A stretch of DNA of 64,000 nt. Origin: a virus. The position numbers and the translations under genes are program-made. Below are positions 1 through 64,000 of this stretch, one piece after another. The notes beneath the pieces are model-generated. The model saw only the letters and a list, made by a program, of their open reading frames with translations, was not told the DNA's origin and ran no database searches. Every line of letters begins with the position of its first letter. Positions within the stretch are counted from its first letter, which is position 1. The DNA is taken from the IMG/VR virus record IMGVR_UViG_3300044977_000094, positions 96,001-160,000 of that record; one strand, given 5' to 3'.

Positions 1-129
1 GCGCTCCATGCAGCCCGCGCCGAGCGGGACGGGTGGAAGCGGAAGGCCGAGGTGGACGGGGAGCGGCTGGGCCAGCTGCTCGACGCCGTCCGGGAACGGG
101 CCGAGGCGACCGGCGGTATCCAGCGGTGA
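1..129 (+). CDS. Partial hypothetical protein (3' end only)
   Basis: Open frame from base 1 (ALHAARAERDGWKRKAEVDGERLGQLLDAVRERAEATGGIQR*) with GC-rich third positions. Confidence 0.5.
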   Translation, partial: ALHAARAERDGWKRKAEVDGERLGQLLDAVRERAEATGGIQR

Positions 130-159
130 CGCCGGGCCGTGCCGCCCTGGGTCGGCTGC

Positions 160-495
160 TCAGTGCTGATGTCGGGCTGCCATCGCCTTCGGCCCGTACT
201 CGGCTTCGATGTCGGTCCCCTCGGCGCCGCGGCTGATGATGCGCATGCAGGCCGGGTCCCACTGGTAGGTGACGGTGCTCGCCGACTGCCATGCGTGCCG
301 GCCGAGGCGGATGTCGCATTGGTAGGCGATGTGGCCGGGGCTGGTGTGGCGGGCTTGTACGACGGCGAATCGCCACTGGCCGAGTGTGTAGATCCACATT
401 TCGGGGCGGTGTCCTGCGGGGTAGAGGCGCACCTGCGCGTTGGGGGTGTCTGGGTGCTTGGCTGGGGTGGCTTCGTGTGGTGGTGCGTGGCGCAT
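160..495 (-). CDS. Hypothetical protein, probably SOS-regulated
   Basis: 111-aa ORF with a LexA-box-like palindrome 3 bp upstream of its ATG. Confidence 0.7.
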   Translation of the reverse strand: MRHAPPHEATPAKHPDTPNAQVRLYPAGHRPEMWIYTLGQWRFAVVQARHTSPGHIAYQCDIRLGRHAWQSASTVTYQWDPACMRIISRGAEGTDIEAEYGPKAMAARHQH

Positions 496-498
496 GCT

Positions 499-514
499 TC
501 GAACATTGGCTCGA
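499..514. promoter_or_regulatory. Actinobacterial LexA (SOS) box
   Basis: TCGAAC-ATTG-GCTCGA, one mismatch to TCGAAC-N4-GTTCGA. Confidence 0.65.
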
Positions 515-623
515 ATCGGACGTGAATGCCCAGGTCAACGCCACGTGTCAGACCCGCGCCGTAGCGTCACTGGTGCGCACCCCGGCCACCGGCACAGCAG
601 GCCCGGCATATGGCGCAGCACTG

Positions 624-655
624 TGGCCCGGACCCGACAGACGGGGACCGGGCCA
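624..655. terminator. GC-rich stem-loop, likely terminator of the leftward operon
   Basis: TGGCCCGG...CCGGGCCA inverted repeat just past the stop of 664..1179. Confidence 0.5.
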
Positions 656-663
656 TAGAGACG

Positions 664-1179
664 TCAGCGGTCACGCCGGTACTGAAGGCGTGCACCGCAT
701 TCGCCACAGAAGCAGTCTGAGTCGACGTCCTTATGCGGGCATGCGGCCTGCCGGACGGCGCGGAGTCGACGACGCTCCTCGGCTTGAGCTTCCGCCTGCA
801 CCATCTGCTTGTAGCGGCGGATCTCCCGCTGAATCCCCAGGCGCTCCTGCTGGCGCAGCGGCACGTACCCCAGCCACTCCACGCACGACTTGTGCACCCC
901 GTTGACCAGGCCGTCCGCGTCGTGCATGCCGCAGATCGGGCAGCAGCCGGCCGGGCAGCCGACGGCGGCAGGGAAGACCGGGGTGCGGACGGGAGGCGGC
1001 GGTGCTGTCTGCGAGTGGAGCCTGCGCAGGCGCCGACGGGCACCCGCCACGTCCCCCATGCCGATGGCCAGAGCGATCAGCGTGAGCGGCCACAGAGCAG
1101 GACGCGCGATGAATGCCGCAGTGCACACAGCCATGCAGACCAAGTTGATCCACAGGATCGCGATCAGGTACCGCCTCAT
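664..1179 (-). CDS. Hypothetical membrane protein with Cys motifs
   Basis: Starts MRRYLIAILW; two hydrophobic N-terminal segments; CCPIC and CFCGEC motifs; ATGA overlap with the upstream gene. Confidence 0.7.
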   Translation of the reverse strand: MRRYLIAILWINLVCMAVCTAAFIARPALWPLTLIALAIGMGDVAGARRRLRRLHSQTAPPPPVRTPVFPAAVGCPAGCCPICGMHDADGLVNGVHKSCVEWLGYVPLRQQERLGIQREIRRYKQMVQAEAQAEERRRLRAVRQAACPHKDVDSDCFCGECGARLQYRRDR

Positions 1180-1631
1180 CCCTCCGCCTCCCATCCCCAT
1201 GCCTTGGCGAGCCCCAGCACCGTCCGGCACGGCCAGTCCACCGCATCGTCCGGCTCGACCTGCTGGCTGATGGGGAGGTCCAGCCACTTGGCGCAGCGAC
1301 GGCAGTAGCGGCCCTCGTCCAGGTTGTGTTCGGCCAGGATCTCCCGCTCCGCCGCGACCCGGGCCAGGACCGTCCCCGGGTGGTTGGCGGCGATGAAGTC
1401 AGCGTCGGCTATCTCCACGACACCGCCTCCCTCATAGCCGTGGCCGACGACGTTCGCACTGCCCCACCAAGCCCCCGAGGCGGCTGCTTCGGTGCCGATG
1501 TCGGCCGCGAAGTCGTCGTCGCCCCAGTCGTGCCGCTGTGCGAACCACGGCCCCGGCGTCGCCGCCCGTGCCTGCCCCTCAGCCCGCTCGTGCGCGGCCA
1601 GCAGGTAGGCCACCGCAGGGTGCTCGCTCAT
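1176..1631 (-). CDS. Hypothetical protein (DUF6221 / Ead-Ea22-like)
   Basis: Motifs RAATPGPW, DADFIAANHP and WPCRTVLGLA, typical of this actinophage family. Confidence 0.7.
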   Translation of the reverse strand: MSEHPAVAYLLAAHERAEGQARAATPGPWFAQRHDWGDDDFAADIGTEAAASGAWWGSANVVGHGYEGGGVVEIADADFIAANHPGTVLARVAAEREILAEHNLDEGRYCRRCAKWLDLPISQQVEPDDAVDWPCRTVLGLAKAWGWEAEG

Positions 1632-1945
1632 CGCCTCATCCTCTCGTCGCGACAACAACACCAGTCGGCGTAGCCTGCTTCGCCGTCCTCGAAGCACGAG
1701 TAGCAGCAGAAGCCCTTGTGGTGCTCCGACTGGCACCAGTATTCGACGTCGTCGTGCCTTGGGATCCCTAGCTTCTCCTGGAGAGGCAGCGCCTCGATCT
1801 GCTCGTACAGCTCGCTGCGGTACCGGCGCCACCAGCGGAGCTGCGACGCTTTACCCCACCGCTTCACCACGTCTGGGACGCGGCCACGGACTGGTGGGTG
1901 TAGCGGCTGGTAGTCCGGGTCGTCCAGCGGGGCGACGTCAGGCAT
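1628..1945 (-). CDS. Hypothetical Cys/His-rich protein
   Basis: C-terminal CQSEHHKGFCCYSC...WCCC; overlaps both neighbours. Confidence 0.65.
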   Translation of the reverse strand: MPDVAPLDDPDYQPLHPPVRGRVPDVVKRWGKASQLRWWRRYRSELYEQIEALPLQEKLGIPRHDDVEYWCQSEHHKGFCCYSCFEDGEAGYADWCCCRDERMRR

Positions 1946-2114
1946 CGCCGTCGTCCTGCTTCTCGGGGTCGCAGCAGCCGTCCAGGCCCCGGCAGCGCCC
2001 GTACGTGTCAGTGCACGGCCCGATGCACGACTCCTCACCACACGGCCCGTAGATCCGGCCGTTCAGGCACGCGAGGTCCGGGACGTGACCACACGGACAG
2101 GGCAGGTCAGCCAT
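1938..2114 (-). CDS. 58-aa cysteine-rich miniprotein (below the ORF-track cutoff)
   Basis: MADLPCPCGHVPDLACLNGRIYGPCGEESCIGPCTDTYGRCRGLDGCCDPEKQDDGDA; GGAGG RBS 7 nt upstream; fills the gap between its neighbours. Confidence 0.7.
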   Translation of the reverse strand: MADLPCPCGHVPDLACLNGRIYGPCGEESCIGPCTDTYGRCRGLDGCCDPEKQDDGDA

Positions 2115-2640
2115 GCTGGTCCTCCAGGATTTCGCGGCCTTCGCAGCCGCAGGGCTCGAACCGCCAATGCCGCTCGGTGCTCAACGTCGTCTCCTCGCCG
2201 TAGAAGCGGCCGACTACGCCCTCCAGCACGGTGGCGTAGCCGAAGGTCCACCACGGCGGACCGAACCGCGTGCCGCACAGCGGGCAGGCCATATCCCGCC
2301 ATGGCCACTGCGACAGGCGCAGTCGCAGCAGGTCCAGCGGGTGAATGATCGGCATCGCCATCGGCAGGTAGTCGCCGACCCGATCCGCCGTGTGGTCGCC
2401 GTCGTGGCAGCACCACAACCCGCACTGCTCATTGTCGACGACGCAGCAGCAGTAGTGCTGCTCGCCGTCGAACAGCCGCATGTGCTCGGCCTTCGCCGCC
2501 CGCGTGTTCGCCTGCTCCTCGGCCCGGACCGCTTCGGTGAACGCCCGCTCGCGCCGGAGCATCCGGCGGTGCTCGCGGACCACCCATCCGCCGAGCAGGA
2601 CGGCGTACACGACCAGGGCGATGCCCACCACGGTGATCAC
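2107..2640 (-). CDS. Hypothetical membrane-anchored Cys-rich protein
   Basis: GTG start; N-terminal TM segment; CCC, CC, CPLC and CGC motifs. Confidence 0.65.
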   Translation of the reverse strand: MITVVGIALVVYAVLLGGWVVREHRRMLRRERAFTEAVRAEEQANTRAAKAEHMRLFDGEQHYCCCVVDNEQCGLWCCHDGDHTADRVGDYLPMAMPIIHPLDLLRLRLSQWPWRDMACPLCGTRFGPPWWTFGYATVLEGVVGRFYGEETTLSTERHWRFEPCGCEGREILEDQHG

Positions 2641-2867
2641 GGCTGCTCCTGGTACTGGTCGATGTCGGGCAGGTCGGTCGTGCTCCGCTGCGGCGCCCAT
2701 GCCGGCTCGCAGTCCCCGCCGGCATCGTCGGCCTCGTCGGCTTCTTCCGCGCACCAGCGGCACAGGTCCGTGAGGATGCCCTGCGCGTCAAGAGCCAGAT
2801 CGGCGGCCGGAGTCGGCTCCTGGCAGGACCAGCACATGACCTGGTCGGCTATCCGCTGGCCGGTCAC
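2637..2867 (-). CDS. Hypothetical zinc-finger protein
   Basis: CWSC...CRWC; GTGA overlaps at both ends. Confidence 0.6.
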   Translation of the reverse strand: MTGQRIADQVMCWSCQEPTPAADLALDAQGILTDLCRWCAEEADEADDAGGDCEPAWAPQRSTTDLPDIDQYQEQP

Positions 2868-3154
2868 TGATCGGCCTCCGTCTCGTTCGCCGGGGTCCCG
2901 CACCCGCGCGTGATTCCGAGCCCGTCGCAGCAGCGGTGGCAGCGCTGGAGTCCGAGCCGGGACCCAACCCCGGGCAGCGTCCACCAGCCGCGCTGCCCGC
3001 ACACCGCGCGGAGGCGCAGCGGCTCGGCGGTGTCGATGCTGGTGCGCATCTCCTCGACGGTCAGGGACTCGCCGGGGATGGCGTGCAGGCGACGCCAGTC
3101 GCCAGTCACGAGCCACCACTGGCCGTGGTTCTCGGGAATCGGGTGCGCGGTCAC
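2864..3154 (-). CDS. Hypothetical protein
   Basis: GTG start coupled to the upstream stop; C...CHRCC motif. Confidence 0.6.
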   Translation of the reverse strand: MTAHPIPENHGQWWLVTGDWRRLHAIPGESLTVEEMRTSIDTAEPLRLRAVCGQRGWWTLPGVGSRLGLQRCHRCCDGLGITRGCGTPANETEADQ

Positions 3155-3609
3155 CGCCCACCCCACACGTCGCGGTGGCGGTCGTGCGAGCAGCCCCGAT
3201 CGTGGCGTGCGCCGACCGGGACATGGCAGTCCGGGCACGGATCGCCGTCCGTCGAGTCTTCCTCCGACAAGCGTGTCAGCTCGGCCGCGGCCCGGTCATG
3301 GGGGCAGCCGGAACCGAGACACGGCGAACCGGTGCCGCAGGGGTCAGCACCGCTACGGGCGCGGCGTAGCGGGTCCGATTCGATCAACGCCGCGACCGCG
3401 TCCGGGTCGGCCATGAACGAGTGCGCCCAGTCCTGGCGGTAGTCGCAGGACTCGTCCGGGCAGTGCCAGCCGTCGGTCTCGGCTATCAGCGTCTGGTGCA
3501 GCGGATGGGCAGCACCGCACGTGAACGGGTGCATCAGGCCGGATGCCTGAAGCCGGTTGAGGGTCGCGACTTGCCGCTCGGACCACGGAGGGCGGATCAG
3601 GTCAAGCAC
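3151..3609 (-). CDS. Hypothetical protein with HPFTC motif
   Basis: PPWSERQV...HPFTCG...WHCPDESCDYRQDWAH, a recurrent phage protein pattern. Confidence 0.7.
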   Translation of the reverse strand: MLDLIRPPWSERQVATLNRLQASGLMHPFTCGAAHPLHQTLIAETDGWHCPDESCDYRQDWAHSFMADPDAVAALIESDPLRRARSGADPCGTGSPCLGSGCPHDRAAAELTRLSEEDSTDGDPCPDCHVPVGARHDRGCSHDRHRDVWGGR

Positions 3610-3793
3610 GGGTGATCTCCTCGGTCGCTTCCGGGAGTGTCTGTCCGCAGGCGCGGCACACCATGGCGGCGAACGCCTCTGTGATCTCCGGGTGCTGGAC
3701 CTCGTCGATGAGGTGGTCCAGTTCGGGGTCACCGGTGTGGTGGAGGGATTCGACGGCGGGGGTGTGGGCTTGGTTGTACTGCTCCTCGGTCAT
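3602..3793 (-). CDS. Hypothetical protein
   Basis: 63 aa with CRAC motif; coupled to neighbours. Confidence 0.6.
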   Translation of the reverse strand: MTEEQYNQAHTPAVESLHHTGDPELDHLIDEVQHPEITEAFAAMVCRACGQTLPEATEEITRA

Positions 3794-4182
3794 GATCTCT
3801 TCTCCTCGGGCATCGTGGCGACAACGACGCGATCAGCGCCGACCATGTCGCACAGTTCCTCAATCGGGTTCAGCCGCTCCCATGCGCCGGGGGCGAGCGG
3901 TTCAACGGTCAGCTCCTCGCCGAACCGGCGCTCAGCGTGCAGGAGCCACGCCATCAGGTCCGGAACGTCGATGTCCTCGGGCGGCGTGACGCCGTCGAGC
4001 TGCGGGTGCTGGGCGAGGACCGCAGGACGGCACGCGTCCATCGCGCGGGGGAGCTGGTGCGTGAAGAGGTCGTCGCCGGTCAGGTCGTTCAGGATGTTGT
4101 AGATCCCGGCCATGTGCTGGCGGGACAGCAGGCGGCCGGTGGTGACGGACAGGATGTCGGCGAGCGGGTACGAGCGGGACAT
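3790..4182 (-). CDS. Conserved phage hypothetical protein
   Basis: LADILSVTTGRLLS...LFTHQLPR...LAQHPQL pattern. Confidence 0.7.
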   Translation of the reverse strand: MSRSYPLADILSVTTGRLLSRQHMAGIYNILNDLTGDDLFTHQLPRAMDACRPAVLAQHPQLDGVTPPEDIDVPDLMAWLLHAERRFGEELTVEPLAPGAWERLNPIEELCDMVGADRVVVATMPEEKRS

Positions 4183-4916
4183 CAGGACTCCTCGGTGGGG
4201 GTGGGGGTGCCGGGGCACCAGGCGGGTGTCATGCCCGGCTGCGGTGCCCAGGGGTGCGGGCGGTGCGGGAACATTGGCGAGCCGCCGAACTGGCGCAGGA
4301 CGGTCATGCTGCACGGCACCCGCTCGGCACCGTCATAGGCGGCGTCCTCAGGGCCGTTCCAGTCCGCGTCGTCCGCGCGGGGCGCGCCGGGTGTGGGGCC
4401 GTCCCCGTCGAGCAGCCGGAGCACGTCCTGCGCGGTCTCCCGTGCGGCGACCCGACACGAGTCGGCGGCCAGGGCGCAGTAAGCGCGGACGCGGGTGATT
4501 GCAGCCTCGGCCTTCTCGGCGCGTTCGGTCTCCTGGATGCTGCCGTCCAGCACCCGGGCGCACGAAAGGCAGTCGGTGCCCCAGGTGATCGCGTTGACCT
4601 GCTCGCCGGTCGCGGCGATGTGCTCCAGCATCTCCGCGGGCGTGTCGTCGGCGCGGACGATGCCTGCTCGGACGAGGGCGGTGGTGAGCTGGTCCACGCG
4701 GGCCATGAGCGGCTGTACGACCTCGCCGATGATCGTGTCGGCGGCGACCTGGTAGTCGTGCGGCTCCAGATCAACAAGGCTGCAGCTGAACCCGGCATCC
4801 TTGCTGCACGCCAAGCGGATCTGGTCCCGGATCTCGGCGAGGCGCGCGTCGTCGGGCTGCGGGTTGGTGCGGCGGGCATGAGCGAGCTGGTCGGCCCGCA
4901 GGCTGCGATCGGTCAC
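4182..4916 (-). CDS. Hypothetical protein
   Basis: 244-aa ORF in the coupled operon. Confidence 0.7.
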   Translation of the reverse strand: MTDRSLRADQLAHARRTNPQPDDARLAEIRDQIRLACSKDAGFSCSLVDLEPHDYQVAADTIIGEVVQPLMARVDQLTTALVRAGIVRADDTPAEMLEHIAATGEQVNAITWGTDCLSCARVLDGSIQETERAEKAEAAITRVRAYCALAADSCRVAARETAQDVLRLLDGDGPTPGAPRADDADWNGPEDAAYDGAERVPCSMTVLRQFGGSPMFPHRPHPWAPQPGMTPAWCPGTPTPTEES

Positions 4917-5179
4917 GGCTGGCCTCCGGAGTTGATCGGGCGGAGCTTCATCGCTGCCGACTCATCGGGCGTGAGGCGGTCCCGCTGCTCCTCGGTGACC
5001 CACGGCCCGTAGTGCACGTCACGCACCATGAGGGTCCTGGTCTCGCCGCGCGCGAGGGGACGCTCCATGTCGCGGTGGGCTTGGTCCATGTCGTCGCCGT
5101 AGCTGCCGATGTGTGTTCCGGCGGTGACGTTCTCGTAGCGGATCGCCCACTCGGTGGCGACCTCGGCGCGCTCAGGCAT
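4913..5179 (-). CDS. Hypothetical protein
   Basis: GGAGG RBS before MPERAEV. Confidence 0.6.
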   Translation of the reverse strand: MPERAEVATEWAIRYENVTAGTHIGSYGDDMDQAHRDMERPLARGETRTLMVRDVHYGPWVTEEQRDRLTPDESAAMKLRPINSGGQP

Positions 5180-5414
5180 GCTGGCCTCCGGTGAGGATCG
5201 CGCGAGCAGTAGCCAGGGTCTCCTGGCCGCCGACACGGTTCAGCAGGTCGGGGGCCAACTCGGCAACGCGCGCCCACTGGTCGAACACCATCGCAAGGCT
5301 CACGGCGACGCCCGGATGCATGCGGGCCTGCGGGTCGGGATCGGGTGACGTGGCAGCGGTGCGCAGCTTGGCGCTGGCCGCGCGGAGTTCGTCGGCGGGG
5401 GTGAGGTCAGGCAT
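5172..5414 (-). CDS. Hypothetical protein
   Basis: TPADELRAASAKLR...LATARAIL pattern common in actinophages. Confidence 0.65.
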   Translation of the reverse strand: MPDLTPADELRAASAKLRTAATSPDPDPQARMHPGVAVSLAMVFDQWARVAELAPDLLNRVGGQETLATARAILTGGQHA

Positions 5415-5607
5415 CGGGGGCGTCCTCGGGTGTGGTGAAGTCGTAGAACATGACCAGGTCTGTGCCGTCCTGCCGCATGGTTGCCTCGGAGACGGGCACG
5501 CCGTGGGCGCGCATCGCCGTGGTGAGCAGCTGCTTCAATGCGGGCAGGCGGTCGACCAGGACGGGCAGCGGAGTGCGGAGTTCGATGCGCACAGGGATCT
5601 CGGCCAT
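5407..5607 (-). CDS. Hypothetical protein
   Basis: MAEIPVRIEL...; coupled to neighbours. Confidence 0.55.
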   Translation of the reverse strand: MAEIPVRIELRTPLPVLVDRLPALKQLLTTAMRAHGVPVSEATMRQDGTDLVMFYDFTTPEDAPDA

Positions 5608-5912
5608 CACTCGCCGTCCTCGGCGGCAGGCAGCGAGGCAGCGGGCACGAGCGGCCCGAAGTCCCGCTCGACGCTCTCCCGCTGCTCCCGCCAACCGTTG
5701 TCGCAGTCAGCGGCCATAGCGACGGGCCGGAAAAGCTGCACGTCACCGCCGGGCCGGTCCATCCAGATGTCGCCGTGACGGTCCCGGTACCGGGCGCCTT
5801 CCGGGCGCTTGAGCAGCGCACGGAGCCGGTCGATCTCCGCGACCAACTCCACTGTCACCGCGTCGGTCGAGTCGGAGCGGATCTCGGTCAGGCGGCCATC
5901 GGACATGGTCAT
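5607..5912 (-). CDS. Hypothetical protein
   Basis: AAGGAG RBS; YRDRHGDIW...VERDFGPL motif. Confidence 0.65.
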   Translation of the reverse strand: MTMSDGRLTEIRSDSTDAVTVELVAEIDRLRALLKRPEGARYRDRHGDIWMDRPGGDVQLFRPVAMAADCDNGWREQRESVERDFGPLVPAASLPAAEDGE

Positions 5913-5951
5913 GTGCTGCTCCTTGGTTCGGCCGGCTGATCCGGCAGGGGA

Positions 5952-6212
5952 CTACGGGCGGGCGGTGTCGGCGGTCGGGGTGGTGGTGAGGTTGGCGGCG
6001 TAGGCCCGCAATGCCCGGGCGCAGTCGACGGTGTGCCTGGCTGCTTCCTGCATCTCCGCGTCGTCGAAGCCAGCCTGGGTTCCGGCGATGCATTCAAGGA
6101 CGGAAGCGGCGTCGATGAAGCCCTGCGCGCGGTGCCGTGCGGCCGTTCGACGCTGCTCGCCAGCGCCGGTCAACTCGTCCAGGACGCCACGCCAGAAGAC
6201 GCGGGCGCTCAT
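5952..6212 (-). CDS. Hypothetical protein
   Basis: ATGA overlap with the upstream gene. Confidence 0.6.
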   Translation of the reverse strand: MSARVFWRGVLDELTGAGEQRRTAARHRAQGFIDAASVLECIAGTQAGFDDAEMQEAARHTVDCARALRAYAANLTTTPTADTARP

Positions 6213-6613
6213 CGCGTGCCGCCTTCCAGCCCGTCGGCGCGCTCGCTGCGGACCTCCGTCATGGTGTGCCGCTCCCACGCGCCAGCCAGGTCCTCCACGA
6301 GGTTGTCGCCGAACCCGGCCGGGAGCGACCCCAGGGGCCGACCGCACTGGCAGTGAGCCTGCACCGCCCGGGCCGGGCCAGCGCAGTGCGTCTGCCAGCG
6401 CATGAACACCGGAAGCCACGGGCGGTTCGGACGCAGCGCGTACTCGAACGTCTTCTGGCACTCGCAGTGGATGTAGAACTCGCAGTCGCCGTACTCGATC
6501 ACGAGCGCGTGGCCGGGGGTGTACTCGACGATGAGAGCGTGGCCGCCCTCAAGGGTCTCGCGCCATTCCGGGTCGGGCGGGGTGGACGGCTCGGGCAGGT
6601 ACAGAGCGGGCAT
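6209..6613 (-). CDS. Hypothetical protein with CxC...W..H repeats
   Basis: Tandem GHALIVEY/GHALVIEY and two HCxC...WxxH units. Confidence 0.65.
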   Translation of the reverse strand: MPALYLPEPSTPPDPEWRETLEGGHALIVEYTPGHALVIEYGDCEFYIHCECQKTFEYALRPNRPWLPVFMRWQTHCAGPARAVQAHCQCGRPLGSLPAGFGDNLVEDLAGAWERHTMTEVRSERADGLEGGTR

Positions 6614-6615
6614 GG

Positions 6616-6861
6616 TCACGCCTCCTTGCTGGTGGTGTCGGCGGCCTGGCGGGCGACGGCGTCGAGCGCCGCATTCACGGCCCGCGAGATGCGGACGTTC
6701 GCACCCCACCGCGGCTGCGGCACCGGCCGGTCGTCGCCCTTGTCGAGGCGGTACCGCTCCTCGGTGAGGATCAAGGCCAGCTCGCGCAGATCGGCGGGGT
6801 CGAGCAGGAGCGCCGGCGGGGTGATCGCGGCGGGTTGGGTGTCGGGCAGGGGAGTGGACAT
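6616..6861 (-). CDS. Hypothetical protein
   Basis: 81-aa ORF with AAGGA RBS. Confidence 0.6.
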   Translation of the reverse strand: MSTPLPDTQPAAITPPALLLDPADLRELALILTEERYRLDKGDDRPVPQPRWGANVRISRAVNAALDAVARQAADTTSKEA

Positions 6862-6923
6862 CGGTCAGTCCTTCCGGTCGGGGTGGGTGGCGGTCCAGCA
6901 GTCGGGGCAGATGTCGCCGGCGG

Positions 6924-7937
6924 TCAACGGGGCACCGCCAGAGCCCGGCGGTGGGCACCGAGCAGTACCCCGTAGGCGTAGTGGGCCTGCTGGGGCACTA
7001 CGCCGTTGCCGATGATCTTGAGTTCGTCCGGGCGTTTGAGTCCAAGCCCGGTCACGTGCCCGGCGTCCAGCCCCATCAGCCACTCCGCGAACGCCGGCGA
7101 CAAGCGTCGATTCCCGCGGGTGCCAGGCTCCGTCGGCTCCGGTGCACGGCGACCGACCACGCCTTCCCAGCGGCGAATCGCGGGCCCGTAGTCCACGCCG
7201 TCCAACGACACCCAGTCGCGATCAAGACGTACCGCCATGCCCGGCAGGTAGTAGCGGCCCTGCGTGTCACGCTGGTTCGGGCCACCATGTGGGCCGTCCG
7301 AGGCTTTCGGGGTCGGCAGCAGATTCAGAGACGGGTCACCAGGGTTCGCAGGTTCATGCCGCCCTTGCGCTTCGGCGACGTCCCAGCACCGCCAGTTCCG
7401 TCCGCTGTCGTCGGGGTCGGCAGCAGCGGGATGGGCGAAGGCGAACCAGCGGTACCGGTTGTGCGGGGCGCCGATCTCGGCGTCACCAGCTCGTAGGCAT
7501 GTCCACCGCGCGTCATACCCGATTTGGGCCAGGTCGCCGGCGACGACGTCCAGCCCGCGGGACCGGATCGCCGCCACGTTCTCCAGGAAGAGGAGACGCG
7601 GTCGAAGGACGCGAACAGCCTCAACGATGTTCTTCCAGATGCCCGAGCGCTTGCCATGGATTCCGATCCTTGGTCCGGCGTTGCTGATGTCCGTGCAGGG
7701 AAAGCCGGCGGCGATGACGTTCGGGCGATACAGCTCCCGGACCTTCTGCCAGTCGGCCTTGGTGACGTCGCCGAGGTTGGGGACGCCGGGGTGGTGGTGT
7801 TCGAAGACGGTGGCGGCGGCGGTGTCGTTCTCGGCGCCGACGACGACCTGGCCGCCGAGGCCGGCACGGATGGCGATTTCCAGGCCGCCGTAGCCGGAGC
7901 ACAGGGAGGCGATGCGGGTACTGCCGGTGCTGGTCAC
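6924..7937 (-). CDS. DNA (cytosine-5) methyltransferase, orphan
   Basis: Motif I SLCSGYGG, motif IV AGFPCTDIS, motif VI LENV, motif VIII HNRYRWF, C-terminal GNGVVP. Confidence 0.92.
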   Translation of the reverse strand: MTSTGSTRIASLCSGYGGLEIAIRAGLGGQVVVGAENDTAAATVFEHHHPGVPNLGDVTKADWQKVRELYRPNVIAAGFPCTDISNAGPRIGIHGKRSGIWKNIVEAVRVLRPRLLFLENVAAIRSRGLDVVAGDLAQIGYDARWTCLRAGDAEIGAPHNRYRWFAFAHPAAADPDDSGRNWRCWDVAEAQGRHEPANPGDPSLNLLPTPKASDGPHGGPNQRDTQGRYYLPGMAVRLDRDWVSLDGVDYGPAIRRWEGVVGRRAPEPTEPGTRGNRRLSPAFAEWLMGLDAGHVTGLGLKRPDELKIIGNGVVPQQAHYAYGVLLGAHRRALAVPR

Positions 7938-7995
7938 GGTGCTGCTCCTGGGGGCTGGTGGGTGTGGCGCGGCGGGGCTAGACAGCGGGGGCGGC

Positions 7996-8352
7996 TCAGT
8001 AGGCGCGGAAGTCGTTGTCGGCCATCGCTGCGGGCTGCTCCGGCTGATGTGCAGGCCGAGGGGCAGGCTCCGGTTGGGGCTTTGGCAACGTGGATATGTC
8101 CAGCGCGGCTATCTGGACGCTCTCCGCGTCCTCGCGGGTCGCGTGGTGCATAGAAAGTCCAGCCAGTCCCCACGAGGCCCAGCGCTGCCCGTCGCGGATG
8201 TTGCTCGCGGTGCAGAAGTAGCTGCCGCCGATGGTGTGGCCGTTTGCGACGAGGAGGAACTCGTCTCCGGGCTCGTCTCGGGACCCGAGTGTGGAGAAGC
8301 CGTCGTACTCGGGAACCCGGGTGACGATCGGGCGCGTGGTCGTAGTGGTCAT
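7996..8352 (-). CDS. Hypothetical protein
   Basis: 118 aa; GGAGG RBS. Confidence 0.65.
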   Translation of the reverse strand: MTTTTTRPIVTRVPEYDGFSTLGSRDEPGDEFLLVANGHTIGGSYFCTASNIRDGQRWASWGLAGLSMHHATREDAESVQIAALDISTLPKPQPEPAPRPAHQPEQPAAMADNDFRAY

Positions 8353-8355
8353 GGT

Positions 8356-8676
8356 CTATGCGACCTCCAGCGCGCGGGCGGCAAGTTGGTGGTAGCAGCG
8401 GCGGCCCTTGCTCCCGGCCTCGCAGGTGCAGGCGTCGCTGGTGCAGCGGTGGATGCGGCTGCCGTCGGTGGACACCGCGAGCCAGATCCGGCCCCGCAGG
8501 GGGTGGATGGCGTTGTCCTCGATCAGCTCGACGGCCTTGGCGGCCTGGTCGGCGGTGTAGCCGGTGGTGGTGGCGATGCGGCGGACGAGGGCGGCGGTGG
8601 TGGTGAGCGCCGTAGCGAGGAGCTGGCGGCCGGCGTGGGCTGCGGTGGTGATCCAGCGGCGGGCGATGGTGCGCAT
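8356..8676 (-). CDS. SWIM-type zinc-finger protein
   Basis: CTCEAGSKGRRCYH matches CxC-xn-CxH; GAGGAG RBS. Confidence 0.75.
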   Translation of the reverse strand: MRTIARRWITTAAHAGRQLLATALTTTAALVRRIATTTGYTADQAAKAVELIEDNAIHPLRGRIWLAVSTDGSRIHRCTSDACTCEAGSKGRRCYHQLAARALEVA

Positions 8677-8710
8677 CTCGGGCTCCTCGGTGGGTGCTGC
8701 GCTTCCGTTC

Positions 8711-8814
8711 CTTGTGGGTACAACGCTACGCATCTTGTGGGTACAAGGCAAGTGATTGAGCAAAGAATCTTGTGGGTGCAAGATGTGCACGGCGCCATTG
8801 CTCTTGTGGGTACA
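8711..8814. repeat. Four direct repeats CTTGTGGGT(A/G)CA, a candidate operator array overlapping divergent promoters
   Basis: Copies at 8711, 8734, 8769 and 8803. Confidence 0.85.
8723..8751 (-). promoter_or_regulatory. Sigma70/HrdB-type promoter driving the SWIM gene and the left arm
   Basis: TTGCCT-N17-TAGCGT on the minus strand. Confidence 0.7.
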
Positions 8815-8826
8815 CGCCGCTACCCT
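8798..8826 (+). promoter_or_regulatory. Promoter for a leaderless RHH transcript
   Basis: TTGCTC-N17-TACCCT, then 6 nt to the ATG at 8833. Confidence 0.7.
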
Positions 8827-8832
8827 GCGAAC

Positions 8833-9081
8833 ATGGTCAAGACGCCCGACGACTACGAGAAGTCCAAGAACATCCGCGTCCCCAACGCCGAGGAATGGGC
8901 ACCATTCCTGGAGGCCACCAAAGCCATGCACCCCGAAGGACGCAGCCCACGCGCCCAAGTAATCCGCGAGTTCATCCGCTGGTACATGCGCCGCCCCGGA
9001 GCCAAACTCCCCGAGCGCCCGCCGGCCGGACCTTGGTCGACACTGCCCGCCGCCTCCGAGCACGCCCCGCCGCAGCCCTGA
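8833..9081 (+). CDS. Ribbon-helix-helix DNA-binding protein
   Basis: KNIRVP..EW..F......RAQVIREFIRWY fits the RHH pattern. Confidence 0.75.
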   Translation: MVKTPDDYEKSKNIRVPNAEEWAPFLEATKAMHPEGRSPRAQVIREFIRWYMRRPGAKLPERPPAGPWSTLPAASEHAPPQP

Positions 9082-9167
9082 GCCGCCTCGCCCCGCACGC
9101 CCCCGGCCCACGCCGCGGGGCACATCACGCTGCCCGCAGGCAGGAGACGGGCACGGAACGTTGAGCG

Positions 9168-9353
9168 TCACCGGGTGCCTCCCCGGTTCGGCGGCCGCAG
9201 CTCCACCCCGGCCCGCACCAGCATGTTCCGCGTCGCCGTGTACGAGTAACCGATGCTCCCGGCAATGTTCCGGATGGTCTCGCCGGCCTCGTAGCGGGCC
9301 ACGACGTCGGCGACCAGGAGAGCGCGGGCCGGACCGCGGAGACGCCATGTCAT
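9168..9353 (-). CDS. Small helix-turn-helix protein
   Basis: RYEAGETIRNIAGSIGYSYTATRNMLVRAGVELR. Confidence 0.8.
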   Translation of the reverse strand: MTWRLRGPARALLVADVVARYEAGETIRNIAGSIGYSYTATRNMLVRAGVELRPPNRGGTR

Positions 9354-9931
9354 GGCTGGTCACCGGCTTTCCCGTTGACGGCCGGGCCGAGGATGAGGCG
9401 TTTGCGGGCGTGCCCGACCCACTTAGCCGCCGTGGAGTGCGGCACGGTGAACCGATCGGCGACCGTGCGCGTCGGTGGCAGGCCGTGCGCCTCGGCTGAG
9501 CGGTACACATCGGCAACGGCGCGCAGGTGCTCATCGGTGATGCGGTTGCGGCGACCGGGGCGGACGGCTGGCGTGATGTCAGCCACGGGCGTAGCACCCG
9601 CAGCGCCCTCGCCGCCGTCTGCCCCGCACGCCAGGCAGGCGAAGCCCGCAGGCGGCTGGCCGTCGCACACGGTGCAGGTCTCGGGTGGCTCTAGCAGCTG
9701 GGCTGGTGTCACGCCGAGGGTCGATGCGAGGGCGAACAGGTCATCGACGTCGACGCGGCGGACGCCCAGCTCGATCTTGTTGAGCGCGTCCGTGCCAAGG
9801 GTGCGTCGGAGCTTCGTCGTCTCGGCGGCCAAGGCTCGAATGCTCAGACCGCGCTTGCGTCGCAACATCCGCACCTTCGCCATGACCATGCGACCGTTCG
9901 GGCCGAGCGCATCGGCCTGCTTTTGGCTCAC
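9350..9931 (-). CDS. XRE-family HTH regulator with Zn finger and a second HTH
   Basis: LRRKRGLSIRALA...KIELGVRRVDVDDL; CTVC/CLAC; C-terminal VADRFTVPHSTAAKWV. Confidence 0.8.
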   Translation of the reverse strand: MSQKQADALGPNGRMVMAKVRMLRRKRGLSIRALAAETTKLRRTLGTDALNKIELGVRRVDVDDLFALASTLGVTPAQLLEPPETCTVCDGQPPAGFACLACGADGGEGAAGATPVADITPAVRPGRRNRITDEHLRAVADVYRSAEAHGLPPTRTVADRFTVPHSTAAKWVGHARKRLILGPAVNGKAGDQP

Positions 9932-10479
9932 CACTGCACCGCCTGTACGGCCGCCTGAGACGCGCTAGAGGGGGCTTGCGGCTCCGTGGACCCGGAAGGG
10001 GCCTTCAGGGCCACAGAGGGGCCGCCAGGGGCCGCCACGGGCGTGCTGGCGGCATCCGGCAGATCCCCAGCCTTCCTCGCCGCCTCGACCACGTCCCGCC
10101 GCGACCGAACCGAGTACATCGACCGCAGCCACCGCACCCGGCGCTCCACCTGGTCCTCCGACAGGCCCAGCTCCAAAGCCATCTGCCCGTCCGTCAAGCC
10201 GCGTTCCAGGCAGCGCAGGACCGGTGCGAGGGCCACGGGGCTCTTGTCGACCGGCGGCGGACCCGAGCGCTTCCTGGGCTGCGCGTACACCTCGCGGTCC
10301 TTCGGCCTGGGGGTGGGCTGGCGGATCGCCGACATGCGGCGGACCAGTTCGATCAGCTGGGACTCGCGGATGGGCTGCCCGTGCTCGGCCAGTCGGCCCT
10401 CGGCGGCGAACACGCGGGCGGTGCGGAGCATGCGCTCCTCGGTGAGCGTCAGCTTCCGTTGCTCGGTGGTGTCTGTCAT
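9928..10479 (-). CDS. LuxR-like HTH protein
   Basis: LERGLTDGQMALELGLSEDQVERRV. Confidence 0.7.
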   Translation of the reverse strand: MTDTTEQRKLTLTEERMLRTARVFAAEGRLAEHGQPIRESQLIELVRRMSAIRQPTPRPKDREVYAQPRKRSGPPPVDKSPVALAPVLRCLERGLTDGQMALELGLSEDQVERRVRWLRSMYSVRSRRDVVEAARKAGDLPDAASTPVAAPGGPSVALKAPSGSTEPQAPSSASQAAVQAVQW

Positions 10480-10558
10480 GTGCTTCTCCGGTGGTTGGTG
10501 CTGGCGGCGAATCTCGTACGGCGGCGAAACTGGCCGCTTGGTCAGTTAGCGGCGGCGT

Positions 10559-10756
10559 TCAGGCACGGGGATGTGGCGGCGGGACCTCGGCGGCGGACGT
10601 GATCCGCGCCAGGTGCGGCGCGTCGTGGGGCCGCCTGTCGACGAGCCCGGTGCAGCGTTGGCCCACGGGGGCTTTGCAGCGCGGGCAGCTGACGGCCAGG
10701 GCCGGATGCCGGGCGGGCCAGTTCATCGCGGCCCGGACGTCGTCGGCGCCGGTCAT
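10559..10756 (-). CDS. Small zinc-finger protein
   Basis: AVSCPRCKAPVGQRC...PHLAR. Confidence 0.7.
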   Translation of the reverse strand: MTGADDVRAAMNWPARHPALAVSCPRCKAPVGQRCTGLVDRRPHDAPHLARITSAAEVPPPHPRA

Positions 10757-11424
10757 GAGCCGGCCTCGTCCCGCGTGGGCGGCACGAACGGCTCGGTGGG
10801 TGCCGGGATGGCGCGGGCCGTGGCTGCTCGGCGCTGCTCGGCTTCGTGCCGGGCCTGCTCGGGCGACATGCGGGGCTCGACCCCGGGGAGTCCGGCTGCC
10901 TCGGAACGTGCCGGGTGCGGCGGTCGGCGTGCGCCCTTGGGGGTGCGGCAGTCGCGTCCGACGAGGGCCTTGCAGGTGGGGCATTCGACGGAGCGGGCTC
11001 CGGGTCGGTGGTCGGGTCCGTCGCTTAGGACGGGCCGGCCGATCTCCGCAAGCCGTACCTCGACGCTGCGGTGTGGTCCGCCGGTGAGCATCGGCGTGCC
11101 GGCGGATGCGGCGTGGCCTGCGGCGACGGCGCGGAGCTGGCCGCGGAGCCGGGTGAGGTACTGGTCCACGGTCTCGTCGCCGCAGGGCTCGTACTGGAAT
11201 CCGTCGAGCCGGGCGGTGCGGGCCTTGCGGACCTCGGTGATGATCTCGGCGGGTGCGATGAACGGCTGGCGGGCGGCGAGTTCGGCGCAGGCGGTGCGGC
11301 AGGCGTCCAGGTCGTAGTTGGCGAGCAGGTCGTGCCAGGCGTCCGGGGTGTACTCGTCGATCTTCTGGTGGGGGCACAGGGCCCGGACGTAGCGAACCAG
11401 GAGCACGGCGTCGGCGGGGGTCAC
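10753..11424 (-). CDS. Putative helicase loader/inhibitor-like protein with C-terminal zinc finger
   Basis: Follows the initiator gene; TPDAWHDLL...FIAPAEI pattern; CPTC...C...H domain. Confidence 0.6.
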   Translation of the reverse strand: MTPADAVLLVRYVRALCPHQKIDEYTPDAWHDLLANYDLDACRTACAELAARQPFIAPAEIITEVRKARTARLDGFQYEPCGDETVDQYLTRLRGQLRAVAAGHAASAGTPMLTGGPHRSVEVRLAEIGRPVLSDGPDHRPGARSVECPTCKALVGRDCRTPKGARRPPHPARSEAAGLPGVEPRMSPEQARHEAEQRRAATARAIPAPTEPFVPPTRDEAGS

Positions 11425-12542
11425 TGGTTCTCCTGCTGCATGCGGGCGTTGGCGCGGGCCATGGCGCGGTCGAACAGGTCGTCGGTCTGCTGCTGCGGGT
11501 TTGGTCGGGCCTGGCGCTGCTGGCGCAGGGCGGCGAGGCGCAGCTGGTCGTACTTCTGGCGCAGCTTGGGGGTGCTGAGGATGTTGGCCTGCCAGAACTC
11601 GTCGTTCTGGCACCAGTCGACGGCGGCGAGGACTTGGTCGAGGGTGCGGCCGTCGAGGTCGATCATTCGGCGGGCGGCGTCGCGCCAGCGCTGGGTGATG
11701 TTGGGGCGCTTGGATCCGTTGGCTTCGATGCGGTTGGCGAGGGCGAGGCAGATCAGTTCGACGTCTTCGCGGGCGGGTTCGACAACGCCCTCCTCTTCGA
11801 CCGCTTCGAGGGCACCTTCGGGGTCGTCGTCGGCCGGCTCGGCTGCCGACGCTTTTTCCTCCTGCTCCCTTGCTCCCTGCTCCCTGCTCCCTGCTCCCTG
11901 CTCAGGAGTGAGACCCTCGTGAGACTCTCCGGAGACCCTCATGAGGTCCTCATGAATCTCGACGTCAAGGGGGTGGCCTGCGGTGATGCCATGGACATTG
12001 CCATTCGGCCGGAGCTTGTCGCTCAGGTGGAGCAGTTGGCCTTCGACAACCCCCTCCCCCCTTGAAATCAACCCTCCAGGGGTTGTTCCGGAGGTGCCGG
12101 AAACAGGCGGAGAGACCCTCATGAGACCCTCATGAGACTTTCGTGAGCGCGTGAATTCGCGAGGCGGATTCGCTCCGCGCCACATGGTGAAGGCGTCGTG
12201 CTCGTCGTCCGGACAGGGCGGGATCCGGGACTTCCCCGGATGCTGCGGCCGCTGGTGCTCGGCCCAGTTCGGGCAGTGCAGATAGGTGCGGCCGTCGACC
12301 ACGTACCGGCATACCGGGCCGGCCTCGGCGATGACCTCCAGCCAGTCGTCGATGACCTCGGCCGTAATGTCGCGGTCGCGGGGGAAGCAGTCAGCGGCGA
12401 TGAGCATTCCGTCGTCCACGCCGCGGCCGTGGTCATCGAGATACCCCCAGAGAAGGATGAAGAACAGCCGCACCTCGCGCGGCCACAGCGACACGGTGAT
12501 GGAGGTGCGCAGCTCCGGCTTGATGGAACGGATACGGGCCAT
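11421..12542 (-). CDS. Phage replication initiator (replisome organizer)
   Basis: N-terminal MARIRSIKPE...DDHGR; C-terminal FWQANILSTPKLRQKYDQL; internal iterons. Confidence 0.85.
   Translation of the reverse strand: MARIRSIKPELRTSITVSLWPREVRLFFILLWGYLDDHGRGVDDGMLIAADCFPRDRDITAEVIDDWLEVIAEAGPVCRYVVDGRTYLHCPNWAEHQRPQHPGKSRIPPCPDDEHDAFTMWRGANPPREFTRSRKSHEGLMRVSPPVSGTSGTTPGGLISRGEGVVEGQLLHLSDKLRPNGNVHGITAGHPLDVEIHEDLMRVSGESHEGLTPEQGAGSREQGAREQEEKASAAEPADDDPEGALEAVEEEGVVEPAREDVELICLALANRIEANGSKRPNITQRWRDAARRMIDLDGRTLDQVLAAVDWCQNDEFWQANILSTPKLRQKYDQLRLAALRQQRQARPNPQQQTDDLFDRAMARANARMQQENQ
11864..12147. repeat. Putative replication origin: 11-bp iterons plus a 7-bp tandem repeat
   Basis: GAGACCCTCAT-like units at 11910, 11921, 11932, 11943 and 12112, 12123, 12134; TGCTCCC tandem at about 11864-11903. 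Confidence 0.75.
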
Positions 12543-12626
12543 GTGCGGACTTCTCTCGGCGCGGGATCGGACAGGAACTTGGGAGCAAGGGGTGCGGGGC
12601 GGCCGACAGGCCGCCCCACAGGGCTG

Positions 12627-13466
12627 CTATTTGGGCTCGGGGTACTGCTCGGGGTTGGCGCCCCCGGCCTTGAACCCCAGGACGTTGATCTCCGAGCCCG
12701 CGCGGTAGAGGTTCCACGCCTTGATGACGAGCGCGGTCACGTGGGCCTCATCCGGGCGCCCGGCGCCCTTCGCGAGGTTGTCGAGCGCGCGGCGCAGGGC
12801 GTAGATCGGATCGCCCTGGGGGAGGCCGGCGCCGTCGTACAGGCGCGCGTAGAAGAAGGCGCAGTCGCTGGTGTTGATGCGGTTGAACAGCCAGTGGCAC
12901 AGGGAAGCGGTTCCGGCGCTGAGAGCGCCCGCGACAGTGACCCGCTTGCCCACCTCGACGGACCGGCGGAGCTCGGGGTGATCTTCCAGGATGGCCAAGA
13001 GCTGAATGTGAGTGGGGCGCGTGCCGCCCTTGAGGCTTTTGCGCATGCCCTGCTTCCACTGGTAGACGCGCAGGCATACGGCGGCGAGCGGGACGACGTA
13101 GGACTCGCCGTTCAGTCGCAGGACATCGGCGAAGGTGCGCTTCGCGCCGGTGTCCATGGTCATCTGGGTCTCGTCGGGCAGGTTGCGGATGACGAGCATG
13201 CGCAGGGTCACGCCGGACTTGACGATCGCGGCGAGCCGGTGCTGGCCGTCGAGGAGGACGCCGGTGACGGAGAACTTGATCGACTGCCCGTTCTCGGGCC
13301 AGTGTCCGGCGGCCATGTCCACGGCGTATCCGTCGACGACCTGCTCGCGGATGTTGCGGTTGTGGGTGTTGTGGTCCAGCCATTCCTTGGCGAGGCCCGG
13401 CGTGACGTCGACGATCTCGTAGGAGGGGTCGCCTGCCGTGGCTCCGATTACGATGGGGAGGGTCAT
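12627..13466 (-). CDS. ParB-like / DGQHR-domain protein
   Basis: NTHNRNI...YAVDMAAGHW...LLDGQHRLAAIV. Confidence 0.8.
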   Translation of the reverse strand: MTLPIVIGATAGDPSYEIVDVTPGLAKEWLDHNTHNRNIREQVVDGYAVDMAAGHWPENGQSIKFSVTGVLLDGQHRLAAIVKSGVTLRMLVIRNLPDETQMTMDTGAKRTFADVLRLNGESYVVPLAAVCLRVYQWKQGMRKSLKGGTRPTHIQLLAILEDHPELRRSVEVGKRVTVAGALSAGTASLCHWLFNRINTSDCAFFYARLYDGAGLPQGDPIYALRRALDNLAKGAGRPDEAHVTALVIKAWNLYRAGSEINVLGFKAGGANPEQYPEPK

Positions 13467-14342
13467 CTACTGCTCCTTGCTGAGGGAGTTGGCGACATCG
13501 GAGAGGGTGTCGCTGAGGGTGTTGAGGCTCGCCGTCCACCACTGGCGAGCCTCTTCGTCTGCCGTGGCTTCTGCGAGGTTCATGGCCTGCAGAAGCGCGG
13601 CGGTGTGCTCCAGTGCGCCGAGCAGGTCGGGCACGTGGCGGTGGGTCATCTCCCGGTTGCGGCTGAACCGGTCGTCTTGGGTGAGCCGGGCGAGCTTCTC
13701 GGTGGTGCGCGTGAGGTCGCGGGTGGCTTCGGTGAACGCCTCGGGGAGGGGGCGCCGCTTGGGCTTCGCGGGCTCCGGCGTAGGGGTGGTGACGGTCGGG
13801 GAGACGGTCTCCAGGCTGGTGTAGTCCAGGACGTGGGACTGCCCGGGGTGGGCGTCCTCATCGGGCTCCAGCCACTCACTGCCTGCGAATTCGTCCGTGG
13901 CCTCTTGGCTGCGCTGCTGCTGGACGTAGTTGATGCCGCGCCGTACTGCCTGCTGGCGCCAGTCGGCCTCAGGCCGGGACGAGCTGTAGCTCTTGCCGTC
14001 GGTCCCGGTGATCTCGTCAGGTGTCGTACTTTCCGACACCTGACGTAGGTCCTTGGTGATGGTCTTGTCGCTGATGCCAGTGGCCGCGACGATCGCACGA
14101 ATGCTCAGCCCCGACTCCCTCAGCGAGGCGACGACTTCCTGTCGTTCCTCGCGGGGGAGCCGCAGCCGGGACGCCCCGAACTCCTCAGTGCAGTAGCTGT
14201 CCCAGTTCGGGTAGCCCAGCGCCGCCCAGGCGCGGCTGGTGTAGGCGTCCTGGATGAGGAGCCAGGTGCCCTCGACGGCGACCTTGATGCGGTCGGTGAG
14301 GACGCGGGCTTCCTGCTGGGTGGTGATGGCGATGTCAGTCAC
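13467..14342 (-). CDS. HTH-containing hypothetical protein
   Basis: SLRESGLSIRAIVAATGISDKTITKDL. Confidence 0.75.
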   Translation of the reverse strand: MTDIAITTQQEARVLTDRIKVAVEGTWLLIQDAYTSRAWAALGYPNWDSYCTEEFGASRLRLPREERQEVVASLRESGLSIRAIVAATGISDKTITKDLRQVSESTTPDEITGTDGKSYSSSRPEADWRQQAVRRGINYVQQQRSQEATDEFAGSEWLEPDEDAHPGQSHVLDYTSLETVSPTVTTPTPEPAKPKRRPLPEAFTEATRDLTRTTEKLARLTQDDRFSRNREMTHRHVPDLLGALEHTAALLQAMNLAEATADEEARQWWTASLNTLSDTLSDVANSLSKEQ

Positions 14343-14544
14343 GCGGCTTGCCCTCCTTCCGTTGTGCGATCTCGGTGGGTGTGAGCGGTTCGGGCTGCCC
14401 CGCGCGGGCCCACGGGGAGTGCGTGCGGCACAGGTAGGCGCCGCTGGCGTACTGCCTCACGTCGGGGTCACCGCACCTGCCGTCGGGGGTCCCGAAGCGG
14501 CAGGTCGGCGGGTAGACGAGGGTGCGGCTCATGTCGGCGGTCAT
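14335..14544 (-). CDS. Small Cys/His hypothetical protein
   Basis: C...C...CRTHSP; coupled start. Confidence 0.6.
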   Translation of the reverse strand: MTADMSRTLVYPPTCRFGTPDGRCGDPDVRQYASGAYLCRTHSPWARAGQPEPLTPTEIAQRKEGKPRD

Positions 14545-15380
14545 GCCGGTACTCGTTCGCGCCAGCCGGGGCCGCGGCTGCCGGAGATCTGGCCGCGTAC
14601 GTATTTGATGCTCAGTCCGACGCGGGCGGCGATGTCTTCTTCGGCGACGCCGATCCTGGCCAGCCAGGCGACGTCGTCGGCGCGAATGACGGCGGCTTCG
14701 GCTTTGCACAGAACGGGCTCGGGCACGTCGGGCTCGGGCTGCGCGGCAGGATCGTCAATGTCGGCGCCCCACGCCGCAGGGCCGTCCCATCCGAGGCGTG
14801 CGGCACGCAACCGTGACCGCGTCGAACTGCCCGGAACGGCGACGAGGCTCTTGTAGGCGCGGGTGATGGCGGCGGCAGTGCTGGCCCGCACGGTTGGGGT
14901 GCCGTCTTCGACGACCTGCGACATGGCGGTGTGGCCGATGCCTGAGGCGGTGGTGATGTCCTTGACGGGGTGGCCGATGGCGATGAGGGCCCGGACGCGG
15001 CGACGGCTGCCTGTGGCGTCGACGTGCCGGTCTTGATAGCCGGGGAGTTGGTCGGCGCGCACGGCCAGGATGCGTGTGGCGATGGCCCGCCGGATGGGCG
15101 TGGGCCGTCCGCCGAGGATGGCTGCGGTGGTGGCTCGGGAGCATTCGGCCGCTGCGGCGATGTCTTCCTGGGTGGCGCCTTGGTGGAGGAGGTTGCGGAG
15201 GTGGGCGCGTGCGGGGCCCGGGTCGACGGTGAGGGATCGCCCGGTCTCCTTGAGGTAGCGGCGGCGCCTGTCGTAGAGGTATTCGGCTCGGCGGCAGGCG
15301 GGGCAGGGGCAGCGGGGGATGCCGGTTTGGGGGCGGCCGATGGCGCGGGCGTGGGTGCCGTGCGGCGGGAGGGGCTTCAC
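14541..15380 (-). CDS. HTH DNA-binding protein with N-terminal HGT...CPCPAC motif
   Basis: Repeated HTH-like segments. Confidence 0.75.
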   Translation of the reverse strand: MKPLPPHGTHARAIGRPQTGIPRCPCPACRRAEYLYDRRRRYLKETGRSLTVDPGPARAHLRNLLHQGATQEDIAAAAECSRATTAAILGGRPTPIRRAIATRILAVRADQLPGYQDRHVDATGSRRRVRALIAIGHPVKDITTASGIGHTAMSQVVEDGTPTVRASTAAAITRAYKSLVAVPGSSTRSRLRAARLGWDGPAAWGADIDDPAAQPEPDVPEPVLCKAEAAVIRADDVAWLARIGVAEEDIAARVGLSIKYVRGQISGSRGPGWRERVPA

Positions 15381-15853
15381 GGGGTCACCGCCCCGGCGAG
15401 TTGCCAGACGCGGATGATGGCGCCGGGGGAGTCGAGGGCGTCGGGGTGCTCGCCGGGGAAGACCTTCGCGAGTTGCCGGTACTCGATGACTCGGGCGTCG
15501 TCAGCCCACACGCCGGCGGTGGTCAGGGCGTCCTCGGTGGACCGCAGAAGCTTGCTGAGGTCCGGGTAGCGGGTGGGCCAAGTGCGGGTTCGCTTCGGGG
15601 CACTGGCCGGCTTCGGCAGTGTGAACACCATGTCGGCGCACAGCGGGCCGTCGAGGATCGTCCAGTCGGCCCATGTGGCGAGCTGTTGCCGGGCCGCGGC
15701 CTCGACGGCGTTGCGCCACGGTGCGACCTTCTTGGAGGACTCCAGCAGGACTGCTGTGGACTTTCCGGTGGACTTGCTGGTCCGGTGGCCGACGTACTTC
15801 TTGCTGCCCTGCGGTGCTGGGATGCCGTGGACGGTGATGGTGAGTGGCGTCAT
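15377..15853 (-). CDS. rusA: RusA-family Holliday junction resolvase
   Basis: GIPAPQGSK; PDLSKLLRSTEDAL; VWADDARV. Confidence 0.9.
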   Translation of the reverse strand: MTPLTITVHGIPAPQGSKKYVGHRTSKSTGKSTAVLLESSKKVAPWRNAVEAAARQQLATWADWTILDGPLCADMVFTLPKPASAPKRTRTWPTRYPDLSKLLRSTEDALTTAGVWADDARVIEYRQLAKVFPGEHPDALDSPGAIIRVWQLAGAVTP

Positions 15854-16161
15854 GCGACGGCCCTCGCCAGGCGGTAGCGGACGCGGTAGACGTTGTAGCG
15901 CTCTTCGGGGGTGAGGCCGCCGCGGATGCCGTCCCGCCCGTCGGTCTTGGAGCCGCCTTCGCTCTGGAGGGCGTCTTCGAGGCATTCACGGCGTACGGGG
16001 CAACTGAGGCAGATGGCCTTGGCAGTGTTGGCTTGCCGCATCCCGTGGGCATTGGTGTAGCTGTAGGGGAACCACAGTTCGGGGTCGTGGCCGAGGCAGG
16101 ACGCGATGTCGCGCCAGGTCTGCGTGGCGGTGCGTCCGGGCTTGTAGGCGACGGTGGTCAC
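15850..16161 (-). CDS. WhiB-family Fe-S transcription factor
   Basis: Four conserved Cys (C-DPELWF, CLSC, ECL) and GIRGGLTPEER. Confidence 0.92.
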   Translation of the reverse strand: MTTVAYKPGRTATQTWRDIASCLGHDPELWFPYSYTNAHGMRQANTAKAICLSCPVRRECLEDALQSEGGSKTDGRDGIRGGLTPEERYNVYRVRYRLARAVA

Positions 16162-16448
16162 TTGGTGTGCCTCCTTGTCGCGGAGTGGGAGTGGTAGAGC
16201 TCGGCGATGACCAGGAAGGCGGCGTCGATGCTGTTCTGGTCGGCGGTACTCCAGATGGCGAGGGTGTCGATGCGCCGCGGCGCCGGCATGGGTTCGTCGT
16301 CGACGGTGCAGGCCCTGTACACGTCGGGCTCGGTGGCGGCGAGTCCTTCGGCGAGGGCGGCTGCGAGGGCGGTGCCGGCGCGGAGGCGGATCGCGATGCT
16401 GCCCACGGCGCGGCCCAGCCGGACGGCGATGGCGAGGAGGAGGTTCAT
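16158..16448 (-). CDS. Hypothetical protein
   Basis: Coupled ORF. Confidence 0.6.
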   Translation of the reverse strand: MNLLLAIAVRLGRAVGSIAIRLRAGTALAAALAEGLAATEPDVYRACTVDDEPMPAPRRIDTLAIWSTADQNSIDAAFLVIAELYHSHSATRRHTK

Positions 16449-16585
16449 TGCTCGTCCTCTCGCAGGTCGTTGCGGAGGCTGATGTGGGCCCAGGTGGCGA
16501 CGCCGAGGCAGACCACGACGAAGGCGACGCCAGCGGTGAGGGTGAGTCGGGGGTGGTCGAGGAGGATGAGCAGGGCGTGGAGCAC
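16445..16585 (-). CDS. 46-aa membrane peptide
   Basis: MLHALLILLDHPRLTLTAGVAFVVVCLGVATWAHISLRNDLREDEQ; GGGAG RBS. Confidence 0.55.
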   Translation of the reverse strand: MLHALLILLDHPRLTLTAGVAFVVVCLGVATWAHISLRNDLREDEQ

Positions 16586-16689
16586 GACGGGCTCCCTTCG
16601 GGTCTGGGGTGGTGGCCGCCGCCGGGGAGGGGAAGACCGACGGCGGCCGGCTGGTGGGCCGGGCAGGTCGCTGGGCTGCCCGGCGGGTG

Positions 16690-17394
16690 TCAGACGGCTT
16701 CGGCCGCTGTGGCCGGCTTTGCCTTCCGCGAGAACTTCGGCTTCCAGGTGACGTGCGGTGCGGGCCCGAGCGGCACCTCGTCGGGCGGCTCCGGCGGCAG
16801 CGGCGGGAGGCTGCTACGGGGCATGTCGGCGGGGATCGCCGCAGCCGGGTACTGGGCGGTCTCATCCGGGCCGAAGACCCGCTGCGCGGGCAACTGAACG
16901 GTGCTGGGACCGCAGTCGGGCTCCTTGGCCGGCGTGGGCTTGATCGGCTCGACCTTGGCCACGGGAGCCCGTGCCACCCGGAGCCGGTCCAGCAACGCCT
17001 TAACCTGGTCGATGGCCAGCTCGGCATCCCCGGCGAGCCACGCCAGGAACTCGCCGCGCTCACTGGTCACGGCACGCCGGTAGACGCGGCCGGCCTCGAA
17101 GGCGAAGTGGCGGCCCCACTCCTCGGCCTGCTCGCGGGTCCAGCAGTGCGCCCCGCCGCGGCCGGCCTCGGGGGTCAGCGGCTCCCACGTGGTGCCGTTC
17201 CAGTAGTCCGGGGCTCTGTAGCCGGCGTTGCTGTCGTAGACGACCCAGTCCCCGGCGGCGTCGGCGGCGATGCCGATGTACTTGCGTGGCCCGGCCCAGT
17301 GGCCCTCAACGGGGTAGCGGATGGATGTGGCGAGGTTGGCGAGGTCGGCGCGGGCTTCGGCGGCCTGGGCGCGGCGTGCAGCCTTGGTGGTCAT
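16690..17394 (-). CDS. Hypothetical protein with Pro-rich tail
   Basis: Starts MTTKAARR, coupled to the upstream stop. Confidence 0.7.
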   Translation of the reverse strand: MTTKAARRAQAAEARADLANLATSIRYPVEGHWAGPRKYIGIAADAAGDWVVYDSNAGYRAPDYWNGTTWEPLTPEAGRGGAHCWTREQAEEWGRHFAFEAGRVYRRAVTSERGEFLAWLAGDAELAIDQVKALLDRLRVARAPVAKVEPIKPTPAKEPDCGPSTVQLPAQRVFGPDETAQYPAAAIPADMPRSSLPPLPPEPPDEVPLGPAPHVTWKPKFSRKAKPATAAEAV

Positions 17395-17594
17395 CTCGGG
17401 TCTCCCTCGGCGGTGTTCTGGGCGTCGTCGATGGCCTGCTGCCACTGGGCGCGTTCTCTGCGGTATCGCTCGGACAGGTGGAGGCAGCTTTTGACGCTGG
17501 GAAGTCGCAGGCGTTGCGTGAGCTGCCGGATGTGGCGCTCGGCGATGTCGCGGGTCGTGTTGTCCGTCACGCGGAACGTGGTCGCGGGCGCCAT
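17391..17594 (-). CDS. Hypothetical protein
   Basis: 67 aa, coupled. Confidence 0.55.
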   Translation of the reverse strand: MAPATTFRVTDNTTRDIAERHIRQLTQRLRLPSVKSCLHLSERYRRERAQWQQAIDDAQNTAEGDPR

Positions 17595-17989
17595 CACGCG
17601 ACCTGCTTTCGGGCGGCGATGTCCGCGGCAGCGGCGGCGCGCAGGGCCTCGACGCCACCGGGCATGTAGGTGCCCTTCGGGGCCTTGGTCACGGCGCTGC
17701 CCTGCGGGAGGGGCTTGGTGCCGGCGACGAGGTCGAGGAGGTTCTGGCCGGGCCGGAACCTTGGGTGCTGGTGGGCGGGGATGCGGATGGGGGTGCCGTC
17801 CTGCGGGTTGCGGGCGGCGCGTTCGTGGCGTTCGACGGTCTCGAAGCGGCCGAAGCCGGTGACGCTGACGGGTTCTCCGGCGACGAGGCTGCGGGTGATG
17901 GTGTCCAGGACGGCGTCGACGGCTGCTTCGGCGGCGCGGCGGCCGCCGAGCTTGGCGGCGACGGCGTCGATGGGGTGGGCCTTGTTCAT
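17594..17989 (-). CDS. hup: HU-family histone-like DNA-binding protein
   Basis: MNKA...VTGFGRFETVER..R.ARNPQDG...P.FRPG. Confidence 0.93.
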   Translation of the reverse strand: MNKAHPIDAVAAKLGGRRAAEAAVDAVLDTITRSLVAGEPVSVTGFGRFETVERHERAARNPQDGTPIRIPAHQHPRFRPGQNLLDLVAGTKPLPQGSAVTKAPKGTYMPGGVEALRAAAAADIAARKQVA

Positions 17990-18067
17990 TGCGTTCTCCG
18001 TGAGGGTGAAGGTGAGGGTGGGGCTCGAATTCAGGCGGACGTATCCGCAGGTCAGGTAAGAAGTGGC

Positions 18068-18271
18068 CTAGGCGGTGTCGGTGGGGCAGCCGCAGCCGGG
18101 CTCCAGGAGGCTCACGAACCCGGCGAAGCCGTGGTCTGCGCACTCCAGCCAGTTCTGCGGCAGGACCGGGTGCGGCCCGAAGCTGGCGTAGACGCTGGTG
18201 CGGCGTGGGCGCCACGGCAGCAGGGCCACGAGGTCGGCGGCGGCGAAGGCGGCCAGCCAGCGGGCGGTCAC
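18068..18271 (-). CDS. Hypothetical protein
   Basis: GTGA-coupled 67-aa ORF. Confidence 0.5.
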   Translation of the reverse strand: MTARWLAAFAAADLVALLPWRPRRTSVYASFGPHPVLPQNWLECADHGFAGFVSLLEPGCGCPTDTA

Positions 18272-18813
18272 GACGTCGCCGCCGGTGCCGGCGTCCACGG
18301 GTGGTCGTTGCGGTGCGGGTCGCGGGCTTCGCTGGCGCGCTGCATCAGGGCCAGGCGCTCCGTCAGGGCGACGCGGGCACGGTGCTCGTCCCGCCACGCC
18401 TTCGCGGCGTCACCGCGGCTCGGATCCCACTCGGCGGGCTCCGACGCGCGGGCCAGCGCGGCCTTCGTGGTGTCCAGTTCCTCGGCCAGGCCCCGCAGCG
18501 TGATGTCCCGCTCGGCGATCTGCTCCCGCAGCGCGGCCACCGTCGGCGTGTCCGCGAGGCGGCGGGTCAGGGCCCTGTTCTCGCCCTCAAGCCCCGTGAT
18601 GATCTTCTTGAGGGCGGCGACCTCCGCTGAATCCATTGCCCCCGCCGTGCGAACGACGTTGTCGTACAGCTCCCGCAGCGTCGTCAGGTCCTGAGTGGTG
18701 CGGTCGTGCCGCTCGGCTTGGATGGCCTCCCGCTTCTTCCGCAGAGCGACCTCGGCGCGCAGGTCGCGGTTCTCGCGCCGCAGCTTGCGTCTGGACTTCA
18801 AGACCTCAGGCAC
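18268..18813 (-). CDS. Coiled-coil hypothetical protein
   Basis: GGAG RBS; heptad-rich sequence. Confidence 0.7.
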   Translation of the reverse strand: MPEVLKSRRKLRRENRDLRAEVALRKKREAIQAERHDRTTQDLTTLRELYDNVVRTAGAMDSAEVAALKKIITGLEGENRALTRRLADTPTVAALREQIAERDITLRGLAEELDTTKAALARASEPAEWDPSRGDAAKAWRDEHRARVALTERLALMQRASEARDPHRNDHPWTPAPAATS

Positions 18814-18950
18814 GGCTCCTCCTCGGTGATCTCGGCGCGGTGGTTGGTGATCGAGTCGCGCAGTTCGCGGGCAGCGACCGCGGCGAGCAGCAGGTCCAGC
18901 AGGGGCGCCGGCTCCGGGCCGGCCGGCCTCAGGTCCACGGCGGCGGTCAT
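18798..18950 (-). CDS. 50-aa hypothetical protein
   Basis: MTAAVDLRPAGPEPAPLLDLLLAAVAARELRDS...; fills the gap between neighbours. Confidence 0.5.
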   Translation of the reverse strand: MTAAVDLRPAGPEPAPLLDLLLAAVAARELRDSITNHRAEITEEEPCLRS

Positions 18951-19051
18951 CGCGCACCCCGATGACGCCAGGCGTTGAAGCAGATCCGCGACCAGCCGAA
19001 GGCCAGGAAGAGGACGAACAGGAAGGAGACGACATCCAGGGCGGAGTTCAC
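18947..19051 (-). CDS. 34-aa membrane peptide
   Basis: MNSALDVVSFLFVLFLAFGWSRICFNAWRHRGAR; AAAGGGA RBS. Confidence 0.5.
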   Translation of the reverse strand: MNSALDVVSFLFVLFLAFGWSRICFNAWRHRGAR

Positions 19052-19125
19052 GAGGGTCCCTTTCGGTGGCACGAATGGATCTGCTGTACGGGCGGGGCGG
19101 TGGGCGAGACCGCCCCGCTGGGTGG

Positions 19126-19815
19126 CTAGAACGGGGGCTCGTCCGAGATTTCGGGCCAGCGCTGCGACGGCCGCTTACGGGCCCGCTGGCCCATGTCCGA
19201 GAGTTCGAGGGCGTAGTCGACGGCGTCGTCGATGTTCAGTCCCGCGTCGTCCAGGCGGGACGCGAGCGCGTTCGCAGCCGCCCACCGGTCGTCCGAGCGG
19301 CCCTGCAACTCCTCCGCCACGTGCCGGACCAGCAAGTCGCGGTACGCCTCGGACAGCTTCCGGAACGCTGCCTGGTCCAGCCCGACCGTGACCGGCTTGG
19401 CCGCGGGCTCGTCGTCGGCCGGCACGGGCGGTGCCGCGTCCGCGTCGTAGCTGCGGTTGAAATCCTCCATGCGGTTCTCGATCGCCGCGTCCACGCTGAC
19501 GTGGCGCGACCGCAGCGCGTAGGCCAGCCCGTGGGCCAGCTCCTGCGCGGCGGGCTTCCCGTCGATCAACGTCTCGGCGATCACAGCGCCGACGATCCGT
19601 TGCGTGGCCGCCAAGTCCCGCTGGAGCTCACGAAGCTGCTCCTGCGCGTGGGCCTGCTGCTCCGGCAACTGAGCCAGCGTCGCGTGAGCGCCAGCCAAAG
19701 CCGCCAAGATCGCCGCCGACTCGGGATTGACGAACACCGCCTCCGGGCCCGTACCGCGCAACCAGGACGCCTGCGACAGGTACTTCTCCGCCGACGCGAA
19801 GTGGTTGACTGTCAT
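19126..19815 (-). CDS. Hypothetical protein
   Basis: 229-aa ORF ending in an SSB-like acidic tail (SDEPPF). Confidence 0.7.
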   Translation of the reverse strand: MTVNHFASAEKYLSQASWLRGTGPEAVFVNPESAAILAALAGAHATLAQLPEQQAHAQEQLRELQRDLAATQRIVGAVIAETLIDGKPAAQELAHGLAYALRSRHVSVDAAIENRMEDFNRSYDADAAPPVPADDEPAAKPVTVGLDQAAFRKLSEAYRDLLVRHVAEELQGRSDDRWAAANALASRLDDAGLNIDDAVDYALELSDMGQRARKRPSQRWPEISDEPPF

Positions 19816-20915
19816 GCCGTCGCCCCCTCGACCATGAAGTCGACGAACGCGGCCAACTGCTGCTCGCTGGCGTCCTGAATGCGGTCACCCTGGGACCAGA
19901 TCCCGAACTGCGACTCGGTCGCTTCCCCGTCCCAGCCGCGCAGGCTGCGGGCCTCGTTGAGCCGCGTCCGCAGGCCATCCGGGTCGTCCGGATCCACGAA
20001 CTCGGCCTCCAGCGGCTCATCGGACGCAGCCTCCTCGTCCTTGAGGCTGGCGATCCGCATCAGCTCCTGAGACAGCGGATCCTTGCCGTCCGCCCGCACG
20101 TGACCCACCTGGCGGGCCTGCGTCCACACATCCCGCACGTCGTCCGACGTCAGGGCGCCCTTGGCCAGCGCGACGTAGTCCGGCTTCGGGGGCTCGATCG
20201 CCAGCGCCTCGACGGCACCACCCGGGTTCAACGCCACAGCGGTCGGCAGCGGCCCGGCCAGCGCCTGCCGCGGCGTGACACCACGCAGCTCGACCACCAC
20301 CACGGGAAACTTCTTCGTCTCCCCATTCGCGACCCGCTGACGCGGCTCGATCCGCAGCGTCACCGGCACGAAGCCCTTGCCGTCGGTCCCGGCGAGGACC
20401 ATGTCGACCATGCCGCCCCACTCGCTGGCGGCGTAGAAGCTGTGCGTCTCCGCACGCCACATGCCCATCCCCGACAGGTCGGGCAGCATCACGTTCAGGC
20501 GCGACGTCGCGGCACAGACGCGGCCCTTCGGCTGCTCGTACCAGGTCTCCCCGAACTTGGCGGCGCACAGGCACGGCTGGCGGGACAGCAGCTCGGTCTC
20601 GCCGTCGCAGCGGCGCTGGCAGCCACCCTTGGACCACATCTCGTTGTACTGGTTCAGCGGATCACCGGGCGTGATCAGCGCCTCGATCGACGCCGCCTTC
20701 GTGATCACCCGCCACTGCTCGATGGAGGAGTTCAGCGGCGACCACTGCTCGACGTTGCCGCCCCACAGCTCGGCGGCCGTGCGCACGTGCTCCTCCGAGT
20801 GGGAGGTGACCACCCATGTCGCCGACCGCACAGGACGGTTGCCCTGCGTGTAGCCGGTGCGAAGGCGACCGTGCTCGGCGGCCTTCCGCTGGATGTTCAG
20901 GAGCCGGGAGCCCAT
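19812..20915 (-). CDS. Gp3-like recombination protein (often annotated as recombination directionality factor)
   Basis: GRLRTG...CQRRCDGE...C.C...C..TSRLNVML...G.WR..T.S family pattern; adjacent to the exonuclease. Confidence 0.7.
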   Translation of the reverse strand: MGSRLLNIQRKAAEHGRLRTGYTQGNRPVRSATWVVTSHSEEHVRTAAELWGGNVEQWSPLNSSIEQWRVITKAASIEALITPGDPLNQYNEMWSKGGCQRRCDGETELLSRQPCLCAAKFGETWYEQPKGRVCAATSRLNVMLPDLSGMGMWRAETHSFYAASEWGGMVDMVLAGTDGKGFVPVTLRIEPRQRVANGETKKFPVVVVELRGVTPRQALAGPLPTAVALNPGGAVEALAIEPPKPDYVALAKGALTSDDVRDVWTQARQVGHVRADGKDPLSQELMRIASLKDEEAASDEPLEAEFVDPDDPDGLRTRLNEARSLRGWDGEATESQFGIWSQGDRIQDASEQQLAAFVDFMVEGATA

Positions 20916-20916
20916 C

Positions 20917-21744
20917 TCAGGCCACCTTTCGGGTCACGGCCGCAGCCTGCGGCGGCATCAGCGCGGGATAGGACGAGGGAGCGGCGTGGTGCCACTGGGC
21001 GTTCATCAGGGCGCCGCGGAACGCCCGGAACGCGGCCCGGTTGCCGGGCATCTCCACCAAGGCGTGGGACTTCTGGCGCAGGTTCAGGACGGCGGTGCGT
21101 TGGATCTTGGGCATGTCGCCGTCGCTGTCGTCCGGCAGCAGCACGTTCTCGGCGAACCGCAGGGCAGCGAGCTGCTGCGCGTTCTCCGCGTACACGCTCT
21201 TCGCGGACCGGGTCGAACTCGACTTGTAGTCGATCAACCAAAGCTCCATGCGGCCACCCGCGCCGGTCGGCAGCCAGATCATCAGGTCTGCGGTACCGGC
21301 GTAGCCGAGGCGGCGGTGAATCACGGTGATCTCCGTCGCGACGACGTCACGGTCGATGTGGACGCCCCACTCGTTCAGCCAAAGGTCGAACCGGCGCAGG
21401 TAGGGCCGGACCTCGGCGTCGTCAGCGATCGGGGCGCGCAGCAGGCGCGCTTCACAGGCGGCGTGGATGCGGTCGCCCAGATCAGCGGCGCGCTCCCGCA
21501 CCGTCCCGTGGACGGCCTTGATGTCCCTCGTCAGCTCGGTCCGGTCGGTGACGACGCGACGGGAGACCTCGGCGAGGTTGTCGAGCGTCCACTCGACGCA
21601 GAGCTTCACCGCCCACGGGATCAGGGCGTGCTTGTGGACCGACGTGTCCAGGACGTTCGTGACGGACACCAGGTCGGGGCCGCCGGCGGGGTCCGTGTAG
21701 TAGCGGCCGTTGTCGGTGTCGTGCGCGAGCTTGGGATCGGTCAC
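20917..21744 (-). CDS. PD-(D/E)xK exonuclease (RecE/Cas4-like)
   Basis: SVTNVL; G..IH; E...YAGTADL...LIDYKSS...QLAA. Confidence 0.88.
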   Translation of the reverse strand: MTDPKLAHDTDNGRYYTDPAGGPDLVSVTNVLDTSVHKHALIPWAVKLCVEWTLDNLAEVSRRVVTDRTELTRDIKAVHGTVRERAADLGDRIHAACEARLLRAPIADDAEVRPYLRRFDLWLNEWGVHIDRDVVATEITVIHRRLGYAGTADLMIWLPTGAGGRMELWLIDYKSSSTRSAKSVYAENAQQLAALRFAENVLLPDDSDGDMPKIQRTAVLNLRQKSHALVEMPGNRAAFRAFRGALMNAQWHHAAPSSYPALMPPQAAAVTRKVA

Positions 21745-22166
21745 TTCGTGCCTCCGTGGCGCTCGCGCTGCTGCTCGATCCACGCGTCGGCGCGGTCCTT
21801 CGACGGGAAGTGGCGCTGTGACTTGCGCTTGCCGTTGAGGCGGTAGCGGACCTGCCAGCCGGAGCGCGCGGTCTCGGTGACGCGGACGGCCGTGACGCCG
21901 ACCTGCAGCTCCGGGGTCAGGCGGGCGACTTGGGCGAGCAGTTCCGGCACGGCTTCGTGGGCGTCAGCGATCCACAGCGCGATCGGCCCGGCATAGTCCG
22001 GCAGCGTCGCCAGGACCGAACCGGACTCGTGGTGGATGACCCGCCAGTACGCGGGTTCCTCCCCGTCGCCCTCGACGTAGTCGGTGGTCCACTCGCCGCC
22101 GTACCAGTCGCCGAGCTGCACACCCGCGATCTCAGCGAGGCGGTCATCCGACATCGGGTCGCTCAT
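21741..22166 (-). CDS. Hypothetical protein with C-terminal AP2-like DNA-binding segment
   Basis: WQVRYRLNGKRKSQRHFPSKDRADAW. Confidence 0.65.
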   Translation of the reverse strand: MSDPMSDDRLAEIAGVQLGDWYGGEWTTDYVEGDGEEPAYWRVIHHESGSVLATLPDYAGPIALWIADAHEAVPELLAQVARLTPELQVGVTAVRVTETARSGWQVRYRLNGKRKSQRHFPSKDRADAWIEQQRERHGGTK

Positions 22167-22168
22167 GG

Positions 22169-22381
22169 TCAGCACCCCCGCCGGTAGTCGCGGTAGTGGC
22201 GGTCGTCGTGCTCGCGGAGCAGCTCCGCGTCGTAGTCGTCCAGGCACAGCACCCGCTCCGACGGCAGGTGCTCGCGGGTCTCAGCGGCGGGGAAGGTGTC
22301 GAAGCACTCCTCGCACATCACGAGGTCGACGGCAGGCGCGGCGGTCACGGCGGGCGGGGCGAGCAGCAGGTCGGCGGTCAT
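22169..22381 (-). CDS. Hypothetical protein
   Basis: CEEC motif; coupled. Confidence 0.55.
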   Translation of the reverse strand: MTADLLLAPPAVTAAPAVDLVMCEECFDTFPAAETREHLPSERVLCLDDYDAELLREHDDRHYRDYRRGC

Positions 22382-22557
22382 CGCGCACCTCGCGCCAGAT
22401 CCGCTGTCGGGACCTTCTCCGCCGCGATCCGATTCCGCAGGTAGTCGTGCAGCGGCGACGACAGAGGCGTGCGCTCCAGCGCCTCGAACGTCTCCCAGTG
22501 ATCGACCGGGTCCAGCGCCGGGCGAACCGTGCCACCCGGGCACAGGCGCGGGCTCAC
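22378..22557 (-). CDS. Hypothetical protein
   Basis: 59-aa coupled ORF. Confidence 0.5.
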   Translation of the reverse strand: MSPRLCPGGTVRPALDPVDHWETFEALERTPLSSPLHDYLRNRIAAEKVPTADLARGAR

Positions 22558-22988
22558 GCGGCACGCACCGGGGACTCGACGCCGGCCTCGATCGCGAGAC
22601 GCGTCAGGCACGCCGACACGTCCGTCACCACACACGGCGTCAAGTCGGTGAAGTCCGCGAGGTGCTCGATGTAGTCCGGCTCCCCATCCGTCCACGGAGC
22701 CTCGCCCCGCATGTGCAGCGACGCGAACTTGATCGCCGCCATCGCCGTGAAGCCGCCCGACTCCGTCGGGTCCATGCCGCACGCGATCCGAATCGCACCA
22801 ACCATGTCCACGGGGCGGAACTGCGGGTCCGAGGCGTGCAGCACGCCGGACGCATCCGGCACGGACGGCGGGGCGACGAACGCGCCCTTCGCCAGGCCGT
22901 TCCGCTCGATCACGTCCGCGGCGATCCGGAAGATGAGCGCGAGGTCGGTAGTTCTTGCTTCGGGTGTCAGAATGGTCACGGTGACCAC
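22554..22988 (-). CDS. Hypothetical protein (DUF6197-like)
   Basis: AADVIERNGLAKG...MVGAIRIA pattern. Confidence 0.65.
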   Translation of the reverse strand: MVTVTILTPEARTTDLALIFRIAADVIERNGLAKGAFVAPPSVPDASGVLHASDPQFRPVDMVGAIRIACGMDPTESGGFTAMAAIKFASLHMRGEAPWTDGEPDYIEHLADFTDLTPCVVTDVSACLTRLAIEAGVESPVRAA

Positions 22989-23076
22989 CCCTTCTTCGGT
23001 TGTGTGTTCGGGTGGTTGCCAGGGCCTTCGGCACTGCGGGTGCGATCCGCAGGGGAACCGGGGGCCCGTTTTGCTG

Positions 23077-23238
23077 TCAGGCGGCGGTCTGGTGCTCGGC
23101 CGGCTGGACGGTGATTTCGAAGACCCGCTGCAGGAAGGCGATCTGTTCGGGCGATGGCGGCGGCGACTCGGCCGCTATTCGGTGCGCCTCGGCGATCTCA
23201 TCCGGATGGAGGATCTTGTGGCGCTCCTCGCGGGTCAT
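23077..23238 (-). CDS. Small hypothetical protein
   Basis: MTREERHKIL...PPPSPEQ; ATGA overlap with the Cro-like gene. Confidence 0.65.
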   Translation of the reverse strand: MTREERHKILHPDEIAEAHRIAAESPPPSPEQIAFLQRVFEITVQPAEHQTAA

Positions 23239-23537
23239 GCGCCGACCGCCTGAAGGAGTGCCTCGTAGGCGTCCGATCCGTGCGGTGGCTGGAAAAGAAC
23301 CAGGACGCCGACTCCGAGACGGCGGGTGATGCCGTGGGCTACATCCATGGGGACGCTTTCCTGGGTGCCGTCCAAGAGGAATCCGATGGTGCTGTGGGCG
23401 GCGCAACCTGCTGCCTCGGCGAGAGCTCGGTGGCTTACCTTCTTGCCGTCGCCGGTCCGTTCCATGAGCTTCGCCATCAGCTCTCGGTCTACGAGCTGGT
23501 ACATCGGCGGCGGCAGCGTGGGCGTCTTGCTACGCAT
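23235..23537 (-). CDS. Cro-like HTH regulator
   Basis: SHRALAEAAGCAAHSTIGFLLDG; AAGGAGG RBS; divergent from the repressor. Confidence 0.8.
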   Translation of the reverse strand: MRSKTPTLPPPMYQLVDRELMAKLMERTGDGKKVSHRALAEAAGCAAHSTIGFLLDGTQESVPMDVAHGITRRLGVGVLVLFQPPHGSDAYEALLQAVGA

Positions 23538-23594
23538 GTTCACCTCCTTGATCGGAGTGTCTATCTGCCTGAACAAGACGAGCATTGCATGGCC

Positions 23595-23706
23595 TAGACG
23601 CTTTGTCTAGCAGGATGAACAAGATGTTCAGGGGATGGCCCTGGATTGCGCCAAATATGTCGCGCGCCCTACCCTGCGCCGTCTAAGTAGATGGACACTG
23701 TGTCCA
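23595..23706. promoter_or_regulatory. Three palindromic operators TRRACR-N3-TGTYYA in the immunity region
   Basis: TAGACG-CTT-TGTCTA (23595), TGAACA-AGA-TGTTCA (23616), TGGACA-CTG-TGTCCA (23692). Confidence 0.75.
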
Positions 23707-23814
23707 TGTGCGCGAACATGTCATGTCCTTGAGCAGCGGCCAGACCGGTGGCATGCGCGTGACCCCTGGACACCAGTGTTTGCAATGAGAACCCGGAGCG
23801 GCAGGATGGGCCCC

Positions 23815-24240
23815 ATGGCAGAGCAGAACCCACGCACACAGCTGGCGGACCTGGTACGTGACAGGCGCGCCAAGCTGCACCTCAGTCTGCGCAAGCTTGA
23901 GGCTCGCTGCATCGACCCGGACACAGGCGAGCTAGAGATCAAGTTCGGCTGGCTGCATCGCCTGGAGAACGACGAACCGACTACGCCGCCGCAACTGCCG
24001 CAGCTGCGCGCGCTCGCCGCTGCCCTCGACCTACCCGTGGAGGTCGTCCAGGAAGCGGCCGGCGCCCAATACATGGGCATCAAGCCAGCCGTAGATGCGA
24101 TCTACTCCAGCAGCCGAGAGGGACGCATCACCGCAGCGCGAATGGACAAGCTGACTCCCAGTGAGCGCCAGGAGCTGGCGGAGATGGTCGAACTGTGGAC
24201 CCGTCGGAAGATCCAGAACGCCGACGAAAGCCACGAGTAA
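23815..24240 (+). CDS. Immunity repressor (XRE family)
   Basis: LADLVRDRRAKLHLSLRKL...WLHRLEN...LRALAAALDLP; lies between Cro and the integrase. Confidence 0.8.
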   Translation: MAEQNPRTQLADLVRDRRAKLHLSLRKLEARCIDPDTGELEIKFGWLHRLENDEPTTPPQLPQLRALAAALDLPVEVVQEAAGAQYMGIKPAVDAIYSSSREGRITAARMDKLTPSERQELAEMVELWTRRKIQNADESHE

Positions 24241-24392
24241 GTACGACTTTAGGTACTGGGCTCGACACACTCTGATCACATTGGCATCATGTGTGGTCCG
24301 CCTGGGGGGCGTGCAAGACCATCTGTGAACCGGCCTATTCGCGCAGCTGCGCGCGAATCGGCTCTGGTTCCGCGCGCAGTAGGGGGCGCTCC

Positions 24393-24614
24393 ATGCCTAT
24401 CGCACGTGCCGAACTGGTCGACTACCCACTCCCGGGAGGACGGGCCGTCATCGCCCTGGAAGACGACGGAGAGATCCTGTTCAGGTTCTCGACGGGACAC
24501 ATCTCCGAACAGGGCCTGCGCGAGCTCACCGATCTCATGCAGCAGGAGATCGACTCAGGAACCTGGACCCAGCACTGGAATGACCCCGGAAAGCCCGAAA
24601 GCCCCCTCAACTAG
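24393..24614 (+). CDS. Small acidic protein downstream of the repressor
   Basis: 73 aa, AGGGGG RBS; preceded by a long hairpin at 24327-24370. Confidence 0.7.
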   Translation: MPIARAELVDYPLPGGRAVIALEDDGEILFRFSTGHISEQGLRELTDLMQQEIDSGTWTQHWNDPGKPESPLN

Positions 24615-26076
24615 GCAGATCGGACGTCGAGTCTTCGGCATCGGGTGTCGCCTGCGGCCCAAACCACAGGTCCACCCGGCCGGGCTCGATCCGCCGCACC
24701 CCCTTCCTGCCCCGATTCACCGTAATGCTCGCGCAAGCACGAAGAACCGCCCGACGTCTCTCTAGCGGCAACGCATTCCACCGTGCGTCAGCATCCGGAG
24801 CCCCGAGAAGATCCCGGAGCGCCGGCGGCACGGTCGCCCGGTGCAGTCGGGACTGCAGCTTCTCGATGCGCGGCTGAAGGCCAGCCTCAAGCGCGGCCAG
24901 CGACAGCACCGACAGCTTGCGCGATGCCGCCAACTGGCGCGCCTCCTGCAACTCGGTGTTCAGCTCGTCGATCTCGGCGAGGATCGCTGCCGTCGTGCCG
25001 CCCCGGTCGACCGGCTTGAACGCCTCCGCCGACTGCGGAGTAGACAGCCACTCAACCAGCGACTCCTCGACGTACGCCTCCAGTCGCGTCTTCAGCATGA
25101 CGACATGGGCGCTGGGGCGGCATGTGTAGCTGGGAAGTGTGCGGTTCTTCAGGATGTACAGGTCACGCTGCTTGCAGACGCCGCAGATCGCGATCCCGGA
25201 CAGCAGATGCGTCAGTGGACGCCCCGCGCCGTCGTTGCGGCCGGGCAGCGAGAGGAGACTCTGTACGGCCCAGAACGTCTCCGGGTCAATGAGCGCAGGC
25301 CAGAGCGCATCCCGGATCACGGTTCCCTGGTGCTTGCGCTTCCCCAGGTTCGTCTGATTCCTCATGATCTTCAGCAGCGCGTCACCGTTCCACTCGTAGC
25401 CCGCGCGGGTCCTGTGGCCCTGACTGTTCAGCCACGCGGCAATGGGCGGCGCCGACTCGCCGGCGGCGTAACGCCGGTATGCCTCGGCGAGATCGCGCGA
25501 CTCGGTCGGATGCAAGACCTGGGCGATCAGTTCGCCCGACGCGGGGTCGTACTCGCGGGCGTAGCCAAAGGGGATCCGGCCGTGGGGGCGTCCCTTCGCG
25601 GCATTGAGGCGCACCGTTCGTAGGTTCCGGTCCCGGATGGCCTCGGCCTCGTCCTCGGCCTGGAGTGCGTCCTGGGCGGTGTCGCGCCGGTCGCGACGGT
25701 TGGTCATGTCGTAGGTGTGGCCGCCATAGTGCCACAGGACGCCAGTCTCCTCGCAGAGCTGGCGCAGGAGGACGTAGCCGTCCATGCTGCGGTTGGCGCG
25801 TGACGACTCCCAGGTCACCAGGACGTCGCATTCGCCCGCGCGGATGCGGGCGGCCATGGATTCGAACTCGTCGCGGGTTCGCTTGGCGTGGCGAGAGGCT
25901 GAGCGGTCGGTGTCGGTGAACTCGCCGACCACCTGCCACCCTTGCTCGTCGCACTCGGCGTGGTTTTCTGCCGACTGGTCGTCAGTGGAACGGCCGCGGC
26001 GCTTAGGGTCGCGGGAGGCACGGTTGTAGATGAAGGCGCGCAGGGGGGCCGGCTGGCCCTGAGTGTCTCTGGGCAT
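24607..26076 (-). CDS. int: Large serine recombinase (integrase)
   Basis: YNRAS catalytic Ser; SSRANR; recombinase domain PFGY; zinc ribbon LSGIAICGVC...YTC. Confidence 0.95.
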   Translation of the reverse strand: MPRDTQGQPAPLRAFIYNRASRDPKRRGRSTDDQSAENHAECDEQGWQVVGEFTDTDRSASRHAKRTRDEFESMAARIRAGECDVLVTWESSRANRSMDGYVLLRQLCEETGVLWHYGGHTYDMTNRRDRRDTAQDALQAEDEAEAIRDRNLRTVRLNAAKGRPHGRIPFGYAREYDPASGELIAQVLHPTESRDLAEAYRRYAAGESAPPIAAWLNSQGHRTRAGYEWNGDALLKIMRNQTNLGKRKHQGTVIRDALWPALIDPETFWAVQSLLSLPGRNDGAGRPLTHLLSGIAICGVCKQRDLYILKNRTLPSYTCRPSAHVVMLKTRLEAYVEESLVEWLSTPQSAEAFKPVDRGGTTAAILAEIDELNTELQEARQLAASRKLSVLSLAALEAGLQPRIEKLQSRLHRATVPPALRDLLGAPDADARWNALPLERRRAVLRACASITVNRGRKGVRRIEPGRVDLWFGPQATPDAEDSTSDLPS

Positions 26077-26196
26077 GGCAGCAGGCTAGTCCTCAGGAGT
26101 ATGTCTACGCCGCCTTTTCGGGTGAGAGAGTCCAGCAGGCATGTGGGTATGAATATGCGGCGCGTTCGCTACGCCCTGGTTTTGCCGGAAATAGCA

Positions 26197-26226
26197 CCAG
26201 GCCCCCGCCCGTCGGCGGGAGCCTGG
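26197..26226. terminator. Stem-loop upstream of the integrase
   Basis: CCAGGCCCCCGCC-CGTC-GGCGGGAGCCTGG. Confidence 0.5.
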
Positions 26227-26567
26227 CTCGTGCGTCCCGCTGATCCGCCTGGGGGGCAGGGTCGAGCGGGACGCCGTCAGTGGGGCGCGCTGTCGCGCGT
26301 CAGGGGCGGCATGTCAGCGTGCAAAAGTTGACCATTGGACCACTTGGGCATGCGACTCCGCCGGAGAAGGTCGTGCGGATACGTGCGACATCACCGGATG
26401 CTGAGTGGGAGCGCTCTCGCGGTGAGTCAGTGACGGCCGTTAACGCCGGATAACGGGAACATGCGTGCGAACCTATCGGTGTCGGACGCATCTATCAACC
26501 CCGACCGCCCGGGAAGCTTAACGAATCCGTTAGGGACTATCACCGCTCCCACCTCCAGTTTTGCTGT

Positions 26568-26870
26568 GTGGCTAAAGATCCAATCCAGCCGGTAGACACC
26601 GACCCCGTACCGGAGCGAGTGGCGATCGGCCGCAACATCCGCAGCATCCGAGACTGGCGCAAGCTGAGCCAGGAATCGCTTGCGGAAGCCACCGGCGTGC
26701 ACGCCGTCCAAATCAGCCGCGTCGAGAACGGCGCTGCCGACACCGGCATCGACACGTACATCCTGCTGGCCCGCGGCCTCAAGGTCCCGTCGCACTGGTT
26801 GTTGACCATCGACTGGCCGCAGCTCATAGGAGACGACGAGGACTCCCCTCCCCGCCCTCCGCGCCCCTAA
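26568..26870 (+). CDS. XRE-family HTH regulator
   Basis: IGRNIRSIRDWRKLSQESLAEATGVHAVQISRVENG. Confidence 0.9.
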   Translation: MAKDPIQPVDTDPVPERVAIGRNIRSIRDWRKLSQESLAEATGVHAVQISRVENGAADTGIDTYILLARGLKVPSHWLLTIDWPQLIGDDEDSPPRPPRP

Positions 26871-26926
26871 CCACTGCTCGCCGACATCCTGTCGCACAGG
26901 CGCACTCGCCCGGCGCGCGACTGGCT

Positions 26927-27310
26927 TCACGCGCCCCCTCGCGGATGCTCGGCGTGGTGGGTCGTGCCGGTCGTCTCGCCGTACCGGTCCGGATACGACA
27001 GGGTCACCGTCGCCTGGTACTGCGACGAATCCTCGACCGGGCCCGGGGTGCGCGCCCACGCGATGTTGTGCAGCTCGGCGCGAGGCGACTGACGCACCAG
27101 GGCCACGACCGCCTCCAATGCCTCCAGTTGGCTGCTGCCGGTGCACACGACCGCGGTCTGCAGGGTGGCCGCTATGTCGTGGACGGCGCCGAGCTGCTCC
27201 ACGACCCGCCATGCCTGCTGCAGGTCCCCGACCGCGTCGCCCATCTGCCCGGGGACGGCGGCCGGCGCCGCTGGTGGGGTGATGCGCACGACGGCGCCGG
27301 GGTCGCTCAC
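26927..27310 (-). CDS. Hypothetical protein
   Basis: GTGA-coupled ORF. Confidence 0.6.
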   Translation of the reverse strand: MSDPGAVVRITPPAAPAAVPGQMGDAVGDLQQAWRVVEQLGAVHDIAATLQTAVVCTGSSQLEALEAVVALVRQSPRAELHNIAWARTPGPVEDSSQYQATVTLSYPDRYGETTGTTHHAEHPRGGA

Positions 27311-27468
27311 CACAGCTCCCGCAGCGCGGGGTACTGCCGGAGGAGGGCCTGTACGGTCTGGTAGCCCTCCGGGGTGATGCGCGCAGTCAGGCCCGCGGTG
27401 CGCAGCGCGAGGAACTCGGCCCACGCGTCGGTGGGCACGCCGGATGGTCGGGTGAGGGTGGGGGTCAT
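27307..27468 (-). CDS. 53-aa hypothetical protein
   Basis: GGAG RBS; ATGA overlap. Confidence 0.55.
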   Translation of the reverse strand: MTPTLTRPSGVPTDAWAEFLALRTAGLTARITPEGYQTVQALLRQYPALRELW

Positions 27469-27914
27469 GCTGGCGTCTCCGTGGTGAGGGTGGTCCGGTT
27501 CAGGGCGTGCTGGTGCTGGAGGGCGGCGGCCAGCCACGGTGGTCCGCTGAGGCGCGGGGTGGACGGCAGGTGCAGCCACTGGAAGCGGTTGCTGGGCCCG
27601 CGGTCCGTGGGGGTGCTGAGCCAGCCGCCGCGCCCTATGAGGCGGCAGCCGGGCGGGTAGGTGGCGCTGTGGCCGGGGCTGACGAGGAAGTGCACTTGGC
27701 CAGCCTTCGTGTCGTGCAGGACCGGTCCGAGGCGCCTGCGCTCGTACTGGTTCTCGTGCAGCAGGTACGTGAGCGCGGGCAGCGCGAGGTCGGCTGGGGT
27801 GCGGACCGCATCCCACAGGACGCCCGCGGGCCACATGACGACGGGGTGGTCCAGGCAGCGGGTGAAGCCCTCCGGGGTCAGCCACGCCGTGGCACTCACC
27901 GGGCTTGTGGTCAT
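27465..27914 (-). CDS. Hypothetical protein (Prim-Pol-like fragment typical of Streptomyces XRE loci)
   Basis: AGVLWDAVRTP...LGPVLHD...VHFLV pattern. Confidence 0.7.
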   Translation of the reverse strand: MTTSPVSATAWLTPEGFTRCLDHPVVMWPAGVLWDAVRTPADLALPALTYLLHENQYERRRLGPVLHDTKAGQVHFLVSPGHSATYPPGCRLIGRGGWLSTPTDRGPSNRFQWLHLPSTPRLSGPPWLAAALQHQHALNRTTLTTETPA

Positions 27915-28117
27915 GACGCCAGCCTCAGGCAGTCAGGGTGCGCGGCGACAGCCCAGCCGAGGGGCTGGCCCGGCCGTACCTCGACCTCGACGTATCCCGC
28001 TCGCACCAGGACGCCCCCACTCGCCGCGCAGGCCACGCACGCCTTGCCGTGCAGCTGCGCGTAAGAGTAGTGACGTCCTGCGCCCGGGGCGCACGCCTGC
28101 GCCTGATGCTCCGACAT
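27911..28117 (-). CDS. Small zinc-finger protein
   Basis: QLHGKACVAC...AHPDC; GAGG RBS. Confidence 0.65.
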   Translation of the reverse strand: MSEHQAQACAPGAGRHYSYAQLHGKACVACAASGGVLVRAGYVEVEVRPGQPLGWAVAAHPDCLRLAS

Positions 28118-28179
28118 GTCCGCTCGCACCTCTCGCGATCCACCAGACGAAAACCGCTGGTACGAGTAGCGTCGACAAT

Positions 28180-28244
28180 GCGGACACCCAACCACAGGGT
28201 CTGACTGTCCGCACCCGTCCGCACCCTCGCGGACAGCGCGGACA
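28180..28244. repeat. Five GCGGAC(A) motifs in both orientations (operator array)
   Basis: Forward copies at 28180, 28229 and 28238; reverse copies at 28206 and 28217. Confidence 0.7.
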
Positions 28245-28257
28245 CCCAGGGGAACAC

Positions 28258-29433
28258 GTGAACGACGAGACCTTCGGCCAGCTCCTCAAGCGCTTACGCG
28301 GAGACCTCTCCCTACGCGACCTCGCGCGCCTCGCGAACTGCGGAAAGTCCGCCATCGGCGACCTCGAATCCGGACGCCGCCGCCCCACCCTGCACATGGC
28401 CCAAACCCTGGACCGCGCCCTGGACACCGGCGGCGCCCTCGCCCACCACGTACAAAGCCCGCCCGGAACCCCCGCCATCCAGGTTGCCGCAGCCCTGCAG
28501 CGCGACCTCGCGGACAGTCTCGCCGCCGGACCCATGACCGATGCCGGACTCGAAGAGTGGGACTACCAAGTCTCCCGCCACGGCCGCGCCACCCGCTACC
28601 GCACCGAAGCCGACCTGCTGCCCGAGCTCGTCGCCGACATGACCGACCTCCAGCGGCTCCTCGCCCACCGGCACCCCCTGAACGTGCGCCGCCGCTTGCT
28701 GGCCACGGCCGCAGGCCTGTCCGGGCTCCTCGCGCTGACCCTGCTGAAGCTCGACGACGCGTCCGCCCGGGACTGGTGGCGCACCGGCCGCGCCGCCGCG
28801 ACCGCAGCCGAGAACCGGCCCGTCCTCGCCTGGATCTACGCCCAGGAGTCCTATCAGCGCTACTACGACAACGACCTCGCCGGCGCCGTGGAACTCGCCG
28901 TCCGCGCCCAGCAGCTGGCCGGCGGGCTGCCGTGCGTTGCGGATGCTCTCGCCGCGCCGCTGGAAGCCCGCGCGCACGCCGCCGCAGGCCGCTGGGACGA
29001 GACGGTGGCGGCGCTGGCCCGTGCGCAGGTCGCGTTCGACCGGCTGCCCGAGGAAGACCGGCAGCCCTCCGCGCTCGGCTACGACGAAGCACAGCTGCGG
29101 TTCCACTCCGGGTCGGCATGGACGCTCCTCCACGACACCGGGCGCGCCTGGGAGGAGCAACAGCAGGCCCTGGCCCTGTATTCGGACGAGCAGCGCACGG
29201 ACCGGTCGCTGGTGATACTGGACCGCGCCTCATGCCTCGCCTGGGACGGTGACCCGGCGACGGCCGCGTCGATGGCGGCACAGACACTGCTGGAACTCCC
29301 CTTGGAGCATCGCTCGCCGCTGATCGTCTACCGTGCCCGTGATCTTGCCGCTACAGTCCCCGAGACAGCCAGGTCACTGCCGGAGATGCGGGTCCTGCGG
29401 GAGATCCTCGCCCTGCCCTCCGGAGCCGTCTGA
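28258..29433 (+). CDS. XRE-HTH regulator with helical-repeat (TPR-like) C-terminal domain
   Basis: FGQLLKRLRGDLSLRDLA...IGDLESGRRRP, followed by Ala/Leu-rich helical repeats. Confidence 0.85.
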   Translation: MNDETFGQLLKRLRGDLSLRDLARLANCGKSAIGDLESGRRRPTLHMAQTLDRALDTGGALAHHVQSPPGTPAIQVAAALQRDLADSLAAGPMTDAGLEEWDYQVSRHGRATRYRTEADLLPELVADMTDLQRLLAHRHPLNVRRRLLATAAGLSGLLALTLLKLDDASARDWWRTGRAAATAAENRPVLAWIYAQESYQRYYDNDLAGAVELAVRAQQLAGGLPCVADALAAPLEARAHAAAGRWDETVAALARAQVAFDRLPEEDRQPSALGYDEAQLRFHSGSAWTLLHDTGRAWEEQQQALALYSDEQRTDRSLVILDRASCLAWDGDPATAASMAAQTLLELPLEHRSPLIVYRARDLAATVPETARSLPEMRVLREILALPSGAV

Positions 29434-29446
29434 AAGGGGCACCGCC

Positions 29447-29896
29447 GTGGGCATCACGATTCGTCAGGCCGTCGAGCAGGACGTCGAGGCCATCTCCCGT
29501 CTCCTCGGTGAGGTGGAGGCGTACTACGGCGGCGACAATGAGCCCGCGGATGAGACGCAGGTCCGCGTGGCCCTGTTCGACGAGCCTGTGTCCGCGACGG
29601 TGCTCCTGGCTGTCGACGGGGCGACGGTGGTGGGGTTGGCGTCGTTCTCCCGCTTGTGGCCCGCTGCGGGCGCGGATACGTCCATGTACCTGAAGGAGCT
29701 GTTCGTCGCCGAGACCGCCCGCCGTCGGGGTGTTGGCGCGCAGCTCCTGGACGCGGTGAAGGAAGCCGCCGAGATGGCTGGGTGCAGTCGTCTGGAGTGG
29801 ACCGGCGACACGGACAATCCGGCCGCGCTCGGCTTCTACAAGAAGCTGGGTGTGCCGGTCAACGACGGTAAGGTCTTTTACCGGCTCTCGCTGTAG
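29447..29896 (+). CDS. GNAT-family N-acetyltransferase (diamine/SSAT-like)
   Basis: YLKELFV...RRRGVGAQLL (acetyl-CoA motif A); N..ALGFYKKLG. Confidence 0.9.
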   Translation: MGITIRQAVEQDVEAISRLLGEVEAYYGGDNEPADETQVRVALFDEPVSATVLLAVDGATVVGLASFSRLWPAAGADTSMYLKELFVAETARRRGVGAQLLDAVKEAAEMAGCSRLEWTGDTDNPAALGFYKKLGVPVNDGKVFYRLSL

Positions 29897-29995
29897 CCAA
29901 CCGGCTGCGAGTACGACGAAGCCCGGCCCCGATGCGAGCGGGGCCGGCACGGGTGCCTGTTGGTCAGCTCACCGCTTCCAGCGGCCGCCCCCACC

Positions 29996-30025
29996 TGGGT
30001 TTTCACGGATGTCCGTGAAAACCCA
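29996..30025. repeat. Perfect 14-bp inverted repeat with a 2-bp centre
   Basis: TGGGTTTTCACGGA-TG-TCCGTGAAAACCCA. Confidence 0.9.
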
Positions 30026-30055
30026 CGCCCGCGCCTCCCGAAGGAGACGCGGGCG
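30026..30055. terminator. Stem-loop between convergent genes
   Basis: CGCCCGCGCCTCC-CGAA-GGAGACGCGGGCG. Confidence 0.6.
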
Positions 30056-30064
30056 CCTGCCGGC

Positions 30065-31225
30065 TCAGCGAGACTGCGTAATCGCACGTCCGCCACCGGG
30101 CCTTCCCTGCATGCGGGTCCGCAAGCTCACTACATTGTCGACAGCCTTCGGAGCCGGATCTGAACCCGCATCCGGTGCCAATGACCGCATCAACACCGGA
30201 TGCAAGCCGAGGTCATCTGCAGCCTGCAGCACCGACGGCGGCTCCCCATATCGGCGCACCAGCATCGCCCGCATCAACGCCGGCTGCTCAGCATGCACCG
30301 TTACGGGCTCCTGTGTCCGCCATCCCCGAGCGGCGATCTGCTTGTACAGACTGGTCTTCCTGTCGTCGTCGATCAGCCCAAGATGGCTCGCCCGCATGAT
30401 GAACGCCTGGATCGACACCCCCCAGCGGCCCTTCAGTGCAGCCAGATCCCGCAGCGTGAAAACGCCCTCAAGGGCCTCGCGGGCCCGCTCCTGCGGGAAG
30501 AGGAACGCGCCCGCGAACCGGTGAGCCTCCTTCTCTGCATCCGCCGCCGACAGGCCGCGACGTGCCGTGTGCAGGACCAGGTGCCCCAACTCGTGAGCGA
30601 CGGTGAACCGCTGGCGATCACCACTGCCTGCGGCGAAGTAGCTGATCAGATAGGGGTCGTCCGCCCCACGCCAACAGGAGACGCCAGAGTGGCCGACGAC
30701 GATCTCCTCGCCGTGCCCTTGGGCGTCGACCAGGACGAGCGGTACCACTGGGATCCCGGCACGCTCGCACGTCCGGATCACATGGCGCAGCACACCGTCA
30801 CGGCCAACGGCCAGCGCGTCACGGGTCTGCTCCGCCAGCGTCTCGATCATGTCGCCGTCAATGTCGCCCTCGGCGCGGGGCAGCTGGAGACGCCGCACGC
30901 GAGTCTCCGCCAGCAGCCGGGCGGCCACGCGGTACGCCTCGCGGACGGTCGCCTCGACCCGCTTCACTTCTTTGGCTGACGCGCCGGCCCGCTTGCGGAA
31001 GGCCAGGGTGTCTGTGGGCAAGTCATCCGGATCGACGTCGAAGAAGGCCCGGGGGGTGCTGGTAGCAGCCGCCACCTTGGAGAGGAAGTCCTCCGTGGCC
31101 AGCTTGGTGTGCTTCTCGATGTAGTGGATGAGGGGCTGCGACACGCCTGCGATAGCTGCGAGCTCGTCCTGAGACAGGCCCATCAGCAGTCGCAGGGTGC
31201 GCAGCCGCTCGCCTGCATCAGGCAC
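30065..31225 (-). CDS. XRE-HTH fused to an ImmA/IrrE-family zinc metallopeptidase
   Basis: N-terminal HTH (RLRTLRLLMGLSQDELA); LAFRK; DRQRFTVAHELGH (HExxH); EKEAHRFAGAFLFP. Confidence 0.92.
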   Translation of the reverse strand: MPDAGERLRTLRLLMGLSQDELAAIAGVSQPLIHYIEKHTKLATEDFLSKVAAATSTPRAFFDVDPDDLPTDTLAFRKRAGASAKEVKRVEATVREAYRVAARLLAETRVRRLQLPRAEGDIDGDMIETLAEQTRDALAVGRDGVLRHVIRTCERAGIPVVPLVLVDAQGHGEEIVVGHSGVSCWRGADDPYLISYFAAGSGDRQRFTVAHELGHLVLHTARRGLSAADAEKEAHRFAGAFLFPQERAREALEGVFTLRDLAALKGRWGVSIQAFIMRASHLGLIDDDRKTSLYKQIAARGWRTQEPVTVHAEQPALMRAMLVRRYGEPPSVLQAADDLGLHPVLMRSLAPDAGSDPAPKAVDNVVSLRTRMQGRPGGGRAITQSR

Positions 31226-31832
31226 CGGTGTCGCCCTCTTCGCGGCGCTCGTCGCTGTCGAGCTCGAAGGGGAGCACGAAGTCCTCGTCGTTCGGAATGA
31301 ACTCGATCTTGGTGAGATCTTCGGCGCTGCGGGGGAGGGTGAAGTCGATGTCCGTCTTGGCGTTGCGTCCCAGGCTCCATGCGCCGACCGGGCGCACGAT
31401 CCGAATGCTGAGTTCGCCGGTCTTCGTGTCGTTGGTCCACACGGCGAGGAGCCTGCTGGACTCGACTCCGAATAGGTCGAGGGTGGGGTTGCGGTAGTAG
31501 CTGACGCGGGCCTGGTTTCGGCCGGGCGGCGGCGTGTCTGCGAACGGAGCCCCGTGCAGGACGCGGATGAGCATGAGGCCGTTGGCGAGCAGGATGCGTC
31601 CGCTGACGGTCTTGCGCAGTTCCCAGCCGCCGAGGTCCTCGCTGGACAGAAGTCGACGGGCATGGTCCCGGGTGAGGTCGGTGCGGCCCTTGGTGTAGCC
31701 GTGGCCGTTCATCTTGTGCTTGTCGTAGTGCTCGTGAGCGACGAGGCGTCCCTTGTCCAGGGCGTCGTGGAGGGGGACGGCGAGGTCGGTGGTGGCCTCG
31801 GTGATGTACTGCGCATCAGCAGGTGTGAGCAT
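31218..31832 (-). CDS. Hypothetical protein, putative toxin partner of the ImmA/IrrE protein
   Basis: 204 aa; 8-nt overlap with the downstream gene; own leaderless promoter. Confidence 0.75.
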   Translation of the reverse strand: MLTPADAQYITEATTDLAVPLHDALDKGRLVAHEHYDKHKMNGHGYTKGRTDLTRDHARRLLSSEDLGGWELRKTVSGRILLANGLMLIRVLHGAPFADTPPPGRNQARVSYYRNPTLDLFGVESSRLLAVWTNDTKTGELSIRIVRPVGAWSLGRNAKTDIDFTLPRSAEDLTKIEFIPNDEDFVLPFELDSDERREEGDTGA

Positions 31833-31869
31833 AGCGGTTATTTTATAACCCCGAATTACACACTCGCAA
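31833..31869 (-). promoter_or_regulatory. Sigma70-type promoter with an overlapping palindromic operator
   Basis: TTGCGA-N18-TAAAAT-7 nt-ATG; palindrome GGTTAT-N3-ATAACC at 31836-31850. Confidence 0.8.
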
Positions 31870-31919
31870 GGACCCGGGCGTGGCGTGTCCTGGTCCACCT
31901 TCCTGGAAGAATGATCTCT

Positions 31920-32141
31920 ATGCCTCCGCCTCGCCCGACCCCGGACCCGCAGCGTGCGATCGAGCGCGCCAACGCGCGGATCCGGGCGTACCTGCGCGGC
32001 ATCCCCGGACGCTCGCCGGCCACCACGGAGCAGCGCGCCGAGTACCACCGGCTCGTCGACGCCTACCTCACCGCCGTCAACCAGCGGGACGAGGCCCGGC
32101 GGCGGGAGGGCGAGGACGACGGCGAGCCCGTCGCAGCCTGA
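31920..32141 (+). CDS. Small hypothetical protein
   Basis: ANARIRAYL...EQRAEYHRLVDAYL pattern common in Streptomyces mobile elements. Confidence 0.65.
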   Translation: MPPPRPTPDPQRAIERANARIRAYLRGIPGRSPATTEQRAEYHRLVDAYLTAVNQRDEARRREGEDDGEPVAA

Positions 32142-32167
32142 CCAGCACTCGCACGTATGCTCGGGCC

Positions 32168-32413
32168 GTGCCCGATGACCAGCCACTCCCCGAAGACCTC
32201 GTCGACCTCCAGCGCGCAGTGTTCGCAGCCCAAGAAGCCCTCAGGGCATACGACGGCGACGACCCCCAGCAGCGCGAAGCCCTCCGCCAAGCCGAACGCG
32301 AAGCCGTCCTCGCCCTCAACCGGCACCCCGGCTACCTCGCCGCCCGCCAAGGCGGCGGCGACTGGCAAGACCTCTGGGAAGCCGCCGGACGACCCCGCAC
32401 CGTCCCCAAGTAG
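32168..32413 (+). CDS. Small hypothetical protein
   Basis: LPEDLVDLQRAVFAA...; typical end-of-lysis-region gene. Confidence 0.65.
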   Translation: MPDDQPLPEDLVDLQRAVFAAQEALRAYDGDDPQQREALRQAEREAVLALNRHPGYLAARQGGGDWQDLWEAAGRPRTVPK

Positions 32414-32429
32414 CCCCGAACGCACGAAA

Positions 32430-32467
32430 GCGCCCCGCTCCGCCGCCGTAAGGCAGCAGAGCGGGGC
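32430..32467. terminator. Stem-loop after the endolysin, probably bidirectional
   Basis: CGCCCCGCTC...GAGCGGGGCG. Confidence 0.6.
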
Positions 32468-32539
32468 GATCCATGTGCAGCCACGGGCCCGATGCCCGCG
32501 CGGGGGCCGGACAGCATGGCGACAAGCAGGGGGGATGGG

Positions 32540-33430
32540 TCAGCCCTTCGGGACCTGCAGGCCGTCCCAGGACTCCTTCCCCGGCGGCCACTTCAGGGCG
32601 TCGCCGGTCCAGCCGAGGTTGTGGCGCCGCGAGAACTCCGCCTGCCACGCCTCGTACGAGTTCACGTCCCCGGTCCCGATGACGTCCTTGCCCAGACTCG
32701 ACCGGTACTTGTCACAGCCCTCCGCGACCAGCCGCGCATGCATCCGGCCCACCACGGGCGACACCCGGCCCATCGTGAACCACGCCGCGCCCGGAAACGG
32801 CTCATACGACGGGGCCGGGGCGGGCTTCGGCGCCGGAGGCTTCGGAACCTTCGCCGACGCCCACGCCCGCAACGCAGCCGCGCTAGCCGCCGCCGACACA
32901 TCCTGATCCACCCCACCAGCAACCGCCCACTGATGGAACATCCACGGATGCTCAATCCCCGGCTCACCAGCAGGCAGACCCGTCGTCGCGATCCACAGGA
33001 AATCCCCGCAGTCCGACGTCGTATCCACGTTCAACCAGTAGTCCTTGTTGCAGTACAAGCCCGTCTGGTGCTGCGGCTGCTTGCCCCGCACATACGCCAA
33101 CCACGCGCCCTTGAACACAGCCTGCGCCGGCTTCGGCACCGCGAGGTTCGCCGCGTCGTAGCCCTCCCAGTCCAGACACAACACCTCACCCGCCGTCGGC
33201 TGCGCCACCGACAGGAAGTGATCCGCCTCCGCCGCCGGCGAGTTCGCCATATCCGGGTAGTGATACAGCCCCACAACCAGACCGGCCGCCGCGGCGTGCG
33301 CGCGCTGCTGCTGCCACAGCGGATTGACGTAGGTCAGGCCCTGCGTGACCTTGATGAAGGCAAACGACAGGCCCGACGTGCTCGGGGTGGGCGACTGGTA
33401 CGACGCCCAGTCCTGGCCGTTGACGGTCAT
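32540..33430 (-). CDS. Endolysin: GH25 muramidase plus C-terminal peptidoglycan-binding domain
   Basis: GQDWASYQ; FAFIKVTQG; LDWE (DxE); C-terminal YEPFPGAAWF...RLVAEGC. Confidence 0.92.
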   Translation of the reverse strand: MTVNGQDWASYQSPTPSTSGLSFAFIKVTQGLTYVNPLWQQQRAHAAAAGLVVGLYHYPDMANSPAAEADHFLSVAQPTAGEVLCLDWEGYDAANLAVPKPAQAVFKGAWLAYVRGKQPQHQTGLYCNKDYWLNVDTTSDCGDFLWIATTGLPAGEPGIEHPWMFHQWAVAGGVDQDVSAAASAAALRAWASAKVPKPPAPKPAPAPSYEPFPGAAWFTMGRVSPVVGRMHARLVAEGCDKYRSSLGKDVIGTGDVNSYEAWQAEFSRRHNLGWTGDALKWPPGKESWDGLQVPKG

Positions 33431-33442
33431 GGTGCGCTCCTG

Positions 33443-33841
33443 TCAGACCGCGGCGGGCGGTGCGGGGATCGGCGCCGGCCCCGGTGCCGGCTGCGGGACG
33501 AGAGACGCCGTCGGAGTCACGTGGATGCGCAGGACCAGCGACAGCACGGCCACGACGACAGCGTTCAGCGAGCTGACCTCCCCGGTCGTGACGTGAGGCA
33601 CACCGAAGGCCATCAGGACCGTGGCCACGGCCGACAGCGCACCGGTCAGCGCCGCCACCGGGAACGGGCGCACGCTCACCGCCGCGACAAGCGCCAGGAC
33701 CGCGGTGGTCACCGCCTCCAGCGCGCCGGTCTGGCCAGCCGTGAGACTGAAGCCGAGGCCCACGACGAGGGCCAGCAGGGACTGCACCAGGCCGGTGATC
33801 AGCACCGGCTCAGTTCGGATGGTGTTGACGATTCTGCTCAT
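33443..33841 (-). CDS. Holin-like membrane protein (internally duplicated, about 4 TM)
   Basis: EPVL motif, hydrophobic helices and C-terminal VTP; directly upstream of the endolysin. Confidence 0.75.
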   Translation of the reverse strand: MSRIVNTIRTEPVLITGLVQSLLALVVGLGFSLTAGQTGALEAVTTAVLALVAAVSVRPFPVAALTGALSAVATVLMAFGVPHVTTGEVSSLNAVVVAVLSLVLRIHVTPTASLVPQPAPGPAPIPAPPAAV

Positions 33842-33854
33842 GGTGAGGGTCCCT

Positions 33855-34685
33855 TCAGGCCGCGAGGATGAGCTGCTTGTAGTCCGCATAGGCGCCGAGG
33901 AGCGCCAGCGTGGACAGGTGGATCCGGTACGAGCCGTGATCGCCCCACGACTCCGACCAGGAGTTACGGACGCGCACGTGGGACTTGTCGCCGTCGATCC
34001 GGCCGAGCAACCCGGTCGTCAGGCGCTCCACGGCGGTGATGCAGGTCTCGTGACCGCCGGCCACGCCGGAGGCGATCGCCCGCTCCAGCGCCGCGATACC
34101 GCCGTCGCCGTCGACGAATCCCAGGGAGTCGGGCTCCATCCACGCCTCGAACCAGGGCAGGCCCACCATGACGGTGCCCCCCTGGAGCAACGAGACGACG
34201 TTGCGTATCCCGGAGGCGGTCTTGTGACCTGAGGCCAGGCCCTTCTTCTCCAGCTCCGTGCACACGTACAGGCCGGTGCTGCCGCAGTCGGTCGGCGGCC
34301 ACTCCTGTGCCGGGTCGCCGGTCTGGTCGGTGACGTCGTGGTACAGCTTGATCGCGAACTTCTCGCCGCCGACGCTGTCAGTGGTCGACAGGCCGATCTG
34401 CGGGAGCGCCGCGGCTCCATGGAGGGCGGCGTACCGCTCTGCCACGTGTGCGGTGCCGGAGTTGCAGGTGCAGGATCCGAGCGCGTCGACCTTCGCCGCT
34501 CCGGGGACCAGGGCCGAGGTGTCGATGCCCTGTGCCAGGAGATCCTCCTGGTCCAGGACCGGGATCGGGGACTCGTGGTCGACCTCGCGCAGCGTCTCGC
34601 CGCGGTGCAGGTGCATGCGGTCCAGGCGCATCGGCATCGGTGCCGCGTGCCGGCCGAACTTGGTGGGGGTGATGCCTTCGTACAT
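33855..34685 (-). CDS. Papain-like (C1 family) cysteine peptidase
   Basis: DQ...GSCT (catalytic Cys); GGHE (His); VRNSWSESWGDHG (Asn). Confidence 0.88.
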   Translation of the reverse strand: MYEGITPTKFGRHAAPMPMRLDRMHLHRGETLREVDHESPIPVLDQEDLLAQGIDTSALVPGAAKVDALGSCTCNSGTAHVAERYAALHGAAALPQIGLSTTDSVGGEKFAIKLYHDVTDQTGDPAQEWPPTDCGSTGLYVCTELEKKGLASGHKTASGIRNVVSLLQGGTVMVGLPWFEAWMEPDSLGFVDGDGGIAALERAIASGVAGGHETCITAVERLTTGLLGRIDGDKSHVRVRNSWSESWGDHGSYRIHLSTLALLGAYADYKQLILAA

Positions 34686-34707
34686 GGGCCCCTCCGGGCA
34701 TGGGAAA

Positions 34708-34726
34708 GCCCCCGACTCGCGGGGGC
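34708..34726 (-). terminator. Terminator-like hairpin between the permease-like gene and the peptidase
   Basis: GCCCCCG-CGAGT-CGGGGGC followed by TTT on the minus strand. Confidence 0.5.
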
Positions 34727-34748
34727 GTGAGTGGTGGAGCGGAGGTGC

Positions 34749-35207
34749 TCAGGCGTCTGCGGGATCCACATGAACGGAGGCCGCGACGTTCACCTGTACA
34801 GGTGCGGTCTGCTGCTCGATGACGGCGAGGCGCTCGGTCAGCGCGGTCAGCTGCTCGGCCAGGGATGCGAGGGTGGCCAGCTCCTGGCGCTCGTCGGCGA
34901 GGCTCTCGTCGGTGCTGGCCCCGATGTGCTGCAGGAGCAGTTCGAGGCTGCGCTCCTGCCGGTTGTTGCTCGCCGCGATCAGGAAGCCGATGAACAGCTC
35001 CAGGATGGTCGTCACGGTGTTCAGCGGGAAGTTCCAGCTGTTCGACGTGAACCAGACCGGCAGGAAGCTGGACTTGGCGATGACCGGGCCAAGCAGCGTC
35101 CACGCCACCAGCAGCACGAACCAGATCCCGATGTTCTGCGGTGTGCCGATGGCGTACGAGACGCGGTCGGCGGCGTCGACGAAGCGGTCGATCAGGCGAC
35201 GGCTCAT
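34749..35207 (-). CDS. Low-affinity iron permease (Fet4-like) / DUF1003-like membrane protein
   Basis: F..AADRVSYAIGTP...W..LGP...SW.F.LNTVTTI..LFIGFLI...NNR resembles the family core W..INTGTTI..FL.VFLIQ..QNR. Confidence 0.7.
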   Translation of the reverse strand: MSRRLIDRFVDAADRVSYAIGTPQNIGIWFVLLVAWTLLGPVIAKSSFLPVWFTSNSWNFPLNTVTTILELFIGFLIAASNNRQERSLELLLQHIGASTDESLADERQELATLASLAEQLTALTERLAVIEQQTAPVQVNVAASVHVDPADA

Positions 35208-35641
35208 GCAGCACTCCCGGGCAGGAACAGGCCGCACAGCAGCACGGCGATGAAAATCGCGGCCAGGACCGCGCCGGTCTCGACCAGAGCGCGCAGTGGA
35301 CGCCGATTGGGTCGCATCAGCGCCACCGCGACGCCGATCCCGATGCAGATGACCACCGAGGCGCCGATCGCCAGCGGGCCCGTATCGAACGCGTACGGCA
35401 GCGCCGGCAGCGCCGCCCCGAGGCCCGTGGCGAGGCCCATCACGCAGGACGCGCCGAAGCCGTTGTCGCTCTCGCTGAGCCACTCCCCGCCCGCCATCGA
35501 CAAGGCAGAGCTGATCGCACCCGACACAGCCGCCGGGAAGATCAGATCGCGGTGGCCCAACAGGTAGAGCACGACGCCGAGCAGCGACATCATGCCGTCG
35601 GACAGCCCGAATATCGCCGGGCGAACGAGCCGCTGCTTCAA
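35204..35641 (-). CDS. Minimal VIT1/CCC1-family Fe2+/Mn2+ transporter-like protein
   Basis: IFGLSDG (TM1 Asp), ALSMAGGEWLS (TM2 Met), GAALPALPY; about 5 TM; TTG start overlapping the upstream stop. Confidence 0.8.
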   Translation of the reverse strand: MKQRLVRPAIFGLSDGMMSLLGVVLYLLGHRDLIFPAAVSGAISSALSMAGGEWLSESDNGFGASCVMGLATGLGAALPALPYAFDTGPLAIGASVVICIGIGVAVALMRPNRRPLRALVETGAVLAAIFIAVLLCGLFLPGSAA

Positions 35642-36090
35642 GAGATCAGACCCCTGACGTACCTGGACGCCTCGTAGTCCGACGCCGCGGCTACGTGCAC
35701 GCCTCCGTGGCCGCGGTGGCAGGCCCGGCACAGCCACTGCAGGTTGTCCGCGGACTCGACCCACGCACCGACCTGGTTCGGGTCGCTGATGCCGGGATAG
35801 TCCCGCTCCAGCCACGCCAGGTCCACGCCGTTCTGCAGGCTGAACTCGACGTGTGAGTGGTGCAGTTCAAGCGGCGCGCTCAGGTCGCACTCGGAGAAGT
35901 CGCCGCGGGCCACGCCCATGGCGCACTTGGCGGTGGCCTTGGTGCGGCGCCGGTACGCCTCGAAGTCGCGGTAGTGCGGATCGTCCTGCCGCGCCGGGTG
36001 CTCCGGGTAGTGCATGACGTAGTGGTGGGCCTGGGCCTGCTCGTGCGCAGCGACCTGGTGTCCAGGGTGCCCCGACAGGTCGTCGGTCAC
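35638..36090 (-). CDS. His-rich HNH-like metal-binding protein
   Basis: C...C...LELHH...NLQWLCRACH...GVH; His-rich N-terminus. Confidence 0.7.
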   Translation of the reverse strand: MTDDLSGHPGHQVAAHEQAQAHHYVMHYPEHPARQDDPHYRDFEAYRRRTKATAKCAMGVARGDFSECDLSAPLELHHSHVEFSLQNGVDLAWLERDYPGISDPNQVGAWVESADNLQWLCRACHRGHGGVHVAAASDYEASRYVRGLIS

Positions 36091-36512
36091 GGAGTCCTCC
36101 GGTTGCGAGGGGCGCGCGTGCGGTGCGCGCCGGGAGTGGAAGGGCCGTCGTCGGGCGGATCGTTCTCGTGCTTGATCTGGATGCGGAGGATGAGCACGAC
36201 GCGCCAGACGATGACGATGGGCACGAGCCCGAAGGAGATGACGGAGAACCACGCGAACAGGGGCGTATCAGCCGAGCTGACGCCCAGCGCGTGGTGGATG
36301 ACGGAGGGCAGCAGCGTCAGCGCCAGTGCGCTGTCCATCGCCAAGGCGTTGCGCCCTATGGCCGAGCGCCACCACGGGGCGACCGCCCACAGGACGAGGA
36401 TGGCCCCGACGGCGGCACAGAATGTGGCGATGACCTCGATGGTCGTGGTGTGGACGATGACGTCCAGGGTCCCCGGGCTCACGGTCCCCTCCCGAATGGT
36501 GACGCTGGTCAA
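36087..36512 (-). CDS. Putative phage holin-like membrane protein (3 TM)
   Basis: PWWRSAIGR motif between TM helices. Confidence 0.7.
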   Translation of the reverse strand: MTSVTIREGTVSPGTLDVIVHTTTIEVIATFCAAVGAILVLWAVAPWWRSAIGRNALAMDSALALTLLPSVIHHALGVSSADTPLFAWFSVISFGLVPIVIVWRVVLILRIQIKHENDPPDDGPSTPGAHRTRAPRNRRTP

Positions 36513-36754
36513 CGTGGCGGAAGACCGAACAACTCGCCGATTGACTCGCTGAAGTGGTTACGGCGCCGGATACGGCGCAAGTGCTCGGCGGTCGTCGATA
36601 CCTGCACACGCAGGCCCTCGGCCTCGCGGAGAGCCGACGACGCCCGGACCATCGCCGCCGAGGCGTCGCGCTGGCCCTCCGTCACCCTGCGCTCCAAGCA
36701 CACGCCCTGCGGCCTACGAAGCGGGTGGCGGAGGTAGTGGACCCAGCGGTGCAC
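36509..36754 (-). CDS. Small basic lysis-region protein
   Basis: LRRIRRRNHFSESI motif seen in actinophage lysis cassettes. Confidence 0.7.
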   Translation of the reverse strand: MHRWVHYLRHPLRRPQGVCLERRVTEGQRDASAAMVRASSALREAEGLRVQVSTTAEHLRRIRRRNHFSESIGELFGLPPR

Positions 36755-37064
36755 CGGCCGTCACCTCCCGCCCAGATGGCGAAGGGAGCGCGGAGAGCAG
36801 ATGGACGGCAGTGCGTGACAGCTCCAGGAGCTCCATCGTCGACTCCTGCGACTGTGCTCGGGCCGCTGCCTCGCGTTCGGCCACCACGCGCCAGGTGTCG
36901 CGCTCGGCTGAGATCTCTCTTATCCGCAGCTCGCGGTCCTCGCGGAGGTCTTCGACCTGGCGGCGGGGCACGAGCCGGCCGGTGAGGATGAGCAGGATGA
37001 CCACCGCCAGGATCGTGGCGGCGCTGAGCTGGAGGAAACCGGCTTGGTCCCAGAGTTCTTCCAC
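36714..37064 (-). CDS. Single-TM plus coiled-coil lysis-region protein
   Basis: ILLILTGRLVPR...ERDTWR pattern. Confidence 0.75.
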   Translation of the reverse strand: MEELWDQAGFLQLSAATILAVVILLILTGRLVPRRQVEDLREDRELRIREISAERDTWRVVAEREAAARAQSQESTMELLELSRTAVHLLSALPSPSGREVTAGAPLGPLPPPPAS

Positions 37065-37090
37065 GGGCGGTCCCTCTCGCGGCTGTTGGG

Positions 37091-39184
37091 CTATTTGATG
37101 CGGGTTAGTCGCACCCAGGAGCCGGCGACGAGGCTGGCGGTGTTGCTGCTGGTGCCTGTCGCGAAAGTGACGGTCAGGCTCCCCGCGGTGCTGCTCGTGA
37201 CGAGGAGTCCTCGCAGGTGGGCGTGTTTGTTGGCGCCGGTCCCGGACCAGGTGTCGGTGCCGGTGATGGTGGCGACGTAGTTCCCGGCGGCGTCGCCCCA
37301 CTGCATGGTCGCGCCCGAGGGGCCGGTCCAGGAGTGGACGAAGTTCACCCCGGACGGCGTTTCGATGATCAGGGCCGCGTCCAGCAGGTAGGTGGCGCTG
37401 GCCTCAACTGCGATGACCAGGTGCGTGGAGGCAGTCTGGCCGGTGGAGGTGGTGGTCTCGGTGGCGGCCGACACGGCGTAGGCGTCGACCAGGCTGCGCA
37501 CGTTGCCGGACGTGTCGCGGAGTTTGAGTGGCGCCGCGGTCCCCGACTGAGAGTAGACGACGCCGCCGGCCGTGGGGTTCGTCGTCGGCACGGTCGTGGC
37601 GTCCGCGACCTGGATTTCGCCGACGCCGTTGTCGCCCAGTGCGGTCGCGGATCCGATCAGGGCGTTCTTCGAGGTGTACCAGACGCCCGCGGCGGCGCGC
37701 CCGTAGGCCGTGTCGCGGGCGGCGGAGCCAGAGCCGAGGTTGACAGCTCCGTCGCAGGTCAGGCGGTAGGTGTCGAAGCTGAGCCCACTGACCCCCGCAC
37801 CGTGGGCGATGCTCGTCGTGTCGTGGCCGGTGGTGCCGAACATGCGCTGCCCGGTGGAACCACCGGTTACGGCGATCATGGTGCCGGAGCTGGCGGTGAA
37901 GTTCACGCCCGTCGCGAAGTTGACGACACCGCTGCTGGCCTCGATGACGCCCGCGGGCAGGTTCGTGAACCAGTTGCTGCTCGACGAGCCGGAGCCTTGG
38001 AAGGCTGCCGCGTCGACCAGGACGGCCTGGCCGACGGTGCCGATGTTGATGGACTCCTGGACGCCGGCGCTGCCGCTGGTCACGATGTTGCTGCCGAGCC
38101 AGCAGCCGAGGATCTTGCCTTGGGCGGTTCCGGACCAGTTGATGTCGTAGTTCGTGCCGCTGGCCCCGGCGCCGTTCAGGTTGAACAGGCAGTCGTAGAT
38201 GTGGACGGGCTTGCCGGTGGACGCGACGGTGATCCCGTGGGTCTGGTTGTTGATCAGACGGGAGGTGGCGATGTGGACCTGGTAGGCGCCGCCGGTGATC
38301 TGCAGGCCGGGCGAGCCCTGCTGGATGACGCCGCCTTGGATCTGCACGTTCTGCGGGGAGCCGTTGGGGCCGTCCTCGATCAGCACGCACGGGCCCGCGT
38401 GTGGCCCCAGGGCGTCGAGGTTGGTCACGAAAGCGGCCGCGCAGTCGCCCTTGATGTGCACGGACGAGCCGGTGCCGTTCGACGTCCAGGCGATGGCGTT
38501 CTCGACCAGGACGTCCCAGGAGTCCTCGATGCGGATTGTGTCCAGGTTCGCGCTGGCGCCGCTGGTGACGCCGCCTCCGTAGAACTGGACGTCGGTGACC
38601 TGCGAGTTCATCGCGAAGCCCTGGGCGGTGTTGCCAAGGAAGTGGATGCCGCCCGCGCAGGAGTTCCCGTAGAGGTGGGAGATCTGCGTGCCCAGCGGGT
38701 TGCTGCTCCCGGAGGCGGAGGTGGCGGCGACTTCGATGGCCCAGCCGTTGACGTACCAGAACTGGCAGTTCTCGATCTTGTTGCGGCGTACGCCGGTGAT
38801 CTCGATGGCGTTGCATGCCGGGTTGCTGGTGGTGGTCGAGCTCGCCCCGGACACCGACAAGTTCCGCACCTGGCAGTTGTAGCCGGTGATCTCGATTGCT
38901 GCGGTGCCGGAGAAGCTGGACCCGATCAGGAGCTTCGTGTTCTCCGCACCGGCGCCCGTCAGCACGGTCGCGGGCGTCGTCAGCGTCAGCGGGCCGCTGT
39001 TCAGCAGGTAGCTGGCGGTCGTGGCCGGGAGGTACACGACGCCGCCGTTGGAGCCCAGCTGGTTGATCGCGGCCTGGATCGCGGCGGTGTCGTCGGTGAC
39101 GCCGTCGCCCTTGGCGCCGTAGGTGACCGCGGAGACCCAGCCCAGGGCCGTGGCGATGGTCGTACCGAACGCGCTGGCGGTCAC
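37091..39184 (-). CDS. Tailspike/fibre with right-handed beta-helix (pectate-lyase-3-like) domain
   Basis: YGAKGDGVTDDTAAIQAAI...GGVVYLP; Asn/Gly/Ser-rich repeats. Confidence 0.88.
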   Translation of the reverse strand: MTASAFGTTIATALGWVSAVTYGAKGDGVTDDTAAIQAAINQLGSNGGVVYLPATTASYLLNSGPLTLTTPATVLTGAGAENTKLLIGSSFSGTAAIEITGYNCQVRNLSVSGASSTTTSNPACNAIEITGVRRNKIENCQFWYVNGWAIEVAATSASGSSNPLGTQISHLYGNSCAGGIHFLGNTAQGFAMNSQVTDVQFYGGGVTSGASANLDTIRIEDSWDVLVENAIAWTSNGTGSSVHIKGDCAAAFVTNLDALGPHAGPCVLIEDGPNGSPQNVQIQGGVIQQGSPGLQITGGAYQVHIATSRLINNQTHGITVASTGKPVHIYDCLFNLNGAGASGTNYDINWSGTAQGKILGCWLGSNIVTSGSAGVQESINIGTVGQAVLVDAAAFQGSGSSSSNWFTNLPAGVIEASSGVVNFATGVNFTASSGTMIAVTGGSTGQRMFGTTGHDTTSIAHGAGVSGLSFDTYRLTCDGAVNLGSGSAARDTAYGRAAAGVWYTSKNALIGSATALGDNGVGEIQVADATTVPTTNPTAGGVVYSQSGTAAPLKLRDTSGNVRSLVDAYAVSAATETTTSTGQTASTHLVIAVEASATYLLDAALIIETPSGVNFVHSWTGPSGATMQWGDAAGNYVATITGTDTWSGTGANKHAHLRGLLVTSSTAGSLTVTFATGTSSNTASLVAGSWVRLTRIK

Positions 39185-39486
39185 GTAAGCCTCCCCAGGA
39201 TCACGTAGGTCTGCTGGGCGCCGACGGGCATCGCGAGCACCGCGTCCCCGGCGGCTGGCGTGTAGGCCGCCAGGTGCTGATAGGGGCCGGTGAGCGTGGG
39301 GGAGCCGTTGATGTACGCCTTCGGGTCGCCCGAGGTGTAGCCCGAGTCGATGACCGCGGGCAGGCAGGCCAGCGGGAAGCCGGAGTCGATCGCCGCGGTC
39401 CGCGACTGCAACTTCTTGATCGCTGTCCGCATGGCCTTCAGCTCGGCCGCGAACCGGTCGTTCAACCCCCGCGGGTACATCGTCAC
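39181..39486 (-). CDS. Minor tail protein
   Basis: YTPAAGDAVL...YVILGRL OB-fold-like pattern; position among tail genes. Confidence 0.7.
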   Translation of the reverse strand: MTMYPRGLNDRFAAELKAMRTAIKKLQSRTAAIDSGFPLACLPAVIDSGYTSGDPKAYINGSPTLTGPYQHLAAYTPAAGDAVLAMPVGAQQTYVILGRLT

Positions 39487-39497
39487 GGCGCGCCCCC

Positions 39498-40703
39498 TCA
39501 GGTACTGGCGATCACGCCGCTGGTGGCCAGCTGGATGTACTCGGACTGCTGAGGGTTCGGCGGATAGCAGGTCCAGCCCGTGACCCGGACCTGCGTCTGC
39601 AGGCCCGGTGAGCCGTCGGCGCCGGGCGGGTGGATCGGGGACGTGGCGACGAACGACACGCTGTCGCCGAGGACGATGTCCCGCAGTGAGGGGCGCCCAC
39701 CACCACCGACGTTGATCGTCGGCAGCGTCATGGCCTCGGAGACCAGCGCGACCTGCCCGTCCGCGAAAGCATCGACCTGGGCCTGCGCGGTGACGACGGA
39801 CCCCTCCCAGCTGACCGTCGACTCCATCAGCGGATAGCCGGCGGCAAAGTCGGAGGTGTCCGCGCCGTGCGGAAAGGCGGACTGCCACTGCAGCGCGGAG
39901 CCGTTCGGCGGTGCCGTGGCCCACACCAAGTTGCTCGACTGGGAGCCGGTGCGCTGGTAGCCGTAGTCCAACACGTTGCCCGGATACGTCAGTCCGTAGC
40001 CGCACTGCCCCGCCGGCCGGCCGAGCTGCAGGTAGGCCATCTGCACGAAGACGGCGAGCTCGCCGTTCACATCCAGGCCCGGCACGAACGCCCACTCCAA
40101 GTTGCCGCTGGCGGTCATGTCCGACCAGGCACTGGAGACCTGCGTCAGGTCCGAGTAGGTGTAGGACGCGGTCCACGGGACCCCGGCGACCGCCGACGTC
40201 GGCAGCACGAGCCGCGCCACGCCGCCGTTCGAGGCCACCAGGGCGAGATAGTCCGGGTCCCGCGTCGCCGCCGGGGACACGCCCGCCTCGATGTACGGGC
40301 TGCTCTTCGTCATCCCGTAGTAGACGAGATCGATGAACGCGGCGAACAGGTCGACCTGCGGATACTCCAAGGTGTCCGTGATCAGGCGGTGTCCCCAGAT
40401 CGAGTCGAGGGTCTGCGCGGAGATCGGCAGCGTGCCGTCGGCGCGGGTCATGTCCGGCCAGTCCCATACCACCCCGGCCCACACCGGGTAGCCGTCCATG
40501 AGGACCCACAGCACAGCCTGGCGGCACTCCAGGGCACGCATGAACGGGGCATTCACCGAGTAGGTCTGATCCAGGTTCAGGTTCCCGGTCAGGCTGCCGG
40601 AGCCATTGAGTTGGATGCTGAACGACTGGACGGTGAGGGGGATGTTGTCGGCGAGCACCTGCCCGGTGAGCACGTGCGTCGCCACGTAGGTGTAGGTGGC
40701 CAT
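39498..40703 (-). CDS. Baseplate hub / minor tail protein
   Basis: LNGSGSL...VWAGVVW...YPGNVLDY...GYPLME pattern. Confidence 0.8.
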   Translation of the reverse strand: MATYTYVATHVLTGQVLADNIPLTVQSFSIQLNGSGSLTGNLNLDQTYSVNAPFMRALECRQAVLWVLMDGYPVWAGVVWDWPDMTRADGTLPISAQTLDSIWGHRLITDTLEYPQVDLFAAFIDLVYYGMTKSSPYIEAGVSPAATRDPDYLALVASNGGVARLVLPTSAVAGVPWTASYTYSDLTQVSSAWSDMTASGNLEWAFVPGLDVNGELAVFVQMAYLQLGRPAGQCGYGLTYPGNVLDYGYQRTGSQSSNLVWATAPPNGSALQWQSAFPHGADTSDFAAGYPLMESTVSWEGSVVTAQAQVDAFADGQVALVSEAMTLPTINVGGGGRPSLRDIVLGDSVSFVATSPIHPPGADGSPGLQTQVRVTGWTCYPPNPQQSEYIQLATSGVIAST

Positions 40704-41782
40704 CAGCGCCCGACCGGGGACACCCGCATCACTGCCGGCGAGTAGGTGGCGCCGCGCAGGGTCACGTCGACGCCGGTGCTGTCGATGCCCTGAAACTTGA
40801 ACGCGACCGTGTGCGAGCCGGCGGACGGCGTCGTGCCCTGCGATGCCGCGGTGTAGGCGGTGAAGGAGCCGCCGCCACGCACGACGCCGTCGGAGGCGGT
40901 GTTGAAGACGACCATCTCGTCGATGAGCGTTCCGTCGAGGTACACCTGCAGGTTGCCGCCGAACTCCCCGTGGCTCGCGGACATGTAGATGCCGGTCGCT
41001 TTGACGTAGATCGCCAGGTCCGTGTTGCCGTCCACGGTGACCGTCGCTGACGCCACGTTGACGATGGCACCGGCGATGGAGATCGTGTCCGTGGTCTTGT
41101 AGGACGTCAGGGGTACCCACGGCATGATGGGCAGCACGGATGGCCCCGATGGGGTGTTGTGGTAGAACGACGCCGACGCCGGGTCGTAGGCGATCTGGCC
41201 CGTGTAGCCGGTCACGGCGCCCTTGGCGGCCTTCAGGACGCCGCCGGCGGTAGTGGTGTACGGCCGACTGTCCGTGATCATGCCACTGTTGATCGACACG
41301 GTGCCGGCCGCGACCGCCAGCTGGCCCAGGGTGATCGAGTTGGCGGGGGCGGACGGCGCGGTCGGCGACGGCGCCGCAGTCCCCGTGATGATCTCCACCG
41401 CGCCGAAGCTGGAGCTCGACCCCACGTCGGACACGTACGCGACCACGATGTCGATCCGAGGATTCGTCGGATCCGCAGTCTGAACGGTCAGCGTGGCCAA
41501 TGATGCCAGCGTCGACACATAGCCCCCGGCGGTTGGCGTCGCACTGTTCGGGACCACGAAGCTGCCCGGCCCAACGGTCACATTCATGCCCGTGCCCGGA
41601 CCCACCGCGAGCCCTGCGCCGCCAATGACGCCACCCAGGACGCCGATCGCGGAGCTCGTGACAATGCCCTCGTCGTAGAACGTTGGCGTCACGGACGAGT
41701 TCCGCAGGTCATTGCCGCTGCTCCCGTCGTACGTGCACCCGGTCAGCCACTGCGGCAGGCTCGTCGTCACCTGTGTTGCCAT
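40703..41782 (-). CDS. Minor tail protein
   Basis: ADPTNPRIDIVVA...GTAAPSP..PS.PANSI.L pattern. Confidence 0.8.
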   Translation of the reverse strand: MATQVTTSLPQWLTGCTYDGSSGNDLRNSSVTPTFYDEGIVTSSAIGVLGGVIGGAGLAVGPGTGMNVTVGPGSFVVPNSATPTAGGYVSTLASLATLTVQTADPTNPRIDIVVAYVSDVGSSSSFGAVEIITGTAAPSPTAPSAPANSITLGQLAVAAGTVSINSGMITDSRPYTTTAGGVLKAAKGAVTGYTGQIAYDPASASFYHNTPSGPSVLPIMPWVPLTSYKTTDTISIAGAIVNVASATVTVDGNTDLAIYVKATGIYMSASHGEFGGNLQVYLDGTLIDEMVVFNTASDGVVRGGGSFTAYTAASQGTTPSAGSHTVAFKFQGIDSTGVDVTLRGATYSPAVMRVSPVGR

Positions 41783-41792
41783 GCCACACCCC

Positions 41793-43064
41793 TTAGATCC
41801 ACGAATCGGCCCAGTAGTACGTCGCTGTCGACCCGGAGCCGGCCTGACCGCCGAACTGCACTTCGTTGTCGCCCGGCGCGATCTGCCACCAGGCCGAGGT
41901 CACATCAGCCGGCCAGTACGTGCCGCCGGTTGAGGGGATGCCCGGCGTCGTCGACACCGTCGTCGGGTTCACGTACGCCTGCCGGTTCAGGAAATCGACC
42001 ACCAGGACGTCGCCCGCCAGGAGGACGAGGTTGCTCCACGACACACTCAGGCCCGTGGTCAGATTCGCCAGCGACGGGCCAATGACCGGGCCGGCGATCA
42101 CCGCCACCGGTGGTGATTCGAAATCGCCTGCATTGGTCGCCACCGCGGCGCCCGGCGGCGGAGCGGAGTCCAGCGTGATGGGGATCGTGAACGGCACCAC
42201 CATGCCGCCGCCGCCCCCGGAGGGCAGCAGCCCAATGGCCAGTGACCGCTGGACGGTGCTGTATTTGCGCGGGTCCGGCGCGACCAGCCCGACCGTGAAC
42301 GTCACATCCGTCAAGGTCGGATAGCTCTCGCTGACCTTCCCGCTGCGGCGCACCCACGCCATCTTCGGCGTCGGCTCGTCATACCGCAGTTGCGCCAGGT
42401 CGCTGATCGGCACCGCCTGCTGCAGGAGGGACCGGGCGAGATCCCTCAGCGCTTGGGTCGGCGCGGAGGCCGTGACGGTCAGGGTGAGGGTGCGTGCCGC
42501 GTAGTACTGCGGGGACGCCCACGCGCCGTGGTCACCCGAGCGGGCGATGACCCCGGCTCCCTGGACATCGGGACCGTCCCAGCCGTCGATCTTCTGCCAC
42601 AGCCAGCAGATGCCGTTGCTGTCGACCGTGCCGAACTCGATGTCCAGGCCAGCCGCGGCGTAGATCAGGCCACCGGTCCAGAACCCCGTGTCGCCGCCGG
42701 TGATGGGCGGCGTGTAGGCGCCGGGGACGCCGGCGACGGGGAAGTCCTCGACGCCCAGGAACCCGCCGGTTCCGTACGTGCAGGACCAGTTGGCGACATA
42801 CACGCCGGTGACGGTGTCGGCGGGGATGTTCCAGGTGCAGGCGTACTGGCCGACCCCGATACGCCAGATCGCCCCTGGTACTGGGGAGCTGGCCCCCAGG
42901 TACTGGTACGGGCCGGCGACGTCCGGGACGAGGCCGACCTCGGTGCCGTACGTGATGTCGAGCTGGATGGCCGACGGGTCGGCCAGGGCCCTGGTGGTCT
43001 CGTCGTAGAAGTTCAGGTACAGCGTCCACGGCAGGCCGGCGACAGCACCCGACAAGCGAACCAC
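41793..43064 (-). CDS. Distal tail protein (Dit) with an extra N-terminal Ig-like domain
   Basis: Follows the tape measure gene; GWDGP...HG...ARTLTL...LVAPDPRKY...NAGD...PGDN. Confidence 0.8.
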   Translation of the reverse strand: MVRLSGAVAGLPWTLYLNFYDETTRALADPSAIQLDITYGTEVGLVPDVAGPYQYLGASSPVPGAIWRIGVGQYACTWNIPADTVTGVYVANWSCTYGTGGFLGVEDFPVAGVPGAYTPPITGGDTGFWTGGLIYAAAGLDIEFGTVDSNGICWLWQKIDGWDGPDVQGAGVIARSGDHGAWASPQYYAARTLTLTVTASAPTQALRDLARSLLQQAVPISDLAQLRYDEPTPKMAWVRRSGKVSESYPTLTDVTFTVGLVAPDPRKYSTVQRSLAIGLLPSGGGGGMVVPFTIPITLDSAPPPGAAVATNAGDFESPPVAVIAGPVIGPSLANLTTGLSVSWSNLVLLAGDVLVVDFLNRQAYVNPTTVSTTPGIPSTGGTYWPADVTSAWWQIAPGDNEVQFGGQAGSGSTATYYWADSWI

Positions 43065-43281
43065 CCCCCATCACGGTAGGCCAGGACAGCGACCTCGCCG
43101 GGCAACCCAATCCGAGCGTCGGTCAGTTCATCATGGGGACGGAAGCCCTGGAGTTCCCGGCTGGGAGCGCCCGACTCCTGTTCACCGACCGATTCGGCAC
43201 ATCCCTGTGCGCCGTGCCAGTGCCAAGCACCAACTAAGCCCAAGCCAGCCACTGTCCCGCCGTCTTGGGCATAGCCGACGA

Positions 43282-46200
43282 CTAGCCGCTCAGTGCGAGC
43301 GCCAGTTCCCTCTTCATGGCCGCCTTCTCCTCGGCGTTCGGCAGTGCCGACCCGTAGAAGTTCTGAACCACCTGCTCGCCCCCCATCGGAGTCGACAGGC
43401 TGGAGGGGGCAGCGGCATCGCGCTCCAGAGCTACAGTGAGACGCTCGAACAGGTCCGTCTGGCGCGGCGACAGCACGCGCTCCGGCAGCGGAGTCCCCTT
43501 CGGGAGCATCCCCATGCCGGTGGCGATGCCACCTTCATCGAAGGTGCCCCATCCCATGGCCTTGTAGACGGCGTTGGCCGACGCCATGCGCTGCGGCAGC
43601 GAAGAGGTCAGATTCGCTGGCCGCTCGTAGTAGTCCTGGTAGATCTGGGCTGCGTTCGACGCGCTGGTGGCACGGTTGACGAGCCCCGGGCCGCCGCCCC
43701 ACGACAGGATCGCGTTGAGCTGCGTCATCAGGTCCGCCTGAGCGTTCCCGGTGATGTAGCCGGGCGGGTACGGCGTCCACTGGATCAGGCCACCACCCCC
43801 GCCGCCGCCGATCTCCAGGATCTCCGGATTACCGCCCGACTCGGCGTCGATGTTGCCCGCCACGCCGGCGGCCGCGAACTTGCTGAACCCGTGCGTGGAA
43901 AGGAACTGCGCGATCGCCTTCCAGTTCTCCGGCAGCGATCCGACTGCGCCGGAGCTACCGCCGGGGAGCTGCTGCTGGCCGTGGCCGCCGCCGCCGAAAC
44001 CGAGCAGGTTGACGATCTGCCCGGCCGCACGGCTGATCAGCGTCTTCGGCAGGCCCAGCATCATCTGCCCGAGGTCCCCGGTGGCCTTCGTCCCCACGAA
44101 CGCGTCGAGCGCGTTCGTCAGAGCACTGGTGTTCCCGGTCGCGAGCGCCGCGACGATCTTGCCGATGTCGTAGGTCTTCGAGATCGTCGAGGTGACCCCG
44201 TGCCAGATGCCCTTCGCCAGGCCAGCGATCCCACCACCACTGAAGCCCATGACGGCATGCTCGGCGCCGTGCTCCGCTGGCTTCTCGACACCGCGCTTGC
44301 GGAGCTGCTTCTTCAACTCCTTCCCGAGCTCGCTCTTGTGCTGGTCGTCGTCGCCCGCGATGCCGCCGCCCGCGAAGGCGTGCGGGCCAGACTTCCTGCC
44401 ATGGCCATAGGTCGCGTTGAGACCGTGGACTGTCTCCGGCCCGATCGCCTGCACGGCCTCGGGCACAAGGACACCCTCACCGGGACTGAGGACCGCGGGG
44501 ATGGAGTCATGCCCCGGCGCGTAGCCGGGCAGGACGCCACCACCGGCGAGCTTCGGGATGTCGGGCAGCGCGATGCTGCCAAGCCCGACCTTATTGACGA
44601 CCCGGTTCCACAGGTTCTCAATTCCGTCCGTATAGACGCTCGTGATCAGGAAATTCACGGGCGTCTTAAAGACGTCTTCCAGCTTTCCCCAGATTTCACC
44701 CAGGTCGGAAACGAAGCCCTCGGCCCCGGACTTGATTCCGCCCCAGACGTCCTCGACCGTGGACTTTATGCCGCCCCAAATCGAATTCCAATGCTGGGCC
44801 AGTTCGATCAATCCGAGGGCTATCAGGCCATTCGGACCGAGCAACAATAGCAGGTATTTTCCGAATCCGTCGTAGATAAACTTCCACGCGTCCTCGGCCC
44901 AGGTCTTGATGTCCCCCCAGACCTGCTTCCAGTGCGTCGCCAGGTAGATGATCGCCGTGACCAGCAGGCCGATCGCGATCGTGATGCCGCCGGTCGCGCC
45001 GTCCTCCACCGTTCCGGCCTCGACCGCCGACGCCTCCTCGGCCTCGTTCTCAGCCTCAACGGCCGTGGCGTTGGCGCCGTTCTCCTCGGCCATCTCCGCA
45101 GAGTCCGCCTCTTCCTCCTGCGTTTCCTTTCCGTAGCCGGTCACGAAATTCTTGACCGACGTCGCCGCATTGCCCATCATGGCGCCGATTTTCGACGCCA
45201 TATTCTGGATCGCCTGGACGCCGTTGCTGGCGAACTGGCCCAGTTTCTGGCCCGCCGTGGAAAGGTAGCCGGGAAGGGTGGTGGTGAAGAAAGTCGACGT
45301 CTTGCCCCAGGCGCCGGAGATGCCCTCGGCGGCCTGCATGCCGCGCAGTCGGATGCCGTCCCAGACGCCGCCGGGCCCGAAGACCTTGGAGAAGACCCCG
45401 GCGACCTTGCCGGGGATGCTCGACAGGCCACTCCACGCCTTGCCGATCTTGGTGGCCATCGACGACATCTTCCCGGGGATCCCGGTGATCATCTTGTAAC
45501 CGGCGGAGATCGCCTCGAACGGGGCCTTGCCCCACTTGACGAGCGTCTTCATCGTCAACAGCCCAGCCACGACGGAGCCGAGTACCTTGGCGACGGTGCC
45601 GTTGGGGTGCGCGTTCAGGTACCGGGTCAGCGGCGCCAAAGCGGTCGCCACCAGGCCGATGATCGTACCCAGGCCGGGGCCCAGGTTCGAGATGATGTGG
45701 CCCGCGGCCTGCAGGAAGCTGTTGATCGGCCCCTGGAAATGGCTGATCGTGCCAGCGAACTTCGTCAGCCCATTGGCGATCCCGGCCAGGACCCCGGCGA
45801 TGCCGTCAACGGCCCCCTTCTTGGAGCCGATCTTCGCCAACTCCTGCACGAACGTGGCGAAGGCGGGCAGCACGATGTTGGCGAACTTGATGCCGTTGCT
45901 GATCAACCCGTCCAGCACGTGGGCGAACTGCGGCGTCGCCATCTGCTTGCCGAACGACGCGAAGCTCTTGCCGATGGCCTGGCCCATCCGGGTCACACCC
46001 TTGGTGATCTCCGGCATCAGCGTCGCCAGACCGGTCAACCACACCGACATGCCCGGCAACACAGCGTTCTGCGCCGAGTCCCGCAGCTTGTCGTACGCGC
46101 CCTTCATCCCCAAGATCTGGTTCACGAACGCCCGGCCGGTCGGCGTCAGCCGTGCCATATCCTTCGCGAACTCGTTCGCGGCCTCGTTGGACGTGGACTT

Positions 46201-47703
46201 CGTCGCAGCCATCGCCAGCTGCTGCTCTTTGATGGTGTTGGTGACGTTCCGCTCGGCGATCGCGACCTGCTGCGCGTCCATCTTCTGCTGGAACGCGGCG
46301 TGCTCCTGCGCCGCCGCCAACTGCCGCTGCGCCTGCTGGACCTGCGCCGCATTGTTCAGCTCTGTGACGGTCAGCGTCTGCTGCGCCTCGGAATACTGGG
46401 CCTGCGCATCGGTCTGCGCATACGTCGCCGCCACCACGCCCTGCTTGGCCTGGATGACCGTCTGCGACCCGGCCACGCCCTGCTTGTTCGCCAGGTTCGC
46501 CGCATACGCCGCAGCGGTCTCCTGATCGGAGGCGTCCTTGAGCTGCTGCTGAGCCTGCAGCACCGCCAGCGCCGCCTGCTGGCGGTCGATGCTCGTGCTG
46601 TAGGCGTTCTGGTCCACCAGCCGCTGGTTGTACAGGGCCTGCTGGATCGCCAGCTGTGCGGCCGACACCGACAACTTCGAGTCGGAGAGCTGGTCGTCGA
46701 GCTGCGTGATCTGCTCGCGGGCCTGCACCCACGCCTGCGTCAGGTTGTACTGCGCCTCGGACAGGCCGTAGTTGGCCTGCTCGACGCCCTGCTCGGCCTG
46801 CTTCACCGACTGCAGCGCCTGCACCTGCGCCTGCGCGGCATTACGGGTGACCTCGGCCAGGTTCGTCTCCGCCGAGGCGATGGACTGGGCAGCGGTGACC
46901 GCGTCCTGGCCGGCCTGCTCGCGGGTCGTGGTGACGGTCTGCTGCGCCTGCTGGACCTGAACCTGGTTGTCGAAGTTCGTCGACGCCAACTGCGCGCCGG
47001 TCAGGCCGACGTTCAGCGCGGACTGGTGCGCCGCCGACAGGGCCTTGGCCACACCACCCAGTGCCAGGCCACCGGTGACACCCAGGAGCCCCGCGCCCGT
47101 GGCTGCGCCCGCCAGGCCGGGCATGAGAGCCCCGACGCCCAGAGTCAGCGCGCCCAGGAAGCCGCCGCCCTCACCACCACCGCCACCACCCCCGCCGCCT
47201 CCACCGCCGGAGGCGCCAAGGGACGGGCCGCCGGACTGCGCCGCGAATGCATCCAGCGCAGCCTGCGCGGCGGTGAGCCGCTCGTCGAACTCCGTGGTGT
47301 CCAGCGTCAGACGCGGATCGGCCCGCCGGGCATCCAGATCGTCCAGCTTGGCCTTGGCATCTTCCGACTTGGCGTCGAGGTCGGCCGCCTCAAGGGTGAC
47401 CTCGGGCCGCGCCTCCTTGCCGTCCAGGTCGTCCAGCTTGGCCTTGGCGTCGTCGACCTTCGCGTCGAGGTCGGCCGCGTCGAGACTGACCCGCGGCTCG
47501 GCGGTGGCACTGCCCAGGTCGTCGACCTTCGCCCGGACATCGTCGGCTTTCGCGTCCAGCTCGGAGGTGTCCAGGCCGACCTTGACGTCCGCCTCGACAC
47601 CCGCCACGGCCTCGTCCAGCGCGGCCTGCAACTGCTCCTTGAAGCCCTCCGTGTCGGGGCTGACCTCCACCCACGCAGACGCGATCTTGAAGCCTTCGGG
47701 CAT
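43282..47703 (-). CDS. Tape measure protein with C-terminal phage-tail lysozyme domain
   Basis: 1473 aa, Ala/Gln coiled coil; AGVAGNIDAESGGNP...GLIQWT...YYERP. Confidence 0.92.
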   Translation of the reverse strand: MPEGFKIASAWVEVSPDTEGFKEQLQAALDEAVAGVEADVKVGLDTSELDAKADDVRAKVDDLGSATAEPRVSLDAADLDAKVDDAKAKLDDLDGKEARPEVTLEAADLDAKSEDAKAKLDDLDARRADPRLTLDTTEFDERLTAAQAALDAFAAQSGGPSLGASGGGGGGGGGGGGEGGGFLGALTLGVGALMPGLAGAATGAGLLGVTGGLALGGVAKALSAAHQSALNVGLTGAQLASTNFDNQVQVQQAQQTVTTTREQAGQDAVTAAQSIASAETNLAEVTRNAAQAQVQALQSVKQAEQGVEQANYGLSEAQYNLTQAWVQAREQITQLDDQLSDSKLSVSAAQLAIQQALYNQRLVDQNAYSTSIDRQQAALAVLQAQQQLKDASDQETAAAYAANLANKQGVAGSQTVIQAKQGVVAATYAQTDAQAQYSEAQQTLTVTELNNAAQVQQAQRQLAAAQEHAAFQQKMDAQQVAIAERNVTNTIKEQQLAMAATKSTSNEAANEFAKDMARLTPTGRAFVNQILGMKGAYDKLRDSAQNAVLPGMSVWLTGLATLMPEITKGVTRMGQAIGKSFASFGKQMATPQFAHVLDGLISNGIKFANIVLPAFATFVQELAKIGSKKGAVDGIAGVLAGIANGLTKFAGTISHFQGPINSFLQAAGHIISNLGPGLGTIIGLVATALAPLTRYLNAHPNGTVAKVLGSVVAGLLTMKTLVKWGKAPFEAISAGYKMITGIPGKMSSMATKIGKAWSGLSSIPGKVAGVFSKVFGPGGVWDGIRLRGMQAAEGISGAWGKTSTFFTTTLPGYLSTAGQKLGQFASNGVQAIQNMASKIGAMMGNAATSVKNFVTGYGKETQEEEADSAEMAEENGANATAVEAENEAEEASAVEAGTVEDGATGGITIAIGLLVTAIIYLATHWKQVWGDIKTWAEDAWKFIYDGFGKYLLLLLGPNGLIALGLIELAQHWNSIWGGIKSTVEDVWGGIKSGAEGFVSDLGEIWGKLEDVFKTPVNFLITSVYTDGIENLWNRVVNKVGLGSIALPDIPKLAGGGVLPGYAPGHDSIPAVLSPGEGVLVPEAVQAIGPETVHGLNATYGHGRKSGPHAFAGGGIAGDDDQHKSELGKELKKQLRKRGVEKPAEHGAEHAVMGFSGGGIAGLAKGIWHGVTSTISKTYDIGKIVAALATGNTSALTNALDAFVGTKATGDLGQMMLGLPKTLISRAAGQIVNLLGFGGGGHGQQQLPGGSSGAVGSLPENWKAIAQFLSTHGFSKFAAAGVAGNIDAESGGNPEILEIGGGGGGGLIQWTPYPPGYITGNAQADLMTQLNAILSWGGGPGLVNRATSASNAAQIYQDYYERPANLTSSLPQRMASANAVYKAMGWGTFDEGGIATGMGMLPKGTPLPERVLSPRQTDLFERLTVALERDAAAPSSLSTPMGGEQVVQNFYGSALPNAEEKAAMKRELALALSG

Positions 47704-47729
47704 GACAGGTCACCCCCCGCCATATCCGG

Positions 47730-48050
47730 TCATCCGAAGCTGAAAACACCGGCAAACGCCGGCTCCGCCATCAGCGTGGTCCGCGTCCCGGGATTGATCT
47801 GATCGCCACCGCGGGCAGGCCCACTGGCTGCCTTCGGAGCGGGACGCCGATCCTTGTTCTGCTCCGCCAGCGCCCGGGACTGCATGACGCCGGTATAGGC
47901 CGGCAGCCGCCACGCCAGCTTGAAGAACGTCGGGCCGTCCAGGGCGGTGGCGTCGTCGATCCGGTGGAAAGCGCTCAGGTCACTGGCGATGTCGTCCAGG
48001 TAGTCCAGCATCCACGCGACCTGATTCACGCGCTCTTCTAGTCTTTTGGG
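47730..48050 (-). CDS. Tail assembly chaperone, -1 frameshift extension (GT-like)
   Basis: The -1 frame is open from the slippery site into ORF 47730..48029. Confidence 0.8.
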   Translation of the reverse strand, partial: PKRLEERVNQVAWMLDYLDDIASDLSAFHRIDDATALDGPTFFKLAWRLPAYTGVMQSRALAEQNKDRRPAPKAASGPARGGDQINPGTRTTLMAEPAFAGVFSFG

Positions 48051-48472
48051 AGCTCCAGGCCCCCGAGGGTGATCCGCATCGCGATCTCACCGATCTGCAT
48101 GAACTGGGCCGGGGTGAGCTCGTCGTACTCCCGCAGCGCCCGGTAGCCCGCATCCCCAAGGAGCCGGTTCAGCAGGAAGTCGATCGCCGCCAGCTCGCCG
48201 CCGGTCCGGAACAGGTGCAGCGCCTCCAGGGCGATGTTCATGCCCGGCTTGGCCTCGATCGAGTACACGGTGTCGTCGATGCTGAACAGCGGCACCCGCG
48301 GCCGTTCAGCCTCCGGCGAGCTGACCAGGCGGATCATCTCGAAGTCCGCCTCGGGGAGCGGCGCCACCGGCGGCAGCGCCTTCCGTGTCCGTGGAGCCGC
48401 CCGCTTCGCCGCAGCGGGCTTCGCTGCCGGGCGCTTGGCGGCCGTCTTGGTGGCCTTCACTGTGGCAGCCAT
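48038..48472 (-). CDS. Tail assembly chaperone (G-like)
   Basis: Between tail tube and tape measure; ends CTC CCA AAA GAC TAG. Confidence 0.85.
   Translation of the reverse strand: MAATVKATKTAAKRPAAKPAAAKRAAPRTRKALPPVAPLPEADFEMIRLVSSPEAERPRVPLFSIDDTVYSIEAKPGMNIALEALHLFRTGGELAAIDFLLNRLLGDAGYRALREYDELTPAQFMQIGEIAMRITLGGLELPKD
48044..48050 (-). other. Programmed -1 ribosomal frameshift site CCCAAAA
   Basis: X XXY YYZ heptamer in the correct frame at the 3' end of the chaperone gene. Confidence 0.85.
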
Positions 48473-48501
48473 GCCATCTCTCTTAAGGTCAGGGGGTTGG
48501 G

Positions 48502-49092
48502 TCACGCCTGCTGGTCGACGATGTGCACCGGCGTGATCGAGTTCGACACGTAGTAGGCGGTGAAAGTGACGTCGAGCGCCTGCTGGGTCTTCTTGTCGTA
48601 CGCCAGGCTGGCCTTGACCTGCGACAGCACCTTGCGGACGATCACGCGTCGCAGGGCCGGCGCACCGGAGGACAGCATCGGCGCCCACCCGTCGATGATC
48701 AGCGCCGCGTAGGTGGGCTGCGTTGCCGCCGAGCTGACCGGGATGTCGAGGGTGGCGTAGCCGGACCCGCTGCCAGTCGTGCCGATGTTGTTGAGGCTGG
48801 TCTGCAGGTTCGCCAGCGTCATCTCGGACAGCTTGGAGGTGACCGTCATCTTCATCTCGGTCAGGCGCGCGCCGACGTTCATGATGATCTGGTCCACCGA
48901 CAAGTCGGTGTACGTGTTGTCGGTCTCGAAGGTGACGCCGCCGTCGGTGCCGCCGACGTCCGTCCAGGGGCTGCTCGGGGGCGTCGACGGCCCGTTGGGG
49001 GTGACGGCGGAATCGGCGGGCTCGGACGAGCCGAACGGCGCGACATACAGGCGCGCGGGCCCAAGGACCAAATTTGCAGCATTCACGCTCAA
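48502..49092 (-). CDS. Major tail (tube) protein
   Basis: NLVLGPARLYVAPFG...WTDVGGTDGGV...VDQ; TTG start 8 nt after GAGGAG. Confidence 0.88.
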   Translation of the reverse strand: MSVNAANLVLGPARLYVAPFGSSEPADSAVTPNGPSTPPSSPWTDVGGTDGGVTFETDNTYTDLSVDQIIMNVGARLTEMKMTVTSKLSEMTLANLQTSLNNIGTTGSGSGYATLDIPVSSAATQPTYAALIIDGWAPMLSSGAPALRRVIVRKVLSQVKASLAYDKKTQQALDVTFTAYYVSNSITPVHIVDQQA

Positions 49093-49157
49093 TCGGACCA
49101 CTCCTCAGATTTGGAGCCCATCAAATGTCCAACTGGCGTATGGACTTGAGGCTCAAT

Positions 49158-49166
49158 TGGTAGAAT
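49158..49166 (+). promoter_or_regulatory. Extended -10 promoter for a leaderless HNH transcript
   Basis: TG-n-TAGAAT, 8 nt before the ATG at 49175. Confidence 0.6.
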
Positions 49167-49174
49167 TTGCAGTC

Positions 49175-49879
49175 ATGAAGACCTGCAAGCGCGGCCACCT
49201 ATTGACGCCCGAGAACATTGCTCCGAACGGCAGTAGTGGAACCTGTCGGACATGCAAGAACCTTCGCGGGAGGGCCCGCTATTGGAAGAACCCTGAGGGA
49301 AGCAGGGAGTCCGGACGTCAGCGAATGCGAAAGCATCTTGGCCCGCTCAAAGGGCATGCCCAGTCCCGCAAGACGCACTGTCCGCAGGGGCATCCATATG
49401 ACGACGAGAACACTTACGTCAGCCCTCAAGGGCACCGGCAGTGCAAGACGTGCCGACGGTCCCGCGCCATGGAATCGTGGTGGCGCAACCGAGACAAGCG
49501 CACAGCCGAGAACAAGGCCTGGCGCGAGGCTAATCAGGATCGAGTCAGGGCCAGCATTCGCAGATGGCGCGAGGAGAACCGCGAGCGTTCCAACCTGCTC
49601 AGTCGCCTGAAGAAGCAGCGCAAGCGTGCAGCAGGGCGACTGACCGCAGCGGACTGGGAACTTGTGATCGCCACCTACGGGGGTGCTTGTCTCAGCTGCG
49701 CCAAGCCGGAGGTAACTATCGACCACATAGTTCCAGTTTCGGCAGGCGGTCGAAATGAAATCGACAACGTGCAGCCGCTGTGTGGGTTCTGCAACGGAAG
49801 CAAAGGGGTGAAGACTATAGACTTTCGGCCCGCCCCCATCGCGGAACTGCTCGCCGAAGCCGAGAGGTTGGAGCCCTAG
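49175..49879 (+). CDS. HNH endonuclease (probably homing), inverted within the tail operon
   Basis: Two CxxGH...EN...CxxC units and C-terminal CLSC...DHIVP..GG.N...N.QPLCGFCN.SK; lower GC than flanks. Confidence 0.92.
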   Translation: MKTCKRGHLLTPENIAPNGSSGTCRTCKNLRGRARYWKNPEGSRESGRQRMRKHLGPLKGHAQSRKTHCPQGHPYDDENTYVSPQGHRQCKTCRRSRAMESWWRNRDKRTAENKAWREANQDRVRASIRRWREENRERSNLLSRLKKQRKRAAGRLTAADWELVIATYGGACLSCAKPEVTIDHIVPVSAGGRNEIDNVQPLCGFCNGSKGVKTIDFRPAPIAELLAEAERLEP

Positions 49880-49883
49880 GACG

Positions 49884-50249
49884 TTAGAGCACGCCGACGT
49901 ACTGGAGCAGCGCGAGGGTGATGTTCGCGGGGGTGCCGAACGAGACGGTGATCGTGCCGCCCGGGGCTTCCTCGTCCGTGGGGAACGGTCCGATGACGTT
50001 GGTCGCGCTCGCGGTGAGCGTCGGCGTCAGCGGCGAGACGGCTTGGCCTTCGATGGTGGTGCCGATGGCGATGCTGCAGGTGCTGCCGCCGGAGCCAACC
50101 GCGATGACCAGGAACTCGTGGCCCGTGTTCTGCCAGGTCACACCGGTGTTGGAGCCGACGACTCCGGCCGCGATGAGGGTGGTCAGGTTGACGGGGGCGC
50201 TGGCGCCCGTCTTGGGCAGCTGCGTGGGGGTGAGAGTCAGGATGCTCAC
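49884..50249 (-). CDS. Virion structural/decoration-like protein
   Basis: Beta-rich 121 aa in the tail cluster. Confidence 0.65.
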   Translation of the reverse strand: MSILTLTPTQLPKTGASAPVNLTTLIAAGVVGSNTGVTWQNTGHEFLVIAVGSGGSTCSIAIGTTIEGQAVSPLTPTLTASATNVIGPFPTDEEAPGGTITVSFGTPANITLALLQYVGVL

Positions 50250-50434
50250 GGGGCGCCGTCCTTCTTGGTGGTGGTCTTGGCGCCGCCGGCCGGCGGCTCG
50301 GCGTCGGTGGGGGCCTTCTGGCGGAGGAGGCCCTGCGAGCGCAGAACCGGGACCTCGTCAGCGGGGACCTTGATGGGGTCGGCGAACATGGTCACGTCGA
50401 CGGTGACCATGTCGGGGCCGGGCGTGTCGGGCAT
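50246..50434 (-). CDS. Small hypothetical virion-operon protein
   Basis: TM...I.V...E...LRSQGLL pattern typical before tail tube genes. Confidence 0.65.
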   Translation of the reverse strand: MPDTPGPDMVTVDVTMFADPIKVPADEVPVLRSQGLLRQKAPTDAEPPAGGAKTTTKKDGAP

Positions 50435-50444
50435 GGGGGTCCTC

Positions 50445-50942
50445 TCAGTCGAGGCGGTCGTTGACGGTCACCCAGGCCAGAGCCAGGTCGAACTCGTAGC
50501 GGGCGTAGTCGCCCTGGTCGTCGTAGATCCGGCGCGCGGTGGTGGCCATGTACGCCGACTTGACGACCGCGGGCGGGTAGACGACGCCGTTGACGTCGAT
50601 CACCAGCGGGCGCGAGATGTTGTAGCGGTCCAACGTGGCGCGCCGGATCGCGGACGCCATGGCGGCGGCCTTGAGCCACGGCGGTTTGTTGCTGCCGGGA
50701 ACGGTGGCCCAGCAGTCCACCTGGATCACGGGGCATCCGACGGGCAGCGCATCATCGGGCGTCCCGCCGGAGACTGCGACGGTCGCGAAGCCGGTGGTGA
50801 TCCAGGCGGCCGGCGTGCCGGTGTCGTCGACGTCCGGCGGCAGTTGGGTGCCGACCATGGCGGAGGTGAAGCCGGGGACGGTGGCGATCCACGCCGTCGC
50901 GACGAGCTCGTCCGTCGTCTCCAGGGGAAGGGGAGTTGTCAC
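50445..50942 (-). CDS. Tail terminator-like protein
   Basis: PVIQVDCWA...KPPW; position. Confidence 0.7.
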   Translation of the reverse strand: MTTPLPLETTDELVATAWIATVPGFTSAMVGTQLPPDVDDTGTPAAWITTGFATVAVSGGTPDDALPVGCPVIQVDCWATVPGSNKPPWLKAAAMASAIRRATLDRYNISRPLVIDVNGVVYPPAVVKSAYMATTARRIYDDQGDYARYEFDLALAWVTVNDRLD

Positions 50943-50955
50943 CGCACCCCCCGGT

Positions 50956-51291
50956 CTAGTCGCCGCGTTCCTGGTAGAGGGCAGGCCGCAGGAAGGGCTG
51001 GGGCGGCACGACTTCGGGTCCGGTGATCCCGGTGCTGGGGTGGTAGACCCGGTGGCCGAGTTCGACGTAGGCGGCGTAGGTGCGCCCCTGGTCGCCGCCG
51101 GTGGCGGAGACGATCAGGTTGCCGTCCTCGATGTGGGACTCGATCGAGTCCTTGAGCGACCCGGTGCGTTCGGGGCAGTAGCGTGCCGCGTCGCCGGCGA
51201 TGTCCGGTCCGAGGCGCCATTCGAAGAAGTCCTCGGTGGCCGCGTCGACTTGCTCCGCCCACTGGTCGTCCACGGTGACCCGGCTGGCCAT
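50956..51291 (-). CDS. HK97 gp10-like head-tail protein
   Basis: CPERTGSLKDSI...YAAYVELG...QPFLRPAL. Confidence 0.85.
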   Translation of the reverse strand: MASRVTVDDQWAEQVDAATEDFFEWRLGPDIAGDAARYCPERTGSLKDSIESHIEDGNLIVSATGGDQGRTYAAYVELGHRVYHPSTGITGPEVVPPQPFLRPALYQERGD

Positions 51292-51303
51292 GGGGGGAGC
51301 CTC

Positions 51304-51660
51304 CTAGTCCGAGCCGGTGCCGACGCCGGAGCGCCAGCGCAGGGTGAGGATCTTGTCGGGTGGGATGCCGGTGGGTCCGGTGGGCTGGACCTGGATGTCC
51401 TGGATCATGTAGTAGTTCCCGCTGATCTCATCCATGATCGTGTCCGAGTCCAGGACATCCACCCAGCCCGCGACCACCGCTATGGACGTGCGGATCGTCC
51501 GGGGCTGCTGCGTGGCCGGGTCCCACGTCTGCTTGCTGGACTCGTTGACCGCGGCCGGGACACCCGTCTTGATCGGCGTACCGACGTCCGACTCGTCGCC
51601 GTAGGCGTTCACGGCCGTGCCGCGCATGATGGTCAGTCGAGTGTTGGCGATCTCCATCAT
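51304..51660 (-). CDS. Head-tail stopper / closure protein
   Basis: ANT..TI.RGT..NAYGD pattern; position. Confidence 0.7.
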   Translation of the reverse strand: MMEIANTRLTIMRGTAVNAYGDESDVGTPIKTGVPAAVNESSKQTWDPATQQPRTIRTSIAVVAGWVDVLDSDTIMDEISGNYYMIQDIQVQPTGPTGIPPDKILTLRWRSGVGTGSD

Positions 51661-51667
51661 CAGCGGC

Positions 51668-52420
51668 CTACCAGTTGATCAGTGCGGCACTGCCCAGGAC
51701 ACCGGCCGCGTGCAGGATCGCCGCAGCCTGGGGAGCCAGCGGAGGGAACGTCATCGCGGTCATCGCCGACACCCGCGACGTCGACACGCCGCCCATCGAG
51801 GTGCTGCCGTACTGCCGCTTCACGCCCGTCGGATCGTTGTCCGCCAGCATGAACTGGCACTGCGCACTGGTGGCCCGGGACAGGACGTCGATCAGCAGCG
51901 GATCGGTCGGCATGCCGTTGGCGTTCGTGGCGTACACGGCGCCGATCAGGTAGTGGTCCATCGCTTCCGACGCCCGCTGGAGCGTCACGCAGACCAGGTC
52001 ATCAGGCGTGAACTGGTCCCCCGACCAAGCCCGGTAGGCCGCCACCGTGGCGTACATGCCGGGAGCCGGCGACCCCGACGCGACCGCGGCGACGGTCACC
52101 GTCCACACGTAGTTCACTGCCGTACCGCCGACCGTGCCGGACCAGGTGACCAGGTAGTCACCGACGGACTGCCCGGCGGGGCACGACCACACGTACTGGA
52201 ACAGGCCGTTCCCGTCGAGTCCCACCACCCCGGTGGAGGTGGTGGCCACCGGCGTGCCCGTGCCGCCGCTGGCCGTTGCAGCGGCGGAGATGGTCACCGT
52301 CACGCCGGATGCCGGGGCCCCCTGGCCGGAGCCGGGGAAGGTCTCGAACAGCTGCGTGAGGCTGATCTGTGCGCCCTGCAGGACGTCGGACTGCTGGTTG
52401 CCCAGGATCGTGAACGACAT
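51668..52420 (-). CDS. Head-tail adaptor with N-terminal Ig-like domain
   Basis: C-terminal half YAT...L.RAS..MD...ATSAQ...LAPQA..IL; N-terminal half beta-rich. Confidence 0.75.
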   Translation of the reverse strand: MSFTILGNQQSDVLQGAQISLTQLFETFPGSGQGAPASGVTVTISAAATASGGTGTPVATTSTGVVGLDGNGLFQYVWSCPAGQSVGDYLVTWSGTVGGTAVNYVWTVTVAAVASGSPAPGMYATVAAYRAWSGDQFTPDDLVCVTLQRASEAMDHYLIGAVYATNANGMPTDPLLIDVLSRATSAQCQFMLADNDPTGVKRQYGSTSMGGVSTSRVSAMTAMTFPPLAPQAAAILHAAGVLGSAALINW

Positions 52421-52434
52421 GACCGGCCCACCCC

Positions 52435-52767
52435 TCAGGTGTTGTGCGCCCCGGTGAGCAGGTCGATGAGTTCGGCCTTGGTCAGGGCGACCGCAGCGGC
52501 GCGGTCCATGCCCTGCGACACGGCGAACTCCGTCCACGTCGCCCGGTTGTCGGCCCGCTTGGGCAGCGGGACGGCGTCGGGAACATCGACGGCCTCGGCG
52601 GGTTCCGGCTCGTCGTGGCCCGGCTCGCGCCACGGCGACCCGTCCTCGTTGACCTGCACCAGGTCGCCCCGGTGCAGGCGGTGGGCAATGCCCGGGGGGA
52701 GCGGCACGTCGAAGCAGTGCAGCGCGCCGTTCTCCCCCCGGATCCACATCGTGTCAGCCATCGTCAC
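52435..52767 (-). CDS. Hypothetical head-associated protein
   Basis: C-terminal W..FAV..G.....LTKAELIDLL helical motif. Confidence 0.7.
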   Translation of the reverse strand: MTMADTMWIRGENGALHCFDVPLPPGIAHRLHRGDLVQVNEDGSPWREPGHDEPEPAEAVDVPDAVPLPKRADNRATWTEFAVSQGMDRAAAVALTKAELIDLLTGAHNT

Positions 52768-53216
52768 ACCAGGTTGAACGGCAGCTCGTACGCCAGGACC
52801 GTGACGCTGGTGGTCTGGGAGAAGTCCAGGAACAGGTAGGTGTTCCCGGACGAGTCGGTCTGGATGAACCGGTCGCTGGTGAGCGGACCGACGTCCAGGG
52901 TGGCGGAGGTGGTGGACGCGGACACGAGGTCGCCCTGCGAGCCCCAGCTGAACACGGCGTTGCTGGGGTAGGGGCTGGTCTGTGCCGCACCAGACACGTT
53001 GACGCCGTTGCCGTTGGCACGGATGGTGACCACGGTCGCGGTCGAGCCGATGATGAAGCGCAGCAGGAGCTTGCGCAGGTCGATCGTGGAGGACGGCGAG
53101 GACGCGTTGACGCCCTGGATGTACATGGTCGAGGCGGCGGCGCTGGCCGCGGACTCGGTGACGCCGAAGCTGTCCCGGACGAGCTGGACGGGAGTGAGCT
53201 GGGTACGTGCGGTCAT
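52764..53216 (-). CDS. Capsid decoration-like protein
   Basis: Directly after the major capsid gene; beta-rich. Confidence 0.65.
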   Translation of the reverse strand: MTARTQLTPVQLVRDSFGVTESAASAAASTMYIQGVNASSPSSTIDLRKLLLRFIIGSTATVVTIRANGNGVNVSGAAQTSPYPSNAVFSWGSQGDLVSASTTSATLDVGPLTSDRFIQTDSSGNTYLFLDFSQTTSVTVLAYELPFNLV

Positions 53217-53236
53217 GACGGGTTACTCCCTTCTGC

Positions 53237-54121
53237 TCAGATGCCCGACGGGCGGGTGACGTAGGCGACGGCGATGGCGTCGGGGCGCACGAGCTTCGCG
53301 CCGAAGACGTGCAGGCCGCGGACGCCGTCGGCGAACGTGGTCTGCAGGCGCAGGGCCTCGGTCTGGACGATCTGCTCCGCGTAGGTCAGCGCCATCGGGT
53401 GGCCGGCCTGCACGATCCAGTTGCTGCCGCTGTAGTTGATCGCGTTGTTCGACACGTAGATGTCGAAGCCGGCGGCGCGGCCGATCATGCCGGTGGTGAA
53501 CACCTCGGACGGCTGGCCCTGCATGTCGGTGATCGCGATGAACGCCTGGGTCTGCTCCAGGAGCGCCTCGGCCCACGGCGGCACGACCACGTACCGGCCC
53601 TGCATGGGGATGTTGGCCTCGGTGAGCTGGACCTTCAGCGGCAGCAGGACCTTCTGGTAGAAGTCCGCCGGGGTGCTGGAGGCGTACAGCGCCGGGGTGA
53701 CCGGGGAGCCGGAGGACCCGACCATGTTCTGCGCGGAGACGCCGGTGTACAGCGAAGCGATGTACTGGTCGGCGTTGTCGGCGAGCTTGTAGCTGGCGCG
53801 CTCTTCCAGGTACGACTGCATGTCGCCGGCGGCCTGGCGCCGGTCGACGTCGTCGACGGAGAAGCTGAAGCTGAACGCCTGGTCGATGTTCATGTCCAGG
53901 CCGGCGTCGTTCAGGGCCTGGTAGGTCAGCGTGGAGTTCGGGGTGTAGGTCGTGATGACCGGGTCCCCGAACTGCGTGATGTGGACGACGTTTCCGGGGC
54001 CGCTGATCTCGCCCTCGTAGTCGTTGTTGACGATGCCGGGGCCGCCGAAGACAAGGTTCTTCTGGAGCGCGGCCAGGATGACCTTGCTCCAGATTTCGGG
54101 CTTGAAAGCCAGAACGGACAT
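53237..54121 (-). CDS. Major capsid protein (P22 coat-like family)
   Basis: FKPEIWS...NNDYEGEI...G.VVHI...IDQ...FSVDDVD...GLHVFGAKLVRP. Confidence 0.92.
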   Translation of the reverse strand: MSVLAFKPEIWSKVILAALQKNLVFGGPGIVNNDYEGEISGPGNVVHITQFGDPVITTYTPNSTLTYQALNDAGLDMNIDQAFSFSFSVDDVDRRQAAGDMQSYLEERASYKLADNADQYIASLYTGVSAQNMVGSSGSPVTPALYASSTPADFYQKVLLPLKVQLTEANIPMQGRYVVVPPWAEALLEQTQAFIAITDMQGQPSEVFTTGMIGRAAGFDIYVSNNAINYSGSNWIVQAGHPMALTYAEQIVQTEALRLQTTFADGVRGLHVFGAKLVRPDAIAVAYVTRPSGI

Positions 54122-54245
54122 TTACTCACCCCTTTGGTGGGTTGGGTTGGGTGGCTGGTGGTGTCCGGCCACCCCGCCCGGGGGTGCATGCCGTGGTACG
54201 GAACAGCCCGCGCACCTGGCGCGGGCAAGCTGAAGCGCGGTACTG

Positions 54246-55025
54246 CTACCGGCGCCCGGCGCGCTTGGCGCCGAAGCCGAGGTCGGCGCAGAGGCCGTCG
54301 TTGATGGCCTTCTGCAGCTGGGATGGAGTCGCCCGCTGGACGTCCTCGTCGGTCCACTGCCGCGGACCGGGCGGAACAGCGCCGAACTCGCTCCCCGACT
54401 TGGGGATGGTCGGTGCCGGCGGTGCCGGAGGCTGGGCGGCCGCGGTCTTGTATCGCGGGTCCCGGTCGGCCGCAGCGGCGATGGCGTCGGTCACGCGCTG
54501 CCCGAAGTCGGCTGATGTCGGGTCCAGTGCGGCCAGGGTGCTGGTGAACGCGTTGGAGTCCAGCAGCGCCGTGCCGTCGACCTGCTGGGCGGACGCTGCC
54601 TTGAAGACCGCCAGTTGGACGGCGGCCTGCCGGGCACGGTCGCGTTCCGCGTCGCGCTCCTTGGCGGCGGTGGCCAACTGCTCGGCCAGCTGCTCCGCAG
54701 TGGGCGGTTCGTCGGTGACCAGGCCCAGGGCCTTCGCGAACGCGTCGCGCTGCTTGGCCTGCTCGGCCTGGAAGGTGGCGAGCTGGTCGGCGTTCTCCTT
54801 GGCCTTCACCCGGTTCGCTGCGGCCTCGGCACGCAGCTCGGCGAGGGACTTCTGCGCCCAGGGGGGCAGTTCGTCAACGCTGGATGCGGGCTGCGGGACC
54901 GGCGCGGGCTGCGGTGCGGGCGCAGGCTCGGAAGGCGCCGGGGCCGGCGTGGGGGCGGGCGGGTTCGGCGGGGGTGCCGGAGTCGGCGTCGGGGTCGGGG
55001 TGGATTCGGGGGTGGGTTCGGACAT
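54246..55025 (-). CDS. Capsid scaffolding protein
   Basis: Pro-rich N-terminus, LPPWAQ..L.ELRAEAA coiled coil, LLDS..F; precedes the major capsid gene. Confidence 0.85.
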   Translation of the reverse strand: MSEPTPESTPTPTPTPAPPPNPPAPTPAPAPSEPAPAPQPAPVPQPASSVDELPPWAQKSLAELRAEAAANRVKAKENADQLATFQAEQAKQRDAFAKALGLVTDEPPTAEQLAEQLATAAKERDAERDRARQAAVQLAVFKAASAQQVDGTALLDSNAFTSTLAALDPTSADFGQRVTDAIAAAADRDPRYKTAAAQPPAPPAPTIPKSGSEFGAVPPGPRQWTDEDVQRATPSQLQKAINDGLCADLGFGAKRAGRR

Positions 55026-55107
55026 GAGTGGCCCTCCTGGGGCGGTATGCAGTACCCGACTCCTGGCCGGGCAGCGAACCCGCCGCGGAGGCGGGTGGAC
55101 TGGGGCG

Positions 55108-56229
55108 TCAGCGAGCAGCGAAGGGGTGCTCGCGGCGCTGGACGGCGACCTTTGTCATCGCGAGGTGATGCAGGCGCCGGTGCGTCTGGGATGCGGCCTT
55201 GGCGGCGGCGAGTTCACGCCGGGCAGCGGCCCGGGATGCGGGGGTGATCGCGGCGTGCGCCTGGCGTCCGGCCGCCCGGACCCGGCGCTCCAGGGCCCGC
55301 TGCTTCTGGGATGCCTTGTAGATGGCCGCGGCGCGGTCCAGTGCCACCGGATTGGTGGCCTCGGCGGCGACGCCGGCGCCGAGGGCGGTCCACGAGCAGC
55401 GGCACGAGGGGTGCCGGAATCCGGCCGCCCTGGCCTCGGCGAGCGTGGCATAGCCGCGTGTGGCGCCGGTGAGGGACAGGGTGCGGCCCAGCCACGGCAG
55501 GCACTGCGGACAGGACCCCTCGGCGGAGTGCGTGTAGACCTCGACCAGGTCCAGGCCCGACCGCATGAGCGCGCCGGCCTGAACGTCGTCCCAGGCGCGG
55601 GACACCGCGGTGCGCGTGGCCATCTCCACGTAGGAGGTGAGGTCCCAGCGTCGGCCGGCCCGGTCCGTGAATCCGGTGATGCCCCGCGTGCCGAATTCGT
55701 CCAGCGCCGATTGGGCCGCCTGGATCCGCGACAGCGACAGTGACGTCCCGGGCAGGCCGTTGCGGTGCTCGGCAACGGCCCGGCTGCTGACCTGGGCGAA
55801 GATGTTCCCGGGCGCCGGCGGCGCGGAGGACGTGGTGTGCTCGGCCGCGCTGACGGCCGTCTTCAGGCCCTGGGCTAGGGATGTCGTAGCCTCGTCGTTG
55901 GCGTGGTCGAGGATCCGCGCGAGCGGCATCCAGTCGCCTACTGGCGCTGGTACCGACATGGTCGGCCGGGCACCGGTGAAGCCGGCGGACAGGACGGCTC
56001 GGATCTTAGGTGCGGCCGCGCTGAACAGGGCGTCGGCGCCCTGGAGCAGCTTGCGCTGGGCCACGGCGGGCAGCAGGACGCCTGAGGCGACCTGGCGGGA
56101 CAGCGTCGCCGTCATGCCGATCAGGGCCAGTTCGAGCGGCTCGTAGATCGCGGCGACGGCGTCCGCCACGGCCTGGGCGTGATCCTCGCGCTGATCACCC
56201 GGGGTGCGCGGCAGGGGGCTGGTCACCAT
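55108..56229 (-). CDS. Phage minor capsid protein
   Basis: FTDRAGRRW.L.SYVEMATRT; C..C.PW; HPSCRC; QRALERRVR. Confidence 0.88.
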   Translation of the reverse strand: MVTSPLPRTPGDQREDHAQAVADAVAAIYEPLELALIGMTATLSRQVASGVLLPAVAQRKLLQGADALFSAAAPKIRAVLSAGFTGARPTMSVPAPVGDWMPLARILDHANDEATTSLAQGLKTAVSAAEHTTSSAPPAPGNIFAQVSSRAVAEHRNGLPGTSLSLSRIQAAQSALDEFGTRGITGFTDRAGRRWDLTSYVEMATRTAVSRAWDDVQAGALMRSGLDLVEVYTHSAEGSCPQCLPWLGRTLSLTGATRGYATLAEARAAGFRHPSCRCSWTALGAGVAAEATNPVALDRAAAIYKASQKQRALERRVRAAGRQAHAAITPASRAAARRELAAAKAASQTHRRLHHLAMTKVAVQRREHPFAAR

Positions 56230-56235
56230 CGCCCC

Positions 56236-56589
56236 CTAGGGTCGGAACGTGCCCCCGAGCGCCGGCGTGTTGCCCTGATCGTTGAGGATCTTCGAGGACA
56301 GTTCCCGAAGGCCCTTCATGGCGCCCGTGACGGCCTGTTCGACCTGCTCGCCGGTCGGATCCGGCGCCTGGATCTGGGTGACGTTGACCAGCGGGCCCTG
56401 ACCCAGCAGCGGGGACCGGGTCGAGACGACCAGGGTGTGCAGAACCGCGAATCCGCCGGTCGGAGTCGGGGCGACGACGGCCGTGGCGATCACACCGAAG
56501 TCCTCGCCGAAGCACTGCCGCTCGACGGCGGCCAGCGCAGCCGACCTGACCTTCGCCGCGATGTCGATGGCGCCCATCAGATTCCCCAC
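56236..56589 (-). CDS. Hypothetical protein
   Basis: 117 aa; AGGAAGG RBS. Confidence 0.65.
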   Translation of the reverse strand: MGNLMGAIDIAAKVRSAALAAVERQCFGEDFGVIATAVVAPTPTGGFAVLHTLVVSTRSPLLGQGPLVNVTQIQAPDPTGEQVEQAVTGAMKGLRELSSKILNDQGNTPALGGTFRP

Positions 56590-56635
56590 GCCTTCCTGAA
56601 TTGCTCGGTGATCCAGTTACTGCCTGGCTTCCGCA

Positions 56636-56827
56636 TCAGGTGCGGTTCCGCTTCCCGAGCCGCCGGTTGCCCGCGTCGGCCCGGTCGAACACCGACTGCC
56701 CGGTGGTGTGCGACGACTGGTCGCGGACCGCGCTCGGCGGCCGCTGCGAGCCGGCCGTCGTCGGCAGCTTCTTGCCGTCAGCGGGTGCCGGTGCCTGCTT
56801 CGCGGCGGTCTTCTTGGATGTGGCCAT
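56636..56827 (-). CDS. 63-aa basic low-complexity protein
   Basis: MATSKKTAAKQ...; GGAGG RBS; TGATG overlap. Confidence 0.65.
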   Translation of the reverse strand: MATSKKTAAKQAPAPADGKKLPTTAGSQRPPSAVRDQSSHTTGQSVFDRADAGNRRLGKRNRT

Positions 56828-57120
56828 CAGTAGTTCGCACCTCCGCCCACCCACTTGGTTGCCAGCGAGTACGGGCCCGGCGCGGCCACGCCGACACCAT
56901 CGCACTCGTCGTCGTTGACCTGCCGGTCCGCCGGAGGGTTCGGATTGCCGCCGACGGTGAGCGGATAGCCTCCGGGCGGCGCGGTGACGGCGGCATCAGG
57001 GGCCTGCTGGTGCCGGCGCAGATCCGCCGAGATGTCCCTGGGGCCCGGGCCCGGCGCGAGGGACGCCACGGCCTTGCCGTTCGGCTCCGGGAGCGCTTCG
57101 TCGGGGCCGCGCGTCAGCAC
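56827..57120 (-). CDS. 97-aa Pro/Gly-rich protein
   Basis: GTG start just after the upstream stop; fills the gap. Confidence 0.55.
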   Translation of the reverse strand: MLTRGPDEALPEPNGKAVASLAPGPGPRDISADLRRHQQAPDAAVTAPPGGYPLTVGGNPNPPADRQVNDDECDGVGVAAPGPYSLATKWVGGGANY

Positions 57121-57124
57121 GGGG

Positions 57125-57316
57125 TCACATCCCGTCGTTGTCGGCGTCGCCGGCGCTGCCGCGCTTGTTGGCCTGCGCGGTCTCTCCGGCGCTGGCACCG
57201 GTGCCGGGCATCGGACCCGATCCCCGGACGTGCTTGCCGACCCGGTCGGCTGCACCCTGGGGGCCCTGGCCGGGGATGGTGTTCTTGACGGGCTTGCCGC
57301 TGTCGCCGATCGCCAT
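57125..57316 (-). CDS. 63-aa Gly-rich low-complexity protein
   Basis: MAIGDSGKPVKN...; GAAGG RBS. Confidence 0.65.
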   Translation of the reverse strand: MAIGDSGKPVKNTIPGQGPQGAADRVGKHVRGSGPMPGTGASAGETAQANKRGSAGDADNDGM

Positions 57317-57337
57317 GATGATCGCCTTCTCTCTGGG

Positions 57338-57562
57338 TTACTTGCCCTTGCCGCCGGAGCGGCCCTTGCTGAGGACGTTCTTCGCGAAGTTGGCCTGCTT
57401 CTGGGCCTTCGGGCCCTTCTTGCCGGCGAGTGCCGCCTGCATGTCCTTCGCGGGGATCGGCTTGTCCTTAGGGACACCGAGGGATTCGTGCAGGCCGCCG
57501 GGCTTGAAGCTGATGGGCTTCTTCCCGGCAGCCTTGATGGTCCGCTTCTTGGCTTCGGCCAT
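57338..57562 (-). CDS. 74-aa Lys-rich protein
   Basis: KPGGLHESLGVPKDKPIP motif; starts 2 nt after the portal stop. Confidence 0.75.
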   Translation of the reverse strand: MAEAKKRTIKAAGKKPISFKPGGLHESLGVPKDKPIPAKDMQAALAGKKGPKAQKQANFAKNVLSKGRSGGKGK

Positions 57563-57563
57563 G

Positions 57564-59288
57564 TCACTGCCCTTCCACGTCGCCGTCTTCGGGGAGTTGC
57601 GCCGCCGCGGGCGCCTTCGAGGCGTCGGCGAGCTCCTGGATCTCCTGGGAGATCGTCTCGTCGCTGTTCATGGGCGGCGCGATGGTGATCCTGGCGCGGC
57701 CTGCGAGGGCGAGACCCGTCTCCGCGTAGATCATCTTGACTTCGCGGTGGACCTCTTCGTCGCCCCAGTCCGGATGCACCATCCGCACCAGCGTCTCCTT
57801 CGACGCCGCGTCGGCTTGCGCCAACGCCCCAGCGGCCTGTGCGACTTCCAGCGGGTCCGGCGTCACCGAATCCGGGAACTCGGCCTCGGGCCGCTCCGGG
57901 CTCACGCTCGCGTCGTTGAACACCGCGCGTTTGACGGCGAGCCAGCCGTACAGGATGTCCCGCACGGCCGGGCGCCAGTACAGGAGCTTCTTGTTGCGGG
58001 TGATCTCGGTCTTGCGTTCCCGGGCCCGGATCTCGGTGGCCGTCATGGCACTGCCCTGGCTGTCGTACTCGCCGAACGTCTGGCCGGAGTACCCGGCGCC
58101 CTGGACGATGCGGTTGATGTACTCGGCGCAGGTCTGCTGGTGCTCGCTGACCCGGATCTGGAACTGGTTGGCCATGATGTCGTTGGTGCCGCCGTTGCTC
58201 GTCATCATCGAGACGGGGCTGTACACCTGCCGGTCCGGGTCGAACACGGCACCCTTGCCGCGGCCGATGTTGTCCAGGTACTGCTGCGGCACGATCAGCC
58301 GGGCCTTGGCCAGGCGCAGATCCCGCTGCCAGGACGAGTACGCCTCGTCGAGGGCGTCCATGAGGATCTCGACGCCGGAGAAGTCGGACCGGCCCAGCGG
58401 TGCGACGGCGGGCCCCAGGTCGCGCCAGATCTTGTTGGGCCTCATATTCGGCACATACACCACGGTCGAGGCGTCCTGCGGCATGTCGGGGAACGTGATC
58501 GCGTTGCCCTCCGACAGGTACTGCGCGAACTGGGCCGTCTCGGGGAAGTCCGTCAGCGGGTACACGCGACCGAGGTCGGTCTGGTCGCCGACGTACACGT
58601 TGTGGAAGATCGCATTCTGGCCCGGTGCGTGGGTCTCCAAGTGACGAACCACCGCGGAGCCGTCGTCGGACAGGATCCGCCAGAACGTCACGCCCAGCAG
58701 CTTGCCGTGGGAGAACATCGGCACCGCGGCATCCGCCGGAACGACGTCGATCATCGGCTCGTCGGACACGTCCGTGTCCCACGTGACCCGCAGGAACACC
58801 CCGCCGAGCCCCGAGCAGTTCTCGGCGGCGTCCAGGAGCGTGGCGTGCATGCCGTCGTCCATCAGGCCGTCCAGGGCGTCCTGGTTCGCCGGATTCGACG
58901 CCGTGACCACCGGCGGCTTGGAAAACAGCAGGTCCGCCGACGTGGACGCGATGTCACTCGCGATCGGCACGTGCAGCTTGCTGCGCTTCTCGCCGGGCGA
59001 AGTCGGGGAGCCCCAGAAGGTGTAGGACACGGAGCCCAGCAGGCCACCGCGGAACTGGCCCGGGCGCGGCATCGGCAGCCCGGCCTCGCCCGTCGTCGAG
59101 AAGTAGCTGCGGCCCACCGGGGAGTTGTCGCCCAGGTTGTAGTACGTCCACTGCAGCTTGTCCGGGTCGCCGGACCACCACGCGTCCCAGGCCCGCATCT
59201 GCATCGTGATCGGGTTGAACTCCGGCGGCGGCCAGGGGCGTGAGTCGGTGGGCAGGAGCATCCGCATTCGGTCGTCGATCGCTGCCAT
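57564..59288 (-). CDS. Portal protein
   Basis: LHVPIASDI..SADLLF; YVPN.RP; LGRSDF; DALDEAYSSW.RD. Confidence 0.92.
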   Translation of the reverse strand: MAAIDDRMRMLLPTDSRPWPPPEFNPITMQMRAWDAWWSGDPDKLQWTYYNLGDNSPVGRSYFSTTGEAGLPMPRPGQFRGGLLGSVSYTFWGSPTSPGEKRSKLHVPIASDIASTSADLLFSKPPVVTASNPANQDALDGLMDDGMHATLLDAAENCSGLGGVFLRVTWDTDVSDEPMIDVVPADAAVPMFSHGKLLGVTFWRILSDDGSAVVRHLETHAPGQNAIFHNVYVGDQTDLGRVYPLTDFPETAQFAQYLSEGNAITFPDMPQDASTVVYVPNMRPNKIWRDLGPAVAPLGRSDFSGVEILMDALDEAYSSWQRDLRLAKARLIVPQQYLDNIGRGKGAVFDPDRQVYSPVSMMTSNGGTNDIMANQFQIRVSEHQQTCAEYINRIVQGAGYSGQTFGEYDSQGSAMTATEIRARERKTEITRNKKLLYWRPAVRDILYGWLAVKRAVFNDASVSPERPEAEFPDSVTPDPLEVAQAAGALAQADAASKETLVRMVHPDWGDEEVHREVKMIYAETGLALAGRARITIAPPMNSDETISQEIQELADASKAPAAAQLPEDGDVEGQ

Positions 59289-59324
59289 GCGCCTGCGCCA
59301 CCTCCTGTTCGGTCTCGCTGCGGG

Positions 59325-59747
59325 TCAGGTCAGGCGGATGCGGTGCTCAATGGCCCAGGCCCGGCGGTGTCGGCGGCTGCAGAACACGTAGCGCCAGGTG
59401 CCCTCGTCGCCGGCCATCACGTGGACGTGCCCGTACCGGCCCGGCCATGGGCAGGCGCCGTGTGCGCACCCCAGCGGCTTCACGCCGCGGCGCCGGCACC
59501 ACCACGCGTGGACGCCGTGGGCGATGCGCACCACAGGGTTCACCCGCGGGAGGGGCGTGCTGGTCGCGGTCACGGCCGGACGGTCGTGACCGGTACCGCA
59601 GCCCGGACAGATCTCCAGCACGCCGGCGACCGCCGCCGTGAGGCTGCCGATGTGCAGCGGGATCCGGATCCGGGACGGCAGCCGGCACACCGGGCACCAT
59701 CCGTGGAGCTCCGGTTCGCCTGCGACAACGCTGCGGGGTGTGCGCAT
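59325..59747 (-). CDS. Cys-rich hypothetical protein between terminase and portal
   Basis: CPVC, CPGC, C...C...FCS..H motifs. Confidence 0.55.
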   Translation of the reverse strand: MRTPRSVVAGEPELHGWCPVCRLPSRIRIPLHIGSLTAAVAGVLEICPGCGTGHDRPAVTATSTPLPRVNPVVRIAHGVHAWWCRRRGVKPLGCAHGACPWPGRYGHVHVMAGDEGTWRYVFCSRRHRRAWAIEHRIRLT

Positions 59748-59757
59748 CTGCCGCCCT

Positions 59758-61044
59758 TCAGGCCGCAGCGGACAGGGGGATCCTGTTGAACCACAGGCCC
59801 TGCGAGGACTTGATGGCGTACCGGCCGCCGTCCAGCGAGTGATCGTCGGCCTTGACGGGCTTGTCGACGCCCATGAGCGCGGCGCGGTCGTCCCAGGAGT
59901 AGCCGCCGATCTCGTCGATCCACCCCTGGCAGGAGCGGGACGCTTTCAGGCGCCGCCGGGCCAGGAGCGAGGAGACCAGGCGGATCCCGTCGAGGACACC
60001 GTTGTCGGCGTCGGTCACGGGCCAGCCGTCCTGGTGGCACTGGACCTTCAGGGACGCCGCGGACGGGTCGATGAACAGGTACTGCGGAGTGGGTCCGCGC
60101 AGGTGCGTCCCCGGAAACCGCACCCCGTTGATCCACTCGCGGAGCTTGCCGGACAGCTCCACGTCCGTCAGCTGCCGGTGCCGCTGCCGCGAGTCCCACC
60201 GGAACTCGTCCACCAGGAACAGGCACGGCTCCTGGCCGCTGTCGCCACCACCGCGGTTGCTCATGCCCAGCAGCAGCGCCGCGGTCGGAGCGGTCGTACC
60301 GTAGTCCAAGCCGATGCCCAGCCACGTGTGGATCGAGGGAATGATGTCGACGACGTGGACAGCCGGATCCCACATGTCGTAGATCGCGCCCTCGGCGGCG
60401 CACCATTCGCCCAGGACACGGCGCCGGTACCACAGGCCCACGTTCTCGGCTTTGACGCCGGCCTTGTAGTCGTCGTCAAGGGACGGGTTGTCGTCGAGGA
60501 GGAAGTGCCAGCTGCGCAGGTCGAGCTCGTGGCTACGGAGCAGGTAGTTGCGCCGCAGCCAGTGTGCGGGGTTGTCCGGGTTGGTGGTCGCGAAGAGCTT
60601 GGCGCCGGGCACGGACATGCGGCCGAGGAGCTGCGAGAAGAACTCTTCGCTGACGAGGGTCGCCTCGTCGACGTAGGCGCCGGCGGCGGTGAGGCCGCGG
60701 AGCCTGGTTTCCGCGCGGGTGTCGTTCGCGCCGATGACCCACACGCGGCGACCCAGGATGGTGCCCGAGGGCGCGCCGGGGGTGTAGCGGGTCTGGTTGG
60801 CCAGCTCCCCGAACACCGCGTAGTCCTGGAGCGGGGAGAACACGTTCCGCATGGCGGTCTGGCTCGTCTTGGCGACGACGACGAGTTCCCCGCGGGGCGC
60901 GGCGGCCACGTACATGAGCCAGCGCAGCAGCGAGGAGATCGTCTTGCCGGAGCGGATGGCACCGGTCCAGATGTTGATGCGCGCATCGGCCTCGGCAACG
61001 GAGCGGATCTGCTTCGGAGACAGAGGCAAGGCATTGAGCTGCAC
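59758..61044 (-). CDS. terL: Terminase large subunit (PBSX-like)
   Basis: Walker A GAIRSGKT; Walker B YVDE; TTNP; nuclease GLDYG and DDHSLDG.RY. Confidence 0.95.
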   Translation of the reverse strand: MQLNALPLSPKQIRSVAEADARINIWTGAIRSGKTISSLLRWLMYVAAAPRGELVVVAKTSQTAMRNVFSPLQDYAVFGELANQTRYTPGAPSGTILGRRVWVIGANDTRAETRLRGLTAAGAYVDEATLVSEEFFSQLLGRMSVPGAKLFATTNPDNPAHWLRRNYLLRSHELDLRSWHFLLDDNPSLDDDYKAGVKAENVGLWYRRRVLGEWCAAEGAIYDMWDPAVHVVDIIPSIHTWLGIGLDYGTTAPTAALLLGMSNRGGGDSGQEPCLFLVDEFRWDSRQRHRQLTDVELSGKLREWINGVRFPGTHLRGPTPQYLFIDPSAASLKVQCHQDGWPVTDADNGVLDGIRLVSSLLARRRLKASRSCQGWIDEIGGYSWDDRAALMGVDKPVKADDHSLDGGRYAIKSSQGLWFNRIPLSAAA

Positions 61045-61059
61045 GGCCCCTCCCGGGGG

Positions 61060-61593
61060 CTATTCGGTGCTCGCCGCAGGATCGGGCAGACTGTCGGCCG
61101 CGGCCTTGAGGGCTTCGCTGAGGCTGCCGAGCATGCTCTTGGCCGCGTCCGCGTTGTCGCTGGTGTCGTACTGCTCCAGGCGCATGCTCTTGTCCAGGGC
61201 GATCCCAACCGCGGTGTAGGCGGCCTTGGCGTCCTGTAGCGGCGGCAGGTCGAGGGTGACCTGGGCCGCTCCCTGGGGGGTGCTGACGACAATGACGTAG
61301 GGGTCCCAGGCGCGCTGCCGTAGGCGTTCGGCGTCCGTGAGGAGGTCTTCCTTCAGCTTCTCCCGTGCGGCACGGCAGTCCATGGAGCGGGCACGGGTGG
61401 CGTTCTCGGTCTGACTGCGGTCGAAGCAGCCTTCGAGTCCTTCGGCTTTCGCAATGTTGTGGACGCTCGTCGGGTTGACGTCGTGGTCGCGGGCGATCTG
61501 GCGCAGCGACACGCCGCTTTCGGGCGCCGCCTTGATGGCCTCGACGATCGACTTGCGGACTCGCGCGGGCAGCGCCTTGCCGATGGATGCCAC
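61060..61593 (-). CDS. HTH protein, probable terminase small subunit
   Basis: SLRQIARDHDVNPTSVHNIA; directly upstream of terL. Confidence 0.75.
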   Translation of the reverse strand: MASIGKALPARVRKSIVEAIKAAPESGVSLRQIARDHDVNPTSVHNIAKAEGLEGCFDRSQTENATRARSMDCRAAREKLKEDLLTDAERLRQRAWDPYVIVVSTPQGAAQVTLDLPPLQDAKAAYTAVGIALDKSMRLEQYDTSDNADAAKSMLGSLSEALKAAADSLPDPAASTE

Positions 61594-61619
61594 GGCTCAC
61601 CCCCGGTGGTCGTTGCGGT

Positions 61620-62714
61620 TCAGCAGGCGTAGGACACCGGCGGTGTCCACACCTGGCCATCTCCGGCACTGTGACTGGTGGGCGTGTAGGTCAGCGGCGT
61701 GTACAGGTCCCCGGCGGCGGTCTCGTTGCGGGATCCGGTCCACAGGTCGATGCCCTGATAAGGGGTGCCGTCGACGACGGACACGGTCCGCGGCTGGCCT
61801 CCGCAGCTCGTCGCGGACACGTCCCGGCGCCCGGTGGCAGCGGTGCTGCCCGCGGCAACGTCCACCGGCGCCGTATACGGGCCAAGCAGGCTCGACGCGG
61901 TCGCGTAGCCGGTCCCGGTCCCCGCGCAGTAGCCGCAGCCCGGATCCGAGTAGGTGATCACGTAGGTGCCGGAGGCGGTGTCGTAGAAGCCGCCCGGGCC
62001 CTCGATGGAGGACAAGCCGGCGATGTTCGCGGCTCCGCCGCTGCCACCGGTGCCCCACCAGTTCAGCTGCTCCATGGACAGGCTGGCGGCTCCGGGCATC
62101 GTGCAGATCAGCGCCGGGGCCTGCCCTGCCGTCCCGGACTGGACCACCCCGAAGTCACCGTTGCCGGAACAGTAGTTCAAGGAGGGCTTGGTGTACGAGC
62201 CGTGGACGGGGGCCCCGGGACCGCACGGGCCGGCGGGCCCGGTGCAGCCCATGGCGTTGTAGGCGTTGGCGTGGTTCGTCGACCAGTCCTGGGGCGAGTT
62301 GAACCACAGCACGAAGACACCGTCGTTGGCTCCCCAGCCCGTGCGCTGGATCATGCGCGGGTTGAAGCAGCCGAGGCCGTTGCCGCCGCACTCCGTCTGC
62401 CAGCTCGCACCGGTCCACGGGTCGGTGCTGGTCGGGTCGAACAGCAGGGTGGGCGTGGACCACGGGCCGTTCAGGCTGGGGGCGGTGCTGACCTTGAAGC
62501 CGCACCAGGGGGTGTTGGCGATGTACCACTGGTAGCCGCATCCGTAGCTGGTGCCGTAGGCGTAGTAGGTGCCGCCGAAGTCGGCGACCATCCCGTCGTG
62601 CATGTCCAGGGGGATGCTGAACGGTGCGGGCGTCGCGGTGGCGGTGGCGGGCGTTGCCCCGGCCAGGAGGACGCCCAGGACGAGGACCAGGGCGGTGACG
62701 AGGCGGCGCAGCAT
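61620..62714 (-). CDS. Secreted glycoside hydrolase family 43-like (5-bladed beta-propeller) protein
   Basis: Sec signal peptide MLRRLVTALVLVLGVLLAGATPATA; HDG...YYAYGT; FNPR; GDF; IEGP...YVITYS; SSLLGPY; CGGQP. Confidence 0.75.
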   Translation of the reverse strand: MLRRLVTALVLVLGVLLAGATPATATATPAPFSIPLDMHDGMVADFGGTYYAYGTSYGCGYQWYIANTPWCGFKVSTAPSLNGPWSTPTLLFDPTSTDPWTGASWQTECGGNGLGCFNPRMIQRTGWGANDGVFVLWFNSPQDWSTNHANAYNAMGCTGPAGPCGPGAPVHGSYTKPSLNYCSGNGDFGVVQSGTAGQAPALICTMPGAASLSMEQLNWWGTGGSGGAANIAGLSSIEGPGGFYDTASGTYVITYSDPGCGYCAGTGTGYATASSLLGPYTAPVDVAAGSTAATGRRDVSATSCGGQPRTVSVVDGTPYQGIDLWTGSRNETAAGDLYTPLTYTPTSHSAGDGQVWTPPVSYAC

Positions 62715-62725
62715 GCGGGCTCCGA

Positions 62726-63862
62726 TCAGCTGATGCCGTACCAGGTCGACCCGACGCCGCCGGTGATCAGGTTCGTGGCCTGGTTGGAGAGCGTGATGGG
62801 CGTGGGCATCGTGGACTGGCCGCTGCCGTAGTTGGACAACGTCAGGTGCGGCGCCGCCAGGCCCGCGTTGGCGGTGACGCCGCCGCCCGAGGACTTGAGG
62901 GCGAGGACGGTGTAGGTGCCGTTCATGAGCAGGCCGATGAAGTACTCGCCGGGCGGCGCGTTGGTGAACGGGGAGGTGAACGCGATGGTCTTGACCGTGG
63001 CCGTGGTGAAGACGCTGGAGATGTCGGCGGTGACGCACTTCAGGGTGCCGGTGTTGTCGAACACGCCGAGGTAGCTGCCGGTGATGGCGCCGTTGTCGAG
63101 GACGGCGACACCGAAGCTGATGTTGGTCATGGTGATGGTCTTGCGGAGCACCATGCGCTGCAGGAGGAGCTTGCCGCCGGTGGAGCTGCTGGCCAGAACG
63201 GGTGAGGCACTGGCCAGCAGTGGCGGGAACGACTCCCACAGCATGTTGTTGTCGCCCGCGAGGTGGCCCTCTTGGGAGTGGCCGTGGCCGGCGTCGGCGT
63301 AGCGCCCGGTGGATCCGGTCGAGGTGGTGGAGCCGACGATGGTGATGTCGCCGGACTGGCCGGTGACCGGGATCTGGTTGAAGGCGGCCGCGTCCTGTGC
63401 GCCGGATCCGTTGGCCAGCGACGTGATCTTCTGGCCGTCGAGGCTGACCGGCTCGGTGAAGACGTTGCTGCCGGACCAGGTGTTGTTGCCGCCCAGCGCC
63501 CCGAACTCGGACAGGCTGCCTGCGGGGGAGACAGGGCTGATGCTGGACAGGTCGACGGGGCTGTCGGCCTGGGGCAGCAGGATGCTGTAGGTGCGGCCGA
63601 CGGGTGCGAGCTGGCTGCCGAGGCGCTCGACGACGGTGTAGGTCCAGCCGGTGGGGGACACAGCGGACGCGTCGGTGGCGACCAGGGAGAGGCTGAACGA
63701 TCCGGTGCCGTCGAGGGTGGCGGTGACCGGGCCGCTCTGGATGATCAGATTGTTGCTGGACGACTGGAGGGTCGTACTCGGGGTGATGGTGACGGTGCCG
63801 GTCTCCGGGCTGCCGTTCGCGGTCTGGTAGTGGCCGGTGAGGGTGACCATGGGCAGCGTCAT
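62726..63862 (-). CDS. Fibre/appendage-like structural protein upstream of terminase
   Basis: N-terminal TG.Y...G.P.TG.V...ATLD..G.FS..L.ATD...GWTYTVVE; KITSLANG...DAA fibre repeat; GAGGAG RBS. Confidence 0.7.
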   Translation of the reverse strand: MTLPMVTLTGHYQTANGSPETGTVTITPSTTLQSSSNNLIIQSGPVTATLDGTGSFSLSLVATDASAVSPTGWTYTVVERLGSQLAPVGRTYSILLPQADSPVDLSSISPVSPAGSLSEFGALGGNNTWSGSNVFTEPVSLDGQKITSLANGSGAQDAAAFNQIPVTGQSGDITIVGSTTSTGSTGRYADAGHGHSQEGHLAGDNNMLWESFPPLLASASPVLASSSTGGKLLLQRMVLRKTITMTNISFGVAVLDNGAITGSYLGVFDNTGTLKCVTADISSVFTTATVKTIAFTSPFTNAPPGEYFIGLLMNGTYTVLALKSSGGGVTANAGLAAPHLTLSNYGSGQSTMPTPITLSNQATNLITGGVGSTWYGIS

Positions 63863-64000
63863 GTGGCTCCTCGGTGCGTGGGCAGCGAGGAGCCACCAGG
63901 TGGTCGACCGGGAAGCGGTCAGATGGGGTCGGGCAGGAACTCGGCGCCGGGGCCGCGGGCGGGGCAGTGGCCTTTGACGTGCCACCACTTGGTCTCGCCG

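What the first reader, a model, noticed from the sequence alone, without database searches (positions are those of the whole stretch)
34749..36090. Candidate new system: an iron/manganese-transporter-like module wired into the lysis cassette
Seen: three genes chained by 4-nt start/stop overlaps (GTGA, TTGA, ATGA) to each other and to the upstream holin-like gene. They encode a His-rich HNH-like protein, a 145-aa VIT1/CCC1-like protein and a 152-aa low-affinity iron permease/DUF1003-like protein. The VIT1-like protein keeps the membrane metal ligands (Asp in GLSDG, Met in LSMAGGE) but goes straight from TM2 to TM3, lacking the cytosolic metal-binding domain. Known: VIT1/CCC1 proteins export Fe2+/Mn2+ from the cytosol in exchange for H+, and Fet4-like proteins import Fe2+. 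I do not know of the pair as a described phage lysis component. Inference: late-expressed metal or proton flux that tunes lysis timing, controls Fenton damage to progeny DNA, or represents transporters co-opted as holin/antiholin.
Basis: partly seen in the sequence, partly recalled or inferred. Interest (0 to 1): 0.82.

Follow-up and report, generated by a model that had tools for sequence, protein, structure and literature searches.

The report
Mini iron-transporter gene in phage lysis cassette
Soil actinomycete phages carry a stripped-down relative of the plant and yeast iron/manganese transporter VIT1, usually beside a swappable small membrane protein and just before the cell-wall-cutting enzyme; no paper we could search describes this, and its role is untested.

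Summary
On the minus strand, 4-nt overlaps chain a Phage_holin_2 gene, a weak HNH-like gene, a 145-aa VIT1-like gene and a 152-aa Iron_permease-like gene. A papain-like peptidase, a second holin and a GH25 endolysin follow.

- **VIT1-like protein:** it passes the Pfam threshold and folds like EgVIT1. It lacks the cytosolic metal-binding domain. It keeps the transport Asp and Met, which are invariant in 146 distinct relatives.
- **Distribution:** the clade is almost confined to phage contigs. It has no match in 50,697 GenBank phage records and turned up in 2 of about 185,000 species genomes.
- **Context:** in 19-21 of 27 long loci an endolysin or peptidase lies within 3 kb downstream. In 42 of 52 loci a small membrane protein follows, drawn from four interchangeable classes.
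- **HNH gene:** it is not a fixed member. The record's second phage copy has a PLD-like gene in that slot.

My best reading is a working minimal cation/proton transporter expressed with the lysis genes, not the hole-former itself. Its purpose is unresolved.

This scan noted the same thing earlier on other DNA (e1-5346223, e1-5347007) and on copy A of this record.

The parts
35204..35641 (-). Minimal VIT1/CCC1-like five-helix membrane protein (145 aa, TTG start), the constant element of the module
   Evidence: PF01988 40.2 bits. AlphaFold2 mean pLDDT 89. Foldseek top hits 6iu3/6iu4, probability 1.00, TM-score 0.73-0.74. Asp15 and Met49 invariant in 146 distinct relatives.
34749..35207 (-). Two-TM protein with a long C-terminal helix, Iron_permease (PF04120)/DUF1003-superfamily partner, class p1
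   Evidence: PF04120 32.5 bits. 13 relatives share an invariant NFPLN..TT..E..IG...NR motif. hhalign to the DUF1003-type partners gives probability 86%, E 5e-6. In the model TM2 runs into an ~85-residue helix, pLDDT 70.6.
35638..36090 (-). His-rich HNH-like protein (150 aa), a variable occupant of the slot between holin and VIT1-like gene
   Evidence: Weak HNH hits (Pfam E 0.056, phrog_8048 E 0.0057). Copy A carries a PLDc_2 gene in this slot. Relatives sit at varying positions in L009, L011, L022, L067 and L069.
36087..36512 (-). Phage_holin_2 family holin candidate, coupled upstream by a 4-nt overlap
   Evidence: PF23778 45 bits against a cut-off of 32. Found upstream of the VIT1-like gene in about 10 non-redundant loci.
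34708..34726 (-). 7-bp G+C hairpin in the 63-nt gap after the partner gene; not a convincing terminator
   Evidence: Fold of 34670-34765 has z-score -0.66 against shuffles. The terminator scan does not report it.
33855..34685 (-). Papain-like peptidase, probable second lytic enzyme
   Evidence: phrog_16701 peptidase E 3e-16. Weak Peptidase_C1 hit.
33443..33889 (-). Second holin candidate
   Evidence: phrog_9752 holin E 3.5e-13.
32540..33430 (-). GH25 endolysin
   Evidence: PF01183 88.7 bits; phrog_291 endolysin E 3.8e-27.
36509..36754 (-). DUF7620 small protein at the head of the cassette
   Evidence: PF24596 49.7 bits.
36714..37301 (-). phrog_4565 protein after the tail-fibre gene; one hydrophobic stretch is visible in its translation (read by eye)
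   Evidence: phrog_4565 E 2.8e-11. Recurs upstream of holin_2 in related loci.

Best explanation
The 145-aa protein is a working, minimal VIT1/CCC1-type cation transporter of a phage-specific clade. It is made late in infection from the same transcript as the lysis genes.

Shown:
- It has the five-helix VIT1 membrane core.
- It keeps the two residues that bind the metal in the translocation path (TM1 Asp, TM2 Met).
- It has Gly at the proton-relay Glu position and no cytosolic metal-binding domain. That is the pattern of plant VTL iron transporters, which are active without the domain.
- The gene after it encodes a small membrane protein. In this window it is a two-TM, long-helix protein of the Iron_permease/DUF1003 superfamily.
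- In host actinomycetes, DUF1003 sits next to a gene for the soluble MgtE sensor domains.

Inferred:
- At the end of infection the transporter moves Fe2+/Mn2+ or another divalent cation out of the cytoplasm, probably against protons.
- This changes membrane energisation and envelope cation load just before or while the true holins fire.
- It therefore tunes lysis rather than making the holes.
- The neighbouring small membrane protein acts in the same step but is replaceable, so a tight specific complex is unlikely.
For: Family and fold:
- Pfam VIT1 hit above threshold.
- AlphaFold2 pLDDT 89; EgVIT1 is the only clear PDB match.
- The alignment to 6iu3 pairs Asp15/Met49 with the transport Asp/Met and Gly41 with Glu72, and skips the metal-binding domain.
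- Plant VTLs share exactly these features and transport iron (PMC10794610).

Constraint:
- Asp15 is present in 145 of 145 and Met49 in 146 of 146 distinct relatives.
- The VIT1-like protein is the most conserved gene of the cassette. Against L008, L009 and L016 it is 56-60% identical, versus 28-37% for holin_2 and 28% for GH25.

Distribution:
- About 198 clusters at 50% identity score E <= 1e-10, nearly all 140-160 aa.
- Only 2 close hits in about 185,000 species genomes, one in a stretch that IMG/VR lists as viral (L024 = L011).
- Hosts already have 1-3 full-length VIT1 genes.

Context:
- An endolysin or peptidase lies within 3 kb downstream in 19-21 of 27 long non-redundant loci.
- Start/stop overlaps are present and no internal promoter or terminator signal was found.
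- Canonical holin genes are present in the same cassette.

Partner:
- 42 of 52 loci have a small membrane protein next door.
- Cellular DUF1003 is flanked by an MgtE_N+CBS gene in 5 of 5 loci checked.
Against: - No experiment or expression data exist for any member.
- The Pfam match covers only TM1-TM2, and the sequence match to EgVIT1 alone is weak (E 0.64).
- Some members lie outside lysis cassettes: L005 among small early-type genes, L023/L093 beside a ubiquitin-like gene, L135 after capsid-type genes. A role tied to lysis is therefore not universal.
- Phage morons often sit beside lysis genes, so position alone is weak evidence.
- The direction, substrate and proton coupling of transport are inferred from distant relatives.
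Confidence: 0.45

Rival explanations
1. Metal-tolerance moron. The transporter protects the lysogen or the infected cell from Fe2+/Mn2+ overload in acidic, reducing soils. It has no role in lysis and sits by the lysis genes only because that is a common insertion site for accessory genes.
For: - Transport residues are invariant.
- Distant members occur outside lysis cassettes.
- Relatives come from a Streptacidiphilus genome and a bog Actinomycetota MAG.
- Actinophage infection is reported to disturb host Fe/Mn homeostasis, including the host VIT gene (PMC10986025).
Against: - Hosts already carry 1-3 full-length VIT1 genes.
- The gene is translationally coupled inside the late operon, with no promoter or terminator of its own found.
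- An endolysin or peptidase follows in 19-21 of 27 loci.
Confidence: 0.25
2. True holin or holin/antiholin pair. The VIT1 core and the two-TM protein have been co-opted to form or gate the membrane lesions that release the endolysin.
For: - They are small membrane proteins directly before the endolysin.
- In L013 and L095 no multi-TM protein other than the VIT1-like one was seen between the tail-fibre gene and the endolysin.
- Partner swapping resembles the mosaic make-up of lysis cassettes.
- The two-TM plus coiled-coil build of the partner resembles class II holins (my own knowledge).
Against: - The window's cassette already has two holin-family genes.
- Neither protein matches a holin family in Pfam or PHROGs.
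- The VIT1-like protein evolves far more slowly than the neighbouring holin and keeps its metal ligands, which a generic hole-former would not need.
Confidence: 0.15
3. Another membrane function, such as superinfection exclusion, defence or counter-defence, that uses the transporter fold as a scaffold.
For: - Membrane proteins with variable neighbours in an accessory-gene hot spot.
- A nuclease-like gene (HNH or PLD) often sits next door.
Against: - No hit in the phage or defence-related searches that were run.
- Conserved placement with endolysins.
- Invariant transport residues.
Confidence: 0.1

Closest known systems
EgVIT1 (PDB 6IU3/6IU4), VIT1/CCC1 family PF01988
   Same: Five-helix membrane core: Foldseek probability 1.00, TM-score 0.73. 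TM1 Asp and TM2 Met are conserved.
   Different: No cytosolic three-helix metal-binding domain. Gly replaces the Glu72 proton relay. 145 aa instead of about 250. Encoded by phages.
Plant VIT1-like (VTL) transporters, e.g. MtVTL8 (PMC10794610)
   Same: They lack the metal-binding domain, keep Asp and Met, and have Gly at the Glu72 position. Iron transport has been shown for them.
   Different: Eukaryotic and longer, with one short cytosolic helix. No phylogenetic link was tested here, so the likeness may be convergent reduction.
Bacterial DUF1003 (PF06210) and Fet4-type Iron_permease (PF04120) proteins
   Same: Two TM helices with the shared LN...NRxxR motif. The window's protein passes the PF04120 threshold. 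The two partner classes are related by profile comparison.
   Different: Cellular DUF1003 is a near-universal actinomycete gene beside MgtE_N+CBS and Mrp genes. The phage forms sit beside the VIT1-like gene and endolysins instead. No function has been shown for the small bacterial forms.
Class II holins and pinholins (e.g. phage 21 S68, mycobacteriophage D29 gp11; from my own knowledge)
   Same: Small membrane proteins encoded next to the endolysin. The partner shares the two-TM plus C-terminal coiled-coil layout.
   Different: No sequence-family match. The VIT1-like protein has five TM helices and strongly conserved ion-binding residues. Separate holin genes are present.

Membership tests
VIT1/CCC1 (PF01988) | Profile HMM score above the curated threshold | tested here: met
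   40.2 bits against 28.1, but only profile positions 1-57.
VIT1/CCC1 (PF01988) | Five-helix membrane fold of EgVIT1 | tested here: met
   Model pLDDT 89. 6iu3/6iu4 are the top hits, probability 1.00, TM-score 0.73-0.74; the next hit has probability 0.47.
VIT1/CCC1 (PF01988) | TM1 Asp and TM2 Met of the translocation path | tested here: met
   Asp15 and Met49 align to them. They are invariant in 145 of 145 and 146 of 146 relatives.
VIT1/CCC1 (PF01988) | Cytosolic metal-binding domain between TM2 and TM3 | tested here: not met
   The alignment skips chain residues 68-139. The model has a 5-residue loop there. Plant VTLs also lack it.
VIT1/CCC1 (PF01988) | Glu72 proton/iron relay | tested here: not met
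   Gly41 at that position in 141 of 146 relatives. Same substitution as in VTLs.
VIT1/CCC1 (PF01988) | Fe2+/Mn2+ transport activity | not testable with these tools
   Needs yeast ccc1 complementation, liposome assay or ICP-MS.
Iron_permease (PF04120) / DUF1003 (PF06210) superfamily | Profile HMM score above threshold | tested here: met
   PF04120 32.5 bits against 25. There is no direct DUF1003 hit for the window's protein. The link to DUF1003-type partners comes from hhalign, probability 86%.
Iron_permease (PF04120) / DUF1003 (PF06210) superfamily | Iron or other cation permease activity | not testable with these tools
   Only indirect evidence: synteny of cellular DUF1003 with MgtE_N+CBS genes.
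Holin (functional class) | Match to a described holin family | tested here: not met
   No holin family in Pfam or PHROGs for the VIT1-like protein or the partners.
Holin (functional class) | Small membrane protein encoded beside the endolysin | tested here: met
   19-21 of 27 long loci.
Holin (functional class) | Forms lesions that release endolysin | not testable with these tools
   Needs a holin-complementation assay.
HNH endonuclease (PF01844) | Profile HMM score above threshold | tested here: not met
   14.1 bits against 21.4. phrog_8048 E 0.0057. No PDB sequence match. Cys/His motifs are visible in the sequence.

The most novel reading that the evidence does not exclude
Phages of soil actinomycetes use regulator-less cores of divalent-cation transporters as a new kind of lysis-timing device. 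The parts would be a minimal VIT1 and a two-TM DUF1003/Fet4-type protein that may form a channel. The device would drain the proton-motive force or load the envelope with metal ions, and so set when the true holins fire.
Probability: 0.2. Interest if true: 0.8.

Novelty: new variant of a known kind. Interest (0 to 1): 0.58.

Why it matters
- Lysis timing in phages of Gram-positive, mycelial soil bacteria is poorly understood, and their lysis cassettes are crowded with unexplained membrane proteins.
- This is a large, sharply conserved, phage-specific branch of a well-studied transporter family, so its function can be tested directly with existing VIT1 assays and point mutants.
- If it transports metal, it is a new type of viral accessory gene acting on host iron/manganese or membrane energy at the moment of lysis.
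- It would also be the smallest natural VIT1 transporter, useful for studying how the family works without its cytosolic domain.
- As a by-product, the synteny of cellular DUF1003 with MgtE sensor-domain genes gives a testable idea for a widespread protein family of unknown function.

Tried and rejected
- **Complex prediction:** two VIT1-like chains plus the partner gave 'no answer' (score 0.00, after failed tries). It is evidence neither for nor against binding.
- **GenBank phages:** blastn and tblastn against 50,697 records gave no match for the region, the VIT1-like protein or the window's partner. A DUF1003-type partner gave only 4 weak hits.
- **Fused forms:** a search for longer forms of the VIT1-like protein found none. 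This is weak evidence.
- **Partner structure:** the model has low confidence (pLDDT 70.6, pTM 0.31) and no Foldseek match. A faint sequence hit to the NavMs pore plus coiled coil (E 0.08) is at most a lead.
- **ESM Atlas:** the shape search for the VIT1-like model was uninformative.
- **Transcription signals:** the promoter/terminator scan and the fold of the gap after the partner gene gave no sign of a separate transcription unit.
- **NCBIfam:** only a weak hit to TIGR00267.
- **Fixed trio, rejected:** I considered a three-gene HNH-VIT-permease system and rejected it.
- **Cellular pairing, rejected:** I considered that VIT1 and DUF1003 are also paired in cells. No VIT-like gene lay beside 30 cellular DUF1003 genes.

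Full report
**1. What is there**

The window is bases 96001-160000 of a 175,260-bp IMG/VR virus record with 69% G+C. In 32.5-37.3 kb all genes lie on the minus strand. In order after the tail-fibre gene they are:
- a phrog_4565 protein;
- a DUF7620 protein;
- a Phage_holin_2 protein (36087-36512);
- an HNH-like protein (35638-36090);
- a VIT1-like protein (35204-35641);
- an Iron_permease-like protein (34749-35207);
- a papain-like peptidase (phrog_16701);
- a second holin (phrog_9752);
- a GH25 endolysin.

VIT1 (40.2 bits against 28.1) and Iron_permease (32.5 against 25) pass Pfam's thresholds. HNH does not (14.1 against 21.4).

**2. The record holds two phages**

A self-comparison shows two collinear genomes of about 88 kb each, 70-91% identical at DNA level: copy A at about 2-73 kb and copy B (the window) at about 90-164 kb.
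- Copy A has the same VIT1-like gene (76% protein identity) and partner gene (79%).
- dN/dS between the copies is 0.31 and 0.26, like the neighbouring lysis genes.
- Copy A carries a PLD-like gene (PLDc_2, E 5.5e-11) where copy B has the HNH-like gene. That slot is therefore variable.

**3. The VIT1-like protein**

- An AlphaFold2 model built on 86 relatives has mean pLDDT 89 and five helices.
- Foldseek finds only EgVIT1 (6iu3/6iu4) clearly: probability 1.00, TM-score 0.73-0.74 by the query. The next hit has probability 0.47.
- A profile alignment to the 6iu3 chain pairs residues 6-59 with chain 11-67 and residues 60-107 with chain 140-188. The ~70-residue cytosolic metal-binding domain is missing.
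- In that alignment Asp15 and Met49 fall on the Asp and Met of the translocation path, and Gly41 falls on Glu72.
- According to PMC10794610, Asp43 and Met80 are strictly conserved and essential. Plant VTL transporters lack the metal-binding domain, have Gly at the Glu72 position, and still transport iron.
- A domain-less VIT1 is therefore a known kind, and the phage protein has the same reduced pattern.
- In 146 distinct relatives Asp15 (145 of 145) and Met49 (146 of 146) never vary.

**4. Distribution**

- The word-indexed search found 131 clusters at 90% identity, all about 145 aa and mostly from soil metagenomes.
- The exhaustive profile search found 461 representatives at 50% identity with E <= 1e-3 and 198 with E <= 1e-10. 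Nearly all are 140-160 aa.
- One genome per species for about 185,000 species gave only two close hits. One is in Streptacidiphilus carbonis NBRC 100919, in the same stretch that IMG/VR lists as a viral contig (L011). The other is in a bog Actinomycetota MAG.
- No GenBank phage record matched, and no PHROG family matched.
- Cellular Actinomycetia have full-length VIT1: 39 of 41 genomes sampled, and three copies in S. carbonis.
- The phage clade aligns to one of these S. carbonis copies only over TM1-TM2, at 36% identity.
- The tallies include genomes flagged unpublished (G007, G030, G032, G036, G043). Only counts are used here. The five synteny loci checked came from other genomes.

**5. Context survey**

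I gathered 90 loci, which form 62 clusters at 90% identity.

Downstream lytic enzyme:
- Among 27 non-redundant loci with at least 2.5 kb downstream, 19 have a recognisable endolysin or peptidase within 3 kb on the same strand.
- The count is 21 if two sub-threshold matches (L017, L046) are included.
- The enzymes seen are GH25, PG_binding_1, an Rv2525c-like glycosidase, and a homologue of the window's peptidase.
- No lytic enzyme was recognised in L005 (small early-type genes), L015 (glycosyltransferases), L018, L023/L093 (a Multi_ubiq gene), L063 and L102.
- More distant family members also lie on phage-like contigs, but not always near lysis genes.

Neighbouring small membrane protein:
- The gene after the VIT1-like gene is usually a small membrane protein of one of four classes.
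  - p1: Iron_permease-type, as in this window.
  - p2: DUF1003-type.
  - p3: a third two-TM type.
  - p4: a small membrane protein with a Cys/His motif.
- 42 of 52 distinct genes with enough downstream DNA have one.
- p1 and p2 are related (hhalign probability 86%, E 5e-6). The p3 link is weak.
- On a tree of the VIT1-like proteins the classes are thoroughly mixed. For example, a p3 locus is sister to a p4 locus, and the p1 copies here are sister to a p2 prophage.
- Partners are therefore swapped often, which argues against a tight, co-evolving complex.
- A p1 gene also occurs without any VIT1-like gene (L034).

**6. The partner family in cells**

- DUF1003 is present in 77 of 81 Actinomycetia genomes sampled.
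- None of 30 cellular DUF1003 loci has a VIT1-like neighbour.
- In 5 of 5 loci checked, the upstream gene encodes MgtE_N plus CBS domains. These are the soluble sensor part of the MgtE magnesium channel, without its membrane part.
- In the three loci where the downstream gene was also scanned, it encodes an Mrp/ParA-type Fe-S carrier.
- This suggests, by inference only, that DUF1003 is the membrane half of a divalent-cation system.
- If so, both phage proteins come from cation-transport families and both lack the cytosolic regulatory parts of their cellular relatives.

**7. Weighing the readings**

Against a pure hole-forming role:
- The cassette has two holin-family genes of its own.
- Neither protein matches a holin family.
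- The VIT1-like protein is much more conserved than the holin and endolysin beside it: 56-60% against 28-37% and 28% for the same phage pairs.
- Its metal ligands are invariant.

For a link to lysis:
- The placement before the endolysin recurs across phages with different endolysin types.
- The genes are translationally coupled.
- No separate promoter or terminator signal was found.

Against an obligatory link to lysis:
- Some members lie outside lysis cassettes.
- Accessory genes are known to gather beside lysis genes.

My conclusion is that the protein most likely still moves cations and acts late, in step with lysis (confidence 0.45). A metal-tolerance accessory gene (0.25), a true holin role (0.15) and another membrane function (0.10) remain open.

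**8. The HNH-like gene**

- It has only weak family support.
- Relatives occur before the VIT1-like gene in L009, L022, L067 and L069, and after the partner in L011. In copy A a PLD-like gene takes its place.
- That pattern fits a site-specific mobile nuclease gene better than a fixed part of the module. This is inference.

**9. Literature and earlier notes**

- Full-text searches found no paper linking VIT1 or DUF1003 to phage lysis.
- One paper reports that actinophage WC1 infection lowers host VIT-family and other exporter transcripts and raises importer transcripts (PMC10986025). This shows metal balance matters during infection but does not bear on this gene.
- Earlier notes of this scan describe the same kind of gene on other DNA (e1-5346223, with a follow-up reaching a similar view; e1-5347007) and on copy A (e1-5680178, e1-5680193).
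- I reached the swappable-partner result from my own survey before reading them, and I checked the PLD claim myself.

**10. Limits**

- The complex prediction gave no answer.
- My gene calls in related loci rest on open frames, third-position G+C and a simple hydrophobicity scan.
- The survey is biased to relatives close enough for pattern-based retrieval.

Noticed in passing
whole record G000:C1 (window = 96001-160000): The 175-kb 'virus record' is two collinear, related ~88-kb phage genomes in tandem, 70-91% identical at DNA level. It could be two neighbouring prophages or an assembly join of two related phages.
   Followed up: partly
L002:1932-2498 (- strand; genome 37522-38088, copy A): Copy A has a 188-aa PLD-like gene (PLDc_2, E 5.5e-11) in the slot where the window has the HNH-like gene, between Phage_holin_2 and the VIT1-like gene.
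   Followed up: yes
L105, L108, L111, L112, L114 (cellular Actinomycetia loci): The near-universal actinomycete DUF1003 gene follows a gene for MgtE_N plus CBS domains without a membrane part in all five loci. In the three where the downstream gene was scanned (L105, L108, L114), it precedes an Mrp/ParA Fe-S carrier gene. This suggests DUF1003 is the membrane half of a split divalent-cation system.
   Followed up: partly
L026-L029 (Patescibacteria and Gammaproteobacteria MAG contigs): These bacteria carry tandem pairs of short (~160-170 aa) VIT1-like genes that match the phage profile end to end, so domain-less VIT1 forms also exist in cells. NCBIfam TIGR00267 (171 positions) may be a related short family.
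   Followed up: no
L005:7465-7824, L013:6441-6770, L071:5438-5800: A fourth class of small membrane protein follows the VIT1-like gene in at least 8 lineages. It has a conserved Cys/His motif (H.C....C.R.G.H ... C..H) and no Pfam or PHROG family.
   Followed up: partly
L023:6442-7023 (also L093): In one lineage the VIT1-like gene is followed by a Multi_ubiq (ubiquitin-like) gene instead of lysis genes.
   Followed up: no
window 33855-34685: A papain-like peptidase (phrog_16701) without a signal peptide sits between the partner gene and the second holin. It is conserved in copy A (82%), with relatives in L067 and L091. It is probably a second lytic enzyme.
   Followed up: partly
L034:5225-6780: A p1 (Iron_permease-type) partner gene occurs without any VIT1-like gene, in a five-gene operon of small proteins set between divergent structural genes. 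The partner can therefore stand alone.
   Followed up: no
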